Origin: Anaerolineae bacterium
GTDB lineage: Bacteria > Chloroflexota > Anaerolineae > Aggregatilineales > Phototrophicaceae
DNA: 64,000 nt
Direction: 5' to 3'
Assembly (NCBI GenBank): GCA_034420985.1
Contig: DAOUKU010000065.1
Location: 99,326-163,325, forward strand
A program made the translations under genes and the position numbers. Each line of letters opens with the position of its first letter. Positions within the stretch are counted from its first letter, which is position 1. This document shows positions 1-64,000 of the stretch, piece after piece. The notes under the pieces were generated by a model. It ran no database searches. It was given only the letters and a program-made list of their open reading frames with translations, and was not told where the DNA came from.

Positions 1-449
1 TCGGTCTCGGTTCGGGCTTCCTCATCGACTTCGACTTCACGCATGCCCAGCACAGCTTCCAGGAGATCATTGATGGCGGCTGGTATAGTCATCACGACCC
101 GCAGGGCGATTGGTACTACGGCGGCGACATCAGCGTGCATCCTGAGTTTCGGCGGCGCGGCGTCGGCTCGCGATTGTATGCGGCGCGCAAAGGCATCGTA
201 CAGCGGCTAAACCGGCGTGGCATCGTGGCTGGAGGCTTAATCCCTGGCTACGCGGCACACAAACCAGACATGACGGCGCCGGAATATGTCGACAAAGTGG
301 TGGCGGGCAAGCTGCGCGACAACACGCTGTCCTTCCAGCTGGGGCAGGGTTTTGAAGTGCGCGGTCTGCTGCGCGACTATATCGAGGATGAAGCCAGCGA
401 CAACTGGGCGACGCTGATCGTCTGGGAAAATCCCGACTATCGCGGGTAG
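1..449 (+). CDS. GNAT-family N-acetyltransferase, C-terminal part (5' end outside window)
   Basis: The frame is open from the window edge (GLGSGFLIDFDF...). It has an RRRGVGSRLY acetyl-CoA-loop-like motif. The C-terminus TLIVWENPDYRG parallels the paralog at 6477..7376 (VLIVWENPQYEA). Confidence 0.75.
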   Translation, partial: GLGSGFLIDFDFTHAQHSFQEIIDGGWYSHHDPQGDWYYGGDISVHPEFRRRGVGSRLYAARKGIVQRLNRRGIVAGGLIPGYAAHKPDMTAPEYVDKVVAGKLRDNTLSFQLGQGFEVRGLLRDYIEDEASDNWATLIVWENPDYRG

Positions 450-460
450 CCAAAGAGCCC

Positions 461-509
461 GTCTACCCTTCCCCCGGTCCCTCCCCGTGTCAACGGGGAG
501 GGGTAGACA
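461..509. repeat. Intergenic hairpin repeat, family B
   Basis: gtctacccttcccccggtccctccccgtgtcaacggggaggggtagac. Inner 9-bp stem ccctccccg/cggggaggg, flanked by gtctac/gtagac arms. Confidence 0.7.
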
Positions 510-528
510 CAACGGGAGCGTGGGAGGG

Positions 529-924
529 CTAACGCGCTTGTCGCTGCCAGATCATGCGTGCCGCCAGCAGAATCCCCGCGACATTGGCGCCCAGGTCTAG
601 CCAGGAGAAATGGCGATCGGGCGTGAAGCTCTGCGCCAGTTCTGTGCAGCCGCCCAGCGCCAGCGAGATGATGACAGCCGTCAATACACTGTGATGCGTT
701 CTCATCTTTGGCGACAGCGCCCAGTTCCAAATGCCGCATGTCACTGCAAACGCGACCAGGTGCACGGCGCTGAATGCCAACTCGCGCGCCAGGGTGTTGT
801 CGCCATCGGGGATGCCCAAATCCAGCACGGGATCCACTTCCGGTTGCAACAGCAGCAGACAAAGCAGCGCCGTCCAAGCCAGCGCCAGACAGCCGCGCAG
901 CAATAGCGACAGCCAACTAGCCAT
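529..924 (-). CDS. VanZ-like membrane protein
   Basis: 131 aa with about 4 hydrophobic segments and a VanZ-type C-terminal motif (CTELAQSFTPDRHFSWLDLGANVAG). Its start overlaps the upstream rdhA-like stop by 8 nt. Confidence 0.7.
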   Translation of the reverse strand: MASWLSLLLRGCLALAWTALLCLLLLQPEVDPVLDLGIPDGDNTLARELAFSAVHLVAFAVTCGIWNWALSPKMRTHHSVLTAVIISLALGGCTELAQSFTPDRHFSWLDLGANVAGILLAARMIWQRQAR

Positions 925-2236
925 CTGCGATCCGCCGCCACCACCAGCCAGCGGTTTTGCGCCCGCCGTATTTCAATTTCTCATCCAGCCACAGCGCCAA
1001 CCGCCGCCAGCGATTGCTCAGCATCCAGCGCAGCAGCCGATTAAAAGGCTTGGAGAAATCTTTGTTGTAGGGGCAAACGCGGATGCAAATCGAACAATCT
1101 GTGCCCTGATTCGCCCAAAACTGGAAGCAACGCCTGGCGTCAATCGTCCATTTGCGCACGCCTCTCAGGTGAGAGATCTCGTCGGGCGTTTTGTATTTTG
1201 GCGCGTCAAAGGGGATCGCCTTGACTGGGCAACCCGCGCTGCATTTCTGGCAGATATTGCAGGTTTCCGTAACGCCGAAGTCGATGGGCTGGTCGGCGAC
1301 CAGCGGCAAATCTGTGAAGACCTTGGCGATGCGCACGCGCGGTCCAAATTGCGGCGTGATCAACAGGCCGTGGCGGCCATATTGCCCCAAGCCGGCTTGT
1401 ATCGCCAGCGGGATGGACAGCGCTGTGTCGTTGAGGCTGGCGATAGCGCGGTAGCCCAGATTGCGGATGTATTGTGCCAAGGAAAGCGCGCCGATGATGT
1501 CGCGGCTGTAGCCTTGACCGGTGGCTGCGCCGCTCAAAGCCGACGGCACGGTGCGAATCGTCTCGTGATCCATCTCGTTGACGATGATGACCACATGCGT
1601 CAAATCGTCGGGCAAGTCTATGGGCTTGTCGCGCAGCTGTTGGCGGCTATAGTTATGCGTGTAAACCCAGCGCTCGTCAAAATCGCAGATGCCCACTTCG
1701 TCGCAGCCCAGGAATTTGGCAGCGCGCTTGAGTTCGGCGCTGTGCTGCTCGGGCGCCGCCTCCAGCTTGCGCGTGGCGCCTTCGCGGAACATGGTGTAGC
1801 TGTCCAGGAAGCCTTCCTTGCGGTCGTCGGACATTTCCAGCAGGTCGGCGGTGAAATCAGCGATATACCAAGCGGCGTTGCGCAGGGCGTAATCGCGATG
1901 CTGGAAGCCCTCGACTTTGCGGAATTGCGCCAGGTCGGTGAAATAGGATTCGAAGAATCTGCGCGCCCGGTCGCTGCGCACCCCCTCGTCCCAGACCGCG
2001 CGGTTGAACATGTCGTATTTCTGGTTGAAACGCTCGAACTCGTCCGTTACCTGGAAACCGGTCAAGCTGTCGACGGGCTTCTTGCAGCTGCAGGACTGGC
2101 AGCCGCATGCACCGCGTCCATTTGTCGCTGCGGAGATTGTGGCGGGCTTTTGCGCTTCCATAGTGTCTATATCGTAATCGATAGACGCAGACCGCGCCAT
2201 GATTTCGTCGGCAAGGCTCGCGGCAGCGCGTGGCAT
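917..2236 (-). CDS. Reductive dehalogenase (RdhA) family protein, no TAT signal
   Basis: Two ferredoxin-type Cys motifs (CNICQKCSAGCP and CFQFWANQGTDCSICIRVCP). RdhA-like core (VIIVNEMDHE, GLGQYGRHGLLITPQFGPRVRIAKVFTDLPL). No RRxFLK twin-arginine motif at the N-terminus. Confidence 0.8.
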   Translation of the reverse strand: MPRAAASLADEIMARSASIDYDIDTMEAQKPATISAATNGRGACGCQSCSCKKPVDSLTGFQVTDEFERFNQKYDMFNRAVWDEGVRSDRARRFFESYFTDLAQFRKVEGFQHRDYALRNAAWYIADFTADLLEMSDDRKEGFLDSYTMFREGATRKLEAAPEQHSAELKRAAKFLGCDEVGICDFDERWVYTHNYSRQQLRDKPIDLPDDLTHVVIIVNEMDHETIRTVPSALSGAATGQGYSRDIIGALSLAQYIRNLGYRAIASLNDTALSIPLAIQAGLGQYGRHGLLITPQFGPRVRIAKVFTDLPLVADQPIDFGVTETCNICQKCSAGCPVKAIPFDAPKYKTPDEISHLRGVRKWTIDARRCFQFWANQGTDCSICIRVCPYNKDFSKPFNRLLRWMLSNRWRRLALWLDEKLKYGGRKTAGWWWRRIADG

Positions 2237-2261
2237 GGCTATATATACGATGCAGCGCCGG

Positions 2262-3377
2262 TCAGCGGTTCAGCGCCGTTGTGCTGGATTCCTGCCAACT
2301 CACCGTGACTTCCTGCCCGGTTATGAAGCCGGAATCGGGCTGTTCATCGACATTCTGCAGGCGAGCCACCAGCTCAACTGTCTCGCCAATCCGCAGTGTG
2401 TAACGCGTGTCCGTGCCGATGTACTGACTATCGACCAGGGTTGCTGTCATGGTAGTCGTCATTGGCGGGGCGGGTTTGCCGTCGGGGGGCAGAATGGCAA
2501 TGCGCTCGGGACGGATGGTGACCAGCACTGCGCCATCGCCCTCGGTCAACGACGCTGCCAGTTGCACGCGGATAACCTGATCGTTCATCAGCCTGACTAG
2601 CCCGTAGCCGCCGGGTTCGCGCTCCAGCAGCATGCCGTCTATGAAGTTGGTCTCGCCAATGAAATCGGCGACGAAGTGACTGTCTGGGCGCTCGTAGATC
2701 TCTTTGGGCGTACCGACCTGCAGCATCTCGCCATTGTTCATCACAGCGATGCGGTCAGCCATGGTAATGGCTTCTTCCTGGTCATGCGTCACATAGATAA
2801 AGGTGATGCCCACATCGCGTTGCAGGGCTTTCAGTTCGACCTGCATATTCTTGCGCAGCTTGAGATCCAGCGCGCCCAGCGGCTCATCCAACAGCAGGAC
2901 AGCCGGCTGTTTGACCAGCGCCCGCGCCAGCGCCACCCGCTGCTGCTGTCCGCCGGATAGCTGATGCGGCTTGCGTTTGCCCACGCCCGGCAACCGCACC
3001 AACTCCAGCGCATCCAGCGCTCGCTCCAGCGCCTCTTTTTTGGCGACGCCTTCCATCTGCAAGCCGAACATGATGTTCTGCTCGACGGTCAGATGGGGGA
3101 AGAGCGCGTAATCCTGGAAGACGGTGTTGACGGGGCGATGGTAAGCCGGGATGCCCTCCATCGCCCGCCCGCGGATCAGCACGCGCCCGGCCGTCGGCTG
3201 TTCAAAACCGGCGATCAGGCGCAGCGTGGTCGTCTTCCCGCAGCCGCTGGGACCCAGCAGCGCGAAGAATTCGCCGTCGGCAATCTGCACGCTGACATGA
3301 TCCACCGCCCGCACGCGACCCCCGCCCGATTCAAAATCTTTGACGATGTCGATGAGTTCGACATCAAAGCTGGACAT
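2262..3377 (-). CDS. potA: Spermidine/putrescine ABC transporter ATP-binding protein
   Basis: Walker A GPSGCGKTT, signature LSGGQQQRVALARA, Walker B LLLDEP, and a PotA-like LGALDLKLRKNMQVELK...VTHDQEEA block. Confidence 0.9.
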   Translation of the reverse strand: MSSFDVELIDIVKDFESGGGRVRAVDHVSVQIADGEFFALLGPSGCGKTTTLRLIAGFEQPTAGRVLIRGRAMEGIPAYHRPVNTVFQDYALFPHLTVEQNIMFGLQMEGVAKKEALERALDALELVRLPGVGKRKPHQLSGGQQQRVALARALVKQPAVLLLDEPLGALDLKLRKNMQVELKALQRDVGITFIYVTHDQEEAITMADRIAVMNNGEMLQVGTPKEIYERPDSHFVADFIGETNFIDGMLLEREPGGYGLVRLMNDQVIRVQLAASLTEGDGAVLVTIRPERIAILPPDGKPAPPMTTTMTATLVDSQYIGTDTRYTLRIGETVELVARLQNVDEQPDSGFITGQEVTVSWQESSTTALNR

Positions 3378-3481
3378 GGACTGTCTACCCCCCTCAATCC
3401 TCTCGAATCATCGGAGGGAAGGTTTTGCCGACGAATGTCACGGTTTTCGCAATCCCGGACCGAAATCCCAAATCCGTCGAT

Positions 3482-3526
3482 GTTAGCTCCCCTCCCCGTT
3501 GATATGGGGAGGGGTAGGGGTAGACC
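3482..3526. repeat. Intergenic hairpin repeat, family B (opposite orientation)
   Basis: gttagctcccctccccgttgatatggggaggggtaggggtagac. Its reverse complement aligns with the copy at 29734. Confidence 0.7.
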
Positions 3527-3528
3527 AA

Positions 3529-4605
3529 CTACGCGCCCAGGAAAATCAGCAATTCGTCCCAGGCGTCGTTGATAAGCTGCTCAGCCTCGGCGCCTTTGTC
3601 GATGATGACGAACAGGCTCGCCATCTGGTCGGCCGGCGGGAAGACCGTCGGGTCATTGAGGATCTCTTCGTCAATATAACCCGAGTCGATAGCGGCTTGG
3701 TTTGGCGAGGCGTACCAGATGTAATTCGTCAGGTCCGCGCCGACTTTGGCGTCCAGGATGTAATCCATAAACACCATCGCCAGCTCGGGGTTGGGCGCAT
3801 CTACGGGGATGGCCATATTGTCGAACCAGACATTGCCCACGCCGCCCGGCAAGGTATAGGCGTAGTCCTCGCATTCGCAATCCCACAGAATCTGCGAAAT
3901 GTCGCCGCTGTACTCGACCGCGATATCGACCTCGCCGCGCTCCAGCAGCACCTGCCCGTCATCGGCAGCGACCGTCACGACATTGCCGCCGCGCTCAATG
4001 AGGAAGTCTCGCGCCTCGTTGATTTCGCCGCCGTCGGTCGTGTTGGGGTCATAGCCCAAGATGGTCAGCGCGATGCCGAACATTGAGTCGCGGTCGTCAA
4101 TCCAGGCGACATTGCCCTCATAGCCCCAAATGTCGTCCCAACTGCTGATGCCATCGGGGAAGGCATCGACGTGATAACCAACGCCCAAGGTGCCCCACTG
4201 ATAGGGCAGGGAATACATATTGTCGGGATCGAAAGCGGGCGACAGGAAGTCTTCGATGACATTGGCGACATTGGGAATCATATCCAAGTCCAGCGGTATC
4301 AGCAGCATTTCTTCCGCCATACGTTGGACCGTACCGCCACTAGGCACGACAAGGTCATAGCCCGGGTTGCCCTGGCGGATGCGCGCCAACATGGCTTCGT
4401 TGCTTTCGTAGATGTCGTAATTGACGGTGACGCCGCAAGCCGCTTCGAAATTGGGCACGGTGTCTTCAGCGATATAGGTCGACCAATTGAAGATGCTCAA
4501 AGTCTGCCCTTCATAACCTTCCGGGCAGCTCCAGGCTTCCATGTCGTCGGCGGCAAGGGGCACAGCCAGCAATAGAACCATGATAAGTATCAATATGCGT
4601 TTCAT
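3529..4605 (-). CDS. potD: Spermidine/putrescine ABC transporter substrate-binding protein
   Basis: N-terminal signal-like segment (MKRILILIMVLLLAVPLAA) and a PotD/PotF-type body (LSIFNWSTYIAEDTVPNFE...). It lies between the permease genes and potA. Confidence 0.85.
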   Translation of the reverse strand: MKRILILIMVLLLAVPLAADDMEAWSCPEGYEGQTLSIFNWSTYIAEDTVPNFEAACGVTVNYDIYESNEAMLARIRQGNPGYDLVVPSGGTVQRMAEEMLLIPLDLDMIPNVANVIEDFLSPAFDPDNMYSLPYQWGTLGVGYHVDAFPDGISSWDDIWGYEGNVAWIDDRDSMFGIALTILGYDPNTTDGGEINEARDFLIERGGNVVTVAADDGQVLLERGEVDIAVEYSGDISQILWDCECEDYAYTLPGGVGNVWFDNMAIPVDAPNPELAMVFMDYILDAKVGADLTNYIWYASPNQAAIDSGYIDEEILNDPTVFPPADQMASLFVIIDKGAEAEQLINDAWDELLIFLGA

Positions 4606-4636
4606 CGGTCTCCTCCTGAATGATTGCGAATATGAA

Positions 4637-5536
4637 CTAGCCGTGGGAAGCGCTGCGCCCCTGCATGGCTAGCGAAATGCCTATCAATAGCGTACTTAAT
4701 AGCATCATAATTGTCGAGATGGCGTTGACCTCCGGCGTTACGGTCAGTTTCAGCAAGCCATAGACGAAGACGGGCAGGGTGGTCGTGCCCACGCCAGAGG
4801 TGAAAAATGTGATGACGAAGTCGTCCAGCGACAGCGTGAAAGCCAGCAGCGCGCCGGCAATGACGCCCGGCAATATCAACGGGAAGGTCACGCGCCAAAA
4901 AGTCTGCCAGGGGTTGGCGCCCAGGTCCTTGGCGGCTTCTTCCAAGGTCGGATCCATATCCGCCAGCCGCGCTCGCACCACAATCGCCACATAGGAAATG
5001 TTGAAGGTCACATGCGCCATGATGATGGTATGGAAGCCCGGGAAGACGCGCTCGCCACTCAGCAGATGAATCCAATCGAATGCCACCTTGAAAAAGATCG
5101 CCAGCGAGATGGCTTGCGTGATTTCGGGGATGACGACCGGCAGAAAGAGCAAACCATCCAGCAGACGTTTGCCGGGAAATTTGCCGCGCGCCATCGCCAG
5201 CGCGATCATCGTGCCCAGCACCGTGGCGATGGCTGTCGCCAAGGTCCCCACGAACAGGCTGTTGCGGAAGGCGTTGAGCATGATCTCGGTGGAGAAGGCG
5301 CTCTCCGCCCCCACCACATTGTTGAGGATATTGCTGTACCACTTCAGTGTGAAGCCGGTGAAAGAGGCCACTGACTTGCTCTGGTTGAAAGAGAAGAGCA
5401 CCAGCACCAGAATCGGCGCCCACAGAAAGAAGTAGGAAAAGGCCGGATTCAGCCACAGCCCCAGCTTGCCCAGCTGCCGGATGCGCAGGTTGCGCGCCAG
5501 CGCCCCTTCGTTGATCAGGCTCTGCGCCGCCATCAT
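4637..5536 (-). CDS. potC: Spermidine/putrescine ABC transporter permease
   Basis: Six-TM permease with an EAA loop (EEAAKDLGANPWQTFWRVTFPLILPG). 4-nt overlap with potB. Confidence 0.85.
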   Translation of the reverse strand: MMAAQSLINEGALARNLRIRQLGKLGLWLNPAFSYFFLWAPILVLVLFSFNQSKSVASFTGFTLKWYSNILNNVVGAESAFSTEIMLNAFRNSLFVGTLATAIATVLGTMIALAMARGKFPGKRLLDGLLFLPVVIPEITQAISLAIFFKVAFDWIHLLSGERVFPGFHTIIMAHVTFNISYVAIVVRARLADMDPTLEEAAKDLGANPWQTFWRVTFPLILPGVIAGALLAFTLSLDDFVITFFTSGVGTTTLPVFVYGLLKLTVTPEVNAISTIMMLLSTLLIGISLAMQGRSASHG

Positions 5537-6441
5537 GCGCCTTCCTGACGACGATTGCCGAAGACATACACCAGCAGTGAAATCATCACCACGCCCATCA
5601 TCACGATGGAAAGCGCCGAGCCCAAGGGCATGTTGCCCGAGCCGCCGAACTGGTTGTTGATCAAGTTGCCGATCATCAGCCCCTTGGTGCCGCCCAGCAG
5701 GTCGGGCGTGACGAAAGCGCCCACCGACGGGATGAAGACCAATGCGCAGCCCGCCAGCACGCCCGGCATGGTCAAGGGCAGCACGACCCGCAAGAACGCG
5801 CGGACCTCGTTGGCGCCCAGATCATGCGCGGCATCCACAAAGCGAAAGTTGAAACGCTCCACAGATGCGAATATGGGCAGCACCATGAAGGGTAGGAAGC
5901 CATATATCAAACCAACCAGCACGGCGAATTGTGTATTTAGCAGCTGCAGCGGCTCGCTAATCACCCCCAGCCAGCGCAAGAGGCCGTTTATCGTGCCTTC
6001 GTCGCCCAGCAGGATGCGCCAAGCATAGGTGCGGATGAGGAAGTTCGTCCAAAAGGGCAGGATGACCAGAAAGAGCGTGATTTGCTGCACAATGCGCCGC
6101 CGGCGCGTGCTGATGAAAAAAGCCAGCGGATAGCCCACCAGCAGACAAATGACCGTCGTCAAGCCAGCCAGCCCAATCGACCGCCACAAAATGATCGAAA
6201 AGATGCCAAAGGTGCGTTCATAATGCTGCAGGGTCAGCGGCATCTGCGCCACGCCGCCACGCCCCCGCGACATCAAACTGACGACCAGCACAATCACCAG
6301 CGGCAGCACAAAAAAGACCAGCAACCACGCGACAGTCGGCAGCGCCAAAAGCGAGCCGTTCTTCTGTGAGCGCCGAAACCACCTGGACACGAAAAAGGTA
6401 CCGCCTTGCCGCCAGCGACTTGCTCTAGCCACCCCCCGCAT
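5533..6441 (-). CDS. potB: Spermidine/putrescine ABC transporter permease
   Basis: Permease with an EAA loop (DAAHDLGANEVRAFLRVVLPLTMPGVLAG). First gene of the minus-strand pot run. Confidence 0.85.
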   Translation of the reverse strand: MRGVARASRWRQGGTFFVSRWFRRSQKNGSLLALPTVAWLLVFFVLPLVIVLVVSLMSRGRGGVAQMPLTLQHYERTFGIFSIILWRSIGLAGLTTVICLLVGYPLAFFISTRRRRIVQQITLFLVILPFWTNFLIRTYAWRILLGDEGTINGLLRWLGVISEPLQLLNTQFAVLVGLIYGFLPFMVLPIFASVERFNFRFVDAAHDLGANEVRAFLRVVLPLTMPGVLAGCALVFIPSVGAFVTPDLLGGTKGLMIGNLINNQFGGSGNMPLGSALSIVMMGVVMISLLVYVFGNRRQEGA

Positions 6442-6476
6442 AGTAACTTATTCTAGGGGCGAATGCCACGCATCCA

Positions 6477-7376
6477 ATGCGACAGCCAGAACGGACGCTA
6501 CCCATGTCAAAACGCGAAACAGATAAGTCAGCGCTCAAGCAAGCCCTCGACAGCGACTGGCCCCAAATCCAGAAGCATCTGCTTAAAAAAGCGGCTGAAG
6601 AAGCCGGGCGGGACGACCCCTACGAGCCATATTGGACGACCAAGGCAGACGGCACGCGGGTGCTGAATTTGAGTTTGGACAGCTGGTGGCTGGAAAATTA
6701 TGACGAGAAAGATGTCATCCTGCATGTGAACGGCGTCGCCATTATGAATACCCAACATTGGCACGCCAACTCGGTGGTCGTCACTTTTCGAGACGCCTAC
6801 GGAATCCAGCGCGACGATACATCTGACGACTGCTTCACCAAAGACGACATCCTGGCGCAGATAGCGCGCTTCCCGCAGGGGCAGTTCGCGGCCATGCGCA
6901 CGAGCGGGCCTGCCGCAGGGAACGCTGTCGGGATGGCGATCACCATGCGCACATCGCGTCCGCCCACCGCGCCCATATTGTCTTGGCTCGAGGCGATCGG
7001 TGATTTGCGAATCGCCCATCACGAAGCCGACGGCGACTGGCTCTATGGTGTGGAGATGGCGGTTCATACCGGGTATCGTCGCAAGGGCATTGGCACGGGG
7101 CTGTACAAGGCGCGCTTCCAGATGGCGCGAGATTTGAACCTGCGCGGCTGGTACGCGGTCGGCATGCTCATGGGATACAAAGATCATGCCGACGCCATGG
7201 ATGTGGTCGAATATGGCGAGAGGGTCATCGCTGGCGAACTGGTTGATCCGACCGTGACCATGCAGATGAATCGCGGCTTTCTGGCCAAGCGAGTGGTGAC
7301 GAACTATTGCGAAGAGGCTTCTGCGGCGGATGCAGGCGTACTGATCGTCTGGGAAAATCCGCAATATGAGGCCTAG
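6477..7376 (+). CDS. GNAT-family N-acetyltransferase with an uncharacterised N-terminal region of about 160 aa
   Basis: C-terminal GNAT core (VEMAVHTGYRRKGIGTGLYKARF). Paralog of the truncated ORF at 1..449. The start is uncertain; an alternative ATG lies at 6504. Confidence 0.75.
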   Translation: MRQPERTLPMSKRETDKSALKQALDSDWPQIQKHLLKKAAEEAGRDDPYEPYWTTKADGTRVLNLSLDSWWLENYDEKDVILHVNGVAIMNTQHWHANSVVVTFRDAYGIQRDDTSDDCFTKDDILAQIARFPQGQFAAMRTSGPAAGNAVGMAITMRTSRPPTAPILSWLEAIGDLRIAHHEADGDWLYGVEMAVHTGYRRKGIGTGLYKARFQMARDLNLRGWYAVGMLMGYKDHADAMDVVEYGERVIAGELVDPTVTMQMNRGFLAKRVVTNYCEEASAADAGVLIVWENPQYEA

Positions 7377-7385
7377 GGCGCGCGT

Positions 7386-8654
7386 ATGAATGTTTTGGTC
7401 ATAGGCGCAGGCATAGCCGGTCTGTCGGCGGCCTGGCATCTGTCCCAAACGGGGATAGAAACAACTGTGCTGGAAGCGCGCGATCGCATCGGCGGGCGGG
7501 TCTGGACCAGCCGCGACTTTGCTGATATCCCCGTCGAATTCGGTGCGGAGCTGATCCACGGGCGCGGGCCCGAAGTCAACACCTGGGCATGGATTCGCAA
7601 GCTGAATCTGCGTACCTGGCACTGGAACAAACTGGACGACTCGATGATTCGCACGGAAGAGGGCGACTGGCTGACCATGGGCGAGGCGCGGGCGAACTCC
7701 CCCGAGCTGGATGCCACGCGCTCTTGGGAGCTGGGCGATGTGGCGCTGCCGCGCGATGACGAAGACCTGGGCAGCTACTTGCGGCGCATCGGCTTCAGCG
7801 ACGCCCAACTGCGCTATGTCCAACGCTCCTTCGCCAATGCGGAAGGCGAATCCATGCGTTATCTCAACGCCAAGGCACATGCCCAACTCTTCCATGACAG
7901 CGATTCAGCAGGCGACTACAGCGATCACCGCATCCTGGATGGCTACGATGCCTACTACAGGCAGTTAGCTTCCGGGTTGGATATCCGCCTCAACACGGTC
8001 GTCAGCCAAATTGACTGGTCGGATGGTATCCAGGCGCTTACAGAATCGGGCGCTGTATATATTGCTGACGCCGCGGTGATAACGTTGCCCCTGGGTGTGA
8101 TGCAAGCTGGGCGTGTGCAATTTGCGGCGGCGCTGCCACGGCACAAGCAAGAAGCGCTGGCGGGCTTGCGCATGGGACCGGTCATGAAGCTGGTCTATCA
8201 ATTTGACGCGCACATTCTCGACCCGAAAATCGGCGCTATCTACGCGGCGGGCAGCCCGCCCATGTGGTGGTCGCCATCGCTGGGCAGGCAGAGCGGCGCG
8301 GTGGTTTGGACGGCATTTGCCACCGGCGATTATGCGCGGGAATTGCTGCAACTGGGCGAAGCGGCGGCGCTGGAAAAAGGCTTGGCGACGCTGCGCGCGG
8401 AAATCGGGCAGCCCGACCTGCAAGCGACAAAAGCGCGTTGGGTGGCTTGGCCGTGTGACGAATTTGCCCTGGGTGGCTACAGCGCTTGCCTGCCCGGTCA
8501 TTATGACGCGCGCGACAAACTGGCGCGACCGACGCCACCGCTATACTGGGCGGGTGAAGCCAGCGCGCCGCATCACTTGACGGCGACCGTGCATGGCGCT
8601 TTCTTCACTGGGCAGCGCGCGGCAAAGGAAATCGGCACGGGGGCGCAAGCATGA
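7386..8654 (+). CDS. FAD-dependent amine oxidase (polyamine/monoamine oxidase family)
   Basis: N-terminal dinucleotide fold VLVIGAGIAGLSAAWHL...LEARDRIGGRV. C-terminal flavin amine oxidase motif LYWAGEASAPHHLTATVHGAFFTG. Confidence 0.85.
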   Translation: MNVLVIGAGIAGLSAAWHLSQTGIETTVLEARDRIGGRVWTSRDFADIPVEFGAELIHGRGPEVNTWAWIRKLNLRTWHWNKLDDSMIRTEEGDWLTMGEARANSPELDATRSWELGDVALPRDDEDLGSYLRRIGFSDAQLRYVQRSFANAEGESMRYLNAKAHAQLFHDSDSAGDYSDHRILDGYDAYYRQLASGLDIRLNTVVSQIDWSDGIQALTESGAVYIADAAVITLPLGVMQAGRVQFAAALPRHKQEALAGLRMGPVMKLVYQFDAHILDPKIGAIYAAGSPPMWWSPSLGRQSGAVVWTAFATGDYARELLQLGEAAALEKGLATLRAEIGQPDLQATKARWVAWPCDEFALGGYSACLPGHYDARDKLARPTPPLYWAGEASAPHHLTATVHGAFFTGQRAAKEIGTGAQA

Positions 8655-9553
8655 AGGACCTGCATATTGCGCTGGCGCAAGGCCACTGGACTGGCGACCA
8701 AGCTGCAACAATGACGCTCTACCGCGACCTGGTAGCGGAAGCGGCTGGCACAGGCGCGAGCTTGATCTGCCTGCCCGAGTTTACGATATTGCCGTACTTC
8801 CCTGGCGTCCGCGACAGCGCCGGCTACCGTTGGGCGGAAGCGCTGCCGGGCGGCATATCCGAGCGCTTCTTCAGCGAACTTGCGCGGGAGCACGGCGTTC
8901 ACCTCATCGGCAGCATCTTCGAAAAGGACGCGGCTGGCGAGTTTTGGGACACCGCCACATTGCACGACCCGACTGGCGCGCTTTGCGGCTTCACGCGCAA
9001 GGTGCATATCCCTTCTGGCGAGGGCTATCACGAGACCGATTATTTTGGCGGCGCAAGTCAATACCCCGTCCATGACATCGGCGTGGTCAAGCTGGCGGCG
9101 CCGACTTGTTACGACCAATGGTTCCCGGAATTGGCGCGCATCTATGCGCTGGAAGGCGCAGAGCTCATCCATTATCCCACCGCCATCGGCAGCGAGCCCA
9201 CCGCGCGAGATTTCGATTCGGCCGCCGCCTGGCAGCTAGTCATGCGCGGGCATGCTGTGGCCAACGGCCTCTTCATCGCTGCTTGCAACCGCGTCGGGCG
9301 CGAAAATGCCGTGACTTTCTATGGCAGCAGCTTCATCTGCGATCCGCTGGGGACAATCCTGGCGCAAGCCAGCCGCGACCGCGACCAGGTGATTCATGCC
9401 CTGCTGCGCGCCGAAGTTCGCGAGCAATACCTGGCGCTCTTCCCGCTGATGTACCAGCGCAAACCCCAGCATTACGCGCGGCTGCTGGGTGGCGCTGACG
9501 ATACGCCACCGTCGCGCTGGCAGGGGCAATTGACGAGCGAGGCAGAGAGTTGA
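8651..9553 (+). CDS. Carbon-nitrogen hydrolase, N-carbamoylputrescine amidase-like
   Basis: Glu-Lys-Cys triad contexts (LICLPEF, RKVHIP, APTCYDQWFPE). AguB-like block HYPTAIGSEP...GHAVANGLFIAACNRVGRE...FYGSSFICDPLG. 4-nt overlap with the oxidase gene. Confidence 0.85.
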   Translation: MKDLHIALAQGHWTGDQAATMTLYRDLVAEAAGTGASLICLPEFTILPYFPGVRDSAGYRWAEALPGGISERFFSELAREHGVHLIGSIFEKDAAGEFWDTATLHDPTGALCGFTRKVHIPSGEGYHETDYFGGASQYPVHDIGVVKLAAPTCYDQWFPELARIYALEGAELIHYPTAIGSEPTARDFDSAAAWQLVMRGHAVANGLFIAACNRVGRENAVTFYGSSFICDPLGTILAQASRDRDQVIHALLRAEVREQYLALFPLMYQRKPQHYARLLGGADDTPPSRWQGQLTSEAES

Positions 9554-9554
9554 A

Positions 9555-10433
9555 ATGGCGCAGATGGAATTCTTCATCGTCGATGTTTTTACTATCGGAC
9601 GCAAATATACTGGCAACCAGTTGGCTGTCTACCTGGGCAATCCACCCACGGCGCTGATGCAGCAGCTGGCCAAGGAGATCAACTTTTCGGAAATCACTTT
9701 CGTCACTTCGGAGGCGCCGGAAAATGGCGGCTACAACACGCGCATCTTCATGCCCGAAGTGGAAGTCGATTTCGCCGGTCATCCGGTCTTGGGCACTGCC
9801 TATGTCATCCAGCGCGAACTCATCGGCGAGCCGGTCGCCGAGCTGACGCTGAACCTGGCGCTGGGTCCCATCAAGGTGTCCTTCGGCGCGGAGGAAGTGA
9901 TCTGGATGCGACAGCAGGCGCCACGCTTCGGTCATCGCTTCTCCGCCGCGGACCTGGCGCGCGTGCTTAACATCGCTGAAGACGACATCGATTCGCGCTA
10001 TCCGATCCTGGAAGTGTCGACGGGCTTGCCCTTTGTGCTTGTGCCGATAACCTCGTTGGATGCGCTGCAGCGCGCCTGGGTGAATCTCGATCGGTTGCGG
10101 GCGCTGCTGGGCGCTCATGAGGCGATCGGGCCTGCCATCTTCTGCCGCGAGACTCTGCACGGCGAAAATGACCTGCATGTGCGGGTGCTGGACGACATCT
10201 ATGGCGCGCCGGAAGACCCGGCCACGGGCAGCGCCGCTGGCTGCATCGCTGCTTATGCCCTGGAGCATGGTTATATTGCCGGCGATAGACTCAGCCTGCG
10301 CGCGGAGCAGGGCTACCAGATCGGGCGCCCCTCCCTGCTGCACATGGAAGCGTCGCGAGAGGATCAGGAAATCATCATTCGCGTCGGCGGACAAGTTGAG
10401 CTGGTGGCGCGGGGACAGCTGGCTTCCGACTAG
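9555..10433 (+). CDS. PhzF-family isomerase
   Basis: PhzF-type N-terminus (FIVDVFT...YTGNQLAV) and internal duplication. It starts 1 nt after the C-N hydrolase stop. Confidence 0.8.
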   Translation: MAQMEFFIVDVFTIGRKYTGNQLAVYLGNPPTALMQQLAKEINFSEITFVTSEAPENGGYNTRIFMPEVEVDFAGHPVLGTAYVIQRELIGEPVAELTLNLALGPIKVSFGAEEVIWMRQQAPRFGHRFSAADLARVLNIAEDDIDSRYPILEVSTGLPFVLVPITSLDALQRAWVNLDRLRALLGAHEAIGPAIFCRETLHGENDLHVRVLDDIYGAPEDPATGSAAGCIAAYALEHGYIAGDRLSLRAEQGYQIGRPSLLHMEASREDQEIIIRVGGQVELVARGQLASD

Positions 10434-10461
10434 CAATTGAAATCAAGCTGAGGAGCAGAAG

Positions 10462-11433
10462 ATGGACTACCGCATTTTAGGTCGTACAGGCGTGAAGGTC
10501 TCGCCGCTTTGCTTTGGCACCATGTCCTTTGGCGATATCGCCGACGAAGCCGAGTCGGCGCTCATGTTCAAGCGCTGCCGCGAACTCGGCATCAACTTTT
10601 TCGACTGCGCCAACACGTACGCCGGCGGACGCTCGGAAGAGATCCTGGGCGATCTCATCGCCGATTGCCGTGACGAGATCGTGCTGACGACCAAGGTGGT
10701 TTCGCGAACAGGGGATGACATCAACGCCGGCGGCGCCTCCCGCCGACATATTCAAATTGCTGTGGAAGAAAGCCTGCGCCGCCTCAAGACCGACCGCATT
10801 GATGTATATTTCTTGCATCATTACGACCGGGAAACGCCGATTGAAGAATCGCTGCACGCGCTGGATGATCTCGTGCGACAGGGCAAAATCCTTTATCCGG
10901 CTGTCAGCAACTGGGCGGCTTGGCAAGTGGCCAAGGCGCAAGGGATAGCCGAGCGCGCTGGGCTGGCTCGCATCGAATGCGTGCAGCCGATGTACAACCT
11001 GGTCAAACGCCAGGCGGAAGTGGAGATCCTGCCCATGGCGGCAGAGGAAGGCATCGGCGTCATCCCTTACAGTCCGCTGGGCGGCGGCTTGCTGACGGGC
11101 AAATATAGTCCGGAGTCCAAGCCAGACGCAGGCAGGCTGGTCGTAAACGCCATGTACAGCAAGCGCTATGGAGTCGACGATTACTATCGCACAGCTGTCG
11201 ATTTCGCCGAACATGCGCGGGAACGCGGCTTGCAGCCGGCCACGCTGGCGGTGGCTTGGGTGATGGCGCATCCGGCGGTCACGGCGCCCATCATCGGCGC
11301 GCGCAACCTGACGCAGCTGGAGGCATCGCTGGCGGCGCTGGATGTGACGCTGACGCTGGAGTGGTACGCGGAGATTTCGGCGCTTTCGCCAAGTCCGCCG
11401 CCCGCCCATGACCGCTTGGATGAAGTTCGCTAG
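10462..11433 (+). CDS. Aldo/keto reductase
   Basis: AKR motifs (LGRTGVKVSPLCFGTMSFG, INFFDCANTYAGGRSEEILG, IDVYFLHHYD). Confidence 0.9.
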   Translation: MDYRILGRTGVKVSPLCFGTMSFGDIADEAESALMFKRCRELGINFFDCANTYAGGRSEEILGDLIADCRDEIVLTTKVVSRTGDDINAGGASRRHIQIAVEESLRRLKTDRIDVYFLHHYDRETPIEESLHALDDLVRQGKILYPAVSNWAAWQVAKAQGIAERAGLARIECVQPMYNLVKRQAEVEILPMAAEEGIGVIPYSPLGGGLLTGKYSPESKPDAGRLVVNAMYSKRYGVDDYYRTAVDFAEHARERGLQPATLAVAWVMAHPAVTAPIIGARNLTQLEASLAALDVTLTLEWYAEISALSPSPPPAHDRLDEVR

Positions 11434-11536
11434 CGGGCGCGGGCTGTGCTAGACTTGCGGCAAGCATCGTCGAATAGTCGGCAACGGATGAGACTACAGC
11501 GCATCCTGAATCCGCTATAGCAAAGACCTAGCCAAA

Positions 11537-12403
11537 GTGAGGCGAGAAATGAACTTTTCCAGCGCAATTCGGTATCCCTTTGTCAATTTCGCCAAGGTGT
11601 TCAGCATCGTCCTGGTGATGACCATCGCTATGGCCTTGTTCACTGGACTGCTCTTCAATGCCATCGATTTGGAAGGTTCCATCACGGAACTGAGCGCCTG
11701 GGATGGCATCAGCCATTTGGACTTGCCGCCATTTTCATTTAGCGGCAACGCTGTCATGGGCGTGGCTGGCATCATTGGCGTGGCGATTGTCAGCGGCTTA
11801 TGGTTGTCCGGCTACAGCGTATCCGTGCTGCGCGCGTTGATGCAGGGGGAGCGACTTCTTCCCATGATCGCCTTCAGTCGCGACTTCGTGGATGGTATCT
11901 ACTTGTTCTTGGCCAGCCTGGCTTATGGCTTGCTCTTCGTTGTGCTGCTCGTCGTTGAGTTCATCGTGCTGAGCATCGTCGGTCAGCTCGGTTTTCTAGC
12001 TGGGCTCTTCGGCTTGGCGGCATTCGCGCTGAGCATTGCGGCGGTCGCGGTGATGGGCTGGGCGTACTTCGTGGGCATGGCGCGCATGGCGGCGGAGGGC
12101 GACCGGCGGGCGGCTTGGCAATTCCGCTATAACATCGGTATCGCGCGGCAGAACTGGAAGTGGGGCGCTTTCCTGCTGCTCTACATGTTCCTGCTGACGA
12201 TGATTTATGGCGTCTTCAGTTCGCTGGTGGGTAACCTGTTTGGCGGCTTGGTCGGCGAGGCTTACATGACCATATCGATCATCCTCTATTACTTCTTCAA
12301 CCTGATGCAGCACTTCTCGACGCAGCATTTAATCGCACAGTACGCCGAAGCGATTGGCATTGGCGGCGGCAAAGGGAAAATGGGCGAGACGTTGATCGTC
12401 TAG
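11537..12403 (+). CDS. Multi-pass membrane protein (DUF4013-like)
   Basis: About 6 hydrophobic segments. The N-terminus (NFSSAIRYPFVNFAKV) resembles DUF4013. The likely true start is the ATG at 11549. Confidence 0.5.
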   Translation: MRREMNFSSAIRYPFVNFAKVFSIVLVMTIAMALFTGLLFNAIDLEGSITELSAWDGISHLDLPPFSFSGNAVMGVAGIIGVAIVSGLWLSGYSVSVLRALMQGERLLPMIAFSRDFVDGIYLFLASLAYGLLFVVLLVVEFIVLSIVGQLGFLAGLFGLAAFALSIAAVAVMGWAYFVGMARMAAEGDRRAAWQFRYNIGIARQNWKWGAFLLLYMFLLTMIYGVFSSLVGNLFGGLVGEAYMTISIILYYFFNLMQHFSTQHLIAQYAEAIGIGGGKGKMGETLIV

Positions 12404-12858
12404 TTGCGCTTGGATTTGGCACTCAAGTCGGCATGGGAGTCCAGCAAGTGCTTCAGCGCCTCCCACTCGCGCCGCAGCAGGCTCTTTAGCGTCAAATTGA
12501 AGAAGAGGCCAAACCAGAAGAACCAGCGCGTGCGGATTTCCAGACTTTCGCGGATGTTGGTCTGCTGCCCGCGGTGCTCAAAGGTAATGGTCGAAATGAA
12601 GGGAAAGCCCCAGTAGGAGCCTTTGAGTTCGATTTTTTTGTTGCGCTCAAAGTCGGTGACATCGCTGTTGACGAAGCCCTTGCGCCCCAGGATGCGCCGT
12701 GTCATCGCTACCATGGAGCCCGTGCGGATAGGGTCGCCGCTGGTGATGCCGACATTCTGCACATTGCGCCAATGCACATCGTTGTTGAAATCACCAACAT
12801 AGCGAAACACCTGGAAGACCGGGCGGTTGACCAAGACCTGCGTTTCAAATTTGGGCAT
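12400..12858 (-). CDS. SRPBCC (polyketide cyclase/START-like) family protein
   Basis: 152 aa. N-terminus FETQVLVNRPVFQVFRYVGDFNNDVHW is typical of the SRPBCC fold. Confidence 0.6.
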   Translation of the reverse strand: MPKFETQVLVNRPVFQVFRYVGDFNNDVHWRNVQNVGITSGDPIRTGSMVAMTRRILGRKGFVNSDVTDFERNKKIELKGSYWGFPFISTITFEHRGQQTNIRESLEIRTRWFFWFGLFFNLTLKSLLRREWEALKHLLDSHADLSAKSKRN

Positions 12859-12938
12859 GTGGCACCAGCTTTTTCGCGTCGCGCCCGTGATTATACCGCA
12901 TTGCGCCCGCGCGACAAAGCCAGGTCTGATGCGCCTCG

Positions 12939-13790
12939 CTAAGCCACGCCATTGCTCAATAGGTAAAGAAAGACCCAGCTGGCCACCCAGACCAGCGCGT
13001 CGATGCGGTCCAGGACGCCGCCGTGCCCGGGAAAGATATTGAAGCCGGCCACATAGCTGTCCTTGACGCGGAAGATGCGCTTCAGCCCAGACTCGAACAA
13101 GTCGCCACCTATGGCTAGGAAGGGTCCGACCACGATCATGGGCACAAAGCGCGCGTCAAATTCGCCAGCCAGCAGCAGGATGGAGAAGGCTGGTGCCCAG
13201 GCGCACAAGATGCCGCCGATTGCGCCTTCCACCGTCTTGTTGGGCGAGATCAGCGGCGCAAGTTTCGTCCTGCCGAAGATCTTGCCGAATACATAGCCGA
13301 AAGTGTCCGTGCCCCAGGTGATGGCGTAGACCACGAAGAGCCACATCAGACCATCGTCGGGGCGGTTGCGCAAGCTGATCAAGAAGGCGGCCGGGAAAGC
13401 CAAATAGATGATGCCGCAGAGCGTCGTGCCCACCTGCGCCAGCGCGCGCCCAGGCTGTTTTGGCTGCCGCCCGATCTCCAGCGCCAGGGTCAGCGCTGTT
13501 CCCACCGCCAGCGCCAACTGCCACAGCCAGTCGGCGCCGAAGAAGAAGCCTAGCACCACCGCCACCGCCGTCGGGATGCCCGTCAACGAGCTGCCCTGCA
13601 TGGGCGTGTCCTTCTCCATCACGAAGAATTCCAGCATACCAATGCACATCACCGGCAGCGCCAGGCACAGAAAGAGCCAGCCACCGGCTAGCGACGCCAA
13701 CACAGCCACCGGTACGAGCACGCTGGCAGTGATGATGCGGTCACGCAGATTGGTGGATTCCGCGGAGTCGCTGACGAGCCCTTCACGCAT
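12939..13790 (-). CDS. cdsA: Phosphatidate cytidylyltransferase
   Basis: C-terminal CdsA signature (SGLKRIFRVKDSYVAGFNIFPGHGGVLDRIDALVW). Multi-TM protein. Confidence 0.9.
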   Translation of the reverse strand: MREGLVSDSAESTNLRDRIITASVLVPVAVLASLAGGWLFLCLALPVMCIGMLEFFVMEKDTPMQGSSLTGIPTAVAVVLGFFFGADWLWQLALAVGTALTLALEIGRQPKQPGRALAQVGTTLCGIIYLAFPAAFLISLRNRPDDGLMWLFVVYAITWGTDTFGYVFGKIFGRTKLAPLISPNKTVEGAIGGILCAWAPAFSILLLAGEFDARFVPMIVVGPFLAIGGDLFESGLKRIFRVKDSYVAGFNIFPGHGGVLDRIDALVWVASWVFLYLLSNGVA

Positions 13791-13823
13791 AGCGCCCGCC
13801 TCTACAGGCTTTACGGCAACTTC

Positions 13824-14555
13824 TCAGTCAGTATCCGTCGAGTCCTGATTCTTGTCAAGCTGACGCGAGCGCAGGTCCGCCAGCAGCCCCGCCAGGATGC
13901 CAGCCAGCGCGCCAATGATGTAGCCGAGGCGGTTGGGCATATCCGCGCAAAGCAGCGAGGCGGCAGCGGCAGCCAAAGCGCAGGCTAACATAGGGCGGCT
14001 GGTGATGAGCGGCACGACGATGCCAATGAAGGTGACCGTCATGGCGAAATCCAAGCCCCAGTTGGCTGCGTCGCCCAACTGCGTGCCGGCGATGATGCCG
14101 ATGAGCGTCCAGAGCTGCCAGTTGGCGTAAAAGGGCAGCGCCGAGCCCAGGTAGTACCAGTGGCGCATGGCTCGGTCGCTTTCATTTTGATAGCGGCGGA
14201 TGACCACGGCGTAGGTCTCGTCCGTCAGCCAGAAACCCAATGGCAGCAGACGCCGCGCGCCCAAATGCCGCAGATAAGGCGCCAGCGACGCCGCGTACAG
14301 CGCATGCCGCAGGTTGACGATGAAAGTAGTGAAGACAATGAGCGCCAGCCCCGTGCCCTGCACGTACAAGCCTAAGCCGATGAATTGCGCGGAGCCAGCG
14401 AAGATGATCAGCGACATGCCCATGGCGGCGGCCGGTGTTAACGCTCCCTCGCCACTGACCGCCAACGCGCCAAAGACAATGCCAAAGGGCGCAGCGCCGA
14501 CCATCAGCGGGATGGTGTCTCGTGTGCCTCGCGCGAATTCCCGCAGACGGGTCAT
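13824..14555 (-). CDS. azlC: AzlC-family branched-chain amino acid exporter component
   Basis: AzlC-like N-terminus ([26 protein letters not shown]) and a polytopic body. No separate azlD ORF is visible next to it. Confidence 0.75.
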
Positions 14556-14570
14556 CAGTCTGGTTTCCGC

Positions 14571-14598
14571 TTACACATTCGGGCAGATGCGCTATAAT
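14571..14598 (+). promoter_or_regulatory. Candidate sigma-70 promoter for frr (TTACAC-16 nt-TATAAT)
   Basis: TTACAC at 14571..14576 and a perfect TATAAT at 14593..14598, about 70 nt upstream of the frr start. Confidence 0.5.
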
Positions 14599-14666
14599 CG
14601 GGGAAGTTGGCGGCGTGGGCAAGCGCTGATGCTGACGGCTGGGCAAAAGTGAAATGAGTACGCGCT

Positions 14667-15224
14667 ATGATTGAAGACATCCTGGACGAAGCCAACGGCA
14701 AAATGAAATCGACCTTGTCGGTCTTCCGCGACGAGTTGAGCCGCATGCGCAGCGGTCGCGCCAGCACGGCATTGGTCGACAGGCTGATGGTCGAATACTA
14801 CGGGCAGGACAGTGAATTGCGACAACTGGCTAGCATCTCCACGCCGGAAGCCATGCAGATTCTCATCCGCCCCTACGACAAATCCGCCATCCGCAATATC
14901 GAAAAAGCCATCCAAATGTCGGATATCGGCGTCAACCCCAATGTCGATGGCGAGAATATCCGCCTGAATATGCCCGCTCTAACGCGCGAACGCCGCTTGG
15001 AACTGGTCAAGTTTTTGAACCGTCGTATGGAAGACACGCGCGTCGCCATCCGCAACATCCGCCGCTCCGCCAACAGCGATCTGCAGGACTTTGAAAAAGA
15101 GAAACTCATCTCGGAAGATGACAAGAAACGCGGCGAAAGCGAAGTGCAGAAGCTGACCGACAGCTTCATCGCGCAGATCGGCGAGCTGGGCGCGGACAAA
15201 GAAAAGGACATCATGGAAGTCTAG
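14667..15224 (+). CDS. frr: Ribosome recycling factor
   Basis: 185 aa with full-length RRF similarity (RSGRASTALVDRLMVEYYG...LNMPALTRERRLELVK). Confidence 0.95.
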   Translation: MIEDILDEANGKMKSTLSVFRDELSRMRSGRASTALVDRLMVEYYGQDSELRQLASISTPEAMQILIRPYDKSAIRNIEKAIQMSDIGVNPNVDGENIRLNMPALTRERRLELVKFLNRRMEDTRVAIRNIRRSANSDLQDFEKEKLISEDDKKRGESEVQKLTDSFIAQIGELGADKEKDIMEV

Positions 15225-15310
15225 CGACCGTGCGCCATCTGCGAGTCAGCAGTGTATATATACGGTAGCGTCAACGGACAAATGGAGGGACGCCAGCGCG
15301 GGACAGTCCT

Positions 15311-16120
15311 ATGGCGATATTGACCAGACAGAACCATCTTGAGGGGGCGCTAACTGCCCTGCCAGCGTTGAACAAAGCGCCGGCGCATGTCGCCATCATC
15401 ATGGACGGCAACGGGCGTTGGGCGCGTCAGCGTGGCTTGCCGCGCAGTGAAGGGCACCGCCAGGGCACCGAGAACCTGCGCCGCATCATCCGCGCGGCTG
15501 TCGAATTTGGCGTACAGATCCTGACTATCTACGCCTTTTCTACCGAGAACTGGTCGCGCCCCCGCCGGGAAGTCATGCTGCTGATGCGCATTTTGGAAAT
15601 GGTCATCGATCGTGAACTGGCGGAACTGCATGGTGAGGGCGTGCAAATCCGACATATTGGCGAGCTGGCTGGCGTGGAAGAGCGGCTGGCGCGCAAAATG
15701 CTGGCGGCTTGCGAGTATACGCGCGCCAACCGTCGCTTGATCCTCAATGTCGCCTTCAACTATGGCGGTCGCGACGAAATTGTGCGCGCGGTGCAGCAAA
15801 TCGTCCGCGATGGCATCCCGCCCCAGGATATCAGTGAAGCCACCATAAGTGATTATGTCTACACCAGCGACTTGCCCGACCCGGACTTGATCATCCGCAC
15901 CAGCGGAGAATTCCGCCTCAGCAACTTCTTGATTTGGCAAGGCGCATACAGCGAAATCTATACCACAGAGACTTATTGGCCCGATTTCGACCGCGAGCAC
16001 TTCTACGCTGCGCTGGTGGAATACGGCAATCGCCGCCGGCGCTTCGGCAAGACTGACGAGCAGATCGAAGCCGAATATCGCAATGGCAATGGCAACGGCG
16101 CGACGGCGGCTCGCTCCTGA
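15311..16120 (+). CDS. uppS: Isoprenyl transferase (undecaprenyl-diphosphate synthase family)
   Basis: HVAIIMDGNGRWA and RTSGEFRLSNFLIWQGAYSE motifs. Confidence 0.93.
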   Translation: MAILTRQNHLEGALTALPALNKAPAHVAIIMDGNGRWARQRGLPRSEGHRQGTENLRRIIRAAVEFGVQILTIYAFSTENWSRPRREVMLLMRILEMVIDRELAELHGEGVQIRHIGELAGVEERLARKMLAACEYTRANRRLILNVAFNYGGRDEIVRAVQQIVRDGIPPQDISEATISDYVYTSDLPDPDLIIRTSGEFRLSNFLIWQGAYSEIYTTETYWPDFDREHFYAALVEYGNRRRRFGKTDEQIEAEYRNGNGNGATAARS

Positions 16121-17088
16121 TGTGGACAAAACGACTTGGGCGCACCGAGATTCAACTGCCCATCGTGGGCATCGGCACGGCATTCATCGGCATCCCCACG
16201 CAGAACAAGACGGTCGGTGAATACGAAGGCGCGCCCAGCCAGGTTGACCACGAACTGGGCGTCGCGACCATGCTGGCAGCCATCGACGCCGGCTGCATAT
16301 TCTTTGACACAGCCGCGCTCTACGGTCGCAGCGAGAGCGAATCCATCATCGGCGCTGCGCTGCGCCAAGCCCCGCAAGCCAAAGACCGCCTCATCATATC
16401 GACCAAAGCTGGACGCAGGCACGAGGGCTACGACTTCAGCTTTGACGGAGTCCTGCGTAGCGTCTATGCCAGCCTGGAGCGCATGGGCTTGCAGCGCCTG
16501 AAAATCGTCTACATTCACGACGCCATGGGGCAGCCCATGGACTTCGTGCTGTCGCGGGAGGGCGCGCTGGGAGCATTGCGGGATTTGCAGCGGCAAGGCC
16601 TCATCGAGCATATCGGCACGGCATCCAACGACCCAGCCACCAATCTCGAATACATCAAAACTGGCGAATTTGACTGCGCCGTCATCGCTGATTCCTGGAG
16701 TCTCATCAATCAAATCGCCGAGCGCGAGATTTTCACCGCTGCTGCTGTACATGATGTGGGCTTGGTGGCCGCCACACCCCTGGAACGCGGTCTGCTGGTC
16801 ACCGGTCCGCAGGCCAACACGCGCTATCTCAACCGCGTCTTCAGCCAGGATTGCCTCGACCATGTGACGCGGATTCAGCAGCTATGCGCCGACTACGCGG
16901 TGCCGATGTTGGCAGTGGCGCTGCAATGGTGCTCGCGGCATCCGCAGGTGGCTTCGACCATCCCCGGCGCGCGCATCCCGGCCGAAGCCAAATCCAGCTT
17001 GGCCGCCGGCGAACTCGAGATTCCGCCGGCGCTATGGGAGGACTTGCAGCCGCTGCTGCGGCATTTTGATACCGCGATCGCCGTCTAG
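16120..17088 (+). CDS. Aldo/keto reductase
   Basis: AKR-like (FFDTAALYGRSESESIIG, IVYIHDAMG). Its start overlaps the uppS stop. Confidence 0.8.
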   Translation: MWTKRLGRTEIQLPIVGIGTAFIGIPTQNKTVGEYEGAPSQVDHELGVATMLAAIDAGCIFFDTAALYGRSESESIIGAALRQAPQAKDRLIISTKAGRRHEGYDFSFDGVLRSVYASLERMGLQRLKIVYIHDAMGQPMDFVLSREGALGALRDLQRQGLIEHIGTASNDPATNLEYIKTGEFDCAVIADSWSLINQIAEREIFTAAAVHDVGLVAATPLERGLLVTGPQANTRYLNRVFSQDCLDHVTRIQQLCADYAVPMLAVALQWCSRHPQVASTIPGARIPAEAKSSLAAGELEIPPALWEDLQPLLRHFDTAIAV

Positions 17089-18095
17089 GGGGCGCCGTCC
17101 GGCTGCCCCGCGCGCCCGATATCCGCCCAGCCCAGCCCCTGCCGCAGCAAAAAGAACAAACCGCCGGTCACGCCCGGCAGCCAGATCATGATGTGCGCGA
17201 CGATGGCATAGGCTCCAGCCGTCGCCGCAGGCAGGTTCAGCGCTGACAAAATGGCAACGGTGACGAATTCGTTGACGCCGACTTGTCCGGGTGAAGCCGG
17301 GATGACGCCAGCCAGGTTGATCGCGCCACAAATCAAGAGCGCGACGGCATAAGCGTTGTCCAGTTCTAGCGTGAAAGCCTGCATCACCAGCCAGTAAACG
17401 CCGGCTTCAATGCCCCAGGTCAGGAAGGAGCTGATCACCGCGCCCAACAGGTGCAAGGGATTGCGCAGCCCTTCCAAGCCCGCGATGACATCCTCGCTAA
17501 TGCGCTGCAAACTCTCGCCCGGCCGCCCGGGCAGCTGCCGTGCCAGCCAGGTCACCAGCGCACGCAGCAGATTCGGTTTGGCGGCCAGGAAGAGCGCCAC
17601 CAGCATGGCAAGCGTGAAGATGGGCGCCGCCAGCCGCACGATGGCAGCGACTTCGGGGGATTGCAGGTCAATGAAGAGCAAGCCAATGATCGTGAAGGCG
17701 ATCATGACGCAGCCGTCAAAGGCGCGTTCCAGCACGACGATAGTCGTGACGCGCAGGAGCGGCACCTGGTGATTGCGCCGCAGCAGCACGATGCGCAAGC
17801 CGTCGCCTGCCCGCAGCGGATAGACATTGTTGCCCATGTAGCCGATGGCGACCAACTGGCTCAATGCCGCCAATGGCACGAGCTTGACCGCCCGCAGCAA
17901 AAATTGCCAGCGCAGCGCGATGACCACCATGGCCAGGCTGTAGGTCAGCATGGCAACCGGCAGCAGGATCAAGTCAATACTGCCCAGGCTGTCCAGCATC
18001 TGCTGCGGCTGCAGACCGCGGAAGGCAAGATAGCAAAACAGGGCGCTGACCAGCATACCGACAAGGAAAGCCAGGCCTTTGCGATTTGTATTCAT
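17085..18095 (-). CDS. Lysylphosphatidylglycerol-synthase-TM-region-like (UPF0104/flippase-like) membrane protein
   Basis: Polytopic 336-aa protein. Motif ALRWQFLL...IGYMGNNVYPLRAGDGLRI is typical of this family. Confidence 0.7.
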   Translation of the reverse strand: MNTNRKGLAFLVGMLVSALFCYLAFRGLQPQQMLDSLGSIDLILLPVAMLTYSLAMVVIALRWQFLLRAVKLVPLAALSQLVAIGYMGNNVYPLRAGDGLRIVLLRRNHQVPLLRVTTIVVLERAFDGCVMIAFTIIGLLFIDLQSPEVAAIVRLAAPIFTLAMLVALFLAAKPNLLRALVTWLARQLPGRPGESLQRISEDVIAGLEGLRNPLHLLGAVISSFLTWGIEAGVYWLVMQAFTLELDNAYAVALLICGAINLAGVIPASPGQVGVNEFVTVAILSALNLPAATAGAYAIVAHIMIWLPGVTGGLFFLLRQGLGWADIGRAGQPDGAP

Positions 18096-18184
18096 CCGGC
18101 GCTCGCTACCGCAGCAGAATCAAGGCGAAACTTGCGCTAGTCTGGCAGATTGGCTCGCGAATGACCAGTGGAAAGGGCGCTGGC

Positions 18185-19330
18185 TCAGAGGGCGGGGAGA
18201 GCCAGCGGACTGCGTTCGTCAAGGGCGCGCCAGGGTTCCAGGTACTCCAAGCCAAAAGTCCTGGCGACGGCGGCATGCGTGCAGGCGCCGGCCGCGGTGT
18301 TGACGCCAGCCATCAGCGCTGGGTCGGCCTGCAGTGCCGCCGAGCCGCCATCCGCGATTTTCAGCGCATAGGGCAGGGTGGCGTTGGCCAGCGCCAGGCT
18401 GGATGTCCGCGGGACTGCGCCAGGCATGTTGGCGACGCCATAATGCAGCACGCCATCAATGGTATAGGTTGGGTCGCTGTGGGTGGTCGGACGCGTGGAT
18501 TCGACGCAGCCGCCCTGGTCGACGGCGACATCGACAATGACGCTGCCGGCCGGCATCAGCGGCAGCATGTCACGCGTCACCAGCAGCGGCGCCTTGGCGC
18601 CGGCGATCAGCACGCTGCCGATCAGCGCGTCAGCCGTCCGCAGCGACTCGGCGATATTGCTTTGCGTGGAGTAAAGGGTGGTCAAATTGCCGCTCATCAC
18701 TTGGCTGAGATAGCGCAGGCGCTCCAGGTTGATATCCAGCAGGGTCACGCGCGCGCCCATGCCCAGGGCGATTTTTGCGGCATTGGCGCCGACAGTGCCC
18801 GCGCCCAGGACGACCACATGCGCCGGCGCTACGCCCGGCACGCCGCCCATCAGCACGCCGCGACCGCCATGGGGCGTTTCCAAATGATGTGAAATCACCT
18901 GCGCAGCCATCCGCCCGGCCACCTCGCTCATCGGCTCCAGCAAGGGCAAGCGTCCGCGCGCATCCTGCACCGTCTCGTAGGCGACGCCGCTGACGCCATT
19001 GTCCAGCAGCGCATAGGTCAGCGCTTCGTCGGCGGCCAGATGCAGGTAAGTGAAGAGGATCAAGCCCGGTCGCAGGCGGCCGAATTCGCTGGGCTGCGGC
19101 TCTTTGACCTTGATGACCATATCCGCGCGAGCCCAGACATCATCCGCCGATTCCAGCAGCAGCGCGCCATGACTGTGATATTCGGCATCCGAAAAGCCGC
19201 TGCCAGCGCCCGCGCCCTGCTGCACATAGACCCGGTGCCCGCGGCGGACGAACTCGCGAATAGCCGCTGGCGGCAGGGATACGCGCTGTTCATCACTTTT
19301 AATTTCTGCAGGGATGCCGATGTTCATCAC
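18185..19330 (-). CDS. ald: Alanine dehydrogenase
   Basis: MNIGIPAEIKSDEQRV N-terminus, NAD fold VVVLGAGTVGANAAKIALGMGARVTLLD, and C-terminal HYGVANMPGAVPRTS. Confidence 0.93.
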   Translation of the reverse strand: MMNIGIPAEIKSDEQRVSLPPAAIREFVRRGHRVYVQQGAGAGSGFSDAEYHSHGALLLESADDVWARADMVIKVKEPQPSEFGRLRPGLILFTYLHLAADEALTYALLDNGVSGVAYETVQDARGRLPLLEPMSEVAGRMAAQVISHHLETPHGGRGVLMGGVPGVAPAHVVVLGAGTVGANAAKIALGMGARVTLLDINLERLRYLSQVMSGNLTTLYSTQSNIAESLRTADALIGSVLIAGAKAPLLVTRDMLPLMPAGSVIVDVAVDQGGCVESTRPTTHSDPTYTIDGVLHYGVANMPGAVPRTSSLALANATLPYALKIADGGSAALQADPALMAGVNTAAGACTHAAVARTFGLEYLEPWRALDERSPLALPAL

Positions 19331-19433
19331 GCTTCTCCTGAATCATGCCTACACCACCATGATACATGATGTAGGAAAAAATCAAGCATGATTCGTACAG
19401 ATTGCCCAGCATGAACAGCACGATGCGGATCGG

Positions 19434-19457
19434 GTAGGGCTACCCATTGGGCCGCCC
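19434..19457. repeat. Intergenic palindromic repeat, family A (GTAGGGGCGACCC-type), degenerate copy
   Basis: gtagggctacccattgggccgccc; related to the copies at 19518, 20752, 21024 and 29709. Confidence 0.6.
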
Positions 19458-19470
19458 GCGTAACCCATTC

Positions 19471-19497
19471 GCCCCCCGTCAAGTCGGGGGGAGGCTA
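19471..19497. repeat. Intergenic hairpin repeat, family B-like
   Basis: gccccccgtcaagtcggggggaggctaa. It has a 7-bp C/G stem, a tcaagt loop and the aggctaa tail, like the family B copies. Confidence 0.5.
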
Positions 19498-19517
19498 AAT
19501 CCGCGCGAATTTGGAAT

Positions 19518-19543
19518 GTAGGGGCGAGGGGGTTGATGGGCGC
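19518..19543. repeat. Intergenic repeat, family A, degenerate copy
   Basis: gtaggggcgagggggttgatgggcgc preceded by gcgcgaatttggaat. The same leader precedes the copy at 21024. Confidence 0.55.
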
Positions 19544-19556
19544 AGGACCGCGCCAG

Positions 19557-20642
<1,086 letters not shown>

Positions 20643-20751
20643 TTTCGCTCTCTTGATTCGGCGAGGCTGTCATTCTCGAGCTATTGTAACCACAGATGCA
20701 AGCCAAAGAAAAAGATTGAACCACAGAGGACACAGAGATATTGATAAAGCC

Positions 20752-20779
20752 GTAGGGGCGACTCACCGGCTCGCCCGTA
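20752..20779. repeat. Intergenic palindromic repeat, family A
   Basis: gtaggggcgactcaccggctcgcccgtac (GGGCGA / TCGCCC arms). Confidence 0.6.
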
Positions 20780-20875
20780 CAACTTCTGTATTTTTGGGAT
20801 TCGAAACAAGGCGAATCCTTTTGCCTGGGCGGCTGCTTTGCAGCGCGCAGGGCTACAGGGTTTGCGCAGGGGGAG

Positions 20876-20998
20876 ATGATGAGTCTGTATTATGAACTGG
20901 CTACGGATTTGCTTGCCAACGACTTTGGGCAGATTCTTAGTCTCGTGATGTTTGCGGCTATCGTTGTGATTTTATTGCTGATAATCAAGGGGCACTAG
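20876..20998 (+). CDS. Candidate 40-aa hydrophobic small protein (below the ORF-track cutoff)
   Basis: My own translation is MMSLYYELATDLLANDFGQILSLVMFAAIVVILLLIIKGH. GGGGGAG lies directly upstream. One predicted TM helix. The ORF is AT-richer than its surroundings and sits inside the MITE-like element. Confidence 0.3.
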   Translation: MMSLYYELATDLLANDFGQILSLVMFAAIVVILLLIIKGH

Positions 20999-21023
20999 TC
21001 GCGAATTTGGTCTGCGGGCGACC

Positions 21024-21048
21024 GTAGGGGCTACCCGGTGGGTCGCCC
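21024..21048. repeat. Intergenic palindromic repeat, family A
   Basis: gtaggggctacccggtgggtcgccc. Confidence 0.6.
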
Positions 21049-21095
21049 TGCCCTTACGGAAATGTCAATGCCTCTGCGCTTCTGTGGTGAATGTC

Positions 21096-21893
21096 TTATA
21101 TCTTGCCCATCTCCGCGCGCACAGTATCCAGCAGGTTTTCCGCGCGGATCTGCGCCAGGGTATAGCAGGGTCCGCCTAGTTGGTCGGCCAGACGCTGCGC
21201 CAAGCCCTGGTCGAAAGCCACATGCTCCATATTGATGGTCACGGTGCGGATGTCGGCTTCGTGAATCTTGCGCGCGATGGAATGCGCCTCGTCTTGCGGC
21301 GACACGCTATCGCTAATCGACACATTGCCGGCGCCGTCCGTCAGCAGGATCATCATCGGCATGACATCCGGGTTCAGGCTCTTCTCGCGCTGGACGGCTT
21401 CGTAGGTCATCAGCAAGCCCGCCGAAAGCGGGGTCTTGCCGCCAACGGGGATATCGGCCATGGCTTGCTTGGCCAGCACCACTGAGTTGGTCGGCGGCAG
21501 CACCAGCGAAGCGCGGTCTTTCTGGAAGACCACCAGCCCAACCCGGTCGCGGCGCTGGTAGGCATCCGTTAGCAGCGACATGATGGCGCCCTTGGTGGCT
21601 TGCATGCGCTCGGAGACCGCCATGCTCCAGGAGGCGTCGACCGTGAACATGATAAGGTTGGCGGCTTTGCGGACGCGCACTTTCTCTTGCAGGTCGCTCT
21701 TGCGCAGCGCGTAAGCCATGCCGGTTTCTTGCTTTTGCTCGGCGCGCTCGACTTGCATCGGGGCAGCGGCGCGCAGCGTGGCGTCAAAGGCGATGTCGCG
21801 GGGTTTCTCGCCGGCTTGCTTGGCGCGCACATAGCGCCCGCGCTTGCGATCCGTGCGCGTGGTGGAACGCCGTCCCGATTGACGCCGCGTCAT
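21096..21893 (-). CDS. chlD: VWA-domain protein, ChlD/BchD C-terminal-type (frame open upstream to 22070)
   Basis: MIDAS motif in LIMFTVDASWSMA, and LLTDGAGN. The same frame stays open with no ATG/GTG/TTG from 21894 up to the A9 run at 22064..22072. Confidence 0.8.
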   Translation of the reverse strand: MTRRQSGRRSTTRTDRKRGRYVRAKQAGEKPRDIAFDATLRAAAPMQVERAEQKQETGMAYALRKSDLQEKVRVRKAANLIMFTVDASWSMAVSERMQATKGAIMSLLTDAYQRRDRVGLVVFQKDRASLVLPPTNSVVLAKQAMADIPVGGKTPLSAGLLMTYEAVQREKSLNPDVMPMMILLTDGAGNVSISDSVSPQDEAHSIARKIHEADIRTVTINMEHVAFDQGLAQRLADQLGGPCYTLAQIRAENLLDTVRAEMGKI

Positions 21894-22051
21894 GCGATCC
21901 AGTTGCGTGTTTAGCTTGCGCGTCTCGAACTCGGCGCGGGAGTCGACTTGCTGCCCGCCTTCCCACCAGCGCGCGTCGGAAGTGGGGAAGACATCTTGCG
22001 GCGCGGCTTCCGCCTGGCTGAGCTCCTGTTCGGTCTGCTCGCCCTCGCCGC

Positions 22052-23173
22052 TTACCGACTCACTTTTTTTTTAGACTGCGATGCCTGTTCGTCGCTGTTT
22101 TCGCTGAATTCGCCGGCTTCTTCACCTTCGCCAAGTTCTTGGCGTTTTTCGTCCACGGCGGATTCGATTGCGTTGAGGTCGGCCTGGGCGTCACTGAAGG
22201 GTCCGCGCTTGAGGCGGTGCGGGATGGTCAGGCGGATGGCCACCGTGATATCGCGGTCGTTGATGGCGGTTCTGCCTTCGTAGGCCGCATGGGCGCGCGC
22301 CGCTTTGAGGATTACCAGGTCGGCGCGGTGACCGTCAATGCGCAGGTCGCTGGTGATGCTGGCGATGACGCGCAGGTCGTAAGTCGTATGCGTAACTTGG
22401 TCGATGATCTCGCGGGCGGCGGCAATGCGATCCGACAACTGCTGATCAACTGGCTGCCACTCCGTTTTGAAGTCCACAGGATCGTTCTCGTAGGCGATAT
22501 GTCGCTCCAGGATTTCGATGCGCTCGCGGGCTTCCTTGATGCCGGTGACATCCACGGACAGCGCAAACCGGTCCAACAGTTGCGGACGCAGGTCGCCTTC
22601 TTCCGGATTCATGGTACCGACCAGGATGAAGCGCGCCGGGTGGCTGAAACTGATGCCCTCGCGCTCGACGATGTTGACGCCCATAGCCGCGCTGTCCAAC
22701 AGCAGGTCGACAATATGGTCGTCCAGCAGGTTGATTTCATCGACATAGAGGATGCCGCGGTTGGCGTTGGCCAGCACGCCCGTGTCAAAATGTCGCTCGC
22801 CCAACTGGATGGCTTTCTCGATATCCAGGGTGCCGACAACGCGGTCTTCGGTGGCGCTGACGGGCAAGTCGACGAAGCTGATTCGGCGGCTCTTGCTGGG
22901 AATCTCGTCGCACTCGGCGTACTTTTGGCGGGCGAAATCCGACCAGCTTTCTGGGCGGGCGGGGTCATCATTGAAGGGCGAGTCGGCAATGACCTGGATT
23001 TGCGGCAGCAGAGCAGCCAGGGCGCGCGCTGCTGTGGATTTGCCGGTCCCGCGCTCGCCACGAATCAGCACGCCGCCTATACGCATGTCAATGGCGTTCA
23101 AAATCAACGCCAGTTTCATCATGTCTTGCCCTACGATGGCGGTGAAGGGGTAAACAGGCGGTCGATTGCTCAT
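22052..23173 (-). CDS. chlI: Magnesium/cobalt chelatase AAA+ subunit, ChlI/BchI family
   Basis: VYPFTAIVGQDMMKLALILNAI...GVLIRGERGTGKST (Walker A), ILYVDEINLL (Walker B), acidic C-terminal tail. The ORF ends KKKVSR-stop just after the A9 run. Confidence 0.9.
   Translation of the reverse strand: MSNRPPVYPFTAIVGQDMMKLALILNAIDMRIGGVLIRGERGTGKSTAARALAALLPQIQVIADSPFNDDPARPESWSDFARQKYAECDEIPSKSRRISFVDLPVSATEDRVVGTLDIEKAIQLGERHFDTGVLANANRGILYVDEINLLDDHIVDLLLDSAAMGVNIVEREGISFSHPARFILVGTMNPEEGDLRPQLLDRFALSVDVTGIKEARERIEILERHIAYENDPVDFKTEWQPVDQQLSDRIAAAREIIDQVTHTTYDLRVIASITSDLRIDGHRADLVILKAARAHAAYEGRTAINDRDITVAIRLTIPHRLKRGPFSDAQADLNAIESAVDEKRQELGEGEEAGEFSENSDEQASQSKKKVSR
22064..22072 (-). promoter_or_regulatory. 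A9 homopolymer: candidate -1 ribosomal frameshift or transcriptional slippage site
   Basis: The coding strand reads tct aaa aaa aaa gtg agt cgg taa. The -1 frame has a TAA immediately 5' of the run and is then open into the VWA ORF. Confidence 0.5.
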
Positions 23174-23225
23174 GACGATTCCGTTTTTGCCTCGTTGCCT
23201 TACATTGAAACGGCGATTATAAGGG

Positions 23226-23254
23226 AGGGCGCTGGAGCTGACAATTGTGAGCTT
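23226..23254 (-). promoter_or_regulatory. Candidate sigma-70 promoter for the chlI/chlD locus (TTGTCA-17 nt-TATAAT)
   Basis: On the minus strand, TTGTCA at 23254..23249 and TATAAT at 23231..23226 with a 17-nt spacer, about 50 nt upstream of the chlI ATG. Confidence 0.5.
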
Positions 23255-23310
23255 GTGCCATTCCGCCTACAATCGCCCGCATCGCACAATTATCTACACG
23301 GAGACGGAAC

Positions 23311-23733
23311 TTGACACTGAAACGCAAACCGCAAGTGAATGCTATGCCCGCAGTCGCTGATGCGAAGTCAATCGACTTTTTTGCCGCCAAGCTGCGCGGC
23401 GAAACCGACCCTGCCGATGTCTGGTATGACATGCAGCATGACATCGATGATTTCATCCTGCTTGATGTCCGCAGTGAGGAAGACTACGCCGCCAAACATG
23501 CCGCTGGCGCCATCAGCTTGCCACACAGCCGCATCACGGAGAAACGAATGAATGAATACCATGAGGATACGCTCTTCGTCGTTTACTGCTGGGGACCTGG
23601 CTGCAATGGATCGACCAAGGCCGCGCTGAAATTGTCGAAATTGGGATACGCCGTGAAGGAGATGATCGGCGGTATAGAGTACTGGGAGCGCGAAGGCAAC
23701 CCGGTGCGAAATGGTAGCGCATCAGCGTCGTGA
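23311..23733 (+). CDS. Rhodanese-domain protein
   Basis: LLDVRSEEDYAAKHAAGAISLP and active-site-loop-like VVYCWGPGCNGS. TTG start with GGAGA 6 nt upstream; an alternative ATG lies at 23344. Confidence 0.75.
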   Translation: MTLKRKPQVNAMPAVADAKSIDFFAAKLRGETDPADVWYDMQHDIDDFILLDVRSEEDYAAKHAAGAISLPHSRITEKRMNEYHEDTLFVVYCWGPGCNGSTKAALKLSKLGYAVKEMIGGIEYWEREGNPVRNGSASAS

Positions 23734-23783
23734 AGCTCATTTACGCAGGCGATTCCCTCGAAAAAAGGTGACCTAAGCCCCGC

Positions 23784-24734
23784 ATGCAGCCGAATACCAT
23801 TCTCTGTGTTACGCCAAATGTCGCCTTGGATCGCACCATGGTCGTGCCGGATTTCGCCATCGGGCGCATCTCCCGCATCCCTGGCGCCATTGCCGTGCCC
23901 GGCGGCAAAGGGCTGAATGTGCTGCGCTCGGTCGATATTCTGGGCGGCCGAGGGGTAGCCATGGGTCTGCTGGGCGGTCACACCGGGCGGATGGTCGCGG
24001 CTTTGGTGGCGGAAGGCGGTTATCAAGCGCAATGGACGAACTTCTGCGGCGAAACACGCACCTGCACGATTATCGCCAATGCCGATGGACTGTCGACCGT
24101 CATCAATGAATCTGGGAACATCGCGCCGGGGGATTGGCATGCACTGGCCGACGACATTTGCGCCGCCGCAGGCTGCGGCAATATCGCCGCGGTCTGCCTC
24201 TGCGGCAGTCTGCCCGATGGCGCGCCCAGCGATGCGCCGGCCAATCTCATCCAGCGCGTCAATGCCTTAGGCGTGCCCATCTGGGTGGATAGCAGCGGGA
24301 AATGGCTGGTCAATGCCATGTCGGCCCTGCCTTACGCCATCAAGGTCAATCGCGAGGAGTTTGCCGGCGCTCTGGGCAGGGATTTGCCGACACAAGACGC
24401 CATCATTGCCTCAGCCAGAGACCTGGTCGCAACGGGCATTGCTATTGTCGTGATTTCGCAAGGGGCGGACCCAGCGCTGATGATCACCAGAAACTTGGTC
24501 GCGCAAGCCCTTCCGCCGCGCATTCAGCCAGTCGACCCCATCGCCAGCGGCGATTGCCTGCACGCGGGCATTGTGACGGCGCTGGCGGAAGGCGTGGGTG
24601 CTGGGGAGGCTTTGCGGCGTGGCGTGGCGGCCGGCACGGTCAACGCGCTTTATGCTGGCGGTGCACAATTCAGCCACCACCATTTCCTTGAGATCCTCGC
24701 GGAAACGCAACTGCAGATTTTACAAAGATTTTAA
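23784..24734 (+). CDS. PfkB-family sugar-phosphate kinase (1-phosphofructokinase/tagatose-6-P kinase-like)
   Basis: TPNVALDRT, PGGKGLNV and C-terminal ASGDCLHAGIV motifs. Confidence 0.8.
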   Translation: MQPNTILCVTPNVALDRTMVVPDFAIGRISRIPGAIAVPGGKGLNVLRSVDILGGRGVAMGLLGGHTGRMVAALVAEGGYQAQWTNFCGETRTCTIIANADGLSTVINESGNIAPGDWHALADDICAAAGCGNIAAVCLCGSLPDGAPSDAPANLIQRVNALGVPIWVDSSGKWLVNAMSALPYAIKVNREEFAGALGRDLPTQDAIIASARDLVATGIAIVVISQGADPALMITRNLVAQALPPRIQPVDPIASGDCLHAGIVTALAEGVGAGEALRRGVAAGTVNALYAGGAQFSHHHFLEILAETQLQILQRF

Positions 24735-24822
24735 GCTCTTCATATACGATTCAAACGCGCAGACACTATCTTGCGCGGTCGAGAATTTGCAGTCGCGCGC
24801 CAGCGAGAAAGGAGTGAAACGC

Positions 24823-25737
24823 GTGATTCATGTGCAGAATATCTCCAAGAACTACGGCGATATTGTGGCGCTACAAGAGGTCAGTTTTGACATCCAGCCG
24901 GGCGAGATCGTCGGTTTACTGGGACCGAACGGCGCGGGCAAGTCCACAGCCATCAAAATCATCACCGGCTTTTTGCATCCCGATGCTGGCAGCGTCGAAA
25001 TTGATGGGCTCAGCGTCTTGAGCCAGCTGCGCGCCGTGCAAGCCAAAATCGGATACTTGTCCGAGAACACGCCGCTGTATCCCGAGCTTTCGGTGCAGAA
25101 CTATTTGAAGCTGGTCGCCGACCTGCGCGGACTGCCCGCCGAGGATTTGCCGCGTTTGCTTTCGGCAGCGGTCTATGGCACGGGCTTGCAAGATTATCTG
25201 GCGCGCCCTATCGCCTCGTTGAGCAAGGGCTTGCGACAGCGGGTCGGCTTGGCGCAGGCGATTTTGCATCAGCCGCGTTTCTTGATATTGGACGAACCGA
25301 CAGTCGGCCTGGATCCCACGCAAATCGTCGAAATCCGCGCGTTGATAAAGTCTCTAGCACAGCACAGCACCATTCTCTTTTCCTCGCATATCCTTTCCGA
25401 AGTCGAGTCCATCTGCGACCGTGTCATCATCATCATCAATGGCGAAGTCAGAGCCGACCAAAGTCTGGGCGATCTCGGCCAAAGCAATGACGCCACACTG
25501 GTCTTGCAGCGCGAGCCGGCCGATGCGGCGGGGAGACTGGCGGCGCTGGATGGCATCGCGCAGGTGCGACCGGCGCCTTCGGTTGATGGCTACCCGGCCT
25601 GGCGCATCAGCGGGGCTGGCGACATCACGCCCAAGATCTTCAAGCTGGCGCGAGAGAACGACTGGGCGCTGCGCGAGTTGCGGCGCGATACCGTCACGCT
25701 GGAATCCTTCTTCAACCAAGTGGCGACCGGGGCCTAG
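24823..25737 (+). CDS. ABC transporter ATP-binding protein (GldA-like)
   Basis: Walker A GPNGAGKST, signature LSKGLRQRVGLAQA, Walker B LILDEP. I moved the start to GTG 24823, which lies 9 nt after AAAGGAG. The track start at 24598 overlaps pfkB. Confidence 0.85.
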   Translation: MIHVQNISKNYGDIVALQEVSFDIQPGEIVGLLGPNGAGKSTAIKIITGFLHPDAGSVEIDGLSVLSQLRAVQAKIGYLSENTPLYPELSVQNYLKLVADLRGLPAEDLPRLLSAAVYGTGLQDYLARPIASLSKGLRQRVGLAQAILHQPRFLILDEPTVGLDPTQIVEIRALIKSLAQHSTILFSSHILSEVESICDRVIIIINGEVRADQSLGDLGQSNDATLVLQREPADAAGRLAALDGIAQVRPAPSVDGYPAWRISGAGDITPKIFKLARENDWALRELRRDTVTLESFFNQVATGA

Positions 25738-25743
25738 GAGGCG

Positions 25744-28638
25744 ATGATGAAGAAATTGCTCGCAATCGCCGGCAAGGAACTGCGCTTGTACTTCGGCTCG
25801 CCTATGGCGCTGATCTTCGTGGGCGTATTTCTGGCGCTGACGCTTTTTGTCTTCTTCTGGGTCGACTCCTTCTTTGCGCGGGGCATTGCCGATGTGCGCG
25901 CGCTCTTTGAATGGATGCCGCTGCTGATGATTTTGCTGGTGGCGGCGCTGACCATGCACCAGTGGAGCCGCGAAGAAGAGAGCGGCAATTTGCAAGTGCT
26001 GCTGACCATGCCCGTGCGGTTGAGCGAACTGGTCGCGGGCAAGTTCCTGTCGGCATTGGCGCTGGTGACGGTGGCTTTGGGCTTGACGCTCTTCCTGCCC
26101 ATCACTGTGGCTTCGCTTGGCAACCTGGACTGGGGACCCGTCATCGGTGGCTACCTGGCGGCGCTGCTGCTGGCGTCCAGCTATATTGCCATCGGCATGT
26201 TCGTCTCGTCGCGGACGGACAACCAACTGGTGGCACTGATTGGCACGGTGGCCATCTGCGGCGCCTTCCAGGCGATTGGCTCGCCGGTCATCACCGATTT
26301 CTTCGGCGCGACGGCTGGCGATCTCCTGCGGCAATTTGGCGCGGGCAGCCGCTTTGAAAGCATCCAGCGTGGTGTCATTGACTTTCGCGACCTGTTGTAT
26401 TACGCCTCGCTGACGCTCTTCTTTCTGGCGCTGAATATGCTGTCGCTGGAAAGCAAACGTTGGAGCGGCGCCCCTCACCTGCGCGCGCATCGACTGAACG
26501 GCCGACTGGGCGCCGCGCTGGTCGGCATGAATCTGCTGGCGCTGAATCTGCTCCTTGCCCCCGCCAGCTTCGCCCGCCTGGATTTGACGCAGTACCGCGA
26601 ATACAGCCTGTCCGATGTGACGGGCAACCTGCTGGCTGGTCTGCAAGAGCCGCTGCTGATACGCGGTTACTTCAGCGAAGACAGCCACCCCGCGTTGGCG
26701 CCCCTCGTGCCGCGCATCCAGGACACTTTGCGCGAGTATCAACTGCTTTCCGGCGGTAAGCTGCAGCTGGAATTCATCGACCCGCTGACCAACCTCGAGC
26801 TGGAGCGGGAAGCCATGCAAATCTATGGCATTCGTCCTACGCCGCTGCAAGTCAATGAACGCGGCGGCGTTTCGCTGGTCAATGTCTATTTTGATGTGCT
26901 GATTGCCTACGGCGACCAGACGGCTGCCTTAAATTTCTCGGATCTGATCGAAATCTTGGATTCGCCGTTGGGCGCGGAAATCCGCCTGCGCAACCTGGAA
27001 TACGACTTGACCAGCGCCATCCAGCGGGTGGTCTACGGCTTCCAGAGTCTGGACGCGGCATTAGCCACGCTGGAGGCGCCGGCGCGCCTGACGCTCTATC
27101 ACTCGTCGGCGACCATGCCGGAGATGATGCTGGATGTCAGCGAGGCCATGAAGACCGTCAGCCAGGAGCTCGCTGACAGCAACCCAGATGCGCTGCAGTT
27201 GGAAATCATCGACATGTCCGCCGCTGAGGTCCCCATCAGCGAGCAGGAACTCTTTGATCGCTACCAGATCCAGCCTGTCGCGGCCAGCTTCTTCGCCACA
27301 GAAACCTTCTATCTGCATCTGGTCATAGAGGCTGGGGGCGATATCCAGGTCATCTATCCGGCTGGCGCGCTGAGCCAGGTCGAAATCCGCAACGCTATTG
27401 AAGCGTCTTTGAAGCGCTCCTCATCGGGCTTCCTCAAGGTGATTGGCCTGTGGATGCCGCCCGCCAACGCGCCCGACCAATTCGGCCAGCAATTGCCCAC
27501 GCTGCAGCAATACGCCATCCTGGAAGATGTCCTGCGCGAAGCCTACGATCTGCGCCGCCTGACGCTGGACGACGGCGAGATTCCAGCCGGCATCGATGTG
27601 CTGATTTTGCTGGCGCCGCACAGCATGACGGATTTGCAGCGCTACGCCATCGATCAGTATTTGATGCGCGGCGGCACGATCATCGCCATGGCGGGTCAAT
27701 ATCGCCTCGGCATCGATCCTTATAGCGGCGCGCTGCTGCTTGATTCCAACGAGAACGGCGTCAAAGACATGCTGGCGGGCTACGGTGTCCAGATCGGCGA
27801 CGAGTTGGTCATGGACCCCCAGAACGCGCCCTTCCCGCAGCAGATTCAGCGCGATATCGGCGGCATGCTGGTGACCGAGATTGTCGATCTGCCTTATCCC
27901 TTCTTCATTGATGTGCGCCCGGCTGGCATGGATGCCGAAAGCAGCATCGTCAATACTTTGCCCTTGCTTACCATGCCCTGGACATCCCCGGTGACGATAG
28001 ATGCCGAACTGTTAGACGAGGCGCAGGCGCGCACGCTGATCTGGTCCAGCGAAAAAGCCTGGCTCACGGATCAAGCCAACCCCCAGCCCGACCTGGAGCT
28101 ATATCCGGAAATGGGATTCCCGATTGGTGGCGAGCTGGATCGTTATCCGCTGGCGGTTGTCGTCGAGGGCGCTTTTGACAGCTACTTCATCGACAGGCCA
28201 TCGCCATTTGAAGCGGAAGAGGCGCAGACCGACGCCAGCCAGACCATCGGCCTAATTGAGCGTTCGCCGGACAGCGCGCGTCTGGTGGTCTTGGGCAGCA
28301 GCGAATTCGTCAACGACAATGTCTACCAGATCGCTTCCAGCTTCGGTGGCGACCGCTTCTACAGCAATTTGCAGCTGGTGGCCAACGCCATCGATTCCTT
28401 CACGGAAGACGCATCGCTGGCTTCCATCCGCAGTCGCGGCAGTGTGGCGCGCATCTTGCCGCCCATCAGCCAAAACGCGCAGAACCAATGGGCGCTGCTG
28501 AATTACGCGGTCGCCATTCTCGGTTTGATCGCCATCGGCATCGTCTGGCAAGTCCAGCGCCGCAGTGAAAAACCGCTGGAACTGCCGCCGCCCGGTGCTG
28601 AACTCGCGCCGACATCCAGCCAGGGGGACGACTCATGA
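25744..28638 (+). CDS. Fused ABC-2 permease (GldF-like) and GldG-like extracytoplasmic domain protein
   Basis: The N-terminal 240 aa or so form a polytopic ABC-2 permease. A large soluble GldG-type region follows, with a C-terminal TM (WALLNYAVAILGLIAIGIVW). AGGAGG lies upstream. Confidence 0.7.
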   Translation: MMKKLLAIAGKELRLYFGSPMALIFVGVFLALTLFVFFWVDSFFARGIADVRALFEWMPLLMILLVAALTMHQWSREEESGNLQVLLTMPVRLSELVAGKFLSALALVTVALGLTLFLPITVASLGNLDWGPVIGGYLAALLLASSYIAIGMFVSSRTDNQLVALIGTVAICGAFQAIGSPVITDFFGATAGDLLRQFGAGSRFESIQRGVIDFRDLLYYASLTLFFLALNMLSLESKRWSGAPHLRAHRLNGRLGAALVGMNLLALNLLLAPASFARLDLTQYREYSLSDVTGNLLAGLQEPLLIRGYFSEDSHPALAPLVPRIQDTLREYQLLSGGKLQLEFIDPLTNLELEREAMQIYGIRPTPLQVNERGGVSLVNVYFDVLIAYGDQTAALNFSDLIEILDSPLGAEIRLRNLEYDLTSAIQRVVYGFQSLDAALATLEAPARLTLYHSSATMPEMMLDVSEAMKTVSQELADSNPDALQLEIIDMSAAEVPISEQELFDRYQIQPVAASFFATETFYLHLVIEAGGDIQVIYPAGALSQVEIRNAIEASLKRSSSGFLKVIGLWMPPANAPDQFGQQLPTLQQYAILEDVLREAYDLRRLTLDDGEIPAGIDVLILLAPHSMTDLQRYAIDQYLMRGGTIIAMAGQYRLGIDPYSGALLLDSNENGVKDMLAGYGVQIGDELVMDPQNAPFPQQIQRDIGGMLVTEIVDLPYPFFIDVRPAGMDAESSIVNTLPLLTMPWTSPVTIDAELLDEAQARTLIWSSEKAWLTDQANPQPDLELYPEMGFPIGGELDRYPLAVVVEGAFDSYFIDRPSPFEAEEAQTDASQTIGLIERSPDSARLVVLGSSEFVNDNVYQIASSFGGDRFYSNLQLVANAIDSFTEDASLASIRSRGSVARILPPISQNAQNQWALLNYAVAILGLIAIGIVWQVQRRSEKPLELPPPGAELAPTSSQGDDS

Positions 28639-29657
28639 TCAGCCGCAGCAATGTCTATCTCGCCCTTTTGCTGGCCGCGCAAATCGTTCTGCTGGCCGTC
28701 CTTGTCGTATCGACGGGCGGGAGCGAATCGCGCCCGGTCGAGCCGATTGCGCTTGGGTTGAGCGCGGCTGAGGTCGAGCGTCTGCTCATCGTCAGCGCGC
28801 CGGACGACGAGCTTGTCTTCGCTCGCAAGGATGAGGGCTGGGTTCTTCCCGATGCCGACAACTTCCCCGTCAATGGCGAAAAAGTTGAAGAGATGCTGGG
28901 TAAGCTGCTGGGCTTGGATACGAGCCGCTTGGTGGCCTCCAACCCGGTCAACTTCGCGCGGCTGGAGGTCAAGGACGACGATTACCGGCGGCGCATTGAA
29001 TTGAGTAGCGGCGATAACGACGCCGTGATCTATTTGGGTGGCAGTGGCGGAGTCGACACGGTCTACACGCGGCGCGCGGACGAGAACGAAGTTTATCTGG
29101 GGCGTGGGCTGAATGCCTGGGAATTGTCGACGCAAGTGGCGACCTGGGTGGATGCCAACTATGTCAGCATTGACCAGGCTGATGTGCGGGAAATCCGCGT
29201 GGACAACGCCAATGGCAGCATCACCCTCGTCCGAGACGGTGAGACCTGGACTCTGCCGGACTTGGACGAGGGCGAGCTTTTTGAAGACACCAGAATACCG
29301 GGCATCCTGCGCAACGCCGCGACTGTTCGCTTGGTCGAACCGCTGGGGCTGACGGCGCAGGGGTCCTATGGCATGGACGACCCGCGCGTGGAAGTTACGC
29401 TAAGCTACCGGCAGTTGCTAGAAACTCAACAGGATGAAGATGCAGAGACGGACGAATCCGCAACGGTAGCCGAAGTCGAATACAGCGACGAGACGCTGAT
29501 TCTGACCTTTGGCGCGGATTTGGACGACGGGCATATCGCCTTAAAATCCAGCGAGTCCGAATACTTCGTCGCCGTGCGCGACACGGTCTACGCGGCATTC
29601 AGCGAACTTGAGCGCGCTGATTTCATCAAACTGCCGGAGGCGGAGAGCGACGAATAG
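28635..29657 (+). CDS. DUF4340-like protein with N-terminal membrane anchor
   Basis: 4-nt overlap with the GldFG gene. Single N-terminal TM. The position after GldG is typical for DUF4340. Confidence 0.55.
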   Translation: MISRSNVYLALLLAAQIVLLAVLVVSTGGSESRPVEPIALGLSAAEVERLLIVSAPDDELVFARKDEGWVLPDADNFPVNGEKVEEMLGKLLGLDTSRLVASNPVNFARLEVKDDDYRRRIELSSGDNDAVIYLGGSGGVDTVYTRRADENEVYLGRGLNAWELSTQVATWVDANYVSIDQADVREIRVDNANGSITLVRDGETWTLPDLDEGELFEDTRIPGILRNAATVRLVEPLGLTAQGSYGMDDPRVEVTLSYRQLLETQQDEDAETDESATVAEVEYSDETLILTFGADLDDGHIALKSSESEYFVAVRDTVYAAFSELERADFIKLPEAESDE

Positions 29658-29708
29658 AACAAGCTCGGAGCATTTGCCCATCCCTCAGCCCGCCCTGGCG
29701 CGAGAATT

Positions 29709-29733
29709 GTAGGGGCGACCCGGTGGGTCACCC
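29709..29733. repeat. Intergenic palindromic repeat, family A
   Basis: gtaggggcgacccggtgggtcaccc, directly abutting a family B copy. Confidence 0.65.
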
Positions 29734-29780
29734 GTCTACCCCTCCCCGGACCCTCCCCGTATCAACGGGGAGGGGAGCTA
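29734..29780. repeat. Intergenic hairpin repeat, family B
   Basis: gtctacccctccccggaccctccccgtatcaacggggaggggagcta. Confidence 0.7.
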
Positions 29781-29839
29781 AGACGGGCGGAACAGCGACT
29801 CCGTATGCGTTTCAGTGATTATGAGAAAGCTCGGCGAAA

Positions 29840-29879
29840 CCTTCCCCCCATTGATATGGGGAGACCGAGGGGGGTAGAC
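29840..29879. repeat. Intergenic hairpin repeat, family B, degenerate (opposite orientation)
   Basis: ccttccccccattgatatggggagaccgaggggggtagac. Confidence 0.5.
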
Positions 29880-29920
29880 TTAGCGCCAATGCACAGGACT
29901 CGCGGCGAGCGGGAGCAGCC

Positions 29921-32920
29921 ATGCCAAATCCCCTGACTTTTCAGCAAGCCATCCTCAAGCTGCACGAATACTGGGCGGCGCAGGATTGCCTGATCTGGGA
30001 GCCGCACAATGTGCAAGTTGGCGCGGGCACGGGCAACCCCGCCACCACACTGCGCGTGCTGGGTCCCGAGCCCTGGCGCGTGGCTTATGTCGAACCCAGC
30101 GTGCGCCCTGACGATGGCCGCTTTGGCGAAAACCCCAACCGCATGCAGAAGTACTATCAATACCAGGTCATCCTCAAGCCTGACCCTGGCAACCCGCAAG
30201 AACTCTACCTGCAATCGCTGGCGGCGCTGGGCATTGACGCGCGCGAGCACGATATCCGCTTTGTCGAGGACAACTGGGAATCGCCGGCTTTGGGCGCTTG
30301 GGGCTTGGGCTGGGAAGTCTGGCTGGACGGGCAGGAGATCACGCAATTCACCTATTTTCAGCAGGCGGGTGGGCAAAACCTGGAGCCCGTCAGCGTGGAA
30401 ATCACCTACGGCATCGAGCGCATTGTGCTGGCGCTGCAAGGGGTGGACAGCGCTTGGTCTATCGACTGGCTGGACGGCATCAGCTACGGCGATGTCATGT
30501 TCAATGACGAGGTCGAACACTGCCGCTATTACTTCAATGTCGCTGATGTCGCCGCGCTGCAGACAGTCTTCAATGCTTATGAGCGCGAATATGCGCGGGC
30601 GCTGGAAGGCGACGCGCTGATCGCGGCTTATGACTATGTGCTCAAATGCAGCTACCTCTTCAATGTGCTGGATACGCGCGGCGCAATCGGCGTTACGGAA
30701 CGCGCCAATTACTTCCGCCGCATGCGGGATATGACGCGGGAGATCGCCAGCGAATACGTAACCCAACGCCAGAAACTAGGGCATCCATTGCTGAAGATGG
30801 CTCATCGTTGGCGCGGGGCGCCCCTCCAAAGCCCGCCCGCCATGCCAGAACCGCCGGGGCAGCCAGCCGACTTTTTGTTGGAAATCGGCGTCGAGGAAAT
30901 GCCGGCGCAAGATGTCGCAGCGGCATTGCAACAGGCGCGTGAGGCGGCCCTCGGGATGTTCTCGGAGCTGCGGCTCGATCACGGCGGCATACGAGCTTAT
31001 GCCACGCCACGCCGCATCGTCGTGCATGGGCGAGATGTAGCGCCGCGGCAGCGAGACGAAGAATTCCTGGCCAAAGGTCCGCCAGCCGACCGCGCCTATG
31101 ATGCGGACGGACAGCCGACTCGCGCTGCGCAGGGATTCGCGCGCGGCAAGGGCGTTTCGGTGAGCGCTCTGCGCGTCAAAGATTTGGATGGCGGGCGCTA
31201 TGTGACAGCGTTAGTGCGGACGAAAGGCAAGCCAAGCACCGAGGCGCTGGCCAAGGCGCTGCCGGGCTTCATCGCCGGTTTGCGCTTCGGCAAATCCATG
31301 CGCTGGAACGAAAGTGGCATCGCATTCTCGCGTCCGATTCGCTGGATTGTGGCACTGCTTGGCGAGGCGGTCATCCCCTGTGCCTACGCCGATGTCGCCA
31401 GCGGCAGGTTGACCCGCGGCTTGCGGCCGAAGGGCTCGCCGGAAATCGCGATAAAGGACGCGGCGGCTTATTTTGACGCTTGCGCCGAGCAGAGCATCGT
31501 CCTGGACGATGCCGAGCGCAGGGAGCAGATCCGCCAACAAGTCAATGCGCTGGCTGCGGAAGTGAGCGGGATTGTGCCGGACGACTCCGATTTGCTGGCG
31601 GAAGTGACGAATTTGGTGGAAGCGCCTACTGCCTTCCGCGGCAGCTTTGAGGGCGACTTCCTAGACTTGCCGCGCGCTGTGCTGATCACCGTCATGCGCA
31701 AGCACCAGCGTTATTTCGCCGTGGAGGATGCGGCGGGCGAGCTGCTGCCTTATTTTATCGGCGTGCGTAATGGCGACAGCCTGCATCTGGACAAGGTCAT
31801 TCACGGCAACGAGCAGGTCATCCGCGCTCGATTCTCGGATGCGCGTTTCTTCTATACAGGCGACATCGCCAAGCCGCTAGCTAATCACATGCCGCGCCTG
31901 GACACGCTGACCTTCCAGGCAAAGCTCGGCTCCATGCGCCAGAAAAATGACCGCGTGGCGGCTTCGGTGGCGGAACTTGGCGGGCTGCTGGGGCTGGACG
32001 CGGCGAGCATAGACATGGCTCAGCGGGCTGGCGCAATCGCCAAAGCCGACTTGGCCACCAATATGGTCGTGGAGATGACTTCGCTGCAGGGACTGATGGG
32101 TCGCGAATATGCCTTGCGCGAAGGGATTGCCCCGGCTGTCGCGGAGGCCATCTACGAACATTGGCTGCCGCGCGGGGCGGGGGATAGGCTGCCGGCCAGT
32201 GATGCCGGGCGTCTGTTGGCGCTGGCGGACAAACTGGATAGCCTAGTTGGTCTCTTTGCCGTGGGCTTGGCGCCAAAGTCGACATCTGACCCCTACGGTT
32301 TGCGGCGCAGCGCCTTGGGTATCATCCAGATCGTGTTGGACAGGGCGTTTTCCGTTGACCTGCGCGGGATGGTCGCTCTGGTCGCGGCTGGACAGCCCGT
32401 TTCCGTGAGTGAAGCCGTACAGGCGCAGATTCTCGATTTTCTGCGTGGGCGCTTTGACAATTGGCTGGGCGAGACCTTCGACTTTCCCCGCGATGTCGTC
32501 AATGCCGTGCTGGCCGAACAAGCGCAAAATCCAGTTCGCGCTTTGGAAGGCATCAAGTCACTGGCGCAGTGGGTGGCGCGCGATGATTGGGAGCCGATCC
32601 TGGACAGCTTCGCCCGCTGCGCGCGCATCACCCGTGGGGAAGCGCCACAAACTTTTGACAGCGCCTTGCTGCAAGACGCGCATGAAGGGGCGCTTTGGGC
32701 TGCTTGTCGAGCCGCGGAAGCTGCCGATCTGTGCCCGGGCGATGTGACGGGCTTTCTCAAGGAATTTGAAGCCATGACGCCGGCAGTGACGGCCTTCTTC
32801 GACAATGTGCTGGTGCACGCCGACGATCCGTCCCTGCGTCACAACCGCATCGCCCTGCTGCAGCGCATCAGCTGCATGCAAAGAGGGCGCGCCGATTTGA
32901 GTCTGCTGGCGGACTTCTAG
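29921..32920 (+). CDS. glyQS: Glycine--tRNA ligase, fused alpha and beta subunits
   Basis: The N-terminal 290 aa or so are GlyQ-like ([13 protein letters not shown]...[17 protein letters not shown]...QYQVILKP). The remainder is GlyS-like. One continuous 999-aa ORF. Confidence 0.92.
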
Positions 32921-32933
32921 GGCGCGGCATTTC

Positions 32934-32962
32934 TTGCGCGCGCTGCAGCCGATGATTATACT
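32934..32962 (+). promoter_or_regulatory. Candidate promoter for dnaG-rpoD (TTGCGC-17 nt-TATACT)
   Basis: Hexamers at 32934..32939 and 32957..32962, about 30 nt upstream of the dnaG ATG. Confidence 0.35.
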
Positions 32963-32990
32963 TTCCGCTTAACTAGCCTCGGATTCGCCT

Positions 32991-35003
32991 ATGTCGGTCA
33001 CGGACGAGATCAAGGCACGCATCGACATCGTTAGCTATGTGCAGCGCCATGTACCCAGCTTGAAGAAGGCCGGGCGCAATTACAAAGCCTGCTGCCCCTT
33101 CCATAACGAGAAAACGCCTTCCTTCATCGTTAATCCCGAGCGCGGCAGTTGGCATTGCTTTGGCGCTTGTGCCGAAGGCGGCGATATTTTCACCTTCGCG
33201 CAGAAGGTCAATGGTTGGGATTTCAAAGAGGCGCTGCGAGAACTAGCGCAGGAAGCCGGCGTGCAACTGCGCGCGCAGACTGAGCAGCAGAAAAGCGAAG
33301 ATGCTCGGCTTGAGCGACTGCGCGGCATGTTGGCTAGCGCCGCCGACTATTATCATCAGCGCCTGCAGCAGCCGGATGCCCAGCCCGTCCGCGATTACCT
33401 GCATGCCGAGCGTGGCTTTCTCGACGCGACCGTTGGGGCTTTTCAACTAGGCTATGCGCCGCCCGTCTGGGATTTCATGCTGAGCACCTTGCGAGGTTTG
33501 GGCTACGCAGACGATGAAATCATTGAATGCGGACTGGCTGCGCGCAATGACCGCGGCCGGGTCTACGACCGTTTTCGCAACCGCCTGATGATCCCCATTC
33601 GGGATGCGCGCGGGCGAGTGCTTGGCTTTGGCGGGCGGGCGCTTGACCCTGATGACAATGTCAAATACATCAATTCGCCGCAAGGACCGCTCTTCGACAA
33701 GAGTCGGCTGCTCTTTGGCTTGGACGCAGCGAGACGGGCCATCCGCGACCAGGAACGAGCAGTCATCGTGGAAGGCTATTTTGATGTTGTGCAGGCACAT
33801 CAAGCCGGGCATTTGAATGTCGTGGCGCAAATGGGCACCGCCATGACAGAATCCCAACTCCGCTTGGTGGCGCCGCGGCTGGCGAAACGCATCGTGCTGG
33901 CGCTGGATGCCGATGAAGCCGGCAAAAAATCCGCCCGCCGCAGTTTGGATGTCGCTATCGATGTGCTGGATAAGGATTACATAGGCAGGCTGTCAGTCGA
34001 TATCCGCATTTTGCAAGTCCCGGCCGGCAAAGACCCGGACGACTTCATTCGCGAATATCCACATGAATGGGAGGACTTGGTCGAAAACGCGCAAGAAGTG
34101 GCGGATTTCGTGATTGATGCCACGACGGCGGGGTTGTCGGACAATGCAAGCATGCAAGAGCGCCAGTCGGTCGCGCTTTCCTTGTTGTCTATCCTCCGCG
34201 CCACAGAAAACAAACCGTATGAACAAGAAAATATCCAGCAACTGGCGCGGCGTCTGGGCATCAGAGAACGCGATATGCTGGCATGGGCGCTGTCCGCTGC
34301 CCCGTCCAGACCGCCACCGCCCCCTAGCCCGCCGGACTTGCCGCCCGAATACTTCACCAGCGAATACGATGACGCGCCACCGGACGCCGACCAAGCCCTA
34401 GGGGCAATACCAACCCAAATGCGGACTCTACGCGCCGCCGAGGGCTATTGTCTCCGCCTCTTGCTGCGGCATCCGGATTTGCTTTCGCAAGTCAATCGCA
34501 AATTTCGCGAACTGGCCGGCAATGACTATGAGTTGCGGCGAGGTCCCTTGCGCGAGCTGGGCGCAGAGGATTTCACCAACAGCCGTTACCGCGCCCTTAT
34601 GGCTTATCTGCAGGATTCACTGGCGCAGGACGACCTGGAACCCCTGGAATATTTGACCCAGCAAGTCGACGCCGAGTTGCATACGGAACTGCGCCTGCTG
34701 CTGGAAGACGAGTCGGTGACCTTGTCGCAGTCGCTGCGAGGCAACTTTCAGGTCGATTTGAGCGATATAGTCAAAAAGCGCCGCCGCGTCCGTCAGCCCG
34801 ACCGCAGCTTGCAGGACGAGCTCATCAACCGGGCATTACAGCTTCGTCTGGAACGACTGAGCAACGAGCGAGTGGACATGCAGTATTTGCAGGAAGAAGC
34901 GCAGCTTGAAACGGTTGTCGACCCAGTGCGCCAGGGGCGTCTCAGTGCGGACATCCGTCTGTCGATGCTGGCCAAGGCGCGCATTGATCTGGCGGTTGGC
35001 TGA
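32991..35003 (+). CDS. dnaG: DNA primase
   Basis: Zinc-ribbon CPFHNEKTPSF...WHCFGC, and a Toprim region (VIVEGYFDVV, LALDADEAGKKS). Confidence 0.93.
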   Translation: MSVTDEIKARIDIVSYVQRHVPSLKKAGRNYKACCPFHNEKTPSFIVNPERGSWHCFGACAEGGDIFTFAQKVNGWDFKEALRELAQEAGVQLRAQTEQQKSEDARLERLRGMLASAADYYHQRLQQPDAQPVRDYLHAERGFLDATVGAFQLGYAPPVWDFMLSTLRGLGYADDEIIECGLAARNDRGRVYDRFRNRLMIPIRDARGRVLGFGGRALDPDDNVKYINSPQGPLFDKSRLLFGLDAARRAIRDQERAVIVEGYFDVVQAHQAGHLNVVAQMGTAMTESQLRLVAPRLAKRIVLALDADEAGKKSARRSLDVAIDVLDKDYIGRLSVDIRILQVPAGKDPDDFIREYPHEWEDLVENAQEVADFVIDATTAGLSDNASMQERQSVALSLLSILRATENKPYEQENIQQLARRLGIRERDMLAWALSAAPSRPPPPPSPPDLPPEYFTSEYDDAPPDADQALGAIPTQMRTLRAAEGYCLRLLLRHPDLLSQVNRKFRELAGNDYELRRGPLRELGAEDFTNSRYRALMAYLQDSLAQDDLEPLEYLTQQVDAELHTELRLLLEDESVTLSQSLRGNFQVDLSDIVKKRRRVRQPDRSLQDELINRALQLRLERLSNERVDMQYLQEEAQLETVVDPVRQGRLSADIRLSMLAKARIDLAVG

Positions 35004-35052
35004 TTATGACCCCTAAAACGCCGTCGCACTTCCTTGTACAGGAGCCCATTTG

Positions 35053-36618
35053 ATGAAAATGAGCATAACCGCCAGCATCCGGGCGCAGGATGACAGCGCT
35101 GAACTGGAAACGGATGCCGGGCGCAGCGCCGACGAGGCGAGAACCGACAACTTCACCACAACGGAAATCGCTAATTCCGGACTAGAGGACGACGCGCAAG
35201 CCAGCGACCACGACAGCTTGCCGCCGTCGGACGACCCGGTGCGCATGTACCTCAAGGAAATCGGGCAAGTGGCTCTGCTGGACAGCAACCGCGAGATGTG
35301 GCTCAGCACGCAAATCGCCGCCGAACGCCACCTGGAAGCCCTGCGTGATGAGCTGGCCAGCCTGGACAAGCAAGGCGACGAAAGCCGCGAACCTGATCAC
35401 CTGGATGTCGAGCGCTACGCCTACCTGCGCTTGCGGGATGATTGGCAAAAGCTGCAAGAAACAGCGAAAGTGCTGGATGTTGACGTGCCGGATTTCTTTC
35501 GCCTACTGGCGGAAGTGGAAGAGACGGTCGCCAATTGGGACCGCGACGCCTATTCCTATATCCGCAGTTACCTCAGCCAGCGGCAATGGGGCAAGGATGA
35601 GGCTTGGTCGGGGCTGGCGCGGGAAGTCTTCGCGGTGGTGCACGCGCTCTACCTCTTCCCTTACGAGCACCAGCGGCGCATGCAGCGCTACTTCCGCCGC
35701 GCGGGTGAACTGCCCAGCCTGCTCGAATTCGATGCCTGGATCGAAGACACGCTGGACCCCGTCAGCCTGGCCAAACAACAACAGGAACAAGTCGAGCAGC
35801 ACGCCGCCATCTCCATTGACGCCTTGACGCGGGCGAACCTGCGCCTGGTGGTTAGCGTTGCCAAGCGCTACATGGGGCGGGGCATCAGTTTCCTGGACCT
35901 CATCCAGGAAGGCAATTTAGGTTTGCTGCGCGCCGTCAACAAGTTCGATCACACCAAGGGCTATAAGTTCAGCACCTACGCGACCTGGTGGATCCGCCAA
36001 GCCATCAGCCGTGCCATCGCCGACCAGGCGCGCACCATCCGCATCCCCGTGCATATGGTGGAGACCATCAATCGCATGATGCGCGTGCAGCGAGACCTCA
36101 TCCAAAGCCTGGGCGCGGAGCCCACCACCGAGCAGATCGCGCTGGAAATGGATTTCCTCAGCGAAGATGAGCGCCGCGACATCAAAGAAAGCCGCAATAA
36201 TGGCGAAGAGCCGGACACGAAGCTGGCCCGCAAACTCCGCCGCGCCACTCAAAAGGTGCGCCGCATCATGCGCATCAGCCAGGAGCCGATGAGTCTGGAC
36301 ATGCCGGTCGGGCAAGAAGACAGCAGCCAACTCGGCGACTTCATCGAGGATGAGAACGCGCCGGGCCCCGTCGACTCGGCTGGCAAGCAGTTGCTCAAGG
36401 AGCAGATCCGCGCCGCGCTTGGCGTCTTGAGTGAACGCGAACGCGCTGTGATGGACCTGCGCTTCGGTTTGACCAACGGGCAGGACCATACGCTGGAAGA
36501 AGTCGGCAATTTGCTGGGCGTAACCCGCGAGCGCATCCGCCAGATCGAAGCCAAGGCATTGCGCAAACTGCGTCACCCCACGCGCTCCCGACAACTGCGC
36601 GATTACCTGGAAATGTAG
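35053..36618 (+). CDS. rpoD: RNA polymerase primary sigma factor
   Basis: Regions 1.2 through 4 are present ([69 protein letters not shown]). I chose ATG 35053, 9 nt after AGGAG. Confidence 0.93.
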
Positions 36619-36629
36619 CCGCCTGCGCC

Positions 36630-37298
36630 GTGATATTCGCAGACCTGCATGACTGGGACATCAGCCCTAAAGCAGCGGTGTCCCTGCAACGAGAGTTAGC
36701 GCCACGTTTGTGCGATTCTGAGCCCCTGGATTTGCGGCTGATCAACACCGTGGCTGGCGTGGATGTCAGCGTGAAGGGCGGCCTCTCGCAGGCGGCTGTC
36801 GTCGTGATGCGCTTTCCGTCTTTGGACATCATCGAGACCGTCCACGCCCAGACAGAGACGCGCTTTCCCTACATTCCCGGTTTGCTGGCTTTTCGTGAGG
36901 GACCGGTCGCGCTGCAGGCGCTGCGGCAGTTGCAATGCCAGCCGGATGTCTATCTGTTTGATGGCATGGGGCGGATACATCCGCGCCGGCTGGGTATCGC
37001 CGCGCATCTTGGCTTGTGGCTGGGGCGCCCGACCATCGGCTGCGGTAAATCATACTTGATCGGCGAATATGTCCAGCCGGAGGATGTCAAGGGCGCGATC
37101 AGCCCGCTTGTGCATCGCGGTGAGACATTGGGCGTCGTCCTGCGCACGCGCGTCGGCGTCAAGCCGGTCTATGTATCGGTCGGCCACCTGGCTGACATCG
37201 ATTCGGCGGTGGAGCTGACTCTGCGCTGCACGCCACGTTATCGCCTGCCCGAGCCTATTCGCGCCGCGCATCGCGCCGCTGCTATATCGGCTGCTTAG
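36630..37298 (+). CDS. nfi: Endonuclease V
   Basis: VAGVDVS, GLLAFREGP, LFDGMGRIHPRRLGIAAHLG motifs. GTG start. Confidence 0.88.
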   Translation: MIFADLHDWDISPKAAVSLQRELAPRLCDSEPLDLRLINTVAGVDVSVKGGLSQAAVVVMRFPSLDIIETVHAQTETRFPYIPGLLAFREGPVALQALRQLQCQPDVYLFDGMGRIHPRRLGIAAHLGLWLGRPTIGCGKSYLIGEYVQPEDVKGAISPLVHRGETLGVVLRTRVGVKPVYVSVGHLADIDSAVELTLRCTPRYRLPEPIRAAHRAAAISAA

Positions 37299-38464
37299 CC
37301 GCCCGCCAGCAACTCGCGATACAGGTCGATGGTGGCTAGGCTGACCCGCCGCTGCGTGAAGCCGTCCAGCACAATCTGCCGCCCAACCGCTCCCATGCGT
37401 TGGCAGGCAGCGGGGTCCTCCAGCAGGCTTTCCAGCGCATTCACCAGCGCGTCGATATCTCCGGGTGGCGTCAGCAAGCCATTGACCCCGTCATGCACAA
37501 TTTCGCGACAGCCGGGCGTATCTGTAGTGACGCAAGCTCGCGCGCAGGCAGCCGCCTCAATCAGGACCTTGGGCACGCCCTCGCCATAGGTCGAGGGCAG
37601 GCAGACAATGCGGCTCTGGGCATATTGCGCGGGCATATCGTCGCGTTTGCCCAGCCACTCGATCAGTCCCTCATCATGCCAGACTTGCAGTTGCGCCGCC
37701 GGCACATTCAGCGGGCTGGTGGGTTCTTCATAGCCGATAACGCGAAAACGCGCTCGCCCTTGCAGCCGCCGCGCTGCCTCGACAAATTCGCCGATGCCCT
37801 TCTGCCACAGCAGTCGTCCGGCATAGAGCACGACCGGCAGGCCTGTTGCTGGCTCAGGCGCAGGGCGGAAGACTGTCTCATCGACCCCCGAACCGCGGAT
37901 GAGACGCGCGTGCGCGTCGTCGACCAGTCCCTGCTCAACAAACAGTCGCATATCGTCCGGATTTTGGAATATGACGCGGCTGTCAGCGCCCGACATCGCC
38001 AGCTTCAGCGCTGGTTGCAGCAGTCGGCTGAGCAGACGCGCCTTGAAGCCGCCGCCGACGAAGACATAGCCCAGCCCGCTCATAGCGTTGATGACCGCCC
38101 GGCGACCGCTCAACCTGGCGGCAATGCCACCATAGAGCACGGGCTTGATGCTGACATGATGAAGCAAATCGGGCTGCAGCCGCGTGTAAAGCTTGCGCAG
38201 CGCCAGCAGCGTCCGCAGTTCAGTCACGGGGTTAGCGCCGTGTTGACTCAAGGGCAGGGCATGGAAAGGCAATCCCGCCGCCTGGATGCGCGCCACCGAT
38301 TCTCTGTCGTCCGCGGATGAGGCCACCGCTACCTGAAAGCCCGCCTCCCGAGCCCTCAGCGCCAGTGGCAGCCGATGCGACAGAAAAAAGCGCGGGATGT
38401 TAACCACAAAGAGCAGGCTGGCTCGCTTCTCAGGCAAAGTCGCCCCTTTGCAGCTGGATGGCAA
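37295..38464 (-). CDS. Glycosyltransferase, GT4/GT-B family
   Basis: C-terminal GT4 block (CLPSTYGEGVPKVLIEAAACARACVTTDTPGCREIV). TTG start, N-terminus uncertain. Confidence 0.8.
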   Translation of the reverse strand: MPSSCKGATLPEKRASLLFVVNIPRFFLSHRLPLALRAREAGFQVAVASSADDRESVARIQAAGLPFHALPLSQHGANPVTELRTLLALRKLYTRLQPDLLHHVSIKPVLYGGIAARLSGRRAVINAMSGLGYVFVGGGFKARLLSRLLQPALKLAMSGADSRVIFQNPDDMRLFVEQGLVDDAHARLIRGSGVDETVFRPAPEPATGLPVVLYAGRLLWQKGIGEFVEAARRLQGRARFRVIGYEEPTSPLNVPAAQLQVWHDEGLIEWLGKRDDMPAQYAQSRIVCLPSTYGEGVPKVLIEAAACARACVTTDTPGCREIVHDGVNGLLTPPGDIDALVNALESLLEDPAACQRMGAVGRQIVLDGFTQRRVSLATIDLYRELLAGG

Positions 38465-38467
38465 GCC

Positions 38468-38983
38468 CTAAACTGGCTCGTCCGGGTCGAACAGTTGCAC
38501 TTCATTGGTATCGTCGACGCCGGCGATGCTGTGGCTCAACGCTTCTAATGGCGACCGCCGGGCATAGCGAGCGCCCGCCAGTACATACACCAGCACGCCC
38601 AGCGACGACAGCCCAAAACTCGCCAATATGCCAATCATCTGCAGTTGCCCGAAGAAGAGATCGGTGACATCGCTGCGGATATGCGTGCCCAAGCCGACGA
38701 TATCCGCCAAGCCCGCTATAGCCGCGAAGAGAATGCCCGTTATCGCCAGGCGCACGCCGACCTGTTGGCTGAGCCGCGCCGGCACGCCCAGGAAAAATGT
38801 GCATTTTAGGTAAATCAGCGCACCCATGATCAAAAACCCGTAGCCAATCAGTATCATCAGCACTTGCACCAAACCGATACCGGTCGCGGTCTCCGCGCCC
38901 GTGACACCAGGGAAGAGTCCCATGAAGCAGATCATCGCCCCCAAAGCGCCCAAAGCTATACCGACTTGCGCAAATCGCCACAT
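38468..38983 (-). CDS. Hypothetical polytopic membrane protein
   Basis: 171 aa with 4-5 hydrophobic segments, packed tightly between the M19-like and GT4 genes on the same strand. Confidence 0.55.
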   Translation of the reverse strand: MWRFAQVGIALGALGAMICFMGLFPGVTGAETATGIGLVQVLMILIGYGFLIMGALIYLKCTFFLGVPARLSQQVGVRLAITGILFAAIAGLADIVGLGTHIRSDVTDLFFGQLQMIGILASFGLSSLGVLVYVLAGARYARRSPLEALSHSIAGVDDTNEVQLFDPDEPV

Positions 38984-38989
38984 TGTCCT

Positions 38990-40036
38990 TTAGCCGTCCC
39001 CCAGGCTTTCTCGCAACTTCCGCAGCATATTGCCGCCCAATATTCTCGCCGTATCGCCGTCGGAAAAGCCGCGTTCCCGTAAAGCGTCTCGCAGCAGCCA
39101 CAAGTCGCAACTGGTGTCGATCTCGGCGGGAGTGCTGCTGTAGGCATAGCCGCCGTCGATATCGCTGCCCAGGCCCGCATGCGCCGCGCTGCCCGTCAAC
39201 TGACAGACATAATCGACCGCATCCACCCAATGCGACAACGTAACCCGTCTCTTCGGGTCGCTGGGATGCCAGCCCCGCCACAGGAACCGATTATACAGCA
39301 TTATACCCATCACGCCGTCGCGCTCACACAGTTGTCGGATGATCTGGTCGGTGAGGCAAAGCTCATGGTCGCAGAAGCGGCGCGGGCTGCTGTGGCTGGC
39401 GATGATGGCGCCTTCATAGCGTTCAATGGCGCTCCCGGCGGCGCGCTCGCTCAATCCCGTGATATCCAGCAGGGTATTGGAATCCGCCAGCGCTTCCAAC
39501 AGTTCATAGTCAAAGCGGCTCAAATCGCCCGGTTCAACCTCGCCATCAGCCAGCGCCACAATGCGGACTCCCTGTTCCAGCCACTCCTCGATCTGCGCAG
39601 GCTCGCTGATTGGCGCGCTGCCTTGCAAAAGCGGCACGATGCCCTGTAGGCGATTGGCAAGGTCGTCTTCCTGCTTCCAGGAGTCCAGCACATCGTCTAG
39701 TTCCTGCCGATTCGTGACAAGCCGGATGCGCTCGTTTTCGTCCGCCAGGCGTTGATAATGATCCAGTTGCCAGCGTGTCAATCGCTGCGCGTCCGCCAGG
39801 CTCTGCCAGGTGTAGCGCGCTCGCTGCGGCAAATGCGGCGGCGACTCGGCGACCAGTTCGATACTGCCGAAGACCAGCGCCACCCGCCCCAGCAAATTGT
39901 CGGGCAGGCTGGATATGGCTGGCGGCGCGGACTTGTCCGTCTCGGCGCGGCGCTGCAGCCACGCCCAGCGCTCGTAGTCGCGTCCGCGCTGCAGGGCGTT
40001 CGGCGCGATATTTTCCATGGCGTCTACGATGATCAT
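38990..40036 (-). CDS. Peptidase M19 (membrane dipeptidase) family homolog, probably lacking most metal ligands
   Basis: C-terminal M19 blocks (IIASHSSPRRFCDH, GLGSDIDGG, ILGGNMLR). The N-terminal HxD block reads VDAMEN. Confidence 0.6.
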   Translation of the reverse strand: MIIVDAMENIAPNALQRGRDYERWAWLQRRAETDKSAPPAISSLPDNLLGRVALVFGSIELVAESPPHLPQRARYTWQSLADAQRLTRWQLDHYQRLADENERIRLVTNRQELDDVLDSWKQEDDLANRLQGIVPLLQGSAPISEPAQIEEWLEQGVRIVALADGEVEPGDLSRFDYELLEALADSNTLLDITGLSERAAGSAIERYEGAIIASHSSPRRFCDHELCLTDQIIRQLCERDGVMGIMLYNRFLWRGWHPSDPKRRVTLSHWVDAVDYVCQLTGSAAHAGLGSDIDGGYAYSSTPAEIDTSCDLWLLRDALRERGFSDGDTARILGGNMLRKLRESLGDG

Positions 40037-40112
40037 AATGTCCTTAGTCTACCGCCAGCGCAGCCGCTATGGTACAAGAGAAAGCCGCCAGAGCGATCGC
40101 GAGCCAATCCTC

Positions 40113-41759
40113 ATGCGCCTCCTGCAACTGCACAATGTCGGCGTCAACTTCGCCGGGCGCGAGTTATATCGCGGGCTGTCCTGGGAGATCAAGGCGCAGG
40201 ACAGCATCGCCCTGGTCGGACCCAATGGCGCGGGCAAGTCGACGCTCTTCAAATTGCTGCTTGGCGAAGTCGCAGCCGAGCGCGGGCAGATCACGCGACA
40301 GCCGGATACGCGCATCGCCTGCCTGCCGCAAGATATCGCCCTGTCGCCCGATCAGACCTTGCTGGAGACCGCCCTGGTCAAGCCGCCGGCGTTGGCAGAG
40401 GCGGAAGATGCGCTAAATGTCATTGAAGCCCAGCTGGCTGACCCGGCCGTCTACGACGATTCGACTCGCCTGAGCGAGGTGCTGGCGCAGCACGAAGCTC
40501 AACTGGCGCGTTATGAGCGCATGAACGGCCATCGCCATGCTAGCCATGTGCGCGAATTGCTGGCTATGCTGGGTTTTGATGCCGAGGACTACGCGCGCCC
40601 CAACCACACCCTGTCCGGCGGGCAGAAGAAACTGGTCGCTTTGACGCAACTGGCGGTGGCTGCGCCGGACATCCTGCTGCTGGATGAGCCGGACAATCAC
40701 CTCGACTTAAATGGCAAGCACCGTCTGGAACGTTTTATTCACAGCTACCGCGGCGCCGTCGTCATCATTTCGCATGACCGCTACCTGCTTGATGAGGTGG
40801 CCAAGCAAACCATCGAGCTGGAAGACAGCAAGCTGGCGGTCTACCACGGCAACTATTCTTACTACATCAATGAACGCGAACGCCGCCGCTTGCGCCAGCA
40901 GCAGCAATATGTCACCCAGCAGAAAGAAATCGCCCGCCTGGAAGCCATGATCGAGCGTTTTGAACGTTGGGCGCGCCAGGTGCTGAGTCGCAAGCACATG
41001 TTGGCGGCGCGTCAGCGGCGGCGCATATTGCAGCAGATGCACGAGCGCGGCGAAATCATCGAGAAGGTCGGCGAGCGGCGCTTAATGGACTTCAAGGTGG
41101 CGGGCTGGCGCGGCAGCAAAAATGTGCTCCAGCTTGAGGATTTGAGCGTGGCTTTTGACGACGAGCCGCTCTTTATGGACGTCAATCTGCTCATCCGCCA
41201 TGGCGAGCGCGTCGGCGTCATCGGCAGCAATGGAGCGGGCAAGACGGTGCTGCTCAAGCTAGCGCTGGGCGAGCTGCAGCCGACCCTCGGCGCGGTCAAA
41301 GTGGGACCCAGCGTACGCATCGGCTACTATTCGCAGGAACATCAAACCCTGGACGACTGGCTGAGCAAGACGCCGCTGGACTTGATCCGCAGCACGCAGA
41401 ACAGCAGCGAGGCCACGGCGGTAAATTTTCTGCTGCGCATGGCTTTTAGCTACGAGCAAGTTCGTCAAGCAGTTGGCAGCTTGTCCGGCGGCGAGCGCAG
41501 CCGCTTGCAACTGGCGCTGGTCATGCTGCAGGAGCCTAACTTGCTGCTGCTGGACGAGCCGACCAATAATCTGGATATCGCTTCGGTGGAAGTGCTGGAA
41601 GACGCGCTGGACGAGTTCGTCGGCACGGTCGTCATCGTCTCGCATGACCGCTATTTCCTCGACCAGACCGTCGACCGGCTGGTGGAGCTGCGCGACGGCG
41701 AATTGTGCGAGTACATCGGCGGCTACACCGAATATCTGCAAGCCACCGGTCGGCTCTAG
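40113..41759 (+). CDS. ABC-F family ATPase (two ABC domains, no TM)
   Basis: Two Walker A motifs (GPNGAGKST, GSNGAGKTV), two signatures (LSGGQKK, LSGGERSR) and an R/Q-rich interdomain linker. I moved the start to ATG 40113 to remove the overlap with the divergent gene. Confidence 0.88.
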   Translation: MRLLQLHNVGVNFAGRELYRGLSWEIKAQDSIALVGPNGAGKSTLFKLLLGEVAAERGQITRQPDTRIACLPQDIALSPDQTLLETALVKPPALAEAEDALNVIEAQLADPAVYDDSTRLSEVLAQHEAQLARYERMNGHRHASHVRELLAMLGFDAEDYARPNHTLSGGQKKLVALTQLAVAAPDILLLDEPDNHLDLNGKHRLERFIHSYRGAVVIISHDRYLLDEVAKQTIELEDSKLAVYHGNYSYYINERERRRLRQQQQYVTQQKEIARLEAMIERFERWARQVLSRKHMLAARQRRRILQQMHERGEIIEKVGERRLMDFKVAGWRGSKNVLQLEDLSVAFDDEPLFMDVNLLIRHGERVGVIGSNGAGKTVLLKLALGELQPTLGAVKVGPSVRIGYYSQEHQTLDDWLSKTPLDLIRSTQNSSEATAVNFLLRMAFSYEQVRQAVGSLSGGERSRLQLALVMLQEPNLLLLDEPTNNLDIASVEVLEDALDEFVGTVVIVSHDRYFLDQTVDRLVELRDGELCEYIGGYTEYLQATGRL

Positions 41760-42571
41760 GCGGGCAGCCTCGCGGGGATCACAGCGCCTGGGATGACAAA
41801 GGTGAAGTCGTCGTCGGTAATTTGCGCGGGCAAGCGGAATCCGCGGCGGATATCGGAGGATGCGCCTGCGAACAAGGACTTGATCAACGCTTGATTGGGT
41901 TGCGGGGTGCGCATGCGGCGCGTCCATGTAGCGAAATGCAGCGTCAGTTGGAAACGCTGAGGCGCCCCGGCCGAAAATCCAACTGCCTCCAGCAGCGCCA
42001 GCCACTCGGAAACGCGATAGTCGCGCACATGCGATGGGTCGCGCAGCAGTTCGATGGTTTGCAGGAAGGTATCTTGGGCGTAATCTTCGCTGGACATAAT
42101 GTCGCTGATGACGAAGACGCCGCCCGGTTTCAGCACGCGCCGAAACTCCGCCAGAGCCCGCGCCGGATGCAGCCAGTGATGCGCGCTGTAACGGGTGGCG
42201 ACGATGTCGATGCTGCCAGCAGGGCAGGGCAGTCGTTCGACATCAGCCTGCTGCAGGGTGATGTTCTTGATGCCGCGGTCCTGCGCCAGCGCCTCCAGTT
42301 GGTCGAGCATGGCGCGCGTGAAATCAAAAGCGATGACTCTGCCCGCCCGAGCCGCCAAAGCCAGCGCCGCATGTCCCGCTCCGCAGCCGGCGTCCAGCGC
42401 TAGAGAGTCGTCACTGGGCTGGGCAGCCGCCACCATGAGATCGAGATCCGCGCCGGCGGCATGGACTTTGCTGTAGCGATAGTTGCGGGCGACATTGCTG
42501 AATTGCCGCCGCACCTGCGCCTGGATATCCTGGGCTTCTGGCTGCGCTCTGCCCCGCTTTGCGTCTGTCAT
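41756..42571 (-). CDS. Class I SAM-dependent methyltransferase
   Basis: Motif I ALDAGCGAGHAA and a Methyltransf_11-like body. I chose ATG 42571, preceded by AAGAGG. Confidence 0.8.
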   Translation of the reverse strand: MTDAKRGRAQPEAQDIQAQVRRQFSNVARNYRYSKVHAAGADLDLMVAAAQPSDDSLALDAGCGAGHAALALAARAGRVIAFDFTRAMLDQLEALAQDRGIKNITLQQADVERLPCPAGSIDIVATRYSAHHWLHPARALAEFRRVLKPGGVFVISDIMSSEDYAQDTFLQTIELLRDPSHVRDYRVSEWLALLEAVGFSAGAPQRFQLTLHFATWTRRMRTPQPNQALIKSLFAGASSDIRRGFRLPAQITDDDFTFVIPGAVIPARLPA

Positions 42572-42851
42572 GGAAATACCTCTTGCAATCGCGCGCAATT
42601 CTGGTAAACTGCGGTCAAGCTAAATTCGATAACGCCCCGCGCCAAGGTTTGCCTTGACAAGACCTTCGGTATTCCTTTACCCTGTCCGCTTGCTTTCCGC
42701 TTGCCGACGCATTGTTGCGAGTACATGAGAATCGACCAGAGGCACAATTTGTGTTCTTGTCTAGCGCATTGCTGCGAATCACAGCGCGCAGCCCCATGCG
42801 CACCGCCGCAGTCCCTCAGCCGAGTTCATCGTTCAGCCAAGGAGCCGCGCC

Positions 42852-45800
42852 TTGAAACACTATTATAATGTGAAGAATTATGCTCGCACGCCCGAGATCC
42901 AGGACCTGCCCTCGCTGATCGACATCCAGCTCAAGTCCTTCGATCACTTCCTGCGCGGCGGCAAGCTGCTGGAGCTCTTCGACGAGATCAACCCCATCAC
43001 CAGCTTCAACGGCAACCTGTCGCTCTACTTCCCCGGCAATGACCCGCAAGCGCAAGAGTTTGGGCTCGAGTTCCGCCTGGACGACCCGAAGTACGACGAA
43101 GACCAGTGCATCGAACGCGATATGTCCTACGCAGCCTCGCTGCACGCTAAAGTCGCCCTGGTCAATCACGAACAGGCGGATGAATTCATCGTGCAGGAGA
43201 TCTTCCTGGGCGAGTTCCCGCTGATGACCGAAAAGGGCACCTTCATCATCAATGGCACCGAGCGAGTCGTCGTCAGCCAGTTGATCCGCTCGCCTGGCGT
43301 CTACTTTGACGGCGAAGAAGAGCGCACTACTGGTCGCTATCTGGCGACTTGCAAGCTGATCCCCGATCGCGGCGCCTGGATGGAGTTCGAGACGCGCAAA
43401 ACCGACTACATCACCTTTAAGTTCAACCGCAAGCGCACCATCCCCGTGACTATCCTGCTGCGGGCATTGGCTGCGGCGGAAGATGGCATGCCCGCCTCGC
43501 GCTCGCCCATCAAAACCGGCGAAGATGACGAAATCCTGGCGCTCTTCAAAGATGTCGATACCGACGAAGCGCATCGCTACATTGAAACCTGCCTCAAACA
43601 AGAACCCGTCTGGGACTTGAAAAAGAAGCAGACGATTGGCGAAGCGGCGCTGATCGAATTCTTCCGCCGCATCCGCCCCGGTGACCCGCCCACGCTGGAC
43701 AATGCCCGCAGCTTCCTGGAGGAGCAGCTCTTCGACAAGCGGCGTTACGACCTGGAGCGCGTCGGGCGCTACAAGCTGAACCGGCGGCTGGGTTTGGAAG
43801 ACACTGTCCCGCGCGAGCATCGCACCTTGACCAAGCATGACATCCTTGAGTTGGTGCGGCACATGGTGGAAATCAACAACCACGCCGACCCGGCGCGCTT
43901 CTTCGACGATATCGATCATCTGGGCAGCCGCCGCGTCAAAACCGTTGGCGAGCTAATCGGCAACAAATTGCGCGTCGGCCTACGGCGCATGGAACGCGTC
44001 GTCCGCGAACGGATGTCCATCCGGGAAGCTGATCAACTGGCGCCCGTGTCGCTAATCAACATCCGCCCGATTGTCGCGGCTGTGCGCGAGTTCTTCGGCT
44101 CGTCGCAGCTTTCGCAATTCATGGAACAGACCAACCCGCTATCGGAGCTGACGCACAAGCGTACGCTGTCGGCGCTGGGTCCCGGTGGCTTGCGGCGCGA
44201 GCGCGCCGGCTTTGATGTGCGCGATGTGCACAGCAGCCACTACGGGCGCATCTGTCCGATCGAAACGCCGGAAGGACCGAATATCGGCTTGATAGGACGC
44301 CTGGCCAGCTACGCGCGTGTCAACGAGCTCGGCTTCATCGAGACCCCCTATCGCAAGGTGATTCACAGCCTGCCGCTGGATGACGAGCGCTTGCTGGGGC
44401 GCGTCCTCTACGATGATGTGGAAGCCAGCCTGTCCCTGCCCAAGGGCGCGTTGATCACCGAGGATATCCTCGCCTTGCTGCGCTATCACGGCCTCAGCCA
44501 GGTCGCGGTGCATGCGCGGGGCGAGCAGGAAGCCGTCCGTGAGTTGGCTGTTGACGAATCGCTGGTGGGCTTGCGCGTTGGCGCAGACATCCGTGTGGGC
44601 GTTGTGCGCAGCCAGTTGACATCGCTGATTGACGCTGTGCGCGACCAACTGGAAAGCCGCGCCTTGAATGAGAATCGTGAAGAATTCGACGCGCTTTACG
44701 GCGAGTTGACTGGCGCAATCATCAGCGCCGCGGATCAACTCTGGGAGAATCGCGACCGCCTGACCCCGCAGCATCTGCATCACTTCGACGAAGTGGTCGG
44801 TCCGCGCGGGGCGGAACTGGAAGGCATTGTCTCCACCTATCTGAACGCGCGCGCCGAACTGCGCAGCGCCATTGACTCGCTGACTGCCGCGCTAGACAAG
44901 CCGTCCAGCCGCCTGGTGGATGTGCCCAAGCGCCTTGACCAACTCTATGACGAAGCTGCCAAATTTGCTGACAAGGTCGCGGACTTCACGCGCATGGCCG
45001 AAAAAGCGCTGAGCGGCGAGCCGCTCACGCCCCGCGAAGTCAACCGCACCATGAAATCCGCCTACAACTGTATCCGTCTCTTCCATGAGAAGATGTCGCG
45101 CGCTGATGAAGCCATTGAACGCGCCAGCAAGCCACTGGACGACTTGCTGAGATCCGATGTCATCACCGAGAGCCGCATGCTCGCGGAAAAGGGCGCCATT
45201 GTCGACGCGGACTTGCTCGAGGCGCTGGCTGAACATGGCATTGTCCAGGCGCCGGTGCTTGTGCTCAGCGATGATGGCGTCTCGGAAGACCTGCCCGTCA
45301 GCGACGCCTTGCTCGGGCGTGTGCTGCATGAACCTGTCGAAAGCGAAACCCTGGTGCTGGACGAGGGTGAGTTGATTGATGAAAGCGCGCTGGAAAAACT
45401 GCGGCTGGCAGGCTTCAGCGAAGCGCCGGTCGCGCCCTTTGCCTCGCGCGAGATCAGCTATCTGTCGGCGGATCAGGAAGACGAATTCACCATCGCGCAA
45501 GCCAACGCCGTGCTGGACGAACGCGACCAGTTTGTATCCAGGCGCGTGTCGGCGCGTCTCAATCAGCAGTTCATGTCGGTGACGCCGCAGCGCATCGAAT
45601 ACATGGATGTCGCTCCGCGCCAGATCGTCGGCATTAGCGCGGCGCTCATCCCCTTCCTGTCGCATGACGCTGCCAACCGCGCCTTGATGGGCTCCAACAT
45701 GCAGCGCCAGGCTGTCCCGCTGATCGCGCCGGATGTCTCGGTGGTCAGCACCGGCATGGAGCGCCAAGCCGCCTCTAGCAGCGGGCAAGTGCTGGTCTCG

Positions 45801-47735
45801 GAAGTGGCCGGCGAGGTCATCAGCGTGCAGGGGCACCGCGTCATTGTGCGCACGGAGTCTGGCAAGGAGGAAGAGTACACGTTGCGTAAGTACGAGCGCT
45901 CCAATCAGTCGACTTGTATCGACCAGCGACCGCAAGTGCGAAAAGGCGATACCATCCAGCCCGGCGACATCATTGCCGACAGCTCCTCGACTTACAACGG
46001 GCATCTGGCGCTGGGGCAGGATGTCTTGACCTGCTTCTTGTCCTGGGATGGCGGCAACTACGAAGATGCCTTGCTGGTCAGCGAAGATTTGCTGCGCAGT
46101 GACAAGTTCACCAGCATTCACATCGAGAAGTACGAGATCGAGGCTCGCGACACCAAGCTCGGCGCGGAAGAAATCACCTACGACATCCCCAATGTCGGCG
46201 AGGAAGCGCTGAAAGACCTCGACCAGGACGGCATCGTGCGTATCGGCGCGGAAGTGGGACCCAACGACATCCTGGTGGGCAAGATCACGCCCAAGGGTGA
46301 AAAAGAACTCTCGCCGGAAGAGAAACTGTTGCGCGCCATCTTTGGCGAACACGCGCGCGAAGTGAAAGACTCGTCATTGCGCCTGCCGCATGGCGATCGC
46401 GGCAAAGTGATCGATGTCAAGGTCTTTAACCGCGATGAGCACCCGGACTTGCCAGCTGGCGTCGAAAAGATGGTGCGCGTTAGTGTGGCGCAGCGCCGCA
46501 AGTTGACCGTCGGCGACAAAATGGCCGGGCGTCACGGCAACAAAGGCGTCATCTCCAAAATCGTTACCGTCGAGGATATGCCCTATATTGACGGCGGCAT
46601 CCCCTGCGAAATCATTCTCAACCCACTGGGCGTGCCGAGCCGCATGAACATCGGGCAGATCCTGGAGCTGCACCTGGGTTGGGCGGCGGATCGTCTGGGA
46701 TTCCGCGCTATCACGCCGGTATTTGACGGCGTCAACGAACTGGAAATCCAGGCGGAGCTGGGCAGAGCCTGGCTGATCGACTGGGCATGGAAACTGACGA
46801 CCGCGCGCGCCTGGGAAAATCAGAAGCGACTGGCTGCCAGCGCTGGCATGAGCGCCGAAGACTTTGACGACGACATGCATGTCATCTGCGCCTACCTGGT
46901 GGATAGCGTCGGCGCGTCGGGGCGCTACGACAACGAGAAGATCATCCTGGAACGCCAGGCAACTTATGTGCGGCGCGTGGCTGTCAGCGAGATCCTGCGC
47001 GAACATGGCTTTGACCCGGACGAGATCATGATCTATGACAATCACGGTTTGTCGACCCAAACGCGCGACCACTGCGATGCCAACGCGCTGGATGTCTCTC
47101 TCCGTCTGTGGATTCAGACAAATGCACCCGAACCCATCGAACTGGATGCGGATCTGAGCGCGCGCGAGCTTTTTGAAGTTGCTGACCGCGTTATGTTCGC
47201 CACCAACGAACCCGTGCCGCATTATGGCAAAATGACCCTCTACGACGGGCGCACCGGCGAGCCATTCGACCGTCCTGTGGCGGTTGGCTATGTGCATATG
47301 CTGAAACTGGCGCATCTGGTCGAAGACAAGGCGCATGCCCGCTCGACTGGTCCCTACAGCCTGGTCACGCAGCAGCCCCTGGGCGGCAAGGCGCAATTTG
47401 GCGGGCAGCGCTTCGGCGAGATGGAAGTCTGGGCGCTGGAGGCTTATGGCGCGGCGCATATCCTGCAGGAGATGCTGACGGTCAAGTCGGACGATGTGCA
47501 GGGGCGTGTCAAGACCTACGAGAGCATCGTCAAGGGCGAACCAATTGAAGAGCCGGGCATCCCTACCAGCTTCCGTGTGCTGGTTAAGGAATTGCAGAGC
47601 TTGGGGCTGTCGGTCGAAGCCATCACCGGCACAGGCGATGTCATCCGCTTCGGCAAATATGATGAGCAGTACCGCAAGCCCCAACCGGAAACGGGGCTGC
47701 TGGGCTTGGGCGCTGCGCGTTCCGCCGAGTTCTAG
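42852..47735 (+). CDS. rpoB: DNA-directed RNA polymerase subunit beta, unusually long (1627 aa)
   Basis: Conserved blocks are present ([117 protein letters not shown]). TTG start 8 nt after AAGGAG. Confidence 0.95.
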
Positions 47736-47743
47736 CTGCTTGC

Positions 47744-47791
47744 AATCGGGGGCGCTGTTGGCAGTTGCCCCCGATTCGCCCACGCGAATCG
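47744..47791 (+). terminator. Two overlapping GC-rich hairpins downstream of rpoB (no U-tract)
   Basis: Hairpin 1 is aatcgggggc...gcccccgatt (10-bp stem, 47744..47776). Hairpin 2 is cgattcgc-ccac-gcgaatcg (8-bp stem, 47772..47791). They share 5 nt. Confidence 0.35.
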
Positions 47792-47807
47792 GAAACGAGC
47801 GAGCCAA

Positions 47808-48932
47808 GTGCGTAAGAATCTGGCGACAGCTATCGTTGCTGTCCTGTTGAGCCTGCTGGCGCTGGAGATCGGCTGGCGCTTCTATGTCGCCAACTTCGGC
47901 ACAGAGTATCAAAGAGTGTTCTATTTGTATTCTCGCGCCGAAATCGACGCTCTGGAATCGATCTACCGCCCTTTGCCATTCGTCAATTATGGCTTGTCGC
48001 CGACGCGCGATGACATCAATTCCCTGGGCTATCGCGGACCTGAAATCGCCCAGCCCAAACCCGAAGCCAGCTATCGCATCGCAGCGCTGGGCGGCAGCAC
48101 CACCTACGGAGGCTACTTGGATACTTACGACCTTGCTTGGCCCCACCAGCTTAGACAGACGCTCGCCGCCGATTACGGCTTGAACCATGTTGAGGTCGTC
48201 AACGCTGGCGTGCCTGCCTACACCAGCTTTGAGTCCGCCGTTAATTTCATGCTGCGCGTGCAAGACCTCGACCCGGACATGATCATCATCTACCACGCTG
48301 TCAATGATGTTACGCCGCGCCTGGTTGACCCAGCCTATTACAGCGGCGGCTACGAGGGGCGCGGCACCTGGCGTTACCTGGACGATCCGCTGCCCATCAG
48401 CGCGCTGCAACGCCTGCTCATGCACAAACTGGGGAATACTGTGCCCTTAGCCTACGCGCTGAACGAACAGTTGCCGGCGCCGGAGTCTATTCGCCGCTGC
48501 CAACTGGATACCAGCGGCGAGCAAGCGGTCTGCGCCAACTTGGGCTTGACGGCGGAGCAGGTGCTGGCCGCCAACCCGCCCGTGTATTTCCAGCGCAATC
48601 TCGGCAACATCATCGGCATGGCGCAGCAGCGCGATATCGAGACGCTGCTGCTGACCTGGGCATATTCGCCATATCCATACGATGCGCCCCGCGGCAATGT
48701 CATGACCCATGCCTATCAGCAAGCTGCCGTCGTCGAGCACAACGCCATCATCCGCGAACTCGCCAGCCAACGCGGGGTCATGCTTTATGACATGGCGGCG
48801 ACGCTGCCAATTGACCGCGAATACTGGTACAACGGCGTGCACCAAAGCGCGCAGGGCGCCGCCGAAATGGCGCGGCAACTGGCGGCCTTCCTTGTCGAGA
48901 ATGTAGACGAGCTTGGCGGGCTGCCGGACTAG
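47808..48932 (+). CDS. SGNH/GDSL-type hydrolase family protein with N-terminal membrane anchor
   Basis: N-terminal TM. Block I-like IAALGGSTTYG, block III-like NAGVPAY, and a later YHAVND block. Confidence 0.65.
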   Translation: MRKNLATAIVAVLLSLLALEIGWRFYVANFGTEYQRVFYLYSRAEIDALESIYRPLPFVNYGLSPTRDDINSLGYRGPEIAQPKPEASYRIAALGGSTTYGGYLDTYDLAWPHQLRQTLAADYGLNHVEVVNAGVPAYTSFESAVNFMLRVQDLDPDMIIIYHAVNDVTPRLVDPAYYSGGYEGRGTWRYLDDPLPISALQRLLMHKLGNTVPLAYALNEQLPAPESIRRCQLDTSGEQAVCANLGLTAEQVLAANPPVYFQRNLGNIIGMAQQRDIETLLLTWAYSPYPYDAPRGNVMTHAYQQAAVVEHNAIIRELASQRGVMLYDMAATLPIDREYWYNGVHQSAQGAAEMARQLAAFLVENVDELGGLPD

Positions 48933-49159
48933 TTTCCCGCTTGCGCAAAATGCGCATCGCGCGCCGCGTCCAGCGTGTCATCCACGATGGCCTGCAATTC
49001 AGCTTGCGGATAATGCTGCGGCAGCAGCGCGGAACCGGGACCGCGGGCGGGGAAGCGTTGGTACAGAGCTTTGGCGATGAGGGCATGTCGTTTCCCAGCG
49101 TGAATCGGAGTGGCTAAGAATTGACGCACTTTACCATCTTGCTGCTGTATCCAGTTCAA
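48929..49159 (-). CDS. Hypothetical ORF, possibly a 3' remnant of a disrupted gene
   Basis: TTG start only, and no recognisable domain. It is in frame with the upstream 183-aa ORF across a single TGA. The GC content jumps inside it. Confidence 0.25.
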   Translation of the reverse strand: MNWIQQQDGKVRQFLATPIHAGKRHALIAKALYQRFPARGPGSALLPQHYPQAELQAIVDDTLDAARDAHFAQAGN

Positions 49160-49165
49160 AACAAC

Positions 49166-49717
49166 TCAGCGCAGCTCAATTGAATGCAGTGAAGTTCGGT
49201 CGAATAAGTCATTGGCGTTACTGAACTTCCAGCAAAACAGTTCGCCAACTTGCTGCAAAGAATCTTCGCGCAGCCAATATCCGATTTCGAGAAAGCGAAA
49301 TGCATCAACATCTGTGGGCTGGGTCTGCCACTTTCGTGATTTGCTTGGGATGAGTTCTCTCCAGCGCTGGTCACGAGTGGAATCACTGCGGACGCCGTAC
49401 CATGCTTTTCCTGTAAGGGCTTGCCAAAGAAGGAGTCTTGGCTCACCGATTACAGCGTGATTCCGCATAATGTTGGACAAATGTATGGTTCGTCCCCACA
49501 CCCAGGCTTGCTCCAAAGTGTCAAAGCGCGGCTTGCCATTCTCGCGTTTCGTTATGACCGTCAGCGCGTGCCAAGCCATATCTAGCAGGTCGTCTAGCGC
49601 GCGGTCGAGTTCTTCGGCTTCGGGGCGGAACTCTTCGGCGCTAAGGGCGACTCGTCTGCCAGTGCGGATGCTGTTGCCGAGCGCGCAATCGCGGTCGCTC
49701 CAGACGAGGACGGGCAT
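49166..49717 (-). CDS. Hypothetical protein (183 aa), last gene of the low-GC cassette
   Basis: Its ATG at 49717 shares one nucleotide with the TAA of the upstream gene (TAATG). I recognise no domain. About 45-50% GC. Confidence 0.6.
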   Translation of the reverse strand: MPVLVWSDRDCALGNSIRTGRRVALSAEEFRPEAEELDRALDDLLDMAWHALTVITKRENGKPRFDTLEQAWVWGRTIHLSNIMRNHAVIGEPRLLLWQALTGKAWYGVRSDSTRDQRWRELIPSKSRKWQTQPTDVDAFRFLEIGYWLREDSLQQVGELFCWKFSNANDLFDRTSLHSIELR

Positions 49718-51912
49718 TAGGCAAACTCCTGCGAAAAGATGTCCAGCATGACTGCGACAGTTTCGCGCCATGTCTGGGCAAATTCAATTGGGGATTCCAT
49801 TGCTCCGTTGCCTAGTTTTTCCAGCCGGCGGCGATACGGTTCCCAATTGGGATCATCTGGGCTACCTATGCTATCGAGCAATTGGTCAAAGTTGCTGTCA
49901 CTGCCGTGTTCCTTCGGCCGCAGTGCCCATTCAAGCAAGCCGTTGGCGCTGATCTCGGCGATGAAGGCGTTCTTGCCTTGTAGAGGACTCCGCAGACGCT
50001 GTACATCTGGCAATGCTTTGCGCAGCGGGTAATCTCCTGGATAGGTTAGTTCAGAGAGTTCGATATTCAACTTCCACATCTCTTTCTGTTCGGATTCTTG
50101 CCGAATATCAAATGGCAAGTCGTTCTTCGCGCGGCCAGGATCGCGTTGAAAGTACACTGGCTTACTGTCATGTGCGATTCGGTCTACTTCTTCATTGACA
50201 AGCTCGGCGCGCACACGAAAGATGCCGCTCGACTCAGGCATCTTCAGGCTGGCTGCGTCTGTGACTGGCAAGTGCGATTCCTGTTGCGGATCCAGCAATT
50301 GGCGCTTCACAGTCAAGATGGATTGCGGGGTAGGGGTGTCGCCAGCCGGCGTGCCAGGCAGTACGACCGGCATTTCCCGCGCGAAGACTTCGTCGCAAAA
50401 TGTCGCGTTCAAGTAGACTGTGGCGGCATCGGGCAATCGATTACGCGCCTTGAATTCAATGTGCAAGACCTCGCCATGGTCAATGCGCTGCTTCTTTCCA
50501 TTATCGACATTCACGGCGTTGATAGACAAAGTGATCGGATTCTTGTCTGGTGGAGGGGGTGGCTCGGTCTCTACATAGACAGTCCGTGCCGCGCTTTTCA
50601 CCCGTTCGCCGCGGTGTATAACCACAGCTCGCAGCCGGAATTCACCGGGTACCGGACATTTGATTTGCCGGTCACCGTTGACTTTACCGCGCAGGATATG
50701 CCAGTCCCCAAGTTCAAATTGCTCTTGTATGCGGTCTTTGCTCCACTGCTTGCTGATGGCTGCTTCTTTTCTGAATATTTCGTCCGCGTTGCCAGCTTCA
50801 TCCACCCATTCAAGGATCAAGTCAGCGCTGCCCATGAATTCATCACCTGGTTCGCAGCCCACTTCGACATATACACTTCGGACCGACTGCCCCCAATTTA
50901 CCCGCGCGCTTTTCGGGTCTGGATAATCCAGGTCGAGGCGGAGATCCCAGATAAGCTGCCTGCCATCTGACTCACCTTTGCCTCGTCCAGGCTTGGGTTT
51001 GCGTCCATTTGGATTCAAAAAAGTCTCCAATAATCTCGCATGCGTGTCTTTTTCGCGCTGAGAGACCTGCTGCTGTGAAGTTGAGACAGCTTCCATCCAG
51101 CCCATGTCATGGCTGAAGTCGCGCACTCTTTCTGAAAGCAAATTGCGAATATTACTGATGATCTTCTTCTTGCGGTTGAAGCGATCGTGCTGCGGGTTTT
51201 CAATTTCATGGTGTCGCAGCGCGCTTTCGGTAAATTTGGCAAATTCGACATAGCCACGGAAGCCGGCGCGTTTCTCCGCCGGGATCAGATCTCCATACTC
51301 TTCTTTGGCTCCGTAGGTCTCAATCCACTGTCTGTGGCGCAGTAGCTGAATGCCAGACCATTCAGGTTCCTTCGAGATTTCGTCTTCGGGGATGGTATCG
51401 CTATACAGCAGGACTAAGCGGCGGATTTCGTGCTCATCATCCAATGGCAGGTTGCCCCAGACACACGCGCGGTCGCCATAGGGCATGTCTAGCCAGCTAC
51501 CCTCAGATGAAGGCTTGCTTCTTTCTCGAGGCAAAGACGACCACCAACTCGGTATAGCGATCTCCTCCGCTTCGCCATGCACATCAATGACGCGAATGCG
51601 TACTCTGTTAGTCTGGATAGCTCGCCACCAGCAGCGCTGCAACCAGCGAGAAAGCTCACCTCCTGGGCGCATCGTTGCAACCTGCTTAGCCGGGATAAAG
51701 GGCACAATAATTCGCGTGCCGATTTCGCTCAATGGTTTGATACCGAGAGGCACGGACAGACCGTCGTCCAAGCGGAACTGCTCACTGCGTATCCATTCTC
51801 GCGCCTCATCGTTAAACACAGGCGGCGTCATGACCTGGTCAATCGGCCGCGCAAAACGCATCCCTAAGCGATATTCGCCATCTTCCAGCAAGGTGTCATA
51901 GAGCATCAGCAT
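49717..51912 (-). CDS. Large uncharacterised protein (731 aa), probably the C-terminal continuation of the GHKL ATPase ORF upstream
   Basis: It overlaps the GHKL ORF end by 7 nt in a different frame. The N-terminus (MLMLYDTLLEDGEYRLGMRF) looks like the beta-strands expected after a GHKL G2 box. The C-terminal half is beta-rich. Confidence 0.7.
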   Translation of the reverse strand: MLMLYDTLLEDGEYRLGMRFARPIDQVMTPPVFNDEAREWIRSEQFRLDDGLSVPLGIKPLSEIGTRIIVPFIPAKQVATMRPGGELSRWLQRCWWRAIQTNRVRIRVIDVHGEAEEIAIPSWWSSLPRERSKPSSEGSWLDMPYGDRACVWGNLPLDDEHEIRRLVLLYSDTIPEDEISKEPEWSGIQLLRHRQWIETYGAKEEYGDLIPAEKRAGFRGYVEFAKFTESALRHHEIENPQHDRFNRKKKIISNIRNLLSERVRDFSHDMGWMEAVSTSQQQVSQREKDTHARLLETFLNPNGRKPKPGRGKGESDGRQLIWDLRLDLDYPDPKSARVNWGQSVRSVYVEVGCEPGDEFMGSADLILEWVDEAGNADEIFRKEAAISKQWSKDRIQEQFELGDWHILRGKVNGDRQIKCPVPGEFRLRAVVIHRGERVKSAARTVYVETEPPPPPDKNPITLSINAVNVDNGKKQRIDHGEVLHIEFKARNRLPDAATVYLNATFCDEVFAREMPVVLPGTPAGDTPTPQSILTVKRQLLDPQQESHLPVTDAASLKMPESSGIFRVRAELVNEEVDRIAHDSKPVYFQRDPGRAKNDLPFDIRQESEQKEMWKLNIELSELTYPGDYPLRKALPDVQRLRSPLQGKNAFIAEISANGLLEWALRPKEHGSDSNFDQLLDSIGSPDDPNWEPYRRRLEKLGNGAMESPIEFAQTWRETVAVMLDIFSQEFA

Positions 51913-52355
51913 GCGCCGGGGACATGCGAGTGATAGAGGAATGCCGCCTTACCTTGCCCACGAGAGCCGAGAGCGTCTTCGTTTTCTTTGGTGTAGCCCT
52001 GCGCTTCAAATGCCGCCCAATTCTCTTCAGGCTTCAGCTTGTAGTCCCGTCTCTTCAATTCTTCAACAGTCACCATCGGGCCGCGCAAGCCCGTCGTCCC
52101 AGTATCTGTTACTGTGAGCATATAGCATCCGCTTCCATCGGGCATTCGCCGCCGCAGCAAGCGGTATTCCACCACAACCGTCTGCTGCCCAGCGCGGGCA
52201 GCATCCAGCGCGTTCTGCACAGGTTCTTGCGCCAATGCGCGCAATGCTCCCATTTTGTAGGCTTGGATAGTGTTTTTAATCGTTTGCACCATATCTGTTG
52301 ATGTATTTTCAAACTGCATTGGATCGTTCGCCTTCCCGTTAATTGATCTAGTCAT
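51906..52355 (-). CDS. GHKL (MutL/MORC/Hsp90-type Bergerat-fold) ATPase, N-terminal portion
   Basis: N-box QEPVQNALDA, G1 box VTDTGTTGL, G2 box GSRGQGKAAF. I chose ATG 52355, which overlaps the upstream stop by 8 nt. The track start at 52421 would overlap the upstream gene by 74 nt. Confidence 0.7.
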   Translation of the reverse strand: MTRSINGKANDPMQFENTSTDMVQTIKNTIQAYKMGALRALAQEPVQNALDAARAGQQTVVVEYRLLRRRMPDGSGCYMLTVTDTGTTGLRGPMVTVEELKRRDYKLKPEENWAAFEAQGYTKENEDALGSRGQGKAAFLYHSHVPGAC

Positions 52356-52857
52356 TGCTTGAGTCGTTGGCGTTTCTTCTCCGCCGTTTCGCGCCCACAT
52401 TCCGCGCATTGGGATAATCATCCCGCAGCGCGTAAAATCCCTTGCTGGTCGGGCGTATGAAGCGCTTATCGGCGTCGGCGCGCCCTTTGTCGTCCTGCGT
52501 CATGCGCGATACCAGCCCGCCAGCCGGATCCTTGCCCTTTATCACCGCGCCACGCCGCATCAATTCGTCCGCCAAATCCCGATAGTGCATCGGCTCTGCA
52601 TTTCGCTCGCGCAGTACCGCTTCCGCCATATTGAGGAGTTCACTTGTCGGTGTCGAACCGCTGCGCGATCGCGCGCGCCTGGGTGGCGGCTCGTTGGCGA
52701 CAGTTCCGTTGGAGAGCAAGGCCAGCACATGACGAAGGCGCTGCTCCTTGATATCTAGCTGCTGGCGCAGCAGGTTTATCTCCGTCTGCAAGCGGTCGCG
52801 CTCGTTGAGCAGAGACTGCTGCAGCGCGTCCGCCTCTTTGTCTCCGTTCTCGTTCAT
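52348..52857 (-). CDS. Coiled-coil protein with a C-terminal HARE-HTH-like winged-helix domain
   Basis: N-terminal heptad-rich segment (LLNERDRLQTEINLLRQQLDIKEQRLRHV). C-terminal MAEAVLRERNAEPMHYRDLADELMRRG...RFIRPTSKGFYALRD. I chose ATG 52857 because the -10 box of the best promoter lies downstream of the track start at 52905. Confidence 0.6.
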   Translation of the reverse strand: MNENGDKEADALQQSLLNERDRLQTEINLLRQQLDIKEQRLRHVLALLSNGTVANEPPPRRARSRSGSTPTSELLNMAEAVLRERNAEPMHYRDLADELMRRGAVIKGKDPAGGLVSRMTQDDKGRADADKRFIRPTSKGFYALRDDYPNARNVGAKRRRRNANDSSND

Positions 52858-52895
52858 CCACTTTTGCCCGCCCACCAGCTTATCTGTATACGCGT

Positions 52896-52924
52896 AATAT
52901 AGCATTCTAGTCTAGAAATGTCAA
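52896..52924 (-). promoter_or_regulatory. Near-consensus sigma-70 promoter of the low-GC cassette (TTGACA-17 nt-TATATT) with a palindrome in the spacer
   Basis: On the minus strand, TTGACA at 52924..52919 and TATATT at 52901..52896. The spacer contains the perfect palindrome TTCTAGACTAGAA. Confidence 0.6.
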
Positions 52925-52994
52925 TACTGTATATTTACCATTATCTAGCTTGTCATGCTCGCCTGCCGCTTCCCAAAACCGCGCGTAATGTTGC

Positions 52995-53023
52995 TTGACT
53001 CTGCTATTATCGTGTGCTAGCCT
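52995..53023 (+). promoter_or_regulatory. Candidate promoter of the nuo operon (TTGACT-17 nt-TAGCCT with TG extension)
   Basis: TTGACT at 52995..53000, TGc-TAGCCT at 53015..53023, about 50 nt upstream of the nuoA ATG. Confidence 0.35.
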
Positions 53024-53073
53024 CACTGCCAGTTGGACTTGTTCAAAAAAGCACAAGTGCCTGGCTTGCCGCG

Positions 53074-53433
53074 ATGACCATCCTTGAATTCGGACCTGTG
53101 AGCGCGCTGCTCGTCATTTCGATCGCGCTGGCGCTGATCATCGCCAACATTTCCCGCGTCATGGGTCCGCAGCGCCCGACCTACCGCAAAGCCGTCCCCT
53201 ACGAAAGCGGGATGAAGCCGATCGGACCCGCCACGCGCCGTCTGCCAGTCAAGTTCTACCTGGTGGCTGTGCTCTTCATCATCTTTGATATTGAAGTGAT
53301 TTTCTTTTTGCCCTGGGCCGTTTCCATGCGTGACCTGGGCGTCTACGGGCTGGCGGTCATGGCCGTCTTCACGCTGATATTGATCGTCGGCTTCGTCTAC
53401 GAATGGAAGAAAGGCGGCTTGGAATGGGAGTAA
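53074..53433 (+). CDS. nuoA: NADH-quinone oxidoreductase subunit A
   Basis: PYESGMKP...[24 protein letters not shown] chose ATG 53074. Confidence 0.9.
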
Positions 53434-53906
53434 GCGAGAAGCTGGGCAACCTGGGCGTTGTCACTACCACCGTCGAGCAAGCCGTCAATTGGGCGCGCAC
53501 TGGCGCGATGTGGCCCCTCCTCTTTGGCTTGGCTTGCTGCGCCATCGAATATATGAGTTCGCAAGCCTCCAGCTATGATTTGTCGCGCTTCGGCATGGAA
53601 TTGAACCGCGCCACGCCACGCCAGGCGGATTTGCTGATTGTGTCCGGGCGGCTGACGCGCAAAATGGCGCCCGTCATTCGCCAGCTCTATGACCAGATGG
53701 CGGAACCGAAATGGGTCATTTCCATGGGCGATTGCGCTTCCTGCGGCGGCGTCTACAACAACTACGCCATTGTGCAGGGCGTGGACGAAATCATCCCGGT
53801 CGATGTCTATATCGCGGGCTGCCCGCCGCGCCCGGAACAATTGCTGCATGGCATCTTGACCCTGCACGAAAAGGTCAAGAGCGAGCGCATTGCGGACTGG
53901 GCTTAA
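53424..53906 (+). CDS. nuoB: NADH-quinone oxidoreductase subunit B
   Basis: [16 protein letters not shown] and GCPPRPE N2-cluster motifs. The start overlaps the nuoA stop. Confidence 0.93.
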
Positions 53907-53934
53907 GCCCAGCGCGGAATTGAGGAAGCGGTCG

Positions 53935-54504
53935 ATGGAAATCCCTGCCCCAAGAGACCCGGCGCAAGCGGCCCGCGATGCCTTTGGCGACGCGATTCTG
54001 CATGTCAAGCAATTCCGCGGCGAAACTACCCTGATCGTCGACGCCATGCGCTTGCCCGAACTGCTGAGCTTTCTGCGCAGCAGCCCGGGCTTGGTCTACA
54101 ACATGCTCTCCGATGTCAGTGCCGTGGACTATTACCCGAGCGACTATGGTGATGGCTACGACGGGGAAGCCAGCGACTACCGCCCTGAGCGCTTCGGCGT
54201 TTCCTATCACATCTTGTCGATGCTTTACAATCGGCGGCTGCGCGTCAAAGCCTTTGCGGCGGCGGACGACCCGCGCTTGCCCACCGGTACCGCTGTCTAT
54301 CCGGCTGCCAACTGGCTGGAACGCGAGATCGCTGACATGATGGGCATTGAATTTGAAGACCACCCGGATCCGCGGCGCTTGCTGATGCCGGAAGATTGGC
54401 ATGGCCACCCGCACCGGCGCGATTATCCGCTGGGCAAAGAAACGGTCGCCTTCTCCTTCAATGTCAACGAGATTCACGCGCACAAGCCCTTCGCCAAGGA
54501 CTAG
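53935..54504 (+). CDS. nuoC: NADH-quinone oxidoreductase subunit C
   Basis: NWLEREIADMMGIEFEDHPD motif. ATG preceded by GAGGAAG. Confidence 0.9.
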   Translation: MEIPAPRDPAQAARDAFGDAILHVKQFRGETTLIVDAMRLPELLSFLRSSPGLVYNMLSDVSAVDYYPSDYGDGYDGEASDYRPERFGVSYHILSMLYNRRLRVKAFAAADDPRLPTGTAVYPAANWLEREIADMMGIEFEDHPDPRRLLMPEDWHGHPHRRDYPLGKETVAFSFNVNEIHAHKPFAKD

Positions 54505-54515
54505 ACGAGGTCGCT

Positions 54516-55796
54516 ATGGCAGCCGCCCTTAGAGAGCAAGCCCCATCGCCTTCCATTGAAGAGCAGCGCCGCTGGGAGGGCGACCTTGACCAGTTGCGCG
54601 GGCTGGTTAGCGAACGCGCTATCACTGGCGATACCATGCTGCTTAACATGGGTCCGCACCATCCCAGCACGCATGGCGTCTTGCGTCTGCTGCTGGAACT
54701 GGATGGCGAGCAAATCGTCACCTGCCTGCCGGATGTGGGCTTCTTGCATACGGGAATCGAAAAGTCGGTCGAGGACAAGAGCTACGAGAAAGCCGTCCCG
54801 CTGACGGACCGCATGGACTATCTGTCGCCGATGTCTAATAACATGGCTTATGCGGCGGCGGTGGAAAAATTGCTGGATCTGGATGTGCCCGAACGCGGGC
54901 AGATCATCCGCGTCGTCTGCCTGGAATTGGCTCGCTGCGCCAGTCATTTAGTCTGGCTGGGCACCCACGCCATCGATATGGGTGCCATGAGCGTGCTGCT
55001 CTACGCCTTCCGCGAGCGGGAGCGCATCCTGGGCATGTTCGAGATGCTATCCGGGCAGCGCATGATGAGCAGCTATATCCGTCCCGGCGGCGTCTGGCGG
55101 GATGTGCCGGAGGACTTCCTGCCGACCATCAAGCAGTTTCTCAACGACTTCCCCTACAAAGTAGACGATTACGAAGCGCTTTTGACGCAGAACCCGATAT
55201 GGAAAGACCGCTCGCAAGGCGTCGGGGTAGTCGAGCCGGATGTGGCGCTGGCGCTGGGCATGACCGGTCCCGCCCTGCGCGGCAGCGGCGTCAACTGGGA
55301 TTTACGCAAGGCGCAGCCCTACAGCGGCTACGAGACTTATGACTTCAATGTGCCGCTGGGCGAGCATGGCGATGTCTACGACCGTTACCTGATCCGCATT
55401 CACGAATTCCGCGAAAGCATGAAGATCCTCAATCAGGCGGTTTCGCGGCTGGAACGGGTGCAAGGACCGACGCGCTCGGAGAATCGCAAGTATTGCCCGC
55501 CGCTGCGCAGTGAACTGGGGCAGAGCATGGAAGCCGTCATCCACCACTTCAAGTTGTGGACTTATGGCTATGACGCGCCCGATGACGAAATCTACTGCGC
55601 CATCGAAAGCCCGCGCGGCGAGATCGGCTGCTACATCCATGGCACGGGCGCCAACAAACCACGCCGCGTCCACTTCAAGACGCCCTCCTTCATGCACATC
55701 AGCGCTTTGCCGGTCGTGTCGAAGGGCTATTTGCTAGCCGATATGGTCGCCATCATCGGCAGCGTGGATATCGTGCTGGGCGATTGCGACCGCTAG
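54516..55796 (+). CDS. nuoD: NADH-quinone oxidoreductase subunit D
   Basis: NMGPHHPSTHGVLRL, and DRMDYLSPMSNN. The C-terminus DIVLGDCDR is typical of NuoD. Confidence 0.93.
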   Translation: MAAALREQAPSPSIEEQRRWEGDLDQLRGLVSERAITGDTMLLNMGPHHPSTHGVLRLLLELDGEQIVTCLPDVGFLHTGIEKSVEDKSYEKAVPLTDRMDYLSPMSNNMAYAAAVEKLLDLDVPERGQIIRVVCLELARCASHLVWLGTHAIDMGAMSVLLYAFRERERILGMFEMLSGQRMMSSYIRPGGVWRDVPEDFLPTIKQFLNDFPYKVDDYEALLTQNPIWKDRSQGVGVVEPDVALALGMTGPALRGSGVNWDLRKAQPYSGYETYDFNVPLGEHGDVYDRYLIRIHEFRESMKILNQAVSRLERVQGPTRSENRKYCPPLRSELGQSMEAVIHHFKLWTYGYDAPDDEIYCAIESPRGEIGCYIHGTGANKPRRVHFKTPSFMHISALPVVSKGYLLADMVAIIGSVDIVLGDCDR

Positions 55797-55828
55797 CCGG
55801 CGCTGGACTGGGGGACGAAGGAAGGCAC

Positions 55829-56335
55829 ATGGCGATCATCGGCAACCCGAAATATGCGCAGCGCATTGAGCAGCACCTGGCCAAATACGAAACTAAGCGC
55901 TCGGCCGTCATGCCCCTGCTCTACATCGCGCAGGAAGAATACGGCTGGGTCAACAACGACGGCATCGGTGAAGTGGCGCAGATACTCAACCTGGACCCTA
56001 CCCAGGTCAAATCCATCGCCGGCTTCTACACCATGTACAGCGAGAAGCCCAAGGGCAAATACTGGCTGCAAGTCTGCACCGATCTGCCCTGTGCCTTGCA
56101 GGGTGCTGACGAATTCCACGCCTGGCTCAAGGAAGAACTGGACGTCGAAGAAGGCGGCACGACCGATGATGGCCTGTTCACCGTCGAGCATGTCATGTGC
56201 CTGGCGGCCTGCGACAAAGCGCCCATGCTGCAGTGCAATTTTCGTTATGTAGAGAATCTCGATCAGGACAAAATGCGCCAACTGCTGACGGAATGGCGCA
56301 GCCAAGCGGCAGCGGCAGCCAACGGGCGCGGCTAG
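55829..56335 (+). CDS. nuoE: NADH-quinone oxidoreductase subunit E
   Basis: 2Fe-2S Cys pattern (QVCTDLPC...CLAACDKAP). Confidence 0.9.
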   Translation: MAIIGNPKYAQRIEQHLAKYETKRSAVMPLLYIAQEEYGWVNNDGIGEVAQILNLDPTQVKSIAGFYTMYSEKPKGKYWLQVCTDLPCALQGADEFHAWLKEELDVEEGGTTDDGLFTVEHVMCLAACDKAPMLQCNFRYVENLDQDKMRQLLTEWRSQAAAAANGRG

Positions 56336-56362
56336 CAGGCGGGCGAAGGAGCACAGCCGACC

Positions 56363-57613
56363 ATGCACATACTCCTGCGCGGACGCGATATCCCTAATTT
56401 CAAGGACATGGATGTCTACCAGACGCATGCCGGTTTCGAAGGCTTGAAGAAAGCGCTGGCGATGACGCCGGCCGAGGTCATTGATGTCGTCAAAGCCTCT
56501 GGCTTGCGGGGGCGGGGCGGGGCGGGCTTCCCCACTGGCGTCAAATGGAGCTTCATCCCTCAGCACGAGCCTATCAAATATGTCACGGTCAATGCCGACG
56601 AGAGCGAAACTGGCACCTTCAAAGACCGTGAAATCATGGAAGAGAATCCCTATCAGCTAATCGAAGGCTCTTTGATCTGCGCTTATGCTATCCAGGCAAA
56701 AGCCGTCTACATCTATTTGCGTGGCGAATTCTGGGATATCGGCACGCAGTTGGACGACTGCATTGAAACCATGCGCGCGCAGAACCTGGTCGGGCAAAAC
56801 ATCCTCGGATCGGGCTATGACTGCGAGGTCTACACGCATCTCGGCGCTGGCGCATACATCTGCGGCGAAGAGAGCGCCCTGCTCAACAGCCTGGAGGGCT
56901 ATCTCGGGCAGCCGCGCGTGCGCCCGCCATTCCCCGCGCAGAAAGGTGGCGGCTTGTACAAGGAAGCCACCGTCGTCAACAATGTCGAGACTCTGGCGAA
57001 TGTACCCTACATCTTGACCGAGGGCGCGGAAGCCTTCAAAGCCATCGGCACAGAACAGAGCGCCGGCAACAAAATCTACTGCGTCAGCGGGCATGTCAAG
57101 CGCCCCGGCAACTATGAACTGCCCATGGGCGCGACCTTCCGCGAGCTGCTCTACGAACACGCCGGCGGACCGCTGCACGACGACCGCGCCTTCAAAGCCA
57201 TGCTGCCGTCGGGCGGCTCCGGTCCCATCGTGCCGCTGACCGACGAAGTGCTGGATACCTGCATGAGCTACGAAGATTGCGCCAGCATCGGCACGATCAT
57301 CGGCTCGGCATCCATCATCATCATGGACGAAAGCGTCGACATGACCTGGGTCGCATCGAAAGTGACCAAGTTCTTCAAGCACGAAAGCTGCGGCAAATGC
57401 ACGCCCTGCCGCGAAGGCACCTACTGGCTGGATAAGGTGATCGACCGTATCCTGGACGGGCGCGGCAGTCCGGACGATGTCAAGCGTATCGCCGATGTCG
57501 CCGAAAATATGGCGGGGACGACCCTCTGCGCCTTGGGCGATTTCGCCGCCAACCCCATCATTCACACCATCCGCCATTTTCCCGATGATTTTGCCCAGCA
57601 TGTGCAGGCTTAG
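56363..57613 (+). CDS. nuoF: NADH-quinone oxidoreductase subunit F
   Basis: GLRGRGGAGFPTGVKW FMN/NADH site and ESCGKCTPCREG N3 cluster. Confidence 0.95.
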   Translation: MHILLRGRDIPNFKDMDVYQTHAGFEGLKKALAMTPAEVIDVVKASGLRGRGGAGFPTGVKWSFIPQHEPIKYVTVNADESETGTFKDREIMEENPYQLIEGSLICAYAIQAKAVYIYLRGEFWDIGTQLDDCIETMRAQNLVGQNILGSGYDCEVYTHLGAGAYICGEESALLNSLEGYLGQPRVRPPFPAQKGGGLYKEATVVNNVETLANVPYILTEGAEAFKAIGTEQSAGNKIYCVSGHVKRPGNYELPMGATFRELLYEHAGGPLHDDRAFKAMLPSGGSGPIVPLTDEVLDTCMSYEDCASIGTIIGSASIIIMDESVDMTWVASKVTKFFKHESCGKCTPCREGTYWLDKVIDRILDGRGSPDDVKRIADVAENMAGTTLCALGDFAANPIIHTIRHFPDDFAQHVQA

Positions 57614-57616
57614 CCC

Positions 57617-57967
57617 GTGAGTGTCCTTTCTTTGCCAAGAAACCTGCTTGGCGCGCTCTTCGGCTCGTCTCTGGCGCGCGAACGTGACTTTTTCGCTCGT
57701 CACCACGAGCTAAGCGACCAGATCGCCGCGGCGCCAGAGGGCATGATTCCGCGTGTTTTGCGTGGCGAGCTGCTGCTGGAGCGGCGGGATTATGCGCTGG
57801 CGGGGGCGGATTTTGAGGCGGCGCTGGACTTGACGGGAAGGCTGGACATGCGCGCAGGCTGGCTGCTGCAAGAACAAGTCATGCGCGACCGCGCGCTCTT
57901 TGGACTGGAAATTGTGGCCCGCCACTTGCCCCCTGCGAGTGAGCCGGCGGCAAATGTGGAGGCATAG
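57617..57967 (+). CDS. Hypothetical 116-aa protein inserted between nuoF and nuoG (weak TPR-like helix pair)
   Basis: GTG start 3 nt after the nuoF stop. Its TAG stop directly abuts the nuoG ATG. Codon usage is coding-like. The segment RGELLLERRDYALAGADFEAALDL is TPR-like. Confidence 0.5.
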   Translation: MSVLSLPRNLLGALFGSSLARERDFFARHHELSDQIAAAPEGMIPRVLRGELLLERRDYALAGADFEAALDLTGRLDMRAGWLLQEQVMRDRALFGLEIVARHLPPASEPAANVEA

Positions 57968-60499
57968 ATGTCCGACACAGTGACCATCAATATCGATGGC
58001 AAGGATTATGAAGTGGCGGCCGGCGCTAACCTGGTCGACGCCGCCAAATGGCACGCGGGCAACGACATCCCCGTCTTCTGCTACCACCCCAAAATGGATC
58101 CTGTCGGCATGTGCCGCATGTGCCTGGTGGAGCTGGGCACGCCGGGACGCGACCGTGCTACCGGCGAGCTCATGCGCAACGAAGACGGCAGCCCGCTGAT
58201 CCGCTACTTCCCCAAGCTGCAGACGGCTTGCACCACCACCGTCAGCGATGGCATGCACATCAAGACCAATACGCAGCAAGTCATCGCCGCGCGCAACGAT
58301 GTGCTGGAGTTCCTGCTCAGCAGCCACCCGCTGGATTGCCCCATTTGCGACAAAGGTGGCGAATGCCCGCTGCAGAACCTGACCATGCGCCACGGTCCGC
58401 AAGCCTCGCGCATGTATTTTGAAGACAAACAACTGCTTGAAAAACATTATCCGCTGGGCGAGTTGATCTTCCTCGACCGCGAGCGCTGCATTCAATGTGC
58501 GCGCTGCGTCCGCTTCCAGGACGAAGTGGTCGGCGATGATGTGCTGGCGTTTCACGAGCGGGGGCGGCGCTTGCAAATCATCACCCATTCCGAGCCCGGC
58601 TTCGATACCTACTTCAGCGGCAATACCACTGACATCTGCCCGGTTGGCGCGTTGACAACGGCGGACTTCCGTTTTGGCGCTCGCCCTTGGGAATTGAACG
58701 AAGTGCCCAGCATCTCGCCCTGGGATGCCGCCGGCGAAAATATCAGCCTGAGCATGCGCCTAGATCGTGATTTTGGCGGCAAGGCGCTGATCAAACGGGT
58801 TATGCCGCGCCAAAATGAATGGGTCAACGAAATCTGGATCAGCGACAAGACGCGCTTCGGGCATCACTTCACCCGCAGCGACGACCGCTTGCAGCAGCCG
58901 CAAATGCGGACCGGCGGCACATTGCGCGACTCCAACTGGGAGGCAGCGCTGGCGGCTGCGGCGGCGACATTAAAAGGCGCGGAGGGGGCTGTGGCGGCTA
59001 TCGCTGGCAGCGGCATGTCCAACGAAGACTTGTGGGCGCTGCGGCAGTTGGTCGAGGGCGTCGGCGGCTCGCGTTTGGGCGCCTGGCCGCCCACGCATGG
59101 CGGGGCGTCGGCGGTCGCGCAAGTCGGCGTCGGCGCTGGTACGAACCTCAGTCAGTTGGGCAGGGGCGACGCCATTCTCGTCATCGCCTGCGACTTGGAA
59201 GAAGAAGTGCCGATTTGGCGTCTGCGCTTGAAACAGGCGCAAGACCGCGGCGCCTACTTGGTCGTCGCCAATGCCCGGGACACGCGGCTGGAAGACTTCG
59301 CCCTGCAGGGCGCGCGCAATGACCGCGTCGTGGAGGGCGATGCTATCCGCTATGCACCTGGCGAAGCTGTGGCTATCATGCGCGACTTGAAAGAGCGGCA
59401 TCCCGCCATCGCCGAAGGACTCGCGAAAGCCGACAATCTTGTCATTGTCGCCGGCGCGGAGGGGCTGGACCTGGCGGGCAGCGAGGCGCTGGCAACAGCA
59501 GCCGCCAATTTCTTGATCGAAAGTGGACATGCCGGGCGCGCCAACAATGGCTTGCTGTCGCCGCTGCCGGGCGCCAATGGCATGGGCTTGCATTACCTGG
59601 GCTTCAGCCCGCAGACGACTCTCGACATTATGCAGAATCCGCCGCGCGCGCTGATCGTCGCTCAGGCCGAGTTGTTGGACGACGACCCCGCCGCGCAGCA
59701 ATGGCTTAGCCAGGTGGAAACCATCATCTACGCGGGCCTCTTTGATGACGGCATCTCACAGCGGGCGGATTATATGTTACCCCTGCAATCCTTCGCCGAG
59801 CGCGATGGCAGCTTTGTTAATGGTGAGCGGCGCGTGCAGCGTTTCTACACCGCGCAGGGACCCATGGGGCAAGCGCTGCCGGCCTGGAAGCTCTTCGGCG
59901 GCATCAGCCAAAGCGCCGGCATTGACATGTTGAAACCGTCCGCGGCCGCGGTGATGTTGGAACTAAGCAAGTCCTTGGCTGCCTTTGAGGGCATGAGCTA
60001 CCAAGCGCTGGGGGTGACTGAGCGGCAATTCCCCGATGTTGGGGGGCGGGATCTCTACTACGGCGGCACGGCTTACGAAAATGAGGGTGGCGTCGGCATG
60101 CAGATCCCGACGGCGGCCGATCGCGGCGACGATTTGCAAGCAGTGGAAGTCGCGGACACGGATGGGCCTGTCGCTGGCGATGGCGAGTTGATCATCATGC
60201 CGATTACGCGCCTGTACAACCGACAGCGTGCTTTCCGCCCGTCCCTGCTTATGGAGCCGCGCATTCTGGCGCCCTACGCATTGATTCACCCCGACGATGC
60301 CGCGGCGCAGGGCATTATCCAGGGCGATGCAGTCGAGATTCGCGCCGGCAACTCCAATGTGCGAGTGCGCGCCAGCGTCAGCGACGAGATTGTCGCGGGC
60401 GTCATCGCTCTGCCGCGCCATTTTGTAGACGAAGCCGTGCCGCTGATGCCGTCCGCCGGCACGATCAGCCGCGTCACCGAGCCAGCGGCTGTCCGTTGA
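57968..60499 (+). CDS. nuoG: NADH-quinone oxidoreductase subunit G
   Basis: N-terminal 2Fe-2S and 4Fe-4S Cys motifs (CYHPKMDPVGMCRMC, HPLDCPICDKGGECPLQ, CIQCARCVRF), then a molybdopterin-like domain. Confidence 0.93.
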   Translation: MSDTVTINIDGKDYEVAAGANLVDAAKWHAGNDIPVFCYHPKMDPVGMCRMCLVELGTPGRDRATGELMRNEDGSPLIRYFPKLQTACTTTVSDGMHIKTNTQQVIAARNDVLEFLLSSHPLDCPICDKGGECPLQNLTMRHGPQASRMYFEDKQLLEKHYPLGELIFLDRERCIQCARCVRFQDEVVGDDVLAFHERGRRLQIITHSEPGFDTYFSGNTTDICPVGALTTADFRFGARPWELNEVPSISPWDAAGENISLSMRLDRDFGGKALIKRVMPRQNEWVNEIWISDKTRFGHHFTRSDDRLQQPQMRTGGTLRDSNWEAALAAAAATLKGAEGAVAAIAGSGMSNEDLWALRQLVEGVGGSRLGAWPPTHGGASAVAQVGVGAGTNLSQLGRGDAILVIACDLEEEVPIWRLRLKQAQDRGAYLVVANARDTRLEDFALQGARNDRVVEGDAIRYAPGEAVAIMRDLKERHPAIAEGLAKADNLVIVAGAEGLDLAGSEALATAAANFLIESGHAGRANNGLLSPLPGANGMGLHYLGFSPQTTLDIMQNPPRALIVAQAELLDDDPAAQQWLSQVETIIYAGLFDDGISQRADYMLPLQSFAERDGSFVNGERRVQRFYTAQGPMGQALPAWKLFGGISQSAGIDMLKPSAAAVMLELSKSLAAFEGMSYQALGVTERQFPDVGGRDLYYGGTAYENEGGVGMQIPTAADRGDDLQAVEVADTDGPVAGDGELIIMPITRLYNRQRAFRPSLLMEPRILAPYALIHPDDAAAQGIIQGDAVEIRAGNSNVRVRASVSDEIVAGVIALPRHFVDEAVPLMPSAGTISRVTEPAAVR

Positions 60500-60520
60500 T
60501 GATGGCAGAGGAATCAGTTT

Positions 60521-62089
60521 ATGAGCTTTAAAGTGAAGCTGGGCATCGCGGCAGCTGTCATCGGACTGGTGGTAACGCTGCTGGTCGTCGTGTTGATCAT
60601 CGCCAACCTGAGCGCCATCGTGACTTGGATCGGCTTTGACGAAGCCGGCAACCTGGACGGACGCCAGGGCGCGATCGGTATGCTGCTGAACCCGGAAGCG
60701 CGCGTTGGCAAGGTCGTGCAATGCGAAGATGACGCTGGTTGTTCCGCGCTCTGGCCCATCATCTTTGCGGCGGGCTTCGCCTTCGTCATTGTGACGGGTT
60801 TCGCCTATACAACGCTGCTGGAGCGGCGACTGCTGGCTTTCTTACAGCACCGCGTGGGACCCAATCGCGTGGGACCGCTGGGCTTCATGCAGCCGGCTGC
60901 CGATGGCGTTAAGCTGGTCTTCAAAGAAGACTTGCTGCCGGCTGGCGCGGACAAGTGGGTTTTCCGCCTGGCGCCCATGATCAAGGTCATCCCGATTTTG
61001 ATGATTGCAGCCGTTATCCCCATGGGACCCGACTTGGTGCTGCCCTGGTTCGCGCCGTCACTGGGCGATGTCTGGTTCCAAGTGCCGCAAGGGCTCATCG
61101 ACTCGAATGTCGGCGTGCTTTGGGTCATTGCCATCACCAGCATCGCCACTTATGGCGTGGTCTTGGCTGGCTGGTCCAGCGACAACAAATATGCCATGCT
61201 GGGCGCTTTGCGGGCATCGGCGCAGATGATTAGCTACGAACTCAGCTTCGCCCTGACGCTGACTGTGCCGGTCATGATTGTTGGCAGCATGGCGCTCGGG
61301 GACATCATGGACGCGCAGCGCAATATCTGGGACTGGTTCGTCTTTCAAAATCCTTTGGCGGCGGCCGTGCTGCTGCTGGCGCTGCTGGCGGAGACCAACC
61401 GTGCCCCGTTTGACCTCACCGAAGCCGAGCAAGAACTCACGCAGGGCTATATGACCGAATACAGCGGCATGAAGTTCGCCCTGTTTATGATGGCGGAATA
61501 CCTGGGCATGATCGCCGTGAGCCTGGTGGCGGTAGCCATGTTCTTCGGCGGCTACCACCTCTGGCCCATGGATGGTTTGCCGATTCTGGCGCCGCTGATC
61601 TTCATCGTCAAAGTCGTGCTGATGCTCTGCGGCATGATCTGGATCCGGGCGACCCTGCCGCGCATCCGTTATGACCGCCTGATGCAATTCGGCTGGAAGG
61701 TGATGATCCCGCTGGCGCTTTTGGCGGTGGCTTGGACGGCAGTAGCGATTGTCGTTGGCGATGCCCTAGGCGGTACAGCCTATCCCTTCATTTCAGGTAT
61801 TGTATTTGTGCTGGCGCTGCTGCTTGGTTGGCTGGCGCTGCGACGCATAAGCCGCGACCGCGATAGCGAAGCCGCCATCCCGCTGGAAGACGACCCGGCC
61901 TATACGGGCGAACGGCGCGGATTGGGCTGGGCGCTGGTGCACTTGGTCGGTATGCTGGTCGCGATTCCGCTGGTGCATATCCGTTTCCAGGTGCGCGCAC
62001 TAGAGGGTATGGCCAGCTTCGGGCGCACACCAGAAGAAGACCGCGCCCTGCATAGTAGCGAAACTGCCCTAAAACGTGCTGGCGATTAG
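60521..62089 (+). CDS. nuoH: NADH-quinone oxidoreductase subunit H, extended (522 aa)
   Basis: Core motifs ERRLLAFLQHRVGPNRVGPLGFMQPAADGVKL and NRAPFDLTEAEQELTQGYMTEYSG. Extra sequence of about 85 aa at the N-terminus and about 110 aa at the C-terminus. Confidence 0.9.
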   Translation: MSFKVKLGIAAAVIGLVVTLLVVVLIIANLSAIVTWIGFDEAGNLDGRQGAIGMLLNPEARVGKVVQCEDDAGCSALWPIIFAAGFAFVIVTGFAYTTLLERRLLAFLQHRVGPNRVGPLGFMQPAADGVKLVFKEDLLPAGADKWVFRLAPMIKVIPILMIAAVIPMGPDLVLPWFAPSLGDVWFQVPQGLIDSNVGVLWVIAITSIATYGVVLAGWSSDNKYAMLGALRASAQMISYELSFALTLTVPVMIVGSMALGDIMDAQRNIWDWFVFQNPLAAAVLLLALLAETNRAPFDLTEAEQELTQGYMTEYSGMKFALFMMAEYLGMIAVSLVAVAMFFGGYHLWPMDGLPILAPLIFIVKVVLMLCGMIWIRATLPRIRYDRLMQFGWKVMIPLALLAVAWTAVAIVVGDALGGTAYPFISGIVFVLALLLGWLALRRISRDRDSEAAIPLEDDPAYTGERRGLGWALVHLVGMLVAIPLVHIRFQVRALEGMASFGRTPEEDRALHSSETALKRAGD

Positions 62090-62137
62090 CCGCATAACCA
62101 GATTTTCTGCCAAGAGACGACCCAAAGGCGGGCGACG

Positions 62138-62632
62138 ATGAGTGTAATAAAAGGCTTCCAAACGACACTGAAGCACCTCATGGACGATGCGGTGACCATT
62201 CAGTATCCGGAGCAAGTGCAAAAATTCCACCAGCGCTACAAGGGGCGTCACCATCTGCGGCGCTACGATAACGGCTTGGAAAAGTGCATTGGCTGTTCGC
62301 TCTGTGCGGCCGCCTGCCCAGCTGACGCCATCTGGGTGGAAGCGGCCGAAAATACCGACGAAGAGCGCTACAGCCCCGGCGAACGCTACGCCAAGACTTA
62401 CGAAATCAATATGCTGCGCTGCATTTTCTGCGGCTACTGCGAAGATGCCTGCCCTACCGAAGCCATCCAGCTGGGGCATGAGCATCAGATGTCCTATACC
62501 GACCGCCGCGACGCCATCTACACCAAGGACATGCTCATTGACCCGCCGCAGGAAGGCGCGTCCAGCACCCCGCAGCAGGTCGAAGCCGGCGCTTACGACC
62601 GCTCGATACCCGACATGGAAGACCCGACCTAA
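62138..62632 (+). CDS. nuoI: NADH-quinone oxidoreductase subunit I
   Basis: Two 4Fe-4S motifs (CIGCSLCAAACP, CIFCGYCEDACP). Confidence 0.93.
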   Translation: MSVIKGFQTTLKHLMDDAVTIQYPEQVQKFHQRYKGRHHLRRYDNGLEKCIGCSLCAAACPADAIWVEAAENTDEERYSPGERYAKTYEINMLRCIFCGYCEDACPTEAIQLGHEHQMSYTDRRDAIYTKDMLIDPPQEGASSTPQQVEAGAYDRSIPDMEDPT

Positions 62633-62712
62633 GCGGCGAGGAAAAGCAAATTGAAGCGCAAATTCACTTGTGCTAAAATGCACAAACGCATCATGGATGG
62701 GAACTGAATCCT

Positions 62713-64000
62713 ATGGAATGGTTGTTCCTGGTGGTGAGCTTCGTGGCGGTCCTGGCGGCTGGCATGATGCTGACGCGGCAAAACGCCGTGCACAGCGCGC
62801 TCTTCCTCATCGTCAACTTCGGCTGTGTGGCTTTCCTCTACTTGATGCTGGACGCGCCATTCCTGGCTATGGTGCAGGTCACCGTCTACACCGGCGCCAT
62901 TATGGTGCTATTTCTTTTTGTCATCATGCTGCTGGGCGCGGAGACGACTACAGATACCTCAGGTCAGATGCGCTGGCTGGGCTTGGCGGGCTCGCTCGTG
63001 GCCATCGTCGTGCTGTTGATCTTCGCCTTCCCTATCGCCTCGGACATGCTCAGCAGCAATTCTGTAGAACGTGCCGGGACCAGCGCCAAGCTGCGGCTGG
63101 TCAATGCTGTGCCGGGCGGCGACGCCCAAGAGTTCACTGTGCGCGAGATGGGCTTTGATATGCCTCTGGCTGGCAATGTCAGCGCGACTGTGGCTTTGAT
63201 GCCCCTGGATGAAAGCGCTGCTGGCGCGACCATTGGCGAGGTGCTTTACAAAGATCCCCGCGAGAGCAGTCAAGAGTATATGGAACTGCCAGCCGGCGAT
63301 TACACGCTAAGCGCCACTGTCAGCGATGGCACATACCAGTCGGGTGAGGTCTACAGCCAGAGCCTTAGCTTGGGGGCAGATTCCGCGCAGAGCGTCCTGC
63401 TTTACGAAAATGCTGAAGGCACCCTGCAGTTCGCGCTGCTGGATGACGATGTCAGCGCCCCGGAGGTCGGAAAAATGCGCCTGACACTGATCAACGCGCT
63501 GGCTGACAAGCAGGTGTCGCTGGTGGATGTCGGGCAGTACACCGCTATCCGTACTTTGTGCGAGAACGACTCCTGCAGCTCGCTCTTGCCGCATCGCGTT
63601 TTGATTGCGCAGTTGCCGCTGGGCGACGACATCAGCATCCAGTTGGACGAAGGTGATTACAACCTGGCTTTCGTCGACCAGGACTTCAATGTGCTGCGGA
63701 CGCTGTCGGAGTTTCGGGCTGAGCGCGGTCTCATCGAAACGCGAGTCTTAGTCCGCGAACCAGGTAGTCCAGGCAGCCAGCCAAGTTACCGCGCCGCCGT
63801 CTATCATGCCTTTGCTGTGCCCGCATTCGGCAGTCCGGAAGCGGTCGGGCAGGTGCTCTTCATCGAATATGTGCTGCCGGTGATGCTGGTGGGCTTGCTG
63901 CTGTTGGTCGCCTTGATCGGCGTGATCGTCCTGGCGAGACCCGATGCCCTGGCGCAAGCGGAGCGTCGCCGCATCAACCGCCGCCGCCGCGTCAACCGCC
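62713..64000 (+). CDS. nuoJ: NADH-quinone oxidoreductase subunit J with a large internal insertion (3' end outside window; not in the supplied ORF track)
   Basis: My own translation from ATG 62713 has no stop to the window end. It begins MEWLFLVVSFVAVLAAGMMLTRQNAVHSALFLIVNFGCVAFLYLMLDAPFLAMVQVTVYTGAIMVLFLFVIMLL, and a late canonical helix reads VLFIEYVLPVMLVGLLLLVALIGVIVLA. Confidence 0.85.
   Translation, partial: MEWLFLVVSFVAVLAAGMMLTRQNAVHSALFLIVNFGCVAFLYLMLDAPFLAMVQVTVYTGAIMVLFLFVIMLLGAETTTDTSGQMRWLGLAGSLVAIVVLLIFAFPIASDMLSSNSVERAGTSAKLRLVNAVPGGDAQEFTVREMGFDMPLAGNVSATVALMPLDESAAGATIGEVLYKDPRESSQEYMELPAGDYTLSATVSDGTYQSGEVYSQSLSLGADSAQSVLLYENAEGTLQFALLDDDVSAPEVGKMRLTLINALADKQVSLVDVGQYTAIRTLCENDSCSSLLPHRVLIAQLPLGDDISIQLDEGDYNLAFVDQDFNVLRTLSEFRAERGLIETRVLVREPGSPGSQPSYRAAVYHAFAVPAFGSPEAVGQVLFIEYVLPVMLVGLLLLVALIGVIVLARPDALAQAERRRINRRRRVNR

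Follow-up and report, generated by a model that had tools for sequence, protein, structure and literature searches.

A conserved run of nine A's between a ChlI-type ATPase ORF and a -1-frame VWA ORF: a probable recoded chlD-type gene in uncultured Chloroflexota

Introduction

Do two adjacent ORFs, one for a ChlI-type ATPase and one for a VWA-domain protein, represent two genes, or a single chlD-type gene decoded in two ways? The question is raised by a 64-kb stretch of an Anaerolineae genome assembly (GCA_034420985.1; the whole stretch of 64,000 nucleotides is called the window here), on the minus strand of which a -1 change of frame at a run of nine A's lies between the two ORFs. A first-pass annotation had read this run as a candidate recoding site and had named two precedents, both rightly: frameshifting in chelatase chlD genes (PMC3711429, PMC9227772) and the 9-nt slippage site of Thermus dnaX (9 As in PMC3711429, 9 Ts in PMC5009743). 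Programmed -1 frameshifting in chlD genes has been published (Antonov 2013, PMC3711429; Kuznetsov 2022, PMC9227772; reviewed in PMC5009743) and is also treated, according to papers that cite it, in Antonov 2020 (doi 10.1093/molbev/msaa081). In dnaX, Thermus thermophilus uses transcriptional slippage on a 9-nt homopolymer, while E. coli uses a ribosomal -1 shift at A_AAA_AAG (PMC3711429, PMC5009743).

Results

Two reading frames meet at an A9 run

The elements of the locus, in the order of transcription, are the following:

23216..23244, minus strand: promoter-like TTGTCA-17-TATAAT (11/12 matches, consensus match only), about 43 nt upstream of the ORF1 start
23173..22052, minus strand: ORF1, ChlI/BchI-type AAA+ ATPase, 373 aa, C-terminus ...SQSKKKVSR followed by the stop (standard decoding, direct translation)
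23059..23036, minus strand: Walker A motif GERGTGKS of ORF1 (motif search)
22073..22071, minus strand: TAA of the -1 frame, made of T22073 and the first two A's of the run
22072..22064, minus strand: A9 slippery run, AAA AAA AAA when read with ORF1, at which recoding is proposed
22060..22062, minus strand: TGA of the +1 frame, right behind the run (AAA AAA AAG TGA)
22054..22052, minus strand: TAA stop of the 0 frame, exactly 6 codons from the start of the run and 3 codons past it
21894..22070, minus strand: acidic linker, legible in the -1 frame only and lacking a start codon, KKSESVSGEGEQTEQELSQAEAAPQDVFPTSDARWWEGGQQVDSRAEFETRKLNTQLDR
21096..21893, minus strand: VWA part, 265 aa, a basic segment and the VWA domain, annotated elsewhere as a separate 'VWA domain-containing protein'
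21638..21624, minus strand: MIDAS motif DASWS within the VWA domain

Direct reading and translation confirmed the ORF1 ending and the run at 22064..22072 as first annotated, together with the 373-aa ChlI-like subunit expected from standard decoding; a motif search also found Walker B (ILYVDE) and LLDRF motifs in ORF1. The TAA of the -1 frame is present at 22071..22073, but it had been placed immediately 5' of the run; as it uses the first two A's, it overlaps the run instead. With the -1 frame closed upstream by this codon, entry into that frame must happen inside the run. From there the frame is open down to the stop at 21098..21096 (direct reading), and its earliest ATG, GTG or TTG past the run is the ATG at 21893, so the linker is indeed devoid of these start codons. 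Its length had been given as 53 codons; the stretch SESVSG...QLDR, from the run to ATG 21893, has 57, or 59 counting two AAA codons. The conceptual -1 fusion is 692 aa long, in line with the earlier estimate of about 690, ends at 21096 and carries the junction peptide KKKSESVSGEGEQ.

No promoter-like or terminator-like site was found on the minus strand between the ORF1 stop and ATG 21893, nor a Shine-Dalgarno-like sequence before that ATG (direct reading), and the 64-kb window holds no second ChlI-like or VWA copy. The A9 run is the sole A/T homopolymer of at least 8 nt in the window, the next being one run of 7 and eleven of 6, and AAA makes up only 43% of the Lys codons in the window's genes. 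Since 22 of 100 shuffles reached the window's count of A8 matches or more, a lone A9 would be no great surprise in a sequence of 64 kb. Chance does not account for the exact placing of the run where the two frames meet, nor for its presence unchanged in all orthologues examined.

The fusion is a full-length ChlD-type protein

Read as one protein, the fusion aligns in a single stretch with positions 1-640 of 641 of TIGR02442 ('putative cobaltochelatase', 740.0 bits) and with positions 1-606 of 608 of TIGR02031 (BchD-ChlD), which answers the earlier proposal to search it against ChlD/BchD models. Its best database homologues are continuous ChlD-family proteins of 665-700 aa, aligned over 99%. 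Pfam recognizes Mg_chelatase and AAA_lid_2 in ORF1 and VWA_2 in the C-terminal part. In a PDB search, ORF1 matched ChlI (8osf, E 3e-107), and also 6l8d and BchI (1g8p), over the full AAA+ module, and the C-terminal domain matched the integrin-I/VWA structure of BchD (2x31_A, E 3e-18). Walker A, Walker B, the arginine-finger region, a DxSxS MIDAS and an acidic linker, all features of the ChlI/ChlD superfamily, are in place, and the acidic linker between the AAA+ and VWA domains is arranged as the first-pass annotation had described for canonical ChlD/BchD.

The scores nevertheless fell below the NCBIfam equivalog cut-offs: 740.0 vs 779.45 bits for the fusion with TIGR02442, 445.2 vs 499.55 for the fusion with TIGR02031, and 406.5 vs 466.95 for ORF1 with TIGR02030 (BchI-ChlI). 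As all three were missed and no CobN/ChlH is linked to the locus, a chelatase role is putative, and the label 'chelatase subunit' is one drawn from homology.

The run and the frame layout are strictly conserved

We compared the locus across 29 analysable species-representative genomes (69-96% identity). All 29 are split by -1 with exactly nine A's followed by G, in the same phase, and with the 0-frame stop 6 codons from the start of the run. This stop is fixed in position as TAA, TAG or TGA while the codons in between differ, and the -1 frame is open over 322-327 codons in each of the 29. The opening of the -1 frame 2 nt into the run is common to most split orthologues. A9 followed by G is invariant in 30/30 aligned species, and A9G with the first base, T, of the stop forms the sole invariant block of the junction alignment, against variable third positions in 47 of the 58 codons alongside. 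Beyond these genomes, A9 is present in 42 of 52 analysable metagenome loci, and the split layout with A9 in some 40 metagenome contigs, including all six from the close clade. The earlier suggestion to check orthologues for the run, for the 0-frame stop and for openness of the -1 linker thus has a positive outcome in 29/29 genomes and about 40 metagenome contigs, and we regard the site and its layout as confirmed, real and strictly conserved. The split pair of 373-aa and 265-aa proteins recurs across many independent MAG deposits.

In sister lineages, the same A run lies within an in-frame fused gene. These in-frame genes keep A9 or A10 in all three codon phases, with stops near in both other frames. 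In related lineages with a run of seven (L132, L134, L137, L138 and L141), the phase is always A_AAA_AAG.

The linker evolves as coding sequence

Variability by codon position in the -1 frame of the linker (16/5/47 of 58 codons) resembles that of ORF1 (14/7/51), a pattern indicating that the 58 'intergenic' codons are under coding-type purifying selection in the -1 frame. The linker holds a conserved PQxVF...WWEGG motif, upstream of any start codon and common to continuous ChlD-type homologues, with WWEGG 22-25 codons upstream of the first possible start. The ATG at 21893 is present in the close clade; Leu or Ile stands in place of Met-21893 in two continuous homologues and in most split species farther away, and in six species no start codon occurs within 90 codons. 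These data demonstrate the layout, its conservation and that the linker is coding.

No conserved RNA stimulator and no nearby cobalamin context were found at the run

The consensus fold across 30 species (RNAalifold) has an energy of -0.41 kcal/mol; its 3 pairs are trivial and show 0 compensatory changes. Folding of the window's own copy of the site gave z = -0.51, and per-species folds behind the run a mean z of -0.71 over 30 species, with 4/30 below -2. Per-species z-scores, taken for 60 nt downstream and 45 nt upstream, revealed nothing conserved. No conserved Shine-Dalgarno-like element was seen upstream in the junction alignment. Stimulatory downstream RNA structure is a feature of frameshifted chlD (fs-chlD) genes of which we found no conserved instance here; it has been described as 'not strongly conserved' in chlD (PMC5009743), and is therefore not strictly required for membership of that group.

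The first-pass annotation had seen no large CobN/BchH subunit in the window, and our search likewise found no CobN-like sequence in the 64 kb; none lies within ±4 kb of any A-run-bearing locus either. cobN adjoins 22 distant fused homologues, but not the genes of this clade or window. The window has no match to any Rfam family and hence no cobalamin riboswitch, so that association with cobN, a B12 operon or a cobalamin riboswitch was absent over the range covered (64-kb window; ±4 kb at A-run-bearing loci). A 1627-aa ORF was considered as a candidate large subunit and rejected, as it is RpoB. PfkB and an ABC transporter lie upstream of the locus and AAT, AlaDH and LPG synthase downstream; this synteny holds only within the clade of at least 83% identity and is uninformative on function.

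Discussion

We consider it very probable that the two ORFs are one chlD-type gene decoded two ways. Translation from ATG 23173 by standard decoding would give the 373-aa ChlI-like AAA+ ATPase, stopping 3 codons past the A9 run, and in some expression events a -1 shift within AAA AAA AAA would give the 692-aa ChlD-like protein ...SQSKKK-SESVSGEGEQ..., in which the same AAA+ module is continued by the acidic linker and the VWA/MIDAS domain. One transcript would supply both partners of an I/D-type AAA+ complex, at a ratio set by the efficiency of slippage. From published reporter data on homologous cassettes we infer that the shift would take place and how often: in E. coli, chelatase cassettes with 7, 9 and 11 A's gave 10%, 40% and 63% shifting (PMC3711429). 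The main route would be slippage of RNA polymerase on the 9-nt homopolymer, with the resulting A10 mRNAs translated in the ordinary way, and ribosomal -1 tandem slippage at A_AAA_AAA probably contributes too. The two contributions may be nearly balanced, with a slight tilt toward transcription. We lean this way because no conserved structure lies behind the run, because its length is fixed at 9, above the 7 needed by a ribosomal heptamer, because in-frame sister genes keep A9/A10 in all three phases, and because slippage is efficient in vivo on runs of 9 A or T (PMC5009743).

A purely ribosomal mechanism, in which tandem tRNA-Lys slippage on A_AAA_AAA acts on an unedited A9 mRNA and polymerase slippage is negligible, is a sub-variant of this explanation that differs in mechanism only, and has perhaps one chance in three. 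The phase of the run fits X_XXY_YYZ in every split orthologue, the A7 relatives always read A_AAA_AAG, the classical ribosomal heptamer, and the literature presents the chlD signal as A_AAA_AAR ribosomal frameshifting (PMC5009743, PMC9227772); given the A7 phase and this naming, ribosomal slippage may be the major route here too. Yet the junction has no conserved downstream stem-loop or pseudoknot, no covariation and no conserved Shine-Dalgarno-like element upstream, the run is fixed at 9, not 7, and is kept by in-frame sister genes in all three phases, and the climb of reporter efficiency with run length (PMC3711429) is what polymerase slippage predicts. A bolder reading, which we find rather unlikely, takes the A9 as a frame-agnostic site of transcriptional slippage, kept at exactly nine A's throughout an Anaerolineae-type clade in split or in-frame genes, that would set the stoichiometry of a ChlI/ChlD-like AAA+-VWA complex; standard decoding of a split gene gives the short form and of an in-frame gene the long form. 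Such a complex would work without CobN/ChlH, and its function would then be something other than tetrapyrrole metal insertion. Run length 9, the lack of conserved stimulators and phase-independent retention in in-frame sister genes would fit a transcriptional-slippage site of the Thermus dnaX type, of which transcripts of heterogeneous length would be a further mark. Retention of A9 in in-frame sister genes is not mentioned in PMC3711429, PMC9227772 or PMC5009743, the three papers to which this comparison extends.

The remaining explanations dispense with recoding, and all of them are improbable. The least so is phase variation at the DNA level, with replication slippage toggling A9 (split) and A10 (fused) within populations as a heritable on/off switch of the long product. 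Homopolymers are hot spots of replication slippage (PMC3711429), a fused sequence (P0009) resembles the split clade, and two close relatives carry an A10 in-frame fusion, L083 (94% identity; on a JGI contig of 3.9 kb, and perhaps a true variant) and L001. But in the close clade A9 is found in 15 genome assemblies, the window counted, and 6 metagenome contigs against A10 in only 2, L001 has its frame broken at two further places within this gene by homopolymer insertions, and a switch fails to explain a ChlD-less consensus in 29 species whose linker and VWA part are under purifying selection. A 97%-identical read-through protein (P0001) was set aside as proof of A10, as the two further +1 homopolymer insertions in its contig, L001, break conserved domains of the same gene. 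Still less credible is a pair of ordinary genes translated independently, one for a ChlI-like ATPase and, behind an untranslated spacer, one for a VWA protein of 265 aa that starts at ATG 21893. Gene callers and NCBI do annotate an 'ATP-binding protein' and a 'VWA domain-containing protein', and the close clade has the ATG; however, substitutions in the 58-codon 'spacer' follow a coding-type pattern in the -1 frame, it holds the PQxVF...WWEGG of continuous ChlD proteins, and in all species that frame is open from the run onward. The ATG itself has no Shine-Dalgarno-like sequence before it and gives way to Leu or Ile codons in split species farther off, and six species lack any start codon within 90 codons. 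Least likely of all is an assembly or sequencing error hiding a true A10 and an ordinary continuous chlD. Homopolymer length is error-prone and two relatives have A10, but 29 species representatives, whose contig names (NODE_, k141_, chromosome-level OY/OZ) suggest varied assemblers and platforms, have the identical A9 and -1 layout, as do about 40 metagenome contigs; a 0-frame stop at a fixed distance would be meaningless were that frame never read, and in-frame sister genes have been assembled with A9 without trouble.

Recoding of a single chlD-type gene places the locus among the fs-chlD genes, as an additional member of a known recoding family that reveals no new mechanism. As in those genes, the VWA ORF lies behind a ChlI-like ORF and in its -1 frame, the two rebuilding a full ChlD-type protein; the A-rich slippery run at the junction is under purifying selection, annotation pipelines split the locus in two, fused homologues exist, and some carriers lack cobN/chlH. 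Within Chloroflexi, fs-chlD has been reported in Herpetosiphon and in Anaerolineae such as Brevefilum, Anaerolinea and Levilinea, whereas the present lineage is another, uncultured one, its nearest genome records being Aggregatilineales, Phototrophicaceae or Anaerolineae MAGs. The fs-chlD papers describe slippery sites with stimulatory structures, in contrast to the lack of a conserved downstream RNA structure here. Canonical BchI/BchD and ChlI/ChlD (Mg-chelatase) and CobS/CobT (aerobic cobaltochelatase) have the same AAA+, acidic linker and VWA with DxSxS MIDAS, but in the canonical Mg-chelatase and cobaltochelatase I and D are separate genes, whereas here the D-type product reuses an intact I module.

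The dnaX tau/gamma pair is a likeness across families: although the protein family is unrelated and the function different, one gene with a poly-A tract gives two AAA+ products that share their N-terminal ATPase module and differ at the C-terminus, and the Thermus tract has the same length of 9. The in-frame sister lineages, with stops near in both alternative frames, copy the layout of Thermus dnaX, and the split layout matches that of the 'reversed' dnaX genes found in Chlorobi (PMC3711429, PMC5009743). In the latter, as here, the long form needs the shift, unlike in E. coli or Thermus dnaX, and the Shine-Dalgarno-like and hairpin stimulators of E. coli dnaX have no detected counterpart at our locus.

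Public pipelines split the locus in every deposit examined, and so miss about 58 translated codons and a ChlD-type product of about 75 kDa; with the recoding site recognised, the annotation is put right for a whole clade of uncultured Chloroflexota. The data also give a known recoding family a large comparative set, over 70 independent sequences in which A9 is invariant, and sharpen two questions of the literature, namely whether the shift is transcriptional or translational, and which task an I/D pair has in lineages with no linked large chelatase subunit. The opposite slip, a transcript minus one A, would likewise yield a short ChlI-type product, ending at the +1-frame TGA at 22060..22062; throughout the close clade, the +1 frame meets a stop 3 codons from where the run begins.

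Two frames probably joined by recoding at an A9 tract

The chelatase-type locus on the minus strand is one reading unit in two frames: an invariant slippery homopolymer marks precisely the single point at which a switch between them is possible, and a 0-frame stop truncates the unshifted product. Direct reading and translation of the minus strand confirmed the two-frame layout proposed in the first-pass annotation.

Features of the junction
23173..22052, minus: ORF1, 373 aa, C-terminus ...SQSKKKVSR*
T22073 and the first two A's of the tract, minus: TAA in the -1 frame, which is open beyond it
22072..22064, minus: A9 tract, read AAA AAA AAA in the ORF1 frame
22054..22052, minus: 0-frame TAA stop, by direct reading
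21098..21096, minus: -1-frame stop at the end of the VWA frame, by translation

Two details needed correction. The -1-frame TAA that had been placed just upstream of the tract is present but overlaps it, and the linker up to ATG 21893 is free of ATG, GTG and TTG, as stated, but is 57 rather than 53 codons long. This A9 is the sole A/T homopolymer of at least 8 in the 64-kb window, the next longest being a single 7-nt run and eleven 6-nt runs. A -1 shift would yield a 692-aa fusion (...SQSKKK-SESVSGEGEQ..., the hyphen marking the junction). Upstream of ORF1 there is a strong promoter-like site (a sequence match in the window), and no promoter-like or terminator-like site was found on the coding strand between the two halves; both points are weak evidence.

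By homology, ORF1 is a ChlI/BchI-type AAA+ ATPase: it matches Pfam Mg_chelatase and AAA_lid_2 and the structures of ChlI (8osf, E 3e-107) and BchI (1g8p), with Walker A, Walker B and LLDRF all intact. The downstream half, a VWA domain, carries a DxSxS MIDAS motif and matches the BchD VWA domain (2x31_A). When searched as a conceptual fusion, as had been suggested, the protein aligned in a single, near full-length stretch with NCBIfam TIGR02442 'putative cobaltochelatase' (positions 1-640/641, 740 bits) and with the BchD-ChlD model (1-606/608). All three relevant equivalog cut-offs were narrowly missed: by these profiles the protein belongs to the family, without being certified as an equivalog of ChlI, of ChlD or of a CobN-partner cobaltochelatase subunit.

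Conservation of the tract and the linker

Scanning species-representative genomes gave 80 loci, whose frames were analysed with tblastn and fell into three groups.

Groups of related genomic loci
Group a, 69-96% identity: gene split by -1 in 29 of 29 analysable loci; exactly nine A's followed by G, from codon position 1
Group b, about 56-67% identity, other Anaerolineae-type MAGs: continuous gene; linker site of the tract holds A9 (in seven short-read assemblies), A10 or A7
Group c, at most 55% identity, Dehalococcoidia, archaea and others: continuous gene; no A run

The 0-frame stop in group a lies exactly six codons from the start of the tract, and the -1 frame stays open over 322-327 codons, through the end of the VWA domain; tract, stop and open frame, the elements whose conservation had been in question, were kept in every analysable locus. 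A metagenome scan added 52 analysable loci (A9 in 42, A7 in 5, A10 in 3, A11 and A6 in 1 each), and all six analysable contigs with at least 90% overall match identity (L084-L089) are A9 and split. The exact ORF1 and ORF2 proteins (ORF2 being the 265-aa VWA protein from ATG 21893) fall in a 353-member 90% cluster. Independent MAG deposits contribute many proteins of 373 aa (…KKKVSR or …KKKVSL) and of 265 aa to it, and it has one 692-aa fused member; the window's own source record is ENA ERZ23495175, a scaffold of 443,914 bp. Assembly error is excluded because the layout recurs across many assemblies, whose diversity of assembler and platform is judged from contig names only.

In a junction alignment of 30 species only A9G and the stop's first base form an invariant block, and the surrounding sequence is strongly diverged up to the -1-frame motif PQxVF…WWEGG. 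Among the genes of the window, only 43% of lysines are encoded by AAA, and drift from AAA to AAG at the three codons of the tract is absent in every aligned species. Variable columns at codon positions 1, 2 and 3 number 16, 5 and 47 over the 58 -1-frame codons after the tract, matching the pattern of the 58 ORF1 codons before it (14, 7 and 51). In the close clade the first possible -1-frame start lies 22-25 codons 3' of WWEGG, and in six more distant species there is none within 90 codons. Where the window has Met at 21893, two continuous homologues and a majority of the remoter split species have Leu or Ile. Independent initiation is thus unable to explain the conserved linker. Judged from these alignments, conservation of A9 reflects selection, not chance or error, and layout, conservation and linker coding pattern together support the recoding interpretation originally put forward.

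In-frame relatives and A10 variants

When the fusion was used as a protein query, the hits were almost all continuous proteins of 665-700 aa, named 'magnesium chelatase subunit D family / putative cobaltochelatase' and belonging to Anaerolineae and other Chloroflexota; they align over 99% of the query at 58-64% identity. KK or KKK occupies the linker position of the tract in 109/109 fused hits with the WW[ED]GG motif. Group b carries A9 in L004, L005 (layout verified by direct translation), L007, L008, L011, L012 and L013, A10 in L010 and A7 in L009; every one of the three codon phases is represented, with stops within 3-20 codons in both other frames at nearly all loci. A Leptospirales locus, L033 (~43% identity), has an in-frame A10 and resembles group b by its run and group c by identity and cobN linkage. 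The in-frame poly-A genes (group b and proteins P0002-P0120) are arranged the other way round, as in Thermus dnaX: here it is the short subunit that slippage would yield. The split and in-frame chlD layouts mirror the two layouts of dnaX.

Among close relatives, L001 (ENA ERZ21830300 ctg654804l; its protein P0001 is 97% identical) continues in frame across the junction, as predicted (…SKKKSES…). Its chelatase gene, ~90% identical to that of the window, carries three +1 homopolymer insertions (9948, 10484, 11384), of which the two beyond A10 lie in C and G homopolymers and destroy conserved domains. We distrust it as a genuine A10: the pattern looks like uncorrected long-read error, making L001-derived proteins such as P0001 unreliable. 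L083 (JGI 3300046527, Ga0499340_206708; 3.9-kb contig, 94% identity) has A10 at 1127-1136 in an otherwise intact in-frame 692-aa gene, with a T-to-C change just 3' of the run, silent when read in the fused frame. L083 may represent a real, naturally occurring in-frame form, in which loss of one A from the mRNA would restore the window's short product. Either genotype is tolerated, as expected if slippage yields mixed transcript lengths.

Probable route to the long product

We infer that the shift would occur at a useful rate, because homologous chelatase cassettes shifted in E. coli reporter assays (10%, 40% and 63% for 7, 9 and 11 A's; PMC3711429). Ribosomal tandem slippage on A_AAA_AAA is fully compatible with the locus and is the mechanism named in the literature. 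We found no conserved RNA structure before or after the run, and no conserved Shine-Dalgarno-like element is visible upstream of it in the junction alignment. Slippage of RNA polymerase on A9 would be the favoured route, since conserved stimulators are lacking, tract length is fixed at nine, in-frame sister genes keep the tract whatever its phase, and efficient slippage of bacterial RNA polymerase is documented for A or T runs of 9 nt, Thermus dnaX, also named in the first-pass annotation, being an example (PMC5009743). On this comparative evidence we lean slightly toward the polymerase. Ribosomal slippage is favoured for the A7 relatives: in a sub-lineage of metagenome loci with only A7 (L132, L134, L137, L138 and L141) the run always starts at codon position 3, giving the phase A_AAA_AAG, which would be a classical ribosomal heptamer, and the mechanism may differ between lineages of the family.

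A 2020 study reportedly extended the programmed frameshifting work on chlD genes. Programmed -1 frameshifting in 'magnesium chelatase' (chlD) genes, also mentioned at first pass, is indeed published: its prediction and testing date from 2013 (PMC3711429), a 2016 review covers it (PMC5009743) and a 2022 paper extends it (PMC9227772), with Chloroflexi examples among the known cases. The window locus is a further case of this fs-chlD type, sharing all that defines it apart from a conserved stimulatory structure; the review describes this structure as poorly conserved (PMC5009743). The phenomenon itself is not new. Strict A9 invariance over >70 sequences, the absence of any conserved stimulator and the same tract in in-frame sister genes go modestly beyond these three papers. 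The locus is valuable for annotation and offers a clean system to separate transcriptional from translational slippage.

Putative function and cobN linkage

Judging by homology, the two products would assemble into an I/D-type AAA+ motor complex, and their chelatase role is putative. A CobN/Mg-chelatase large-subunit gene directly adjoins the chlD-type gene in 22 distant continuous homologues (L082:84-3965, L071:321-3953, L044:1-2622, L035:1-3810 and 18 further), including Dehalococcoidia, Methanoregulaceae, Actinomycetes and Armatimonadota; all these genes are continuous, and only L033 has a poly-A run. No CobN large-subunit gene was found within 4 kb of the A-run-bearing Anaerolineae-type loci. 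The 64-kb window contains neither a CobN-like gene nor a cobalamin riboswitch that we could find, in agreement with the earlier remark that a CobN/BchH large subunit is missing there. Over the 64 kb covered, it resembles the Anaerolineae of Kuznetsov et al. (PMC9227772), which have fs-chlD of no known function, no large subunit and no B12 or chlorophyll pathway.

The chlD-type match spans ~3.05 kb, compared with the usual ~2 kb, in three distant loci from Methanoregulaceae (L035, 4001-7042), Armatimonadota (L039, 4001-7050) and Pelotomaculum (L046, 4001-7088), which would imply a ~1-kb insertion within the gene, perhaps an intein or an extra domain.

Other genes in the window

For two long candidate ORFs, at 49717..51912 (minus, 731 aa) and 731..2308 (plus, 525 aa), Pfam gave nothing at E ≤ 1e-5. 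Starting at a TTG, the RpoB ORF (42852..47735, plus) reaches 1627 aa, which is unusually long. No long rpoC-sized ORF directly follows it: among ORFs of at least 180 aa, the next 4 kb of the plus strand hold only those of 374 and 290 aa. The Rpb2 domains that Pfam finds in RpoB are separated by large gaps (residues 490-865 and 1305-1517, approximately), which suggests lineage-specific insertions.

Follow-up and report, generated by a model that had tools for sequence, protein, structure and literature searches.

The region between rpoB and the nuo operon (nuoA) of this Anaerolineae genome carries a conserved, hitherto undescribed three-gene operon of Chloroflexota in a copy that mutations have inactivated. 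The cassette spans positions 48929 to 52924 of the window (the whole 64,000-nt stretch analysed here), on the minus strand, and comprises genes for a HARE-HTH protein, a large GHKL ATPase and a third protein, p3, with a near-consensus promoter in front. The first-pass annotation of this DNA had recognized a cassette at this place, an observation that we confirm, although the limits it gave (49130-52941) fall short by about 200 nt at the start, which lies at 48929. It also described a self-contained unit of three genes, with a promoter of its own and with a large Bergerat-fold ATPase beside a HARE-HTH protein; this, too, is supported. The features of the window copy are as follows:

52896-52924, minus strand: predicted sigma-70-type promoter, TTGACA-N17-TATATT with an extended -10 TG, matching 11 of 12 consensus positions
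52348-52857, minus strand: gene 1, HARE-HTH protein of 169 aa (Pfam PF05066 match and homologue alignment), which appears intact
51906-52355, minus strand: gene 2, 5' fragment with the first 149 codons and motifs I-III, ending at a premature TGA (51906-51908)
51917-51920, minus strand: 10-bp deletion, with the junction at 51919/51918, uncertain by 1-2 nt in a run of C
49717-51912, minus strand: gene 2, 3' fragment, a 731-aa ORF with motif IV and the transducer/S5-like, Ig-like and helical C-terminal domains
49166-49717, minus strand: gene 3 (p3), front part of 183 codons, ending at an in-frame TGA (49166-49168)
48929-49165, minus strand: gene 3 (p3), severed tail of 78 codons, still conserved (FPARGPGSALLPQHYP...LDAARDAHF)

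The cassette is the lowest-GC stretch in the entire 64 kb (54.3% versus 60.5% for the rest of the window). The value of 45% given earlier for positions 49201-49260 was reproduced upon recounting; the neighbouring genes are indeed richer in GC than the cassette, with a measured range of 58-63% rather than the 60-65% originally quoted. The GC3 of the ATPase and p3 genes is 0.57-0.59, as compared with 0.73-0.77 for rpoB, the SGNH gene and nuoA; that of the HARE gene is near-native (0.715). All three junctions reported previously are in place: the 8-nt overlap of genes 1 and 2 (ATGACTAG, 52348-52355), the overlap at 51906-51912, and the TAATG at 49715-49719, where the p3 start overlaps the ATPase stop by 1 nt, as it does in every locus inspected. 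At the other end, the p3 tail and the end of the convergent SGNH gene overlap by 4 nt.

A single strong promoter is predicted to drive all three genes. Its spacer holds a palindrome (TCTAGACTAGA, at about 52906-52916), and at most of the 52 homologous loci the HARE gene is likewise preceded, at a distance of 35-120 nt, by a promoter with 10 or more of the 12 consensus positions. The mechanically called ORF of gene 1 reaches an ATG at 52905, which lies inside this promoter, while the homologues begin with MNENGDK, corresponding to the ATG at 52857; for these reasons the 169-aa start is preferred. In the encoded protein a coiled coil occupies the N-terminal part and a HARE-HTH winged helix the C-terminal one, in agreement with what had been proposed for it, and a basic RRRR tail is present as well. 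The PF05066 match to residues 92-152 of the 185-aa ORF (E = 6.5e-9) scores 36.5 bits, above the gathering cut-off of 25.9. The domain is annotated on the homologues too, and the motifs HYR..DE, GFYALR and DYP.ARNVG are invariant in their alignment. By this score gene 1 joins a family that includes the RNA polymerase delta subunit, ASXL and restriction-endonuclease fusions, from which it differs in being a stand-alone protein with a coiled-coil N-terminus, a basic tail and no fused nuclease; the tail of the delta subunit is acidic.

The product of gene 2, about 870-880 aa when intact (homologues of ~870 aa cover 98% of the fused query), is assigned by its motifs and its modelled fold to the GHL subgroup of the GHKL superfamily, with motifs I-IV and a transducer domain. 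All four ATP motifs of a Bergerat-fold ATPase can be recognized: EPVQNALDA, DTGTTG, GSRGQGK and GTRIIVPF vary little or not at all among 45 homologues, and the GHKL motifs are likewise kept in type B alleles and in the sister family. The NALDA N-box and the DTGTTG and GSRGQGK boxes listed by the first-pass annotation are all present in the window ATPase. Pfam HATPase_c matches only at E = 0.07, and HATPase_c_3 does not match the window fragments or any of the 45 homologues at E up to 0.1. Structural information comes from an AF2 model (pLDDT 82) of homologue P0003, which is 73% identical to the window protein. WW and ExxxH motifs mark a transducer/S5-like domain, which is followed by Ig-like beta-sandwich domains on both sides of a PPPPP linker and by a helical C-terminal domain. 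Foldseek searches with this model retrieve Topo VI-B as the best match (E = 4.5e-8) and then GyrB/ParE, over 500-530 aligned columns for Topo VI-B and 450 for the ATPase regions of ParE/GyrB, transducer included; the sandwiches draw matches of the RbmA, transglutaminase and arrestin types. The MORC/MutL flavour attributed earlier to this protein is therefore not borne out, as the profiles return no HATPase_c_3, MutL or HSP90, and Topo VI-B followed by GyrB/ParE is structurally nearest. The remark that more than 700 residues carry no nuclease, helicase or methylase motif holds, but domains are recognizable there in the model: the transducer, the Ig-like sandwiches and the helical C-terminal domain.

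A match to a housekeeping family such as a bona fide HtpG or MutL, which had been named as evidence against a new system, was looked for and is absent. HtpG/Hsp90 was excluded, as there is no HSP90 Pfam match and no Hsp90 in the top 50 structural matches; MutL, for lack of Pfam or PDB sequence matches and because the C-terminal half is modelled as Ig-like sandwiches and a helical bundle; and MORC proper, because the HATPase_c_3/MORC-type sequence signature is missing. The likeness to Topo VI-B and GyrB/ParE covers the first ~450 residues, GHKL plus transducer (TM-score 0.41-0.49, target-normalised), but sequence identity to Topo VI-B is ~10%, a PDB sequence search with the ATPase matched nothing, and the topoisomerases have no counterpart of its C-terminal Ig-like and helical domains. 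The identity of a topoisomerase VI was also rejected, because the A subunit that should accompany it, bearing Toprim and a catalytic-tyrosine winged helix, is missing from the trio: Toprim and 5Y-CAP are absent from all three genes, and Pfam, PDB profile and Foldseek searches find no Toprim or Topo VI-A in genes 1 and 3.

Judged from its reading frames, the window copy is a pseudogenised relic with two of three genes disrupted, because the ATPase gene has a 10-bp deletion and p3 a nonsense codon. Blastn comparison with three homologous loci (L007, L008, L009) places a 10-nt gap in the window, which takes out the G-x-T codons and one base directly after the G2 box and produces a frameshift; HSHVPGxTRRM is present at this site in every homologue of the protein alignment. 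A single-base slip at 51906-51912 is ruled out by this deletion relative to intact homologues. The p3 stop is a TGA where L009 has CGA and where the homologues have R, Q or K. The ATPase frame change had been noticed before, and the p3 lesion had been missed: the 183-aa protein described then does lack a recognizable domain, and p3 matches no known fold, but it is the front of a protein of originally ~260 aa cut by the TGA (full-length homologues have 245-270 aa). Since the severed parts of both genes are still well conserved, the lesions are probably recent. The same conservation could be taken as a sign that the genes work as they stand, by a programmed -1 frameshift and TGA read-through, or that the lesions are sequencing errors. 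We regard this as extremely improbable: each gene is a single ORF in every intact homologue, the deletion removes conserved codons and offers no slippery site, the p3 stop is a plain CGA-to-TGA change, and both lesions reappear in an independent Logan assembly of SRR13587051.

The trio is found in identical order in at least 50 species-level Chloroflexota genomes (52 of 56 species loci). It is rare, with 339 ninety-percent clusters among 5.8 billion, and 56 loci among 185,579 species genomes in a scan limited by its search patterns. About 20 related species carry it at the exact nuoA/rpoB locus, so that it is not a recent insertion in the window genome, and its low GC cannot be read as the mark of one. 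Two further clades have fixed neighbourhoods of their own (PMT_2/AhpC and H+-PPase), and rpoB adjacency is absent outside one clade. The GC of the trio is 0.52-0.59 (near 0.55) across hosts with GC of 0.53-0.68, and lies below that of the flanks in 47 of 52 loci. The first-pass annotation had reasoned that core genes fixed at nuo with native composition would speak against its reading; the fixed locus is indeed observed in the ~20 species, whereas the composition is always non-native.

This distribution bears on the possibility that the trio is a housekeeping factor of chromatin or DNA topology, in which the HARE-HTH protein recruits a MORC-/Topo VI-B-like clamp for nucleoid compaction or organisation, or as an aid to transcription, with no immune role. 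The fixed nuoA/rpoB locus, the additional clade-specific loci near dnaA and AhpC, the absence of an effector domain, and the failure to find copies on plasmids or viral contigs are all in its favour, as is the fact that the RNA polymerase delta subunit shares the HARE-HTH fold (there is a weak match to its profile TIGR04567, E = 0.02) and that the locus adjoins rpoB. We nevertheless consider a housekeeping role unlikely, as the module is rare, keeps a non-native composition, loses rpoB adjacency outside one clade and is dispensable, since the window genome has a dead copy and roughly one in five species loci a decayed one. It is also subject to wholesale replacement of the ATPase, which ill fits a co-adapted machine: in the near-identical genomes of L011 and L049 the flanks are 96.6% and 95.4% identical in DNA, but the ATPase ORFs have no detectable similarity and the proteins are 32% identical. 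Such an allele swap is seen in three genome pairs, with the same pattern in L016/L052 and L018/L062. The ATPase gene is split, deleted or interrupted in ~12 of 56 species loci (about one in five), Illumina assemblies included, a count in which certain split genes of long-read MAGs may be assembly errors. For the lineage of the window we infer a long residence of the cassette at the nuoA/rpoB locus, where cassette-like replacement of the ATPase gene keeps it variable and decay often removes it, as has happened in the window. The divergence of the trio (55-74%) is similar to that of the adjoining SGNH gene (50-72%).

In lineages away from the syntenic clade the trio lies among defence, toxin-antitoxin and IS genes. 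One locus (L065) is bordered by a Type ISP R-M system with GmrSD and, at its opposite end, by Type I R-M, ThsB-TIR and AbiE; another (L063) has two flanking Gp49/HTH pairs, and the surroundings of a third (L068) include IS elements, PIN, a Cas3-like protein and ParE. The immediate neighbours at 36 non-syntenic loci match 259 PADLOC families, among them Type I and Type IIG R-M and DndB, versus 20 families and no R-M/Dnd in a control set of equal size, a crude family count against one control. R-M genes adjoin the trio in only some loci, and the ATPase has no conserved partner other than the HARE-HTH protein and p3. Altogether, several features of the trio's evolution are of the kind usually seen in bacterial immune genes, and on balance we lean towards the intact trio being a new DNA-sensing conflict/defence system. 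The conflict/defence assignment of the first-pass annotation is thus sustained by the defence-island contexts, the allele swapping and the recurrent decay, and has to be amended in that the window copy is dead and its locus long occupied. No named system could be matched, as it had stated: Pfam, NCBIfam, PHROGs and PADLOC profiles give none, and no Pfam, NCBIfam or PADLOC profile covers the ATPase or p3. Several observations run counter to a defence role: a fixed locus in ~20 species and a fixed neighbourhood in two further clades look like vertical inheritance of resident genes, the divergence resembles that of the SGNH gene, and searches found neither plasmid or viral copies nor a known effector domain.

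Some of the same features could belong to a selfish or addiction module, or its remnant, with the ATPase/p3 as toxin and the HARE-HTH protein as repressor or antidote, kept by post-segregational killing or by excluding competing elements. A strong promoter right upstream of a small DNA-binding protein is the layout of an autoregulated toxin-antitoxin-like operon, some loci have toxin-antitoxin and IS neighbours, GC is low everywhere, and the large genes are often inactivated where the HARE gene is intact, as in the window. This explanation appears quite improbable, since the window locus has no integrase, transposase, tRNA or flanking repeats, the module was not found on plasmids or phages, and three large co-conserved genes are of unusual size for it; the border to abortive-infection defence is, however, partly definitional.

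If the trio is a defence system, its mechanism may be envisaged as follows. A dimeric HARE-HTH subunit would bind DNA, possibly telling modified from unmodified DNA, and possibly also repressing the strong promoter of its own operon; HARE-HTH has been proposed as a reader of DNA modification state in prokaryotic conflict systems (PMC10853773). The GHKL/transducer subunit would dimerise upon ATP binding, like Topo VI-B, MutL and MORC, and clamp or loop the bound DNA, with its variable Ig-like domains setting specificity. No known effector domain, whether nuclease, helicase, methylase, TIR or other, was found in the three proteins. p3 might be an adaptor or effector, held at a fixed ratio to the ATPase by translational coupling. 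Kinases exist within the GHKL superfamily, and the gene for a small DNA-binding protein adjoins the ATPase gene behind a strong promoter; the two could accordingly form a signalling pair, in which a GHKL protein kinase phosphorylates a HARE-HTH repressor that controls the neighbours, as in CapK/CapS (PMC13373217). There is little to recommend this scheme, however, because the ATPase has a transducer/S5 domain and the overall shape of Topo VI-B/GyrB rather than the compact anti-sigma-kinase form, STAS and histidine-kinase dimerisation domains are absent, and the neighbours differ among clades, which leaves no conserved downstream operon.

Among known systems, the only defence-database model touching the ATPase is PADLOC PDC-M33A (32 of 45 members, E down to 1.4e-6). 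The match is to the weakly related N-terminal ~60 residues (motif I region) and covers only profile positions of about 7-64 of 627 (~10%); the other two genes have no PADLOC match. PDC-M33 membership was excluded for want of a full-length or partner-gene match, and a literature search found no paper on PDC-M33. VcSduA is a Shedu protein with a GHKL N-domain and a nuclease effector, whose GHKL ATPase and clamp-like middle domain are proposed to control DNA-directed immune activity (PMC12137116); it is a single gene as opposed to three, and the trio has no DUF4263/PD-(D/E)xK or other nuclease domain. There is also a parallel with the MORC/paraMORC GHKL ATPases of restriction-modification-type operons (Iyer, Abhiman and Aravind 2008, PMC2292703), in which an S5/transducer domain likewise comes after an N-terminal GHKL domain that retains its ATP motifs, and which share a sporadic distribution in conflict-type contexts and a proposed ATP-driven clamping or looping of DNA. 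The trio departs from them in that its ATPase has no Pfam HATPase_c_3/MORC match and a long C-terminal half with Ig-like and helical domains, and in that its operon has the HARE-HTH protein and p3 instead of an SF-II helicase, endonuclease or methylase. A trait of paraMORC2 is a conserved ExxxH in the C-terminal portion of S5 (PMC2292703); when compared with this published motif description, the ATPase of the trio has an invariant E..QH just after S5.

Four chained ORFs on the minus strand, lying between an SGNH-hydrolase gene and nuoA, make up the cassette in the window.

Features at the cassette locus (window coordinates)
47808..48932, plus strand: SGNH-hydrolase gene, on one side of the cassette
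48929..52924, minus strand: cassette of the HARE-HTH gene (gene 1), the GHKL ATPase gene (gene 2) and the gene for p3 (gene 3)
from about 53014, plus strand: nuoA, on the other side of the cassette

The overlaps that chain these ORFs are those given in the first-pass annotation: 8 nt (ATGACTAG) at 52348..52355 between gene 1 and the ATPase gene, a frame change at 51906..51912, and TAATG at 49715..49719. The 45% GC counted there by hand in a 60-nt sample (49201..49260) was also correct; the cassette has 54.3% GC versus 60.5% for the rest of the window, and no other part of the 64 kb goes as low. At third codon positions the GC content is 0.57–0.59 for the ATPase and third genes versus 0.73–0.77 for rpoB, the SGNH gene and nuoA, while the HARE-HTH gene is nearly native at 0.715. 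A promoter with the layout TTGACA-17-TATATT and an extended −10 TG, at 52924..52896, agrees with 11 of 12 consensus positions. The ATG at 52905, which opens the mechanically called ORF, lies within this promoter, and homologues start at the equivalent of the window ATG at 52857 (MNENGDK...), so that the product of gene 1 has 169 aa. A perfect 11-nt palindrome, TCTAGACTAGA (52906..52916, minus strand), is found between the −35 and −10 boxes and could be an operator; several relatives carry related strings, TAGTATAG or CTATTATAG, at the equivalent position of the spacer.

With the fused ATPase ORFs as query, full-length proteins of about 870 aa were retrieved that cover 98% of it, and the two ORFs are therefore one gene. 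Aligned as DNA with three relatives that are intact or nearly so, the window lacks 10 bp between 51919 and 51918, directly after the G2 box, at a point at which every homologue has HSHVPGxTRRM. The 183-aa protein of the first-pass annotation is truncated: an in-frame TGA at 49166..49168 cuts short a product of about 260 aa (p3). Homologues have R, Q or K at this codon (CGA in the closest one), and conservation persists in the cut-off tail, which reaches down to 48929. The ENA scaffold of origin (NGUY21-1_SAMN17524320 scaffold_9, 443,914 bp) carries both lesions, and so does an independent Logan assembly of run SRR13587051. A programmed frameshift or a sequencing error was rejected, given that 10 bp are missing from the ATPase gene and that the second assembly repeats both lesions; a functional gene that uses recoding is retained as a lesser rival explanation. 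The HARE-HTH gene appears to be intact. The window holds a dead copy of a conserved, unannotated operon, and the modest practical message is that the annotation should call this copy a pseudogene.

The assignment of gene 1 to the HARE-HTH family was borne out by a match above the Pfam threshold; its product also has a heptad-rich N-terminus and a basic tail. The ATPase has no match in Pfam, NCBIfam or PHROGs, and its profile finds nothing below E 0.3 among the PDB sequences; its four GHKL motifs are all invariant or nearly so. An AlphaFold2 model of a homologue with 73% identity (pLDDT 82) has its best structural match in Topo VI-B (E 4.5e-8, about 520 columns, spanning the GHKL domain plus the transducer), followed by the ATPase regions of GyrB and ParE. 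The middle of the model resembles Ig-like sandwiches (RbmA, the C-terminal barrels of transglutaminase, arrestin/Vps26), and the last ~90 residues form a helical bundle. After the S5-like sheet there is a conserved ExxxH motif, which Iyer et al. gave as the hallmark of paraMORC2 (PMC2292703). The likeness to the PADLOC candidate PDC-M33A is limited to the first ~60 residues.

The model of p3 is confident (pLDDT 84, pTM 0.79), and a Foldseek search with it against the PDB and BFVD found no match (best E 0.8–0.9). Neither Pfam, NCBIfam nor PHROGs returned a match for p3, its profile against the PDB sequences gave nothing below E 0.3, and its homologues number only 118, all of equal length and all unnamed. 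No nuclease, helicase, methylase or other known effector was recognized in any of the three proteins, and the literature searched yielded neither a paper on PDC-M33 nor a description of a HARE-HTH plus GHKL operon. Both recognizable domains have precedents in conflict systems, while the ATPase family, p3 and the architecture are undescribed in the libraries and literature searched. On the basis of the domain architecture, a kinase-repressor pair of the CapK/CapS type, another of the lesser rivals, was judged unlikely.

A scan with one genome per species found 56 loci, all in Chloroflexota (Aggregatilineales/Phototrophicaceae/Anaerolineae and Dehalococcoidia) except for one MAG labelled Actinomycetes; judging from the isolate codes, many of the genomes are presumably sponge- or coral-associated MAGs. 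By HMM, the partners encoded by genes 1 and 3 flank the ATPase gene in 52 of the 56 loci, with constant order and orientation. The stop codon of the ATPase gene shares one base with the start codon of p3 in every locus inspected, an arrangement suggestive of translational coupling, and most loci have a promoter with at least 10 of 12 consensus positions upstream of gene 1. Intact trios are present, for example, in JAPOSR010000039.1 (L008), whose ATPase is 73% identical to that of the window, and in OZ244885.1 (L065). Two ATPase copies at separate loci occur in each of the Dehalococcoidia genomes OZ243977.1 (loci L032 and L044) and OY730475.1 (L026 and L046); of these four copies, L046 has its ATPase and p3 both split.

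About 20 species of the window's clade carry the trio at the identical place, in the order nuoA, trio, (SGNH), rpoB. The first-pass annotation had named, as the outcome that would speak against its defence reading, conserved genes next to nuo with native composition; half of this is what we find, because the genes are indeed conserved adjoining nuo, while their composition is never native. The window has no tRNA gene and no match to any Rfam family, and neither flanking repeats nor an integrase were found at the cassette locus. A recent horizontal insertion at the window site was rejected, as the locus is common to these ~20 species and lacks a tRNA, an integrase and flanking repeats. A search for an empty site among metagenome contigs, seeded with nuoA, yielded 80 loci; in none of them did nuoA adjoin rpoB or the trio. 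In a look-up of exact sequences the NuoB of the window was found in its source contig only.

The composition of the trio does not follow that of its host: GC stays at 0.52–0.59 at any host GC (0.53–0.68), and is below that of the flanks in 47 of 52 loci. The ATPase gene is exchanged as a unit, as is seen in the loci L011 and L049. Their DNA is 96.6% identical as far as 33 nt before the HARE-HTH stop; identity resumes, at 95.4%, 13 nt before the ATPase stop, and between these points no similarity is detectable. The two ATPases align over their full length with 32% identity, and define two allele kinds, type A (that of the window) and type B. The swapped stretch, L011:5939-8594 versus L049:5874-8504, replaces the ATPase ORF alone. 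The swap is repeated in the pairs L016/L052 and L018/L062, with flanks that are 80–90% identical in DNA. In all three pairs the breakpoints are no more than a few codons from the ends of the ATPase gene. Type B is the deepest branch of the whole family, and the Dehalococcoidia versions are closer than it is to the type of the window. Across the clade, ATPase identity shows no correlation with that of NuoD or p3 (Spearman about 0). Between types A and B conservation is highest in the ATPase core and the C-terminal helical domain, and lowest at the start of the transducer, in the linker and in the Ig-like domains. Irrespective of function, this gene-precise swap of a 32%-identical allele between flanks that are ~96% identical provides a clear example from nature of how a cassette is exchanged at a fixed locus, and can be traced in the many available genomes of sponge- and coral-associated Chloroflexota.

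Decay is also frequent: about 12 of the 56 loci, Illumina assemblies included, have an ATPase gene that is split, carries an internal deletion, is interrupted or persists as a stub, and the window is a further case. In the Dehalococcoidia locus L051 (6966-11081) the interruption is an insert of ~4 kb between profile positions 323 and 348.

Away from the syntenic clades, defence genes or mobile elements are often abundant around the trio. Locus L065 is bordered by Type I R-M, ThsB-TIR and AbiE at one end and by a Type ISP enzyme with GmrSD at the other, two Gp49/HTH pairs flank L063, and L068 is surrounded by IS elements, PIN, a Cas3-like protein and ParE. In a crude comparison, the two nearest genes per side of 36 non-syntenic loci matched 259 PADLOC families, among them Type I and Type IIG R-M and DndB, versus 20 families, all generic ATPase-type, for 133 control genes upstream of nuoA in 42 unrelated loci. 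Against a mobile origin count the lack of relatives found on plasmids or viral contigs and the existence of two further clades with their own fixed neighbourhoods. One of these, a Dehalococcoidia subclade (L031, L036, L037, L041, L048, L057), has a membrane H+-pyrophosphatase gene upstream of the trio (L031, L036, L048, L057), a conserved 211-241-aa protein downstream and nuoB ~1-2 kb further on (both in L031, L037, L041, L048).

An exhaustive profile search returned 408 clusters, among which is a sister family, 650-720 aa in length, whose match covers the GHKL domain, the transducer and the first Ig-like region, and for which neither Pfam nor PADLOC gave a match. One member is from Haloarcula sp. 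KBTZ06 (WP_420182101.1, 668 aa). In locus L152 (6585-9316) another, of 679 aa, forms a two-gene unit with a 230-aa partner through a one-base stop/start overlap; the unit lies between a UPF0093 (PF03653) gene and rho, has a GC of 0.46 versus 0.58 for the flanks, and has no HARE-HTH gene next to it. The 230-aa partner and p3 share only a short motif (hhalign probability 1%).

The domain make-up of the proteins and the evolutionary behaviour of the operon are established by these analyses. On balance, we infer for the intact trio a role as a DNA-directed conflict or defence system, and would place it among the GHKL-ATPase-centred DNA-sensing conflict systems. The main rival explanation, which we consider unlikely, is that it serves these bacteria as a chromatin or topology factor outside immunity. 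Composition, cassette exchange, decay, and defence- or mobile-rich contexts argue against an ordinary core gene set. An addiction-type module is a lesser rival. If the trio is a defence system, a HARE-HTH dimer would bind DNA, might read its modification state and may also repress the strong promoter of the operon; the GHKL/transducer subunit would act as an ATP-gated dimeric clamp, the variable Ig-like domains of the ATPase would carry specificity, and p3 would be a putative stoichiometric adaptor or effector. Our fullest version of this reading is tentative: a new prokaryotic immune system, in which a stand-alone Topo VI-B/paraMORC-like ATPase clamp may be combined with a HARE-HTH reader of DNA (modification) and an effector of previously unseen fold, with the ATPase gene as an exchangeable specificity cassette swapped between conserved flanks at a fixed chromosomal locus of symbiont Chloroflexota, and with a two-gene sister family that reaches Proteobacteria-like genomes and haloarchaea. 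Such an immune system would represent a family without a nuclease, helicase or NTPase effector of any catalogued type, in which p3, confidently folded and without a structural relative, would have a function to be discovered; clamp and reader together would be a bacterial counterpart of the MORC-type silencing of foreign DNA in eukaryotes, and would offer an experimental handle on the targeting of GHKL clamps.

Some variation was also noticed around the trio. Syntenic relatives differ in whether they have the SGNH/GDSL hydrolase gene between rpoB and the trio (compare L004, L010, L011, L015 and L016), so that the rpoB-nuoA interval is variable beyond the trio itself. The rpoB product (window 42852..47735, plus strand) has 1627 aa, as in several relatives, versus 1317 aa in L004, which indicates a lineage-specific insertion of ~300 aa; in genomes that share 95-99% identity in NuoB, its C-terminal third has an identity of only 52-67%. 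Between nuoF and nuoG, an ORF of 105-116 aa that has no Pfam match (about 57617..57967, plus strand, in the window; L151:11194-11544) is conserved in the window and in all its syntenic relatives.
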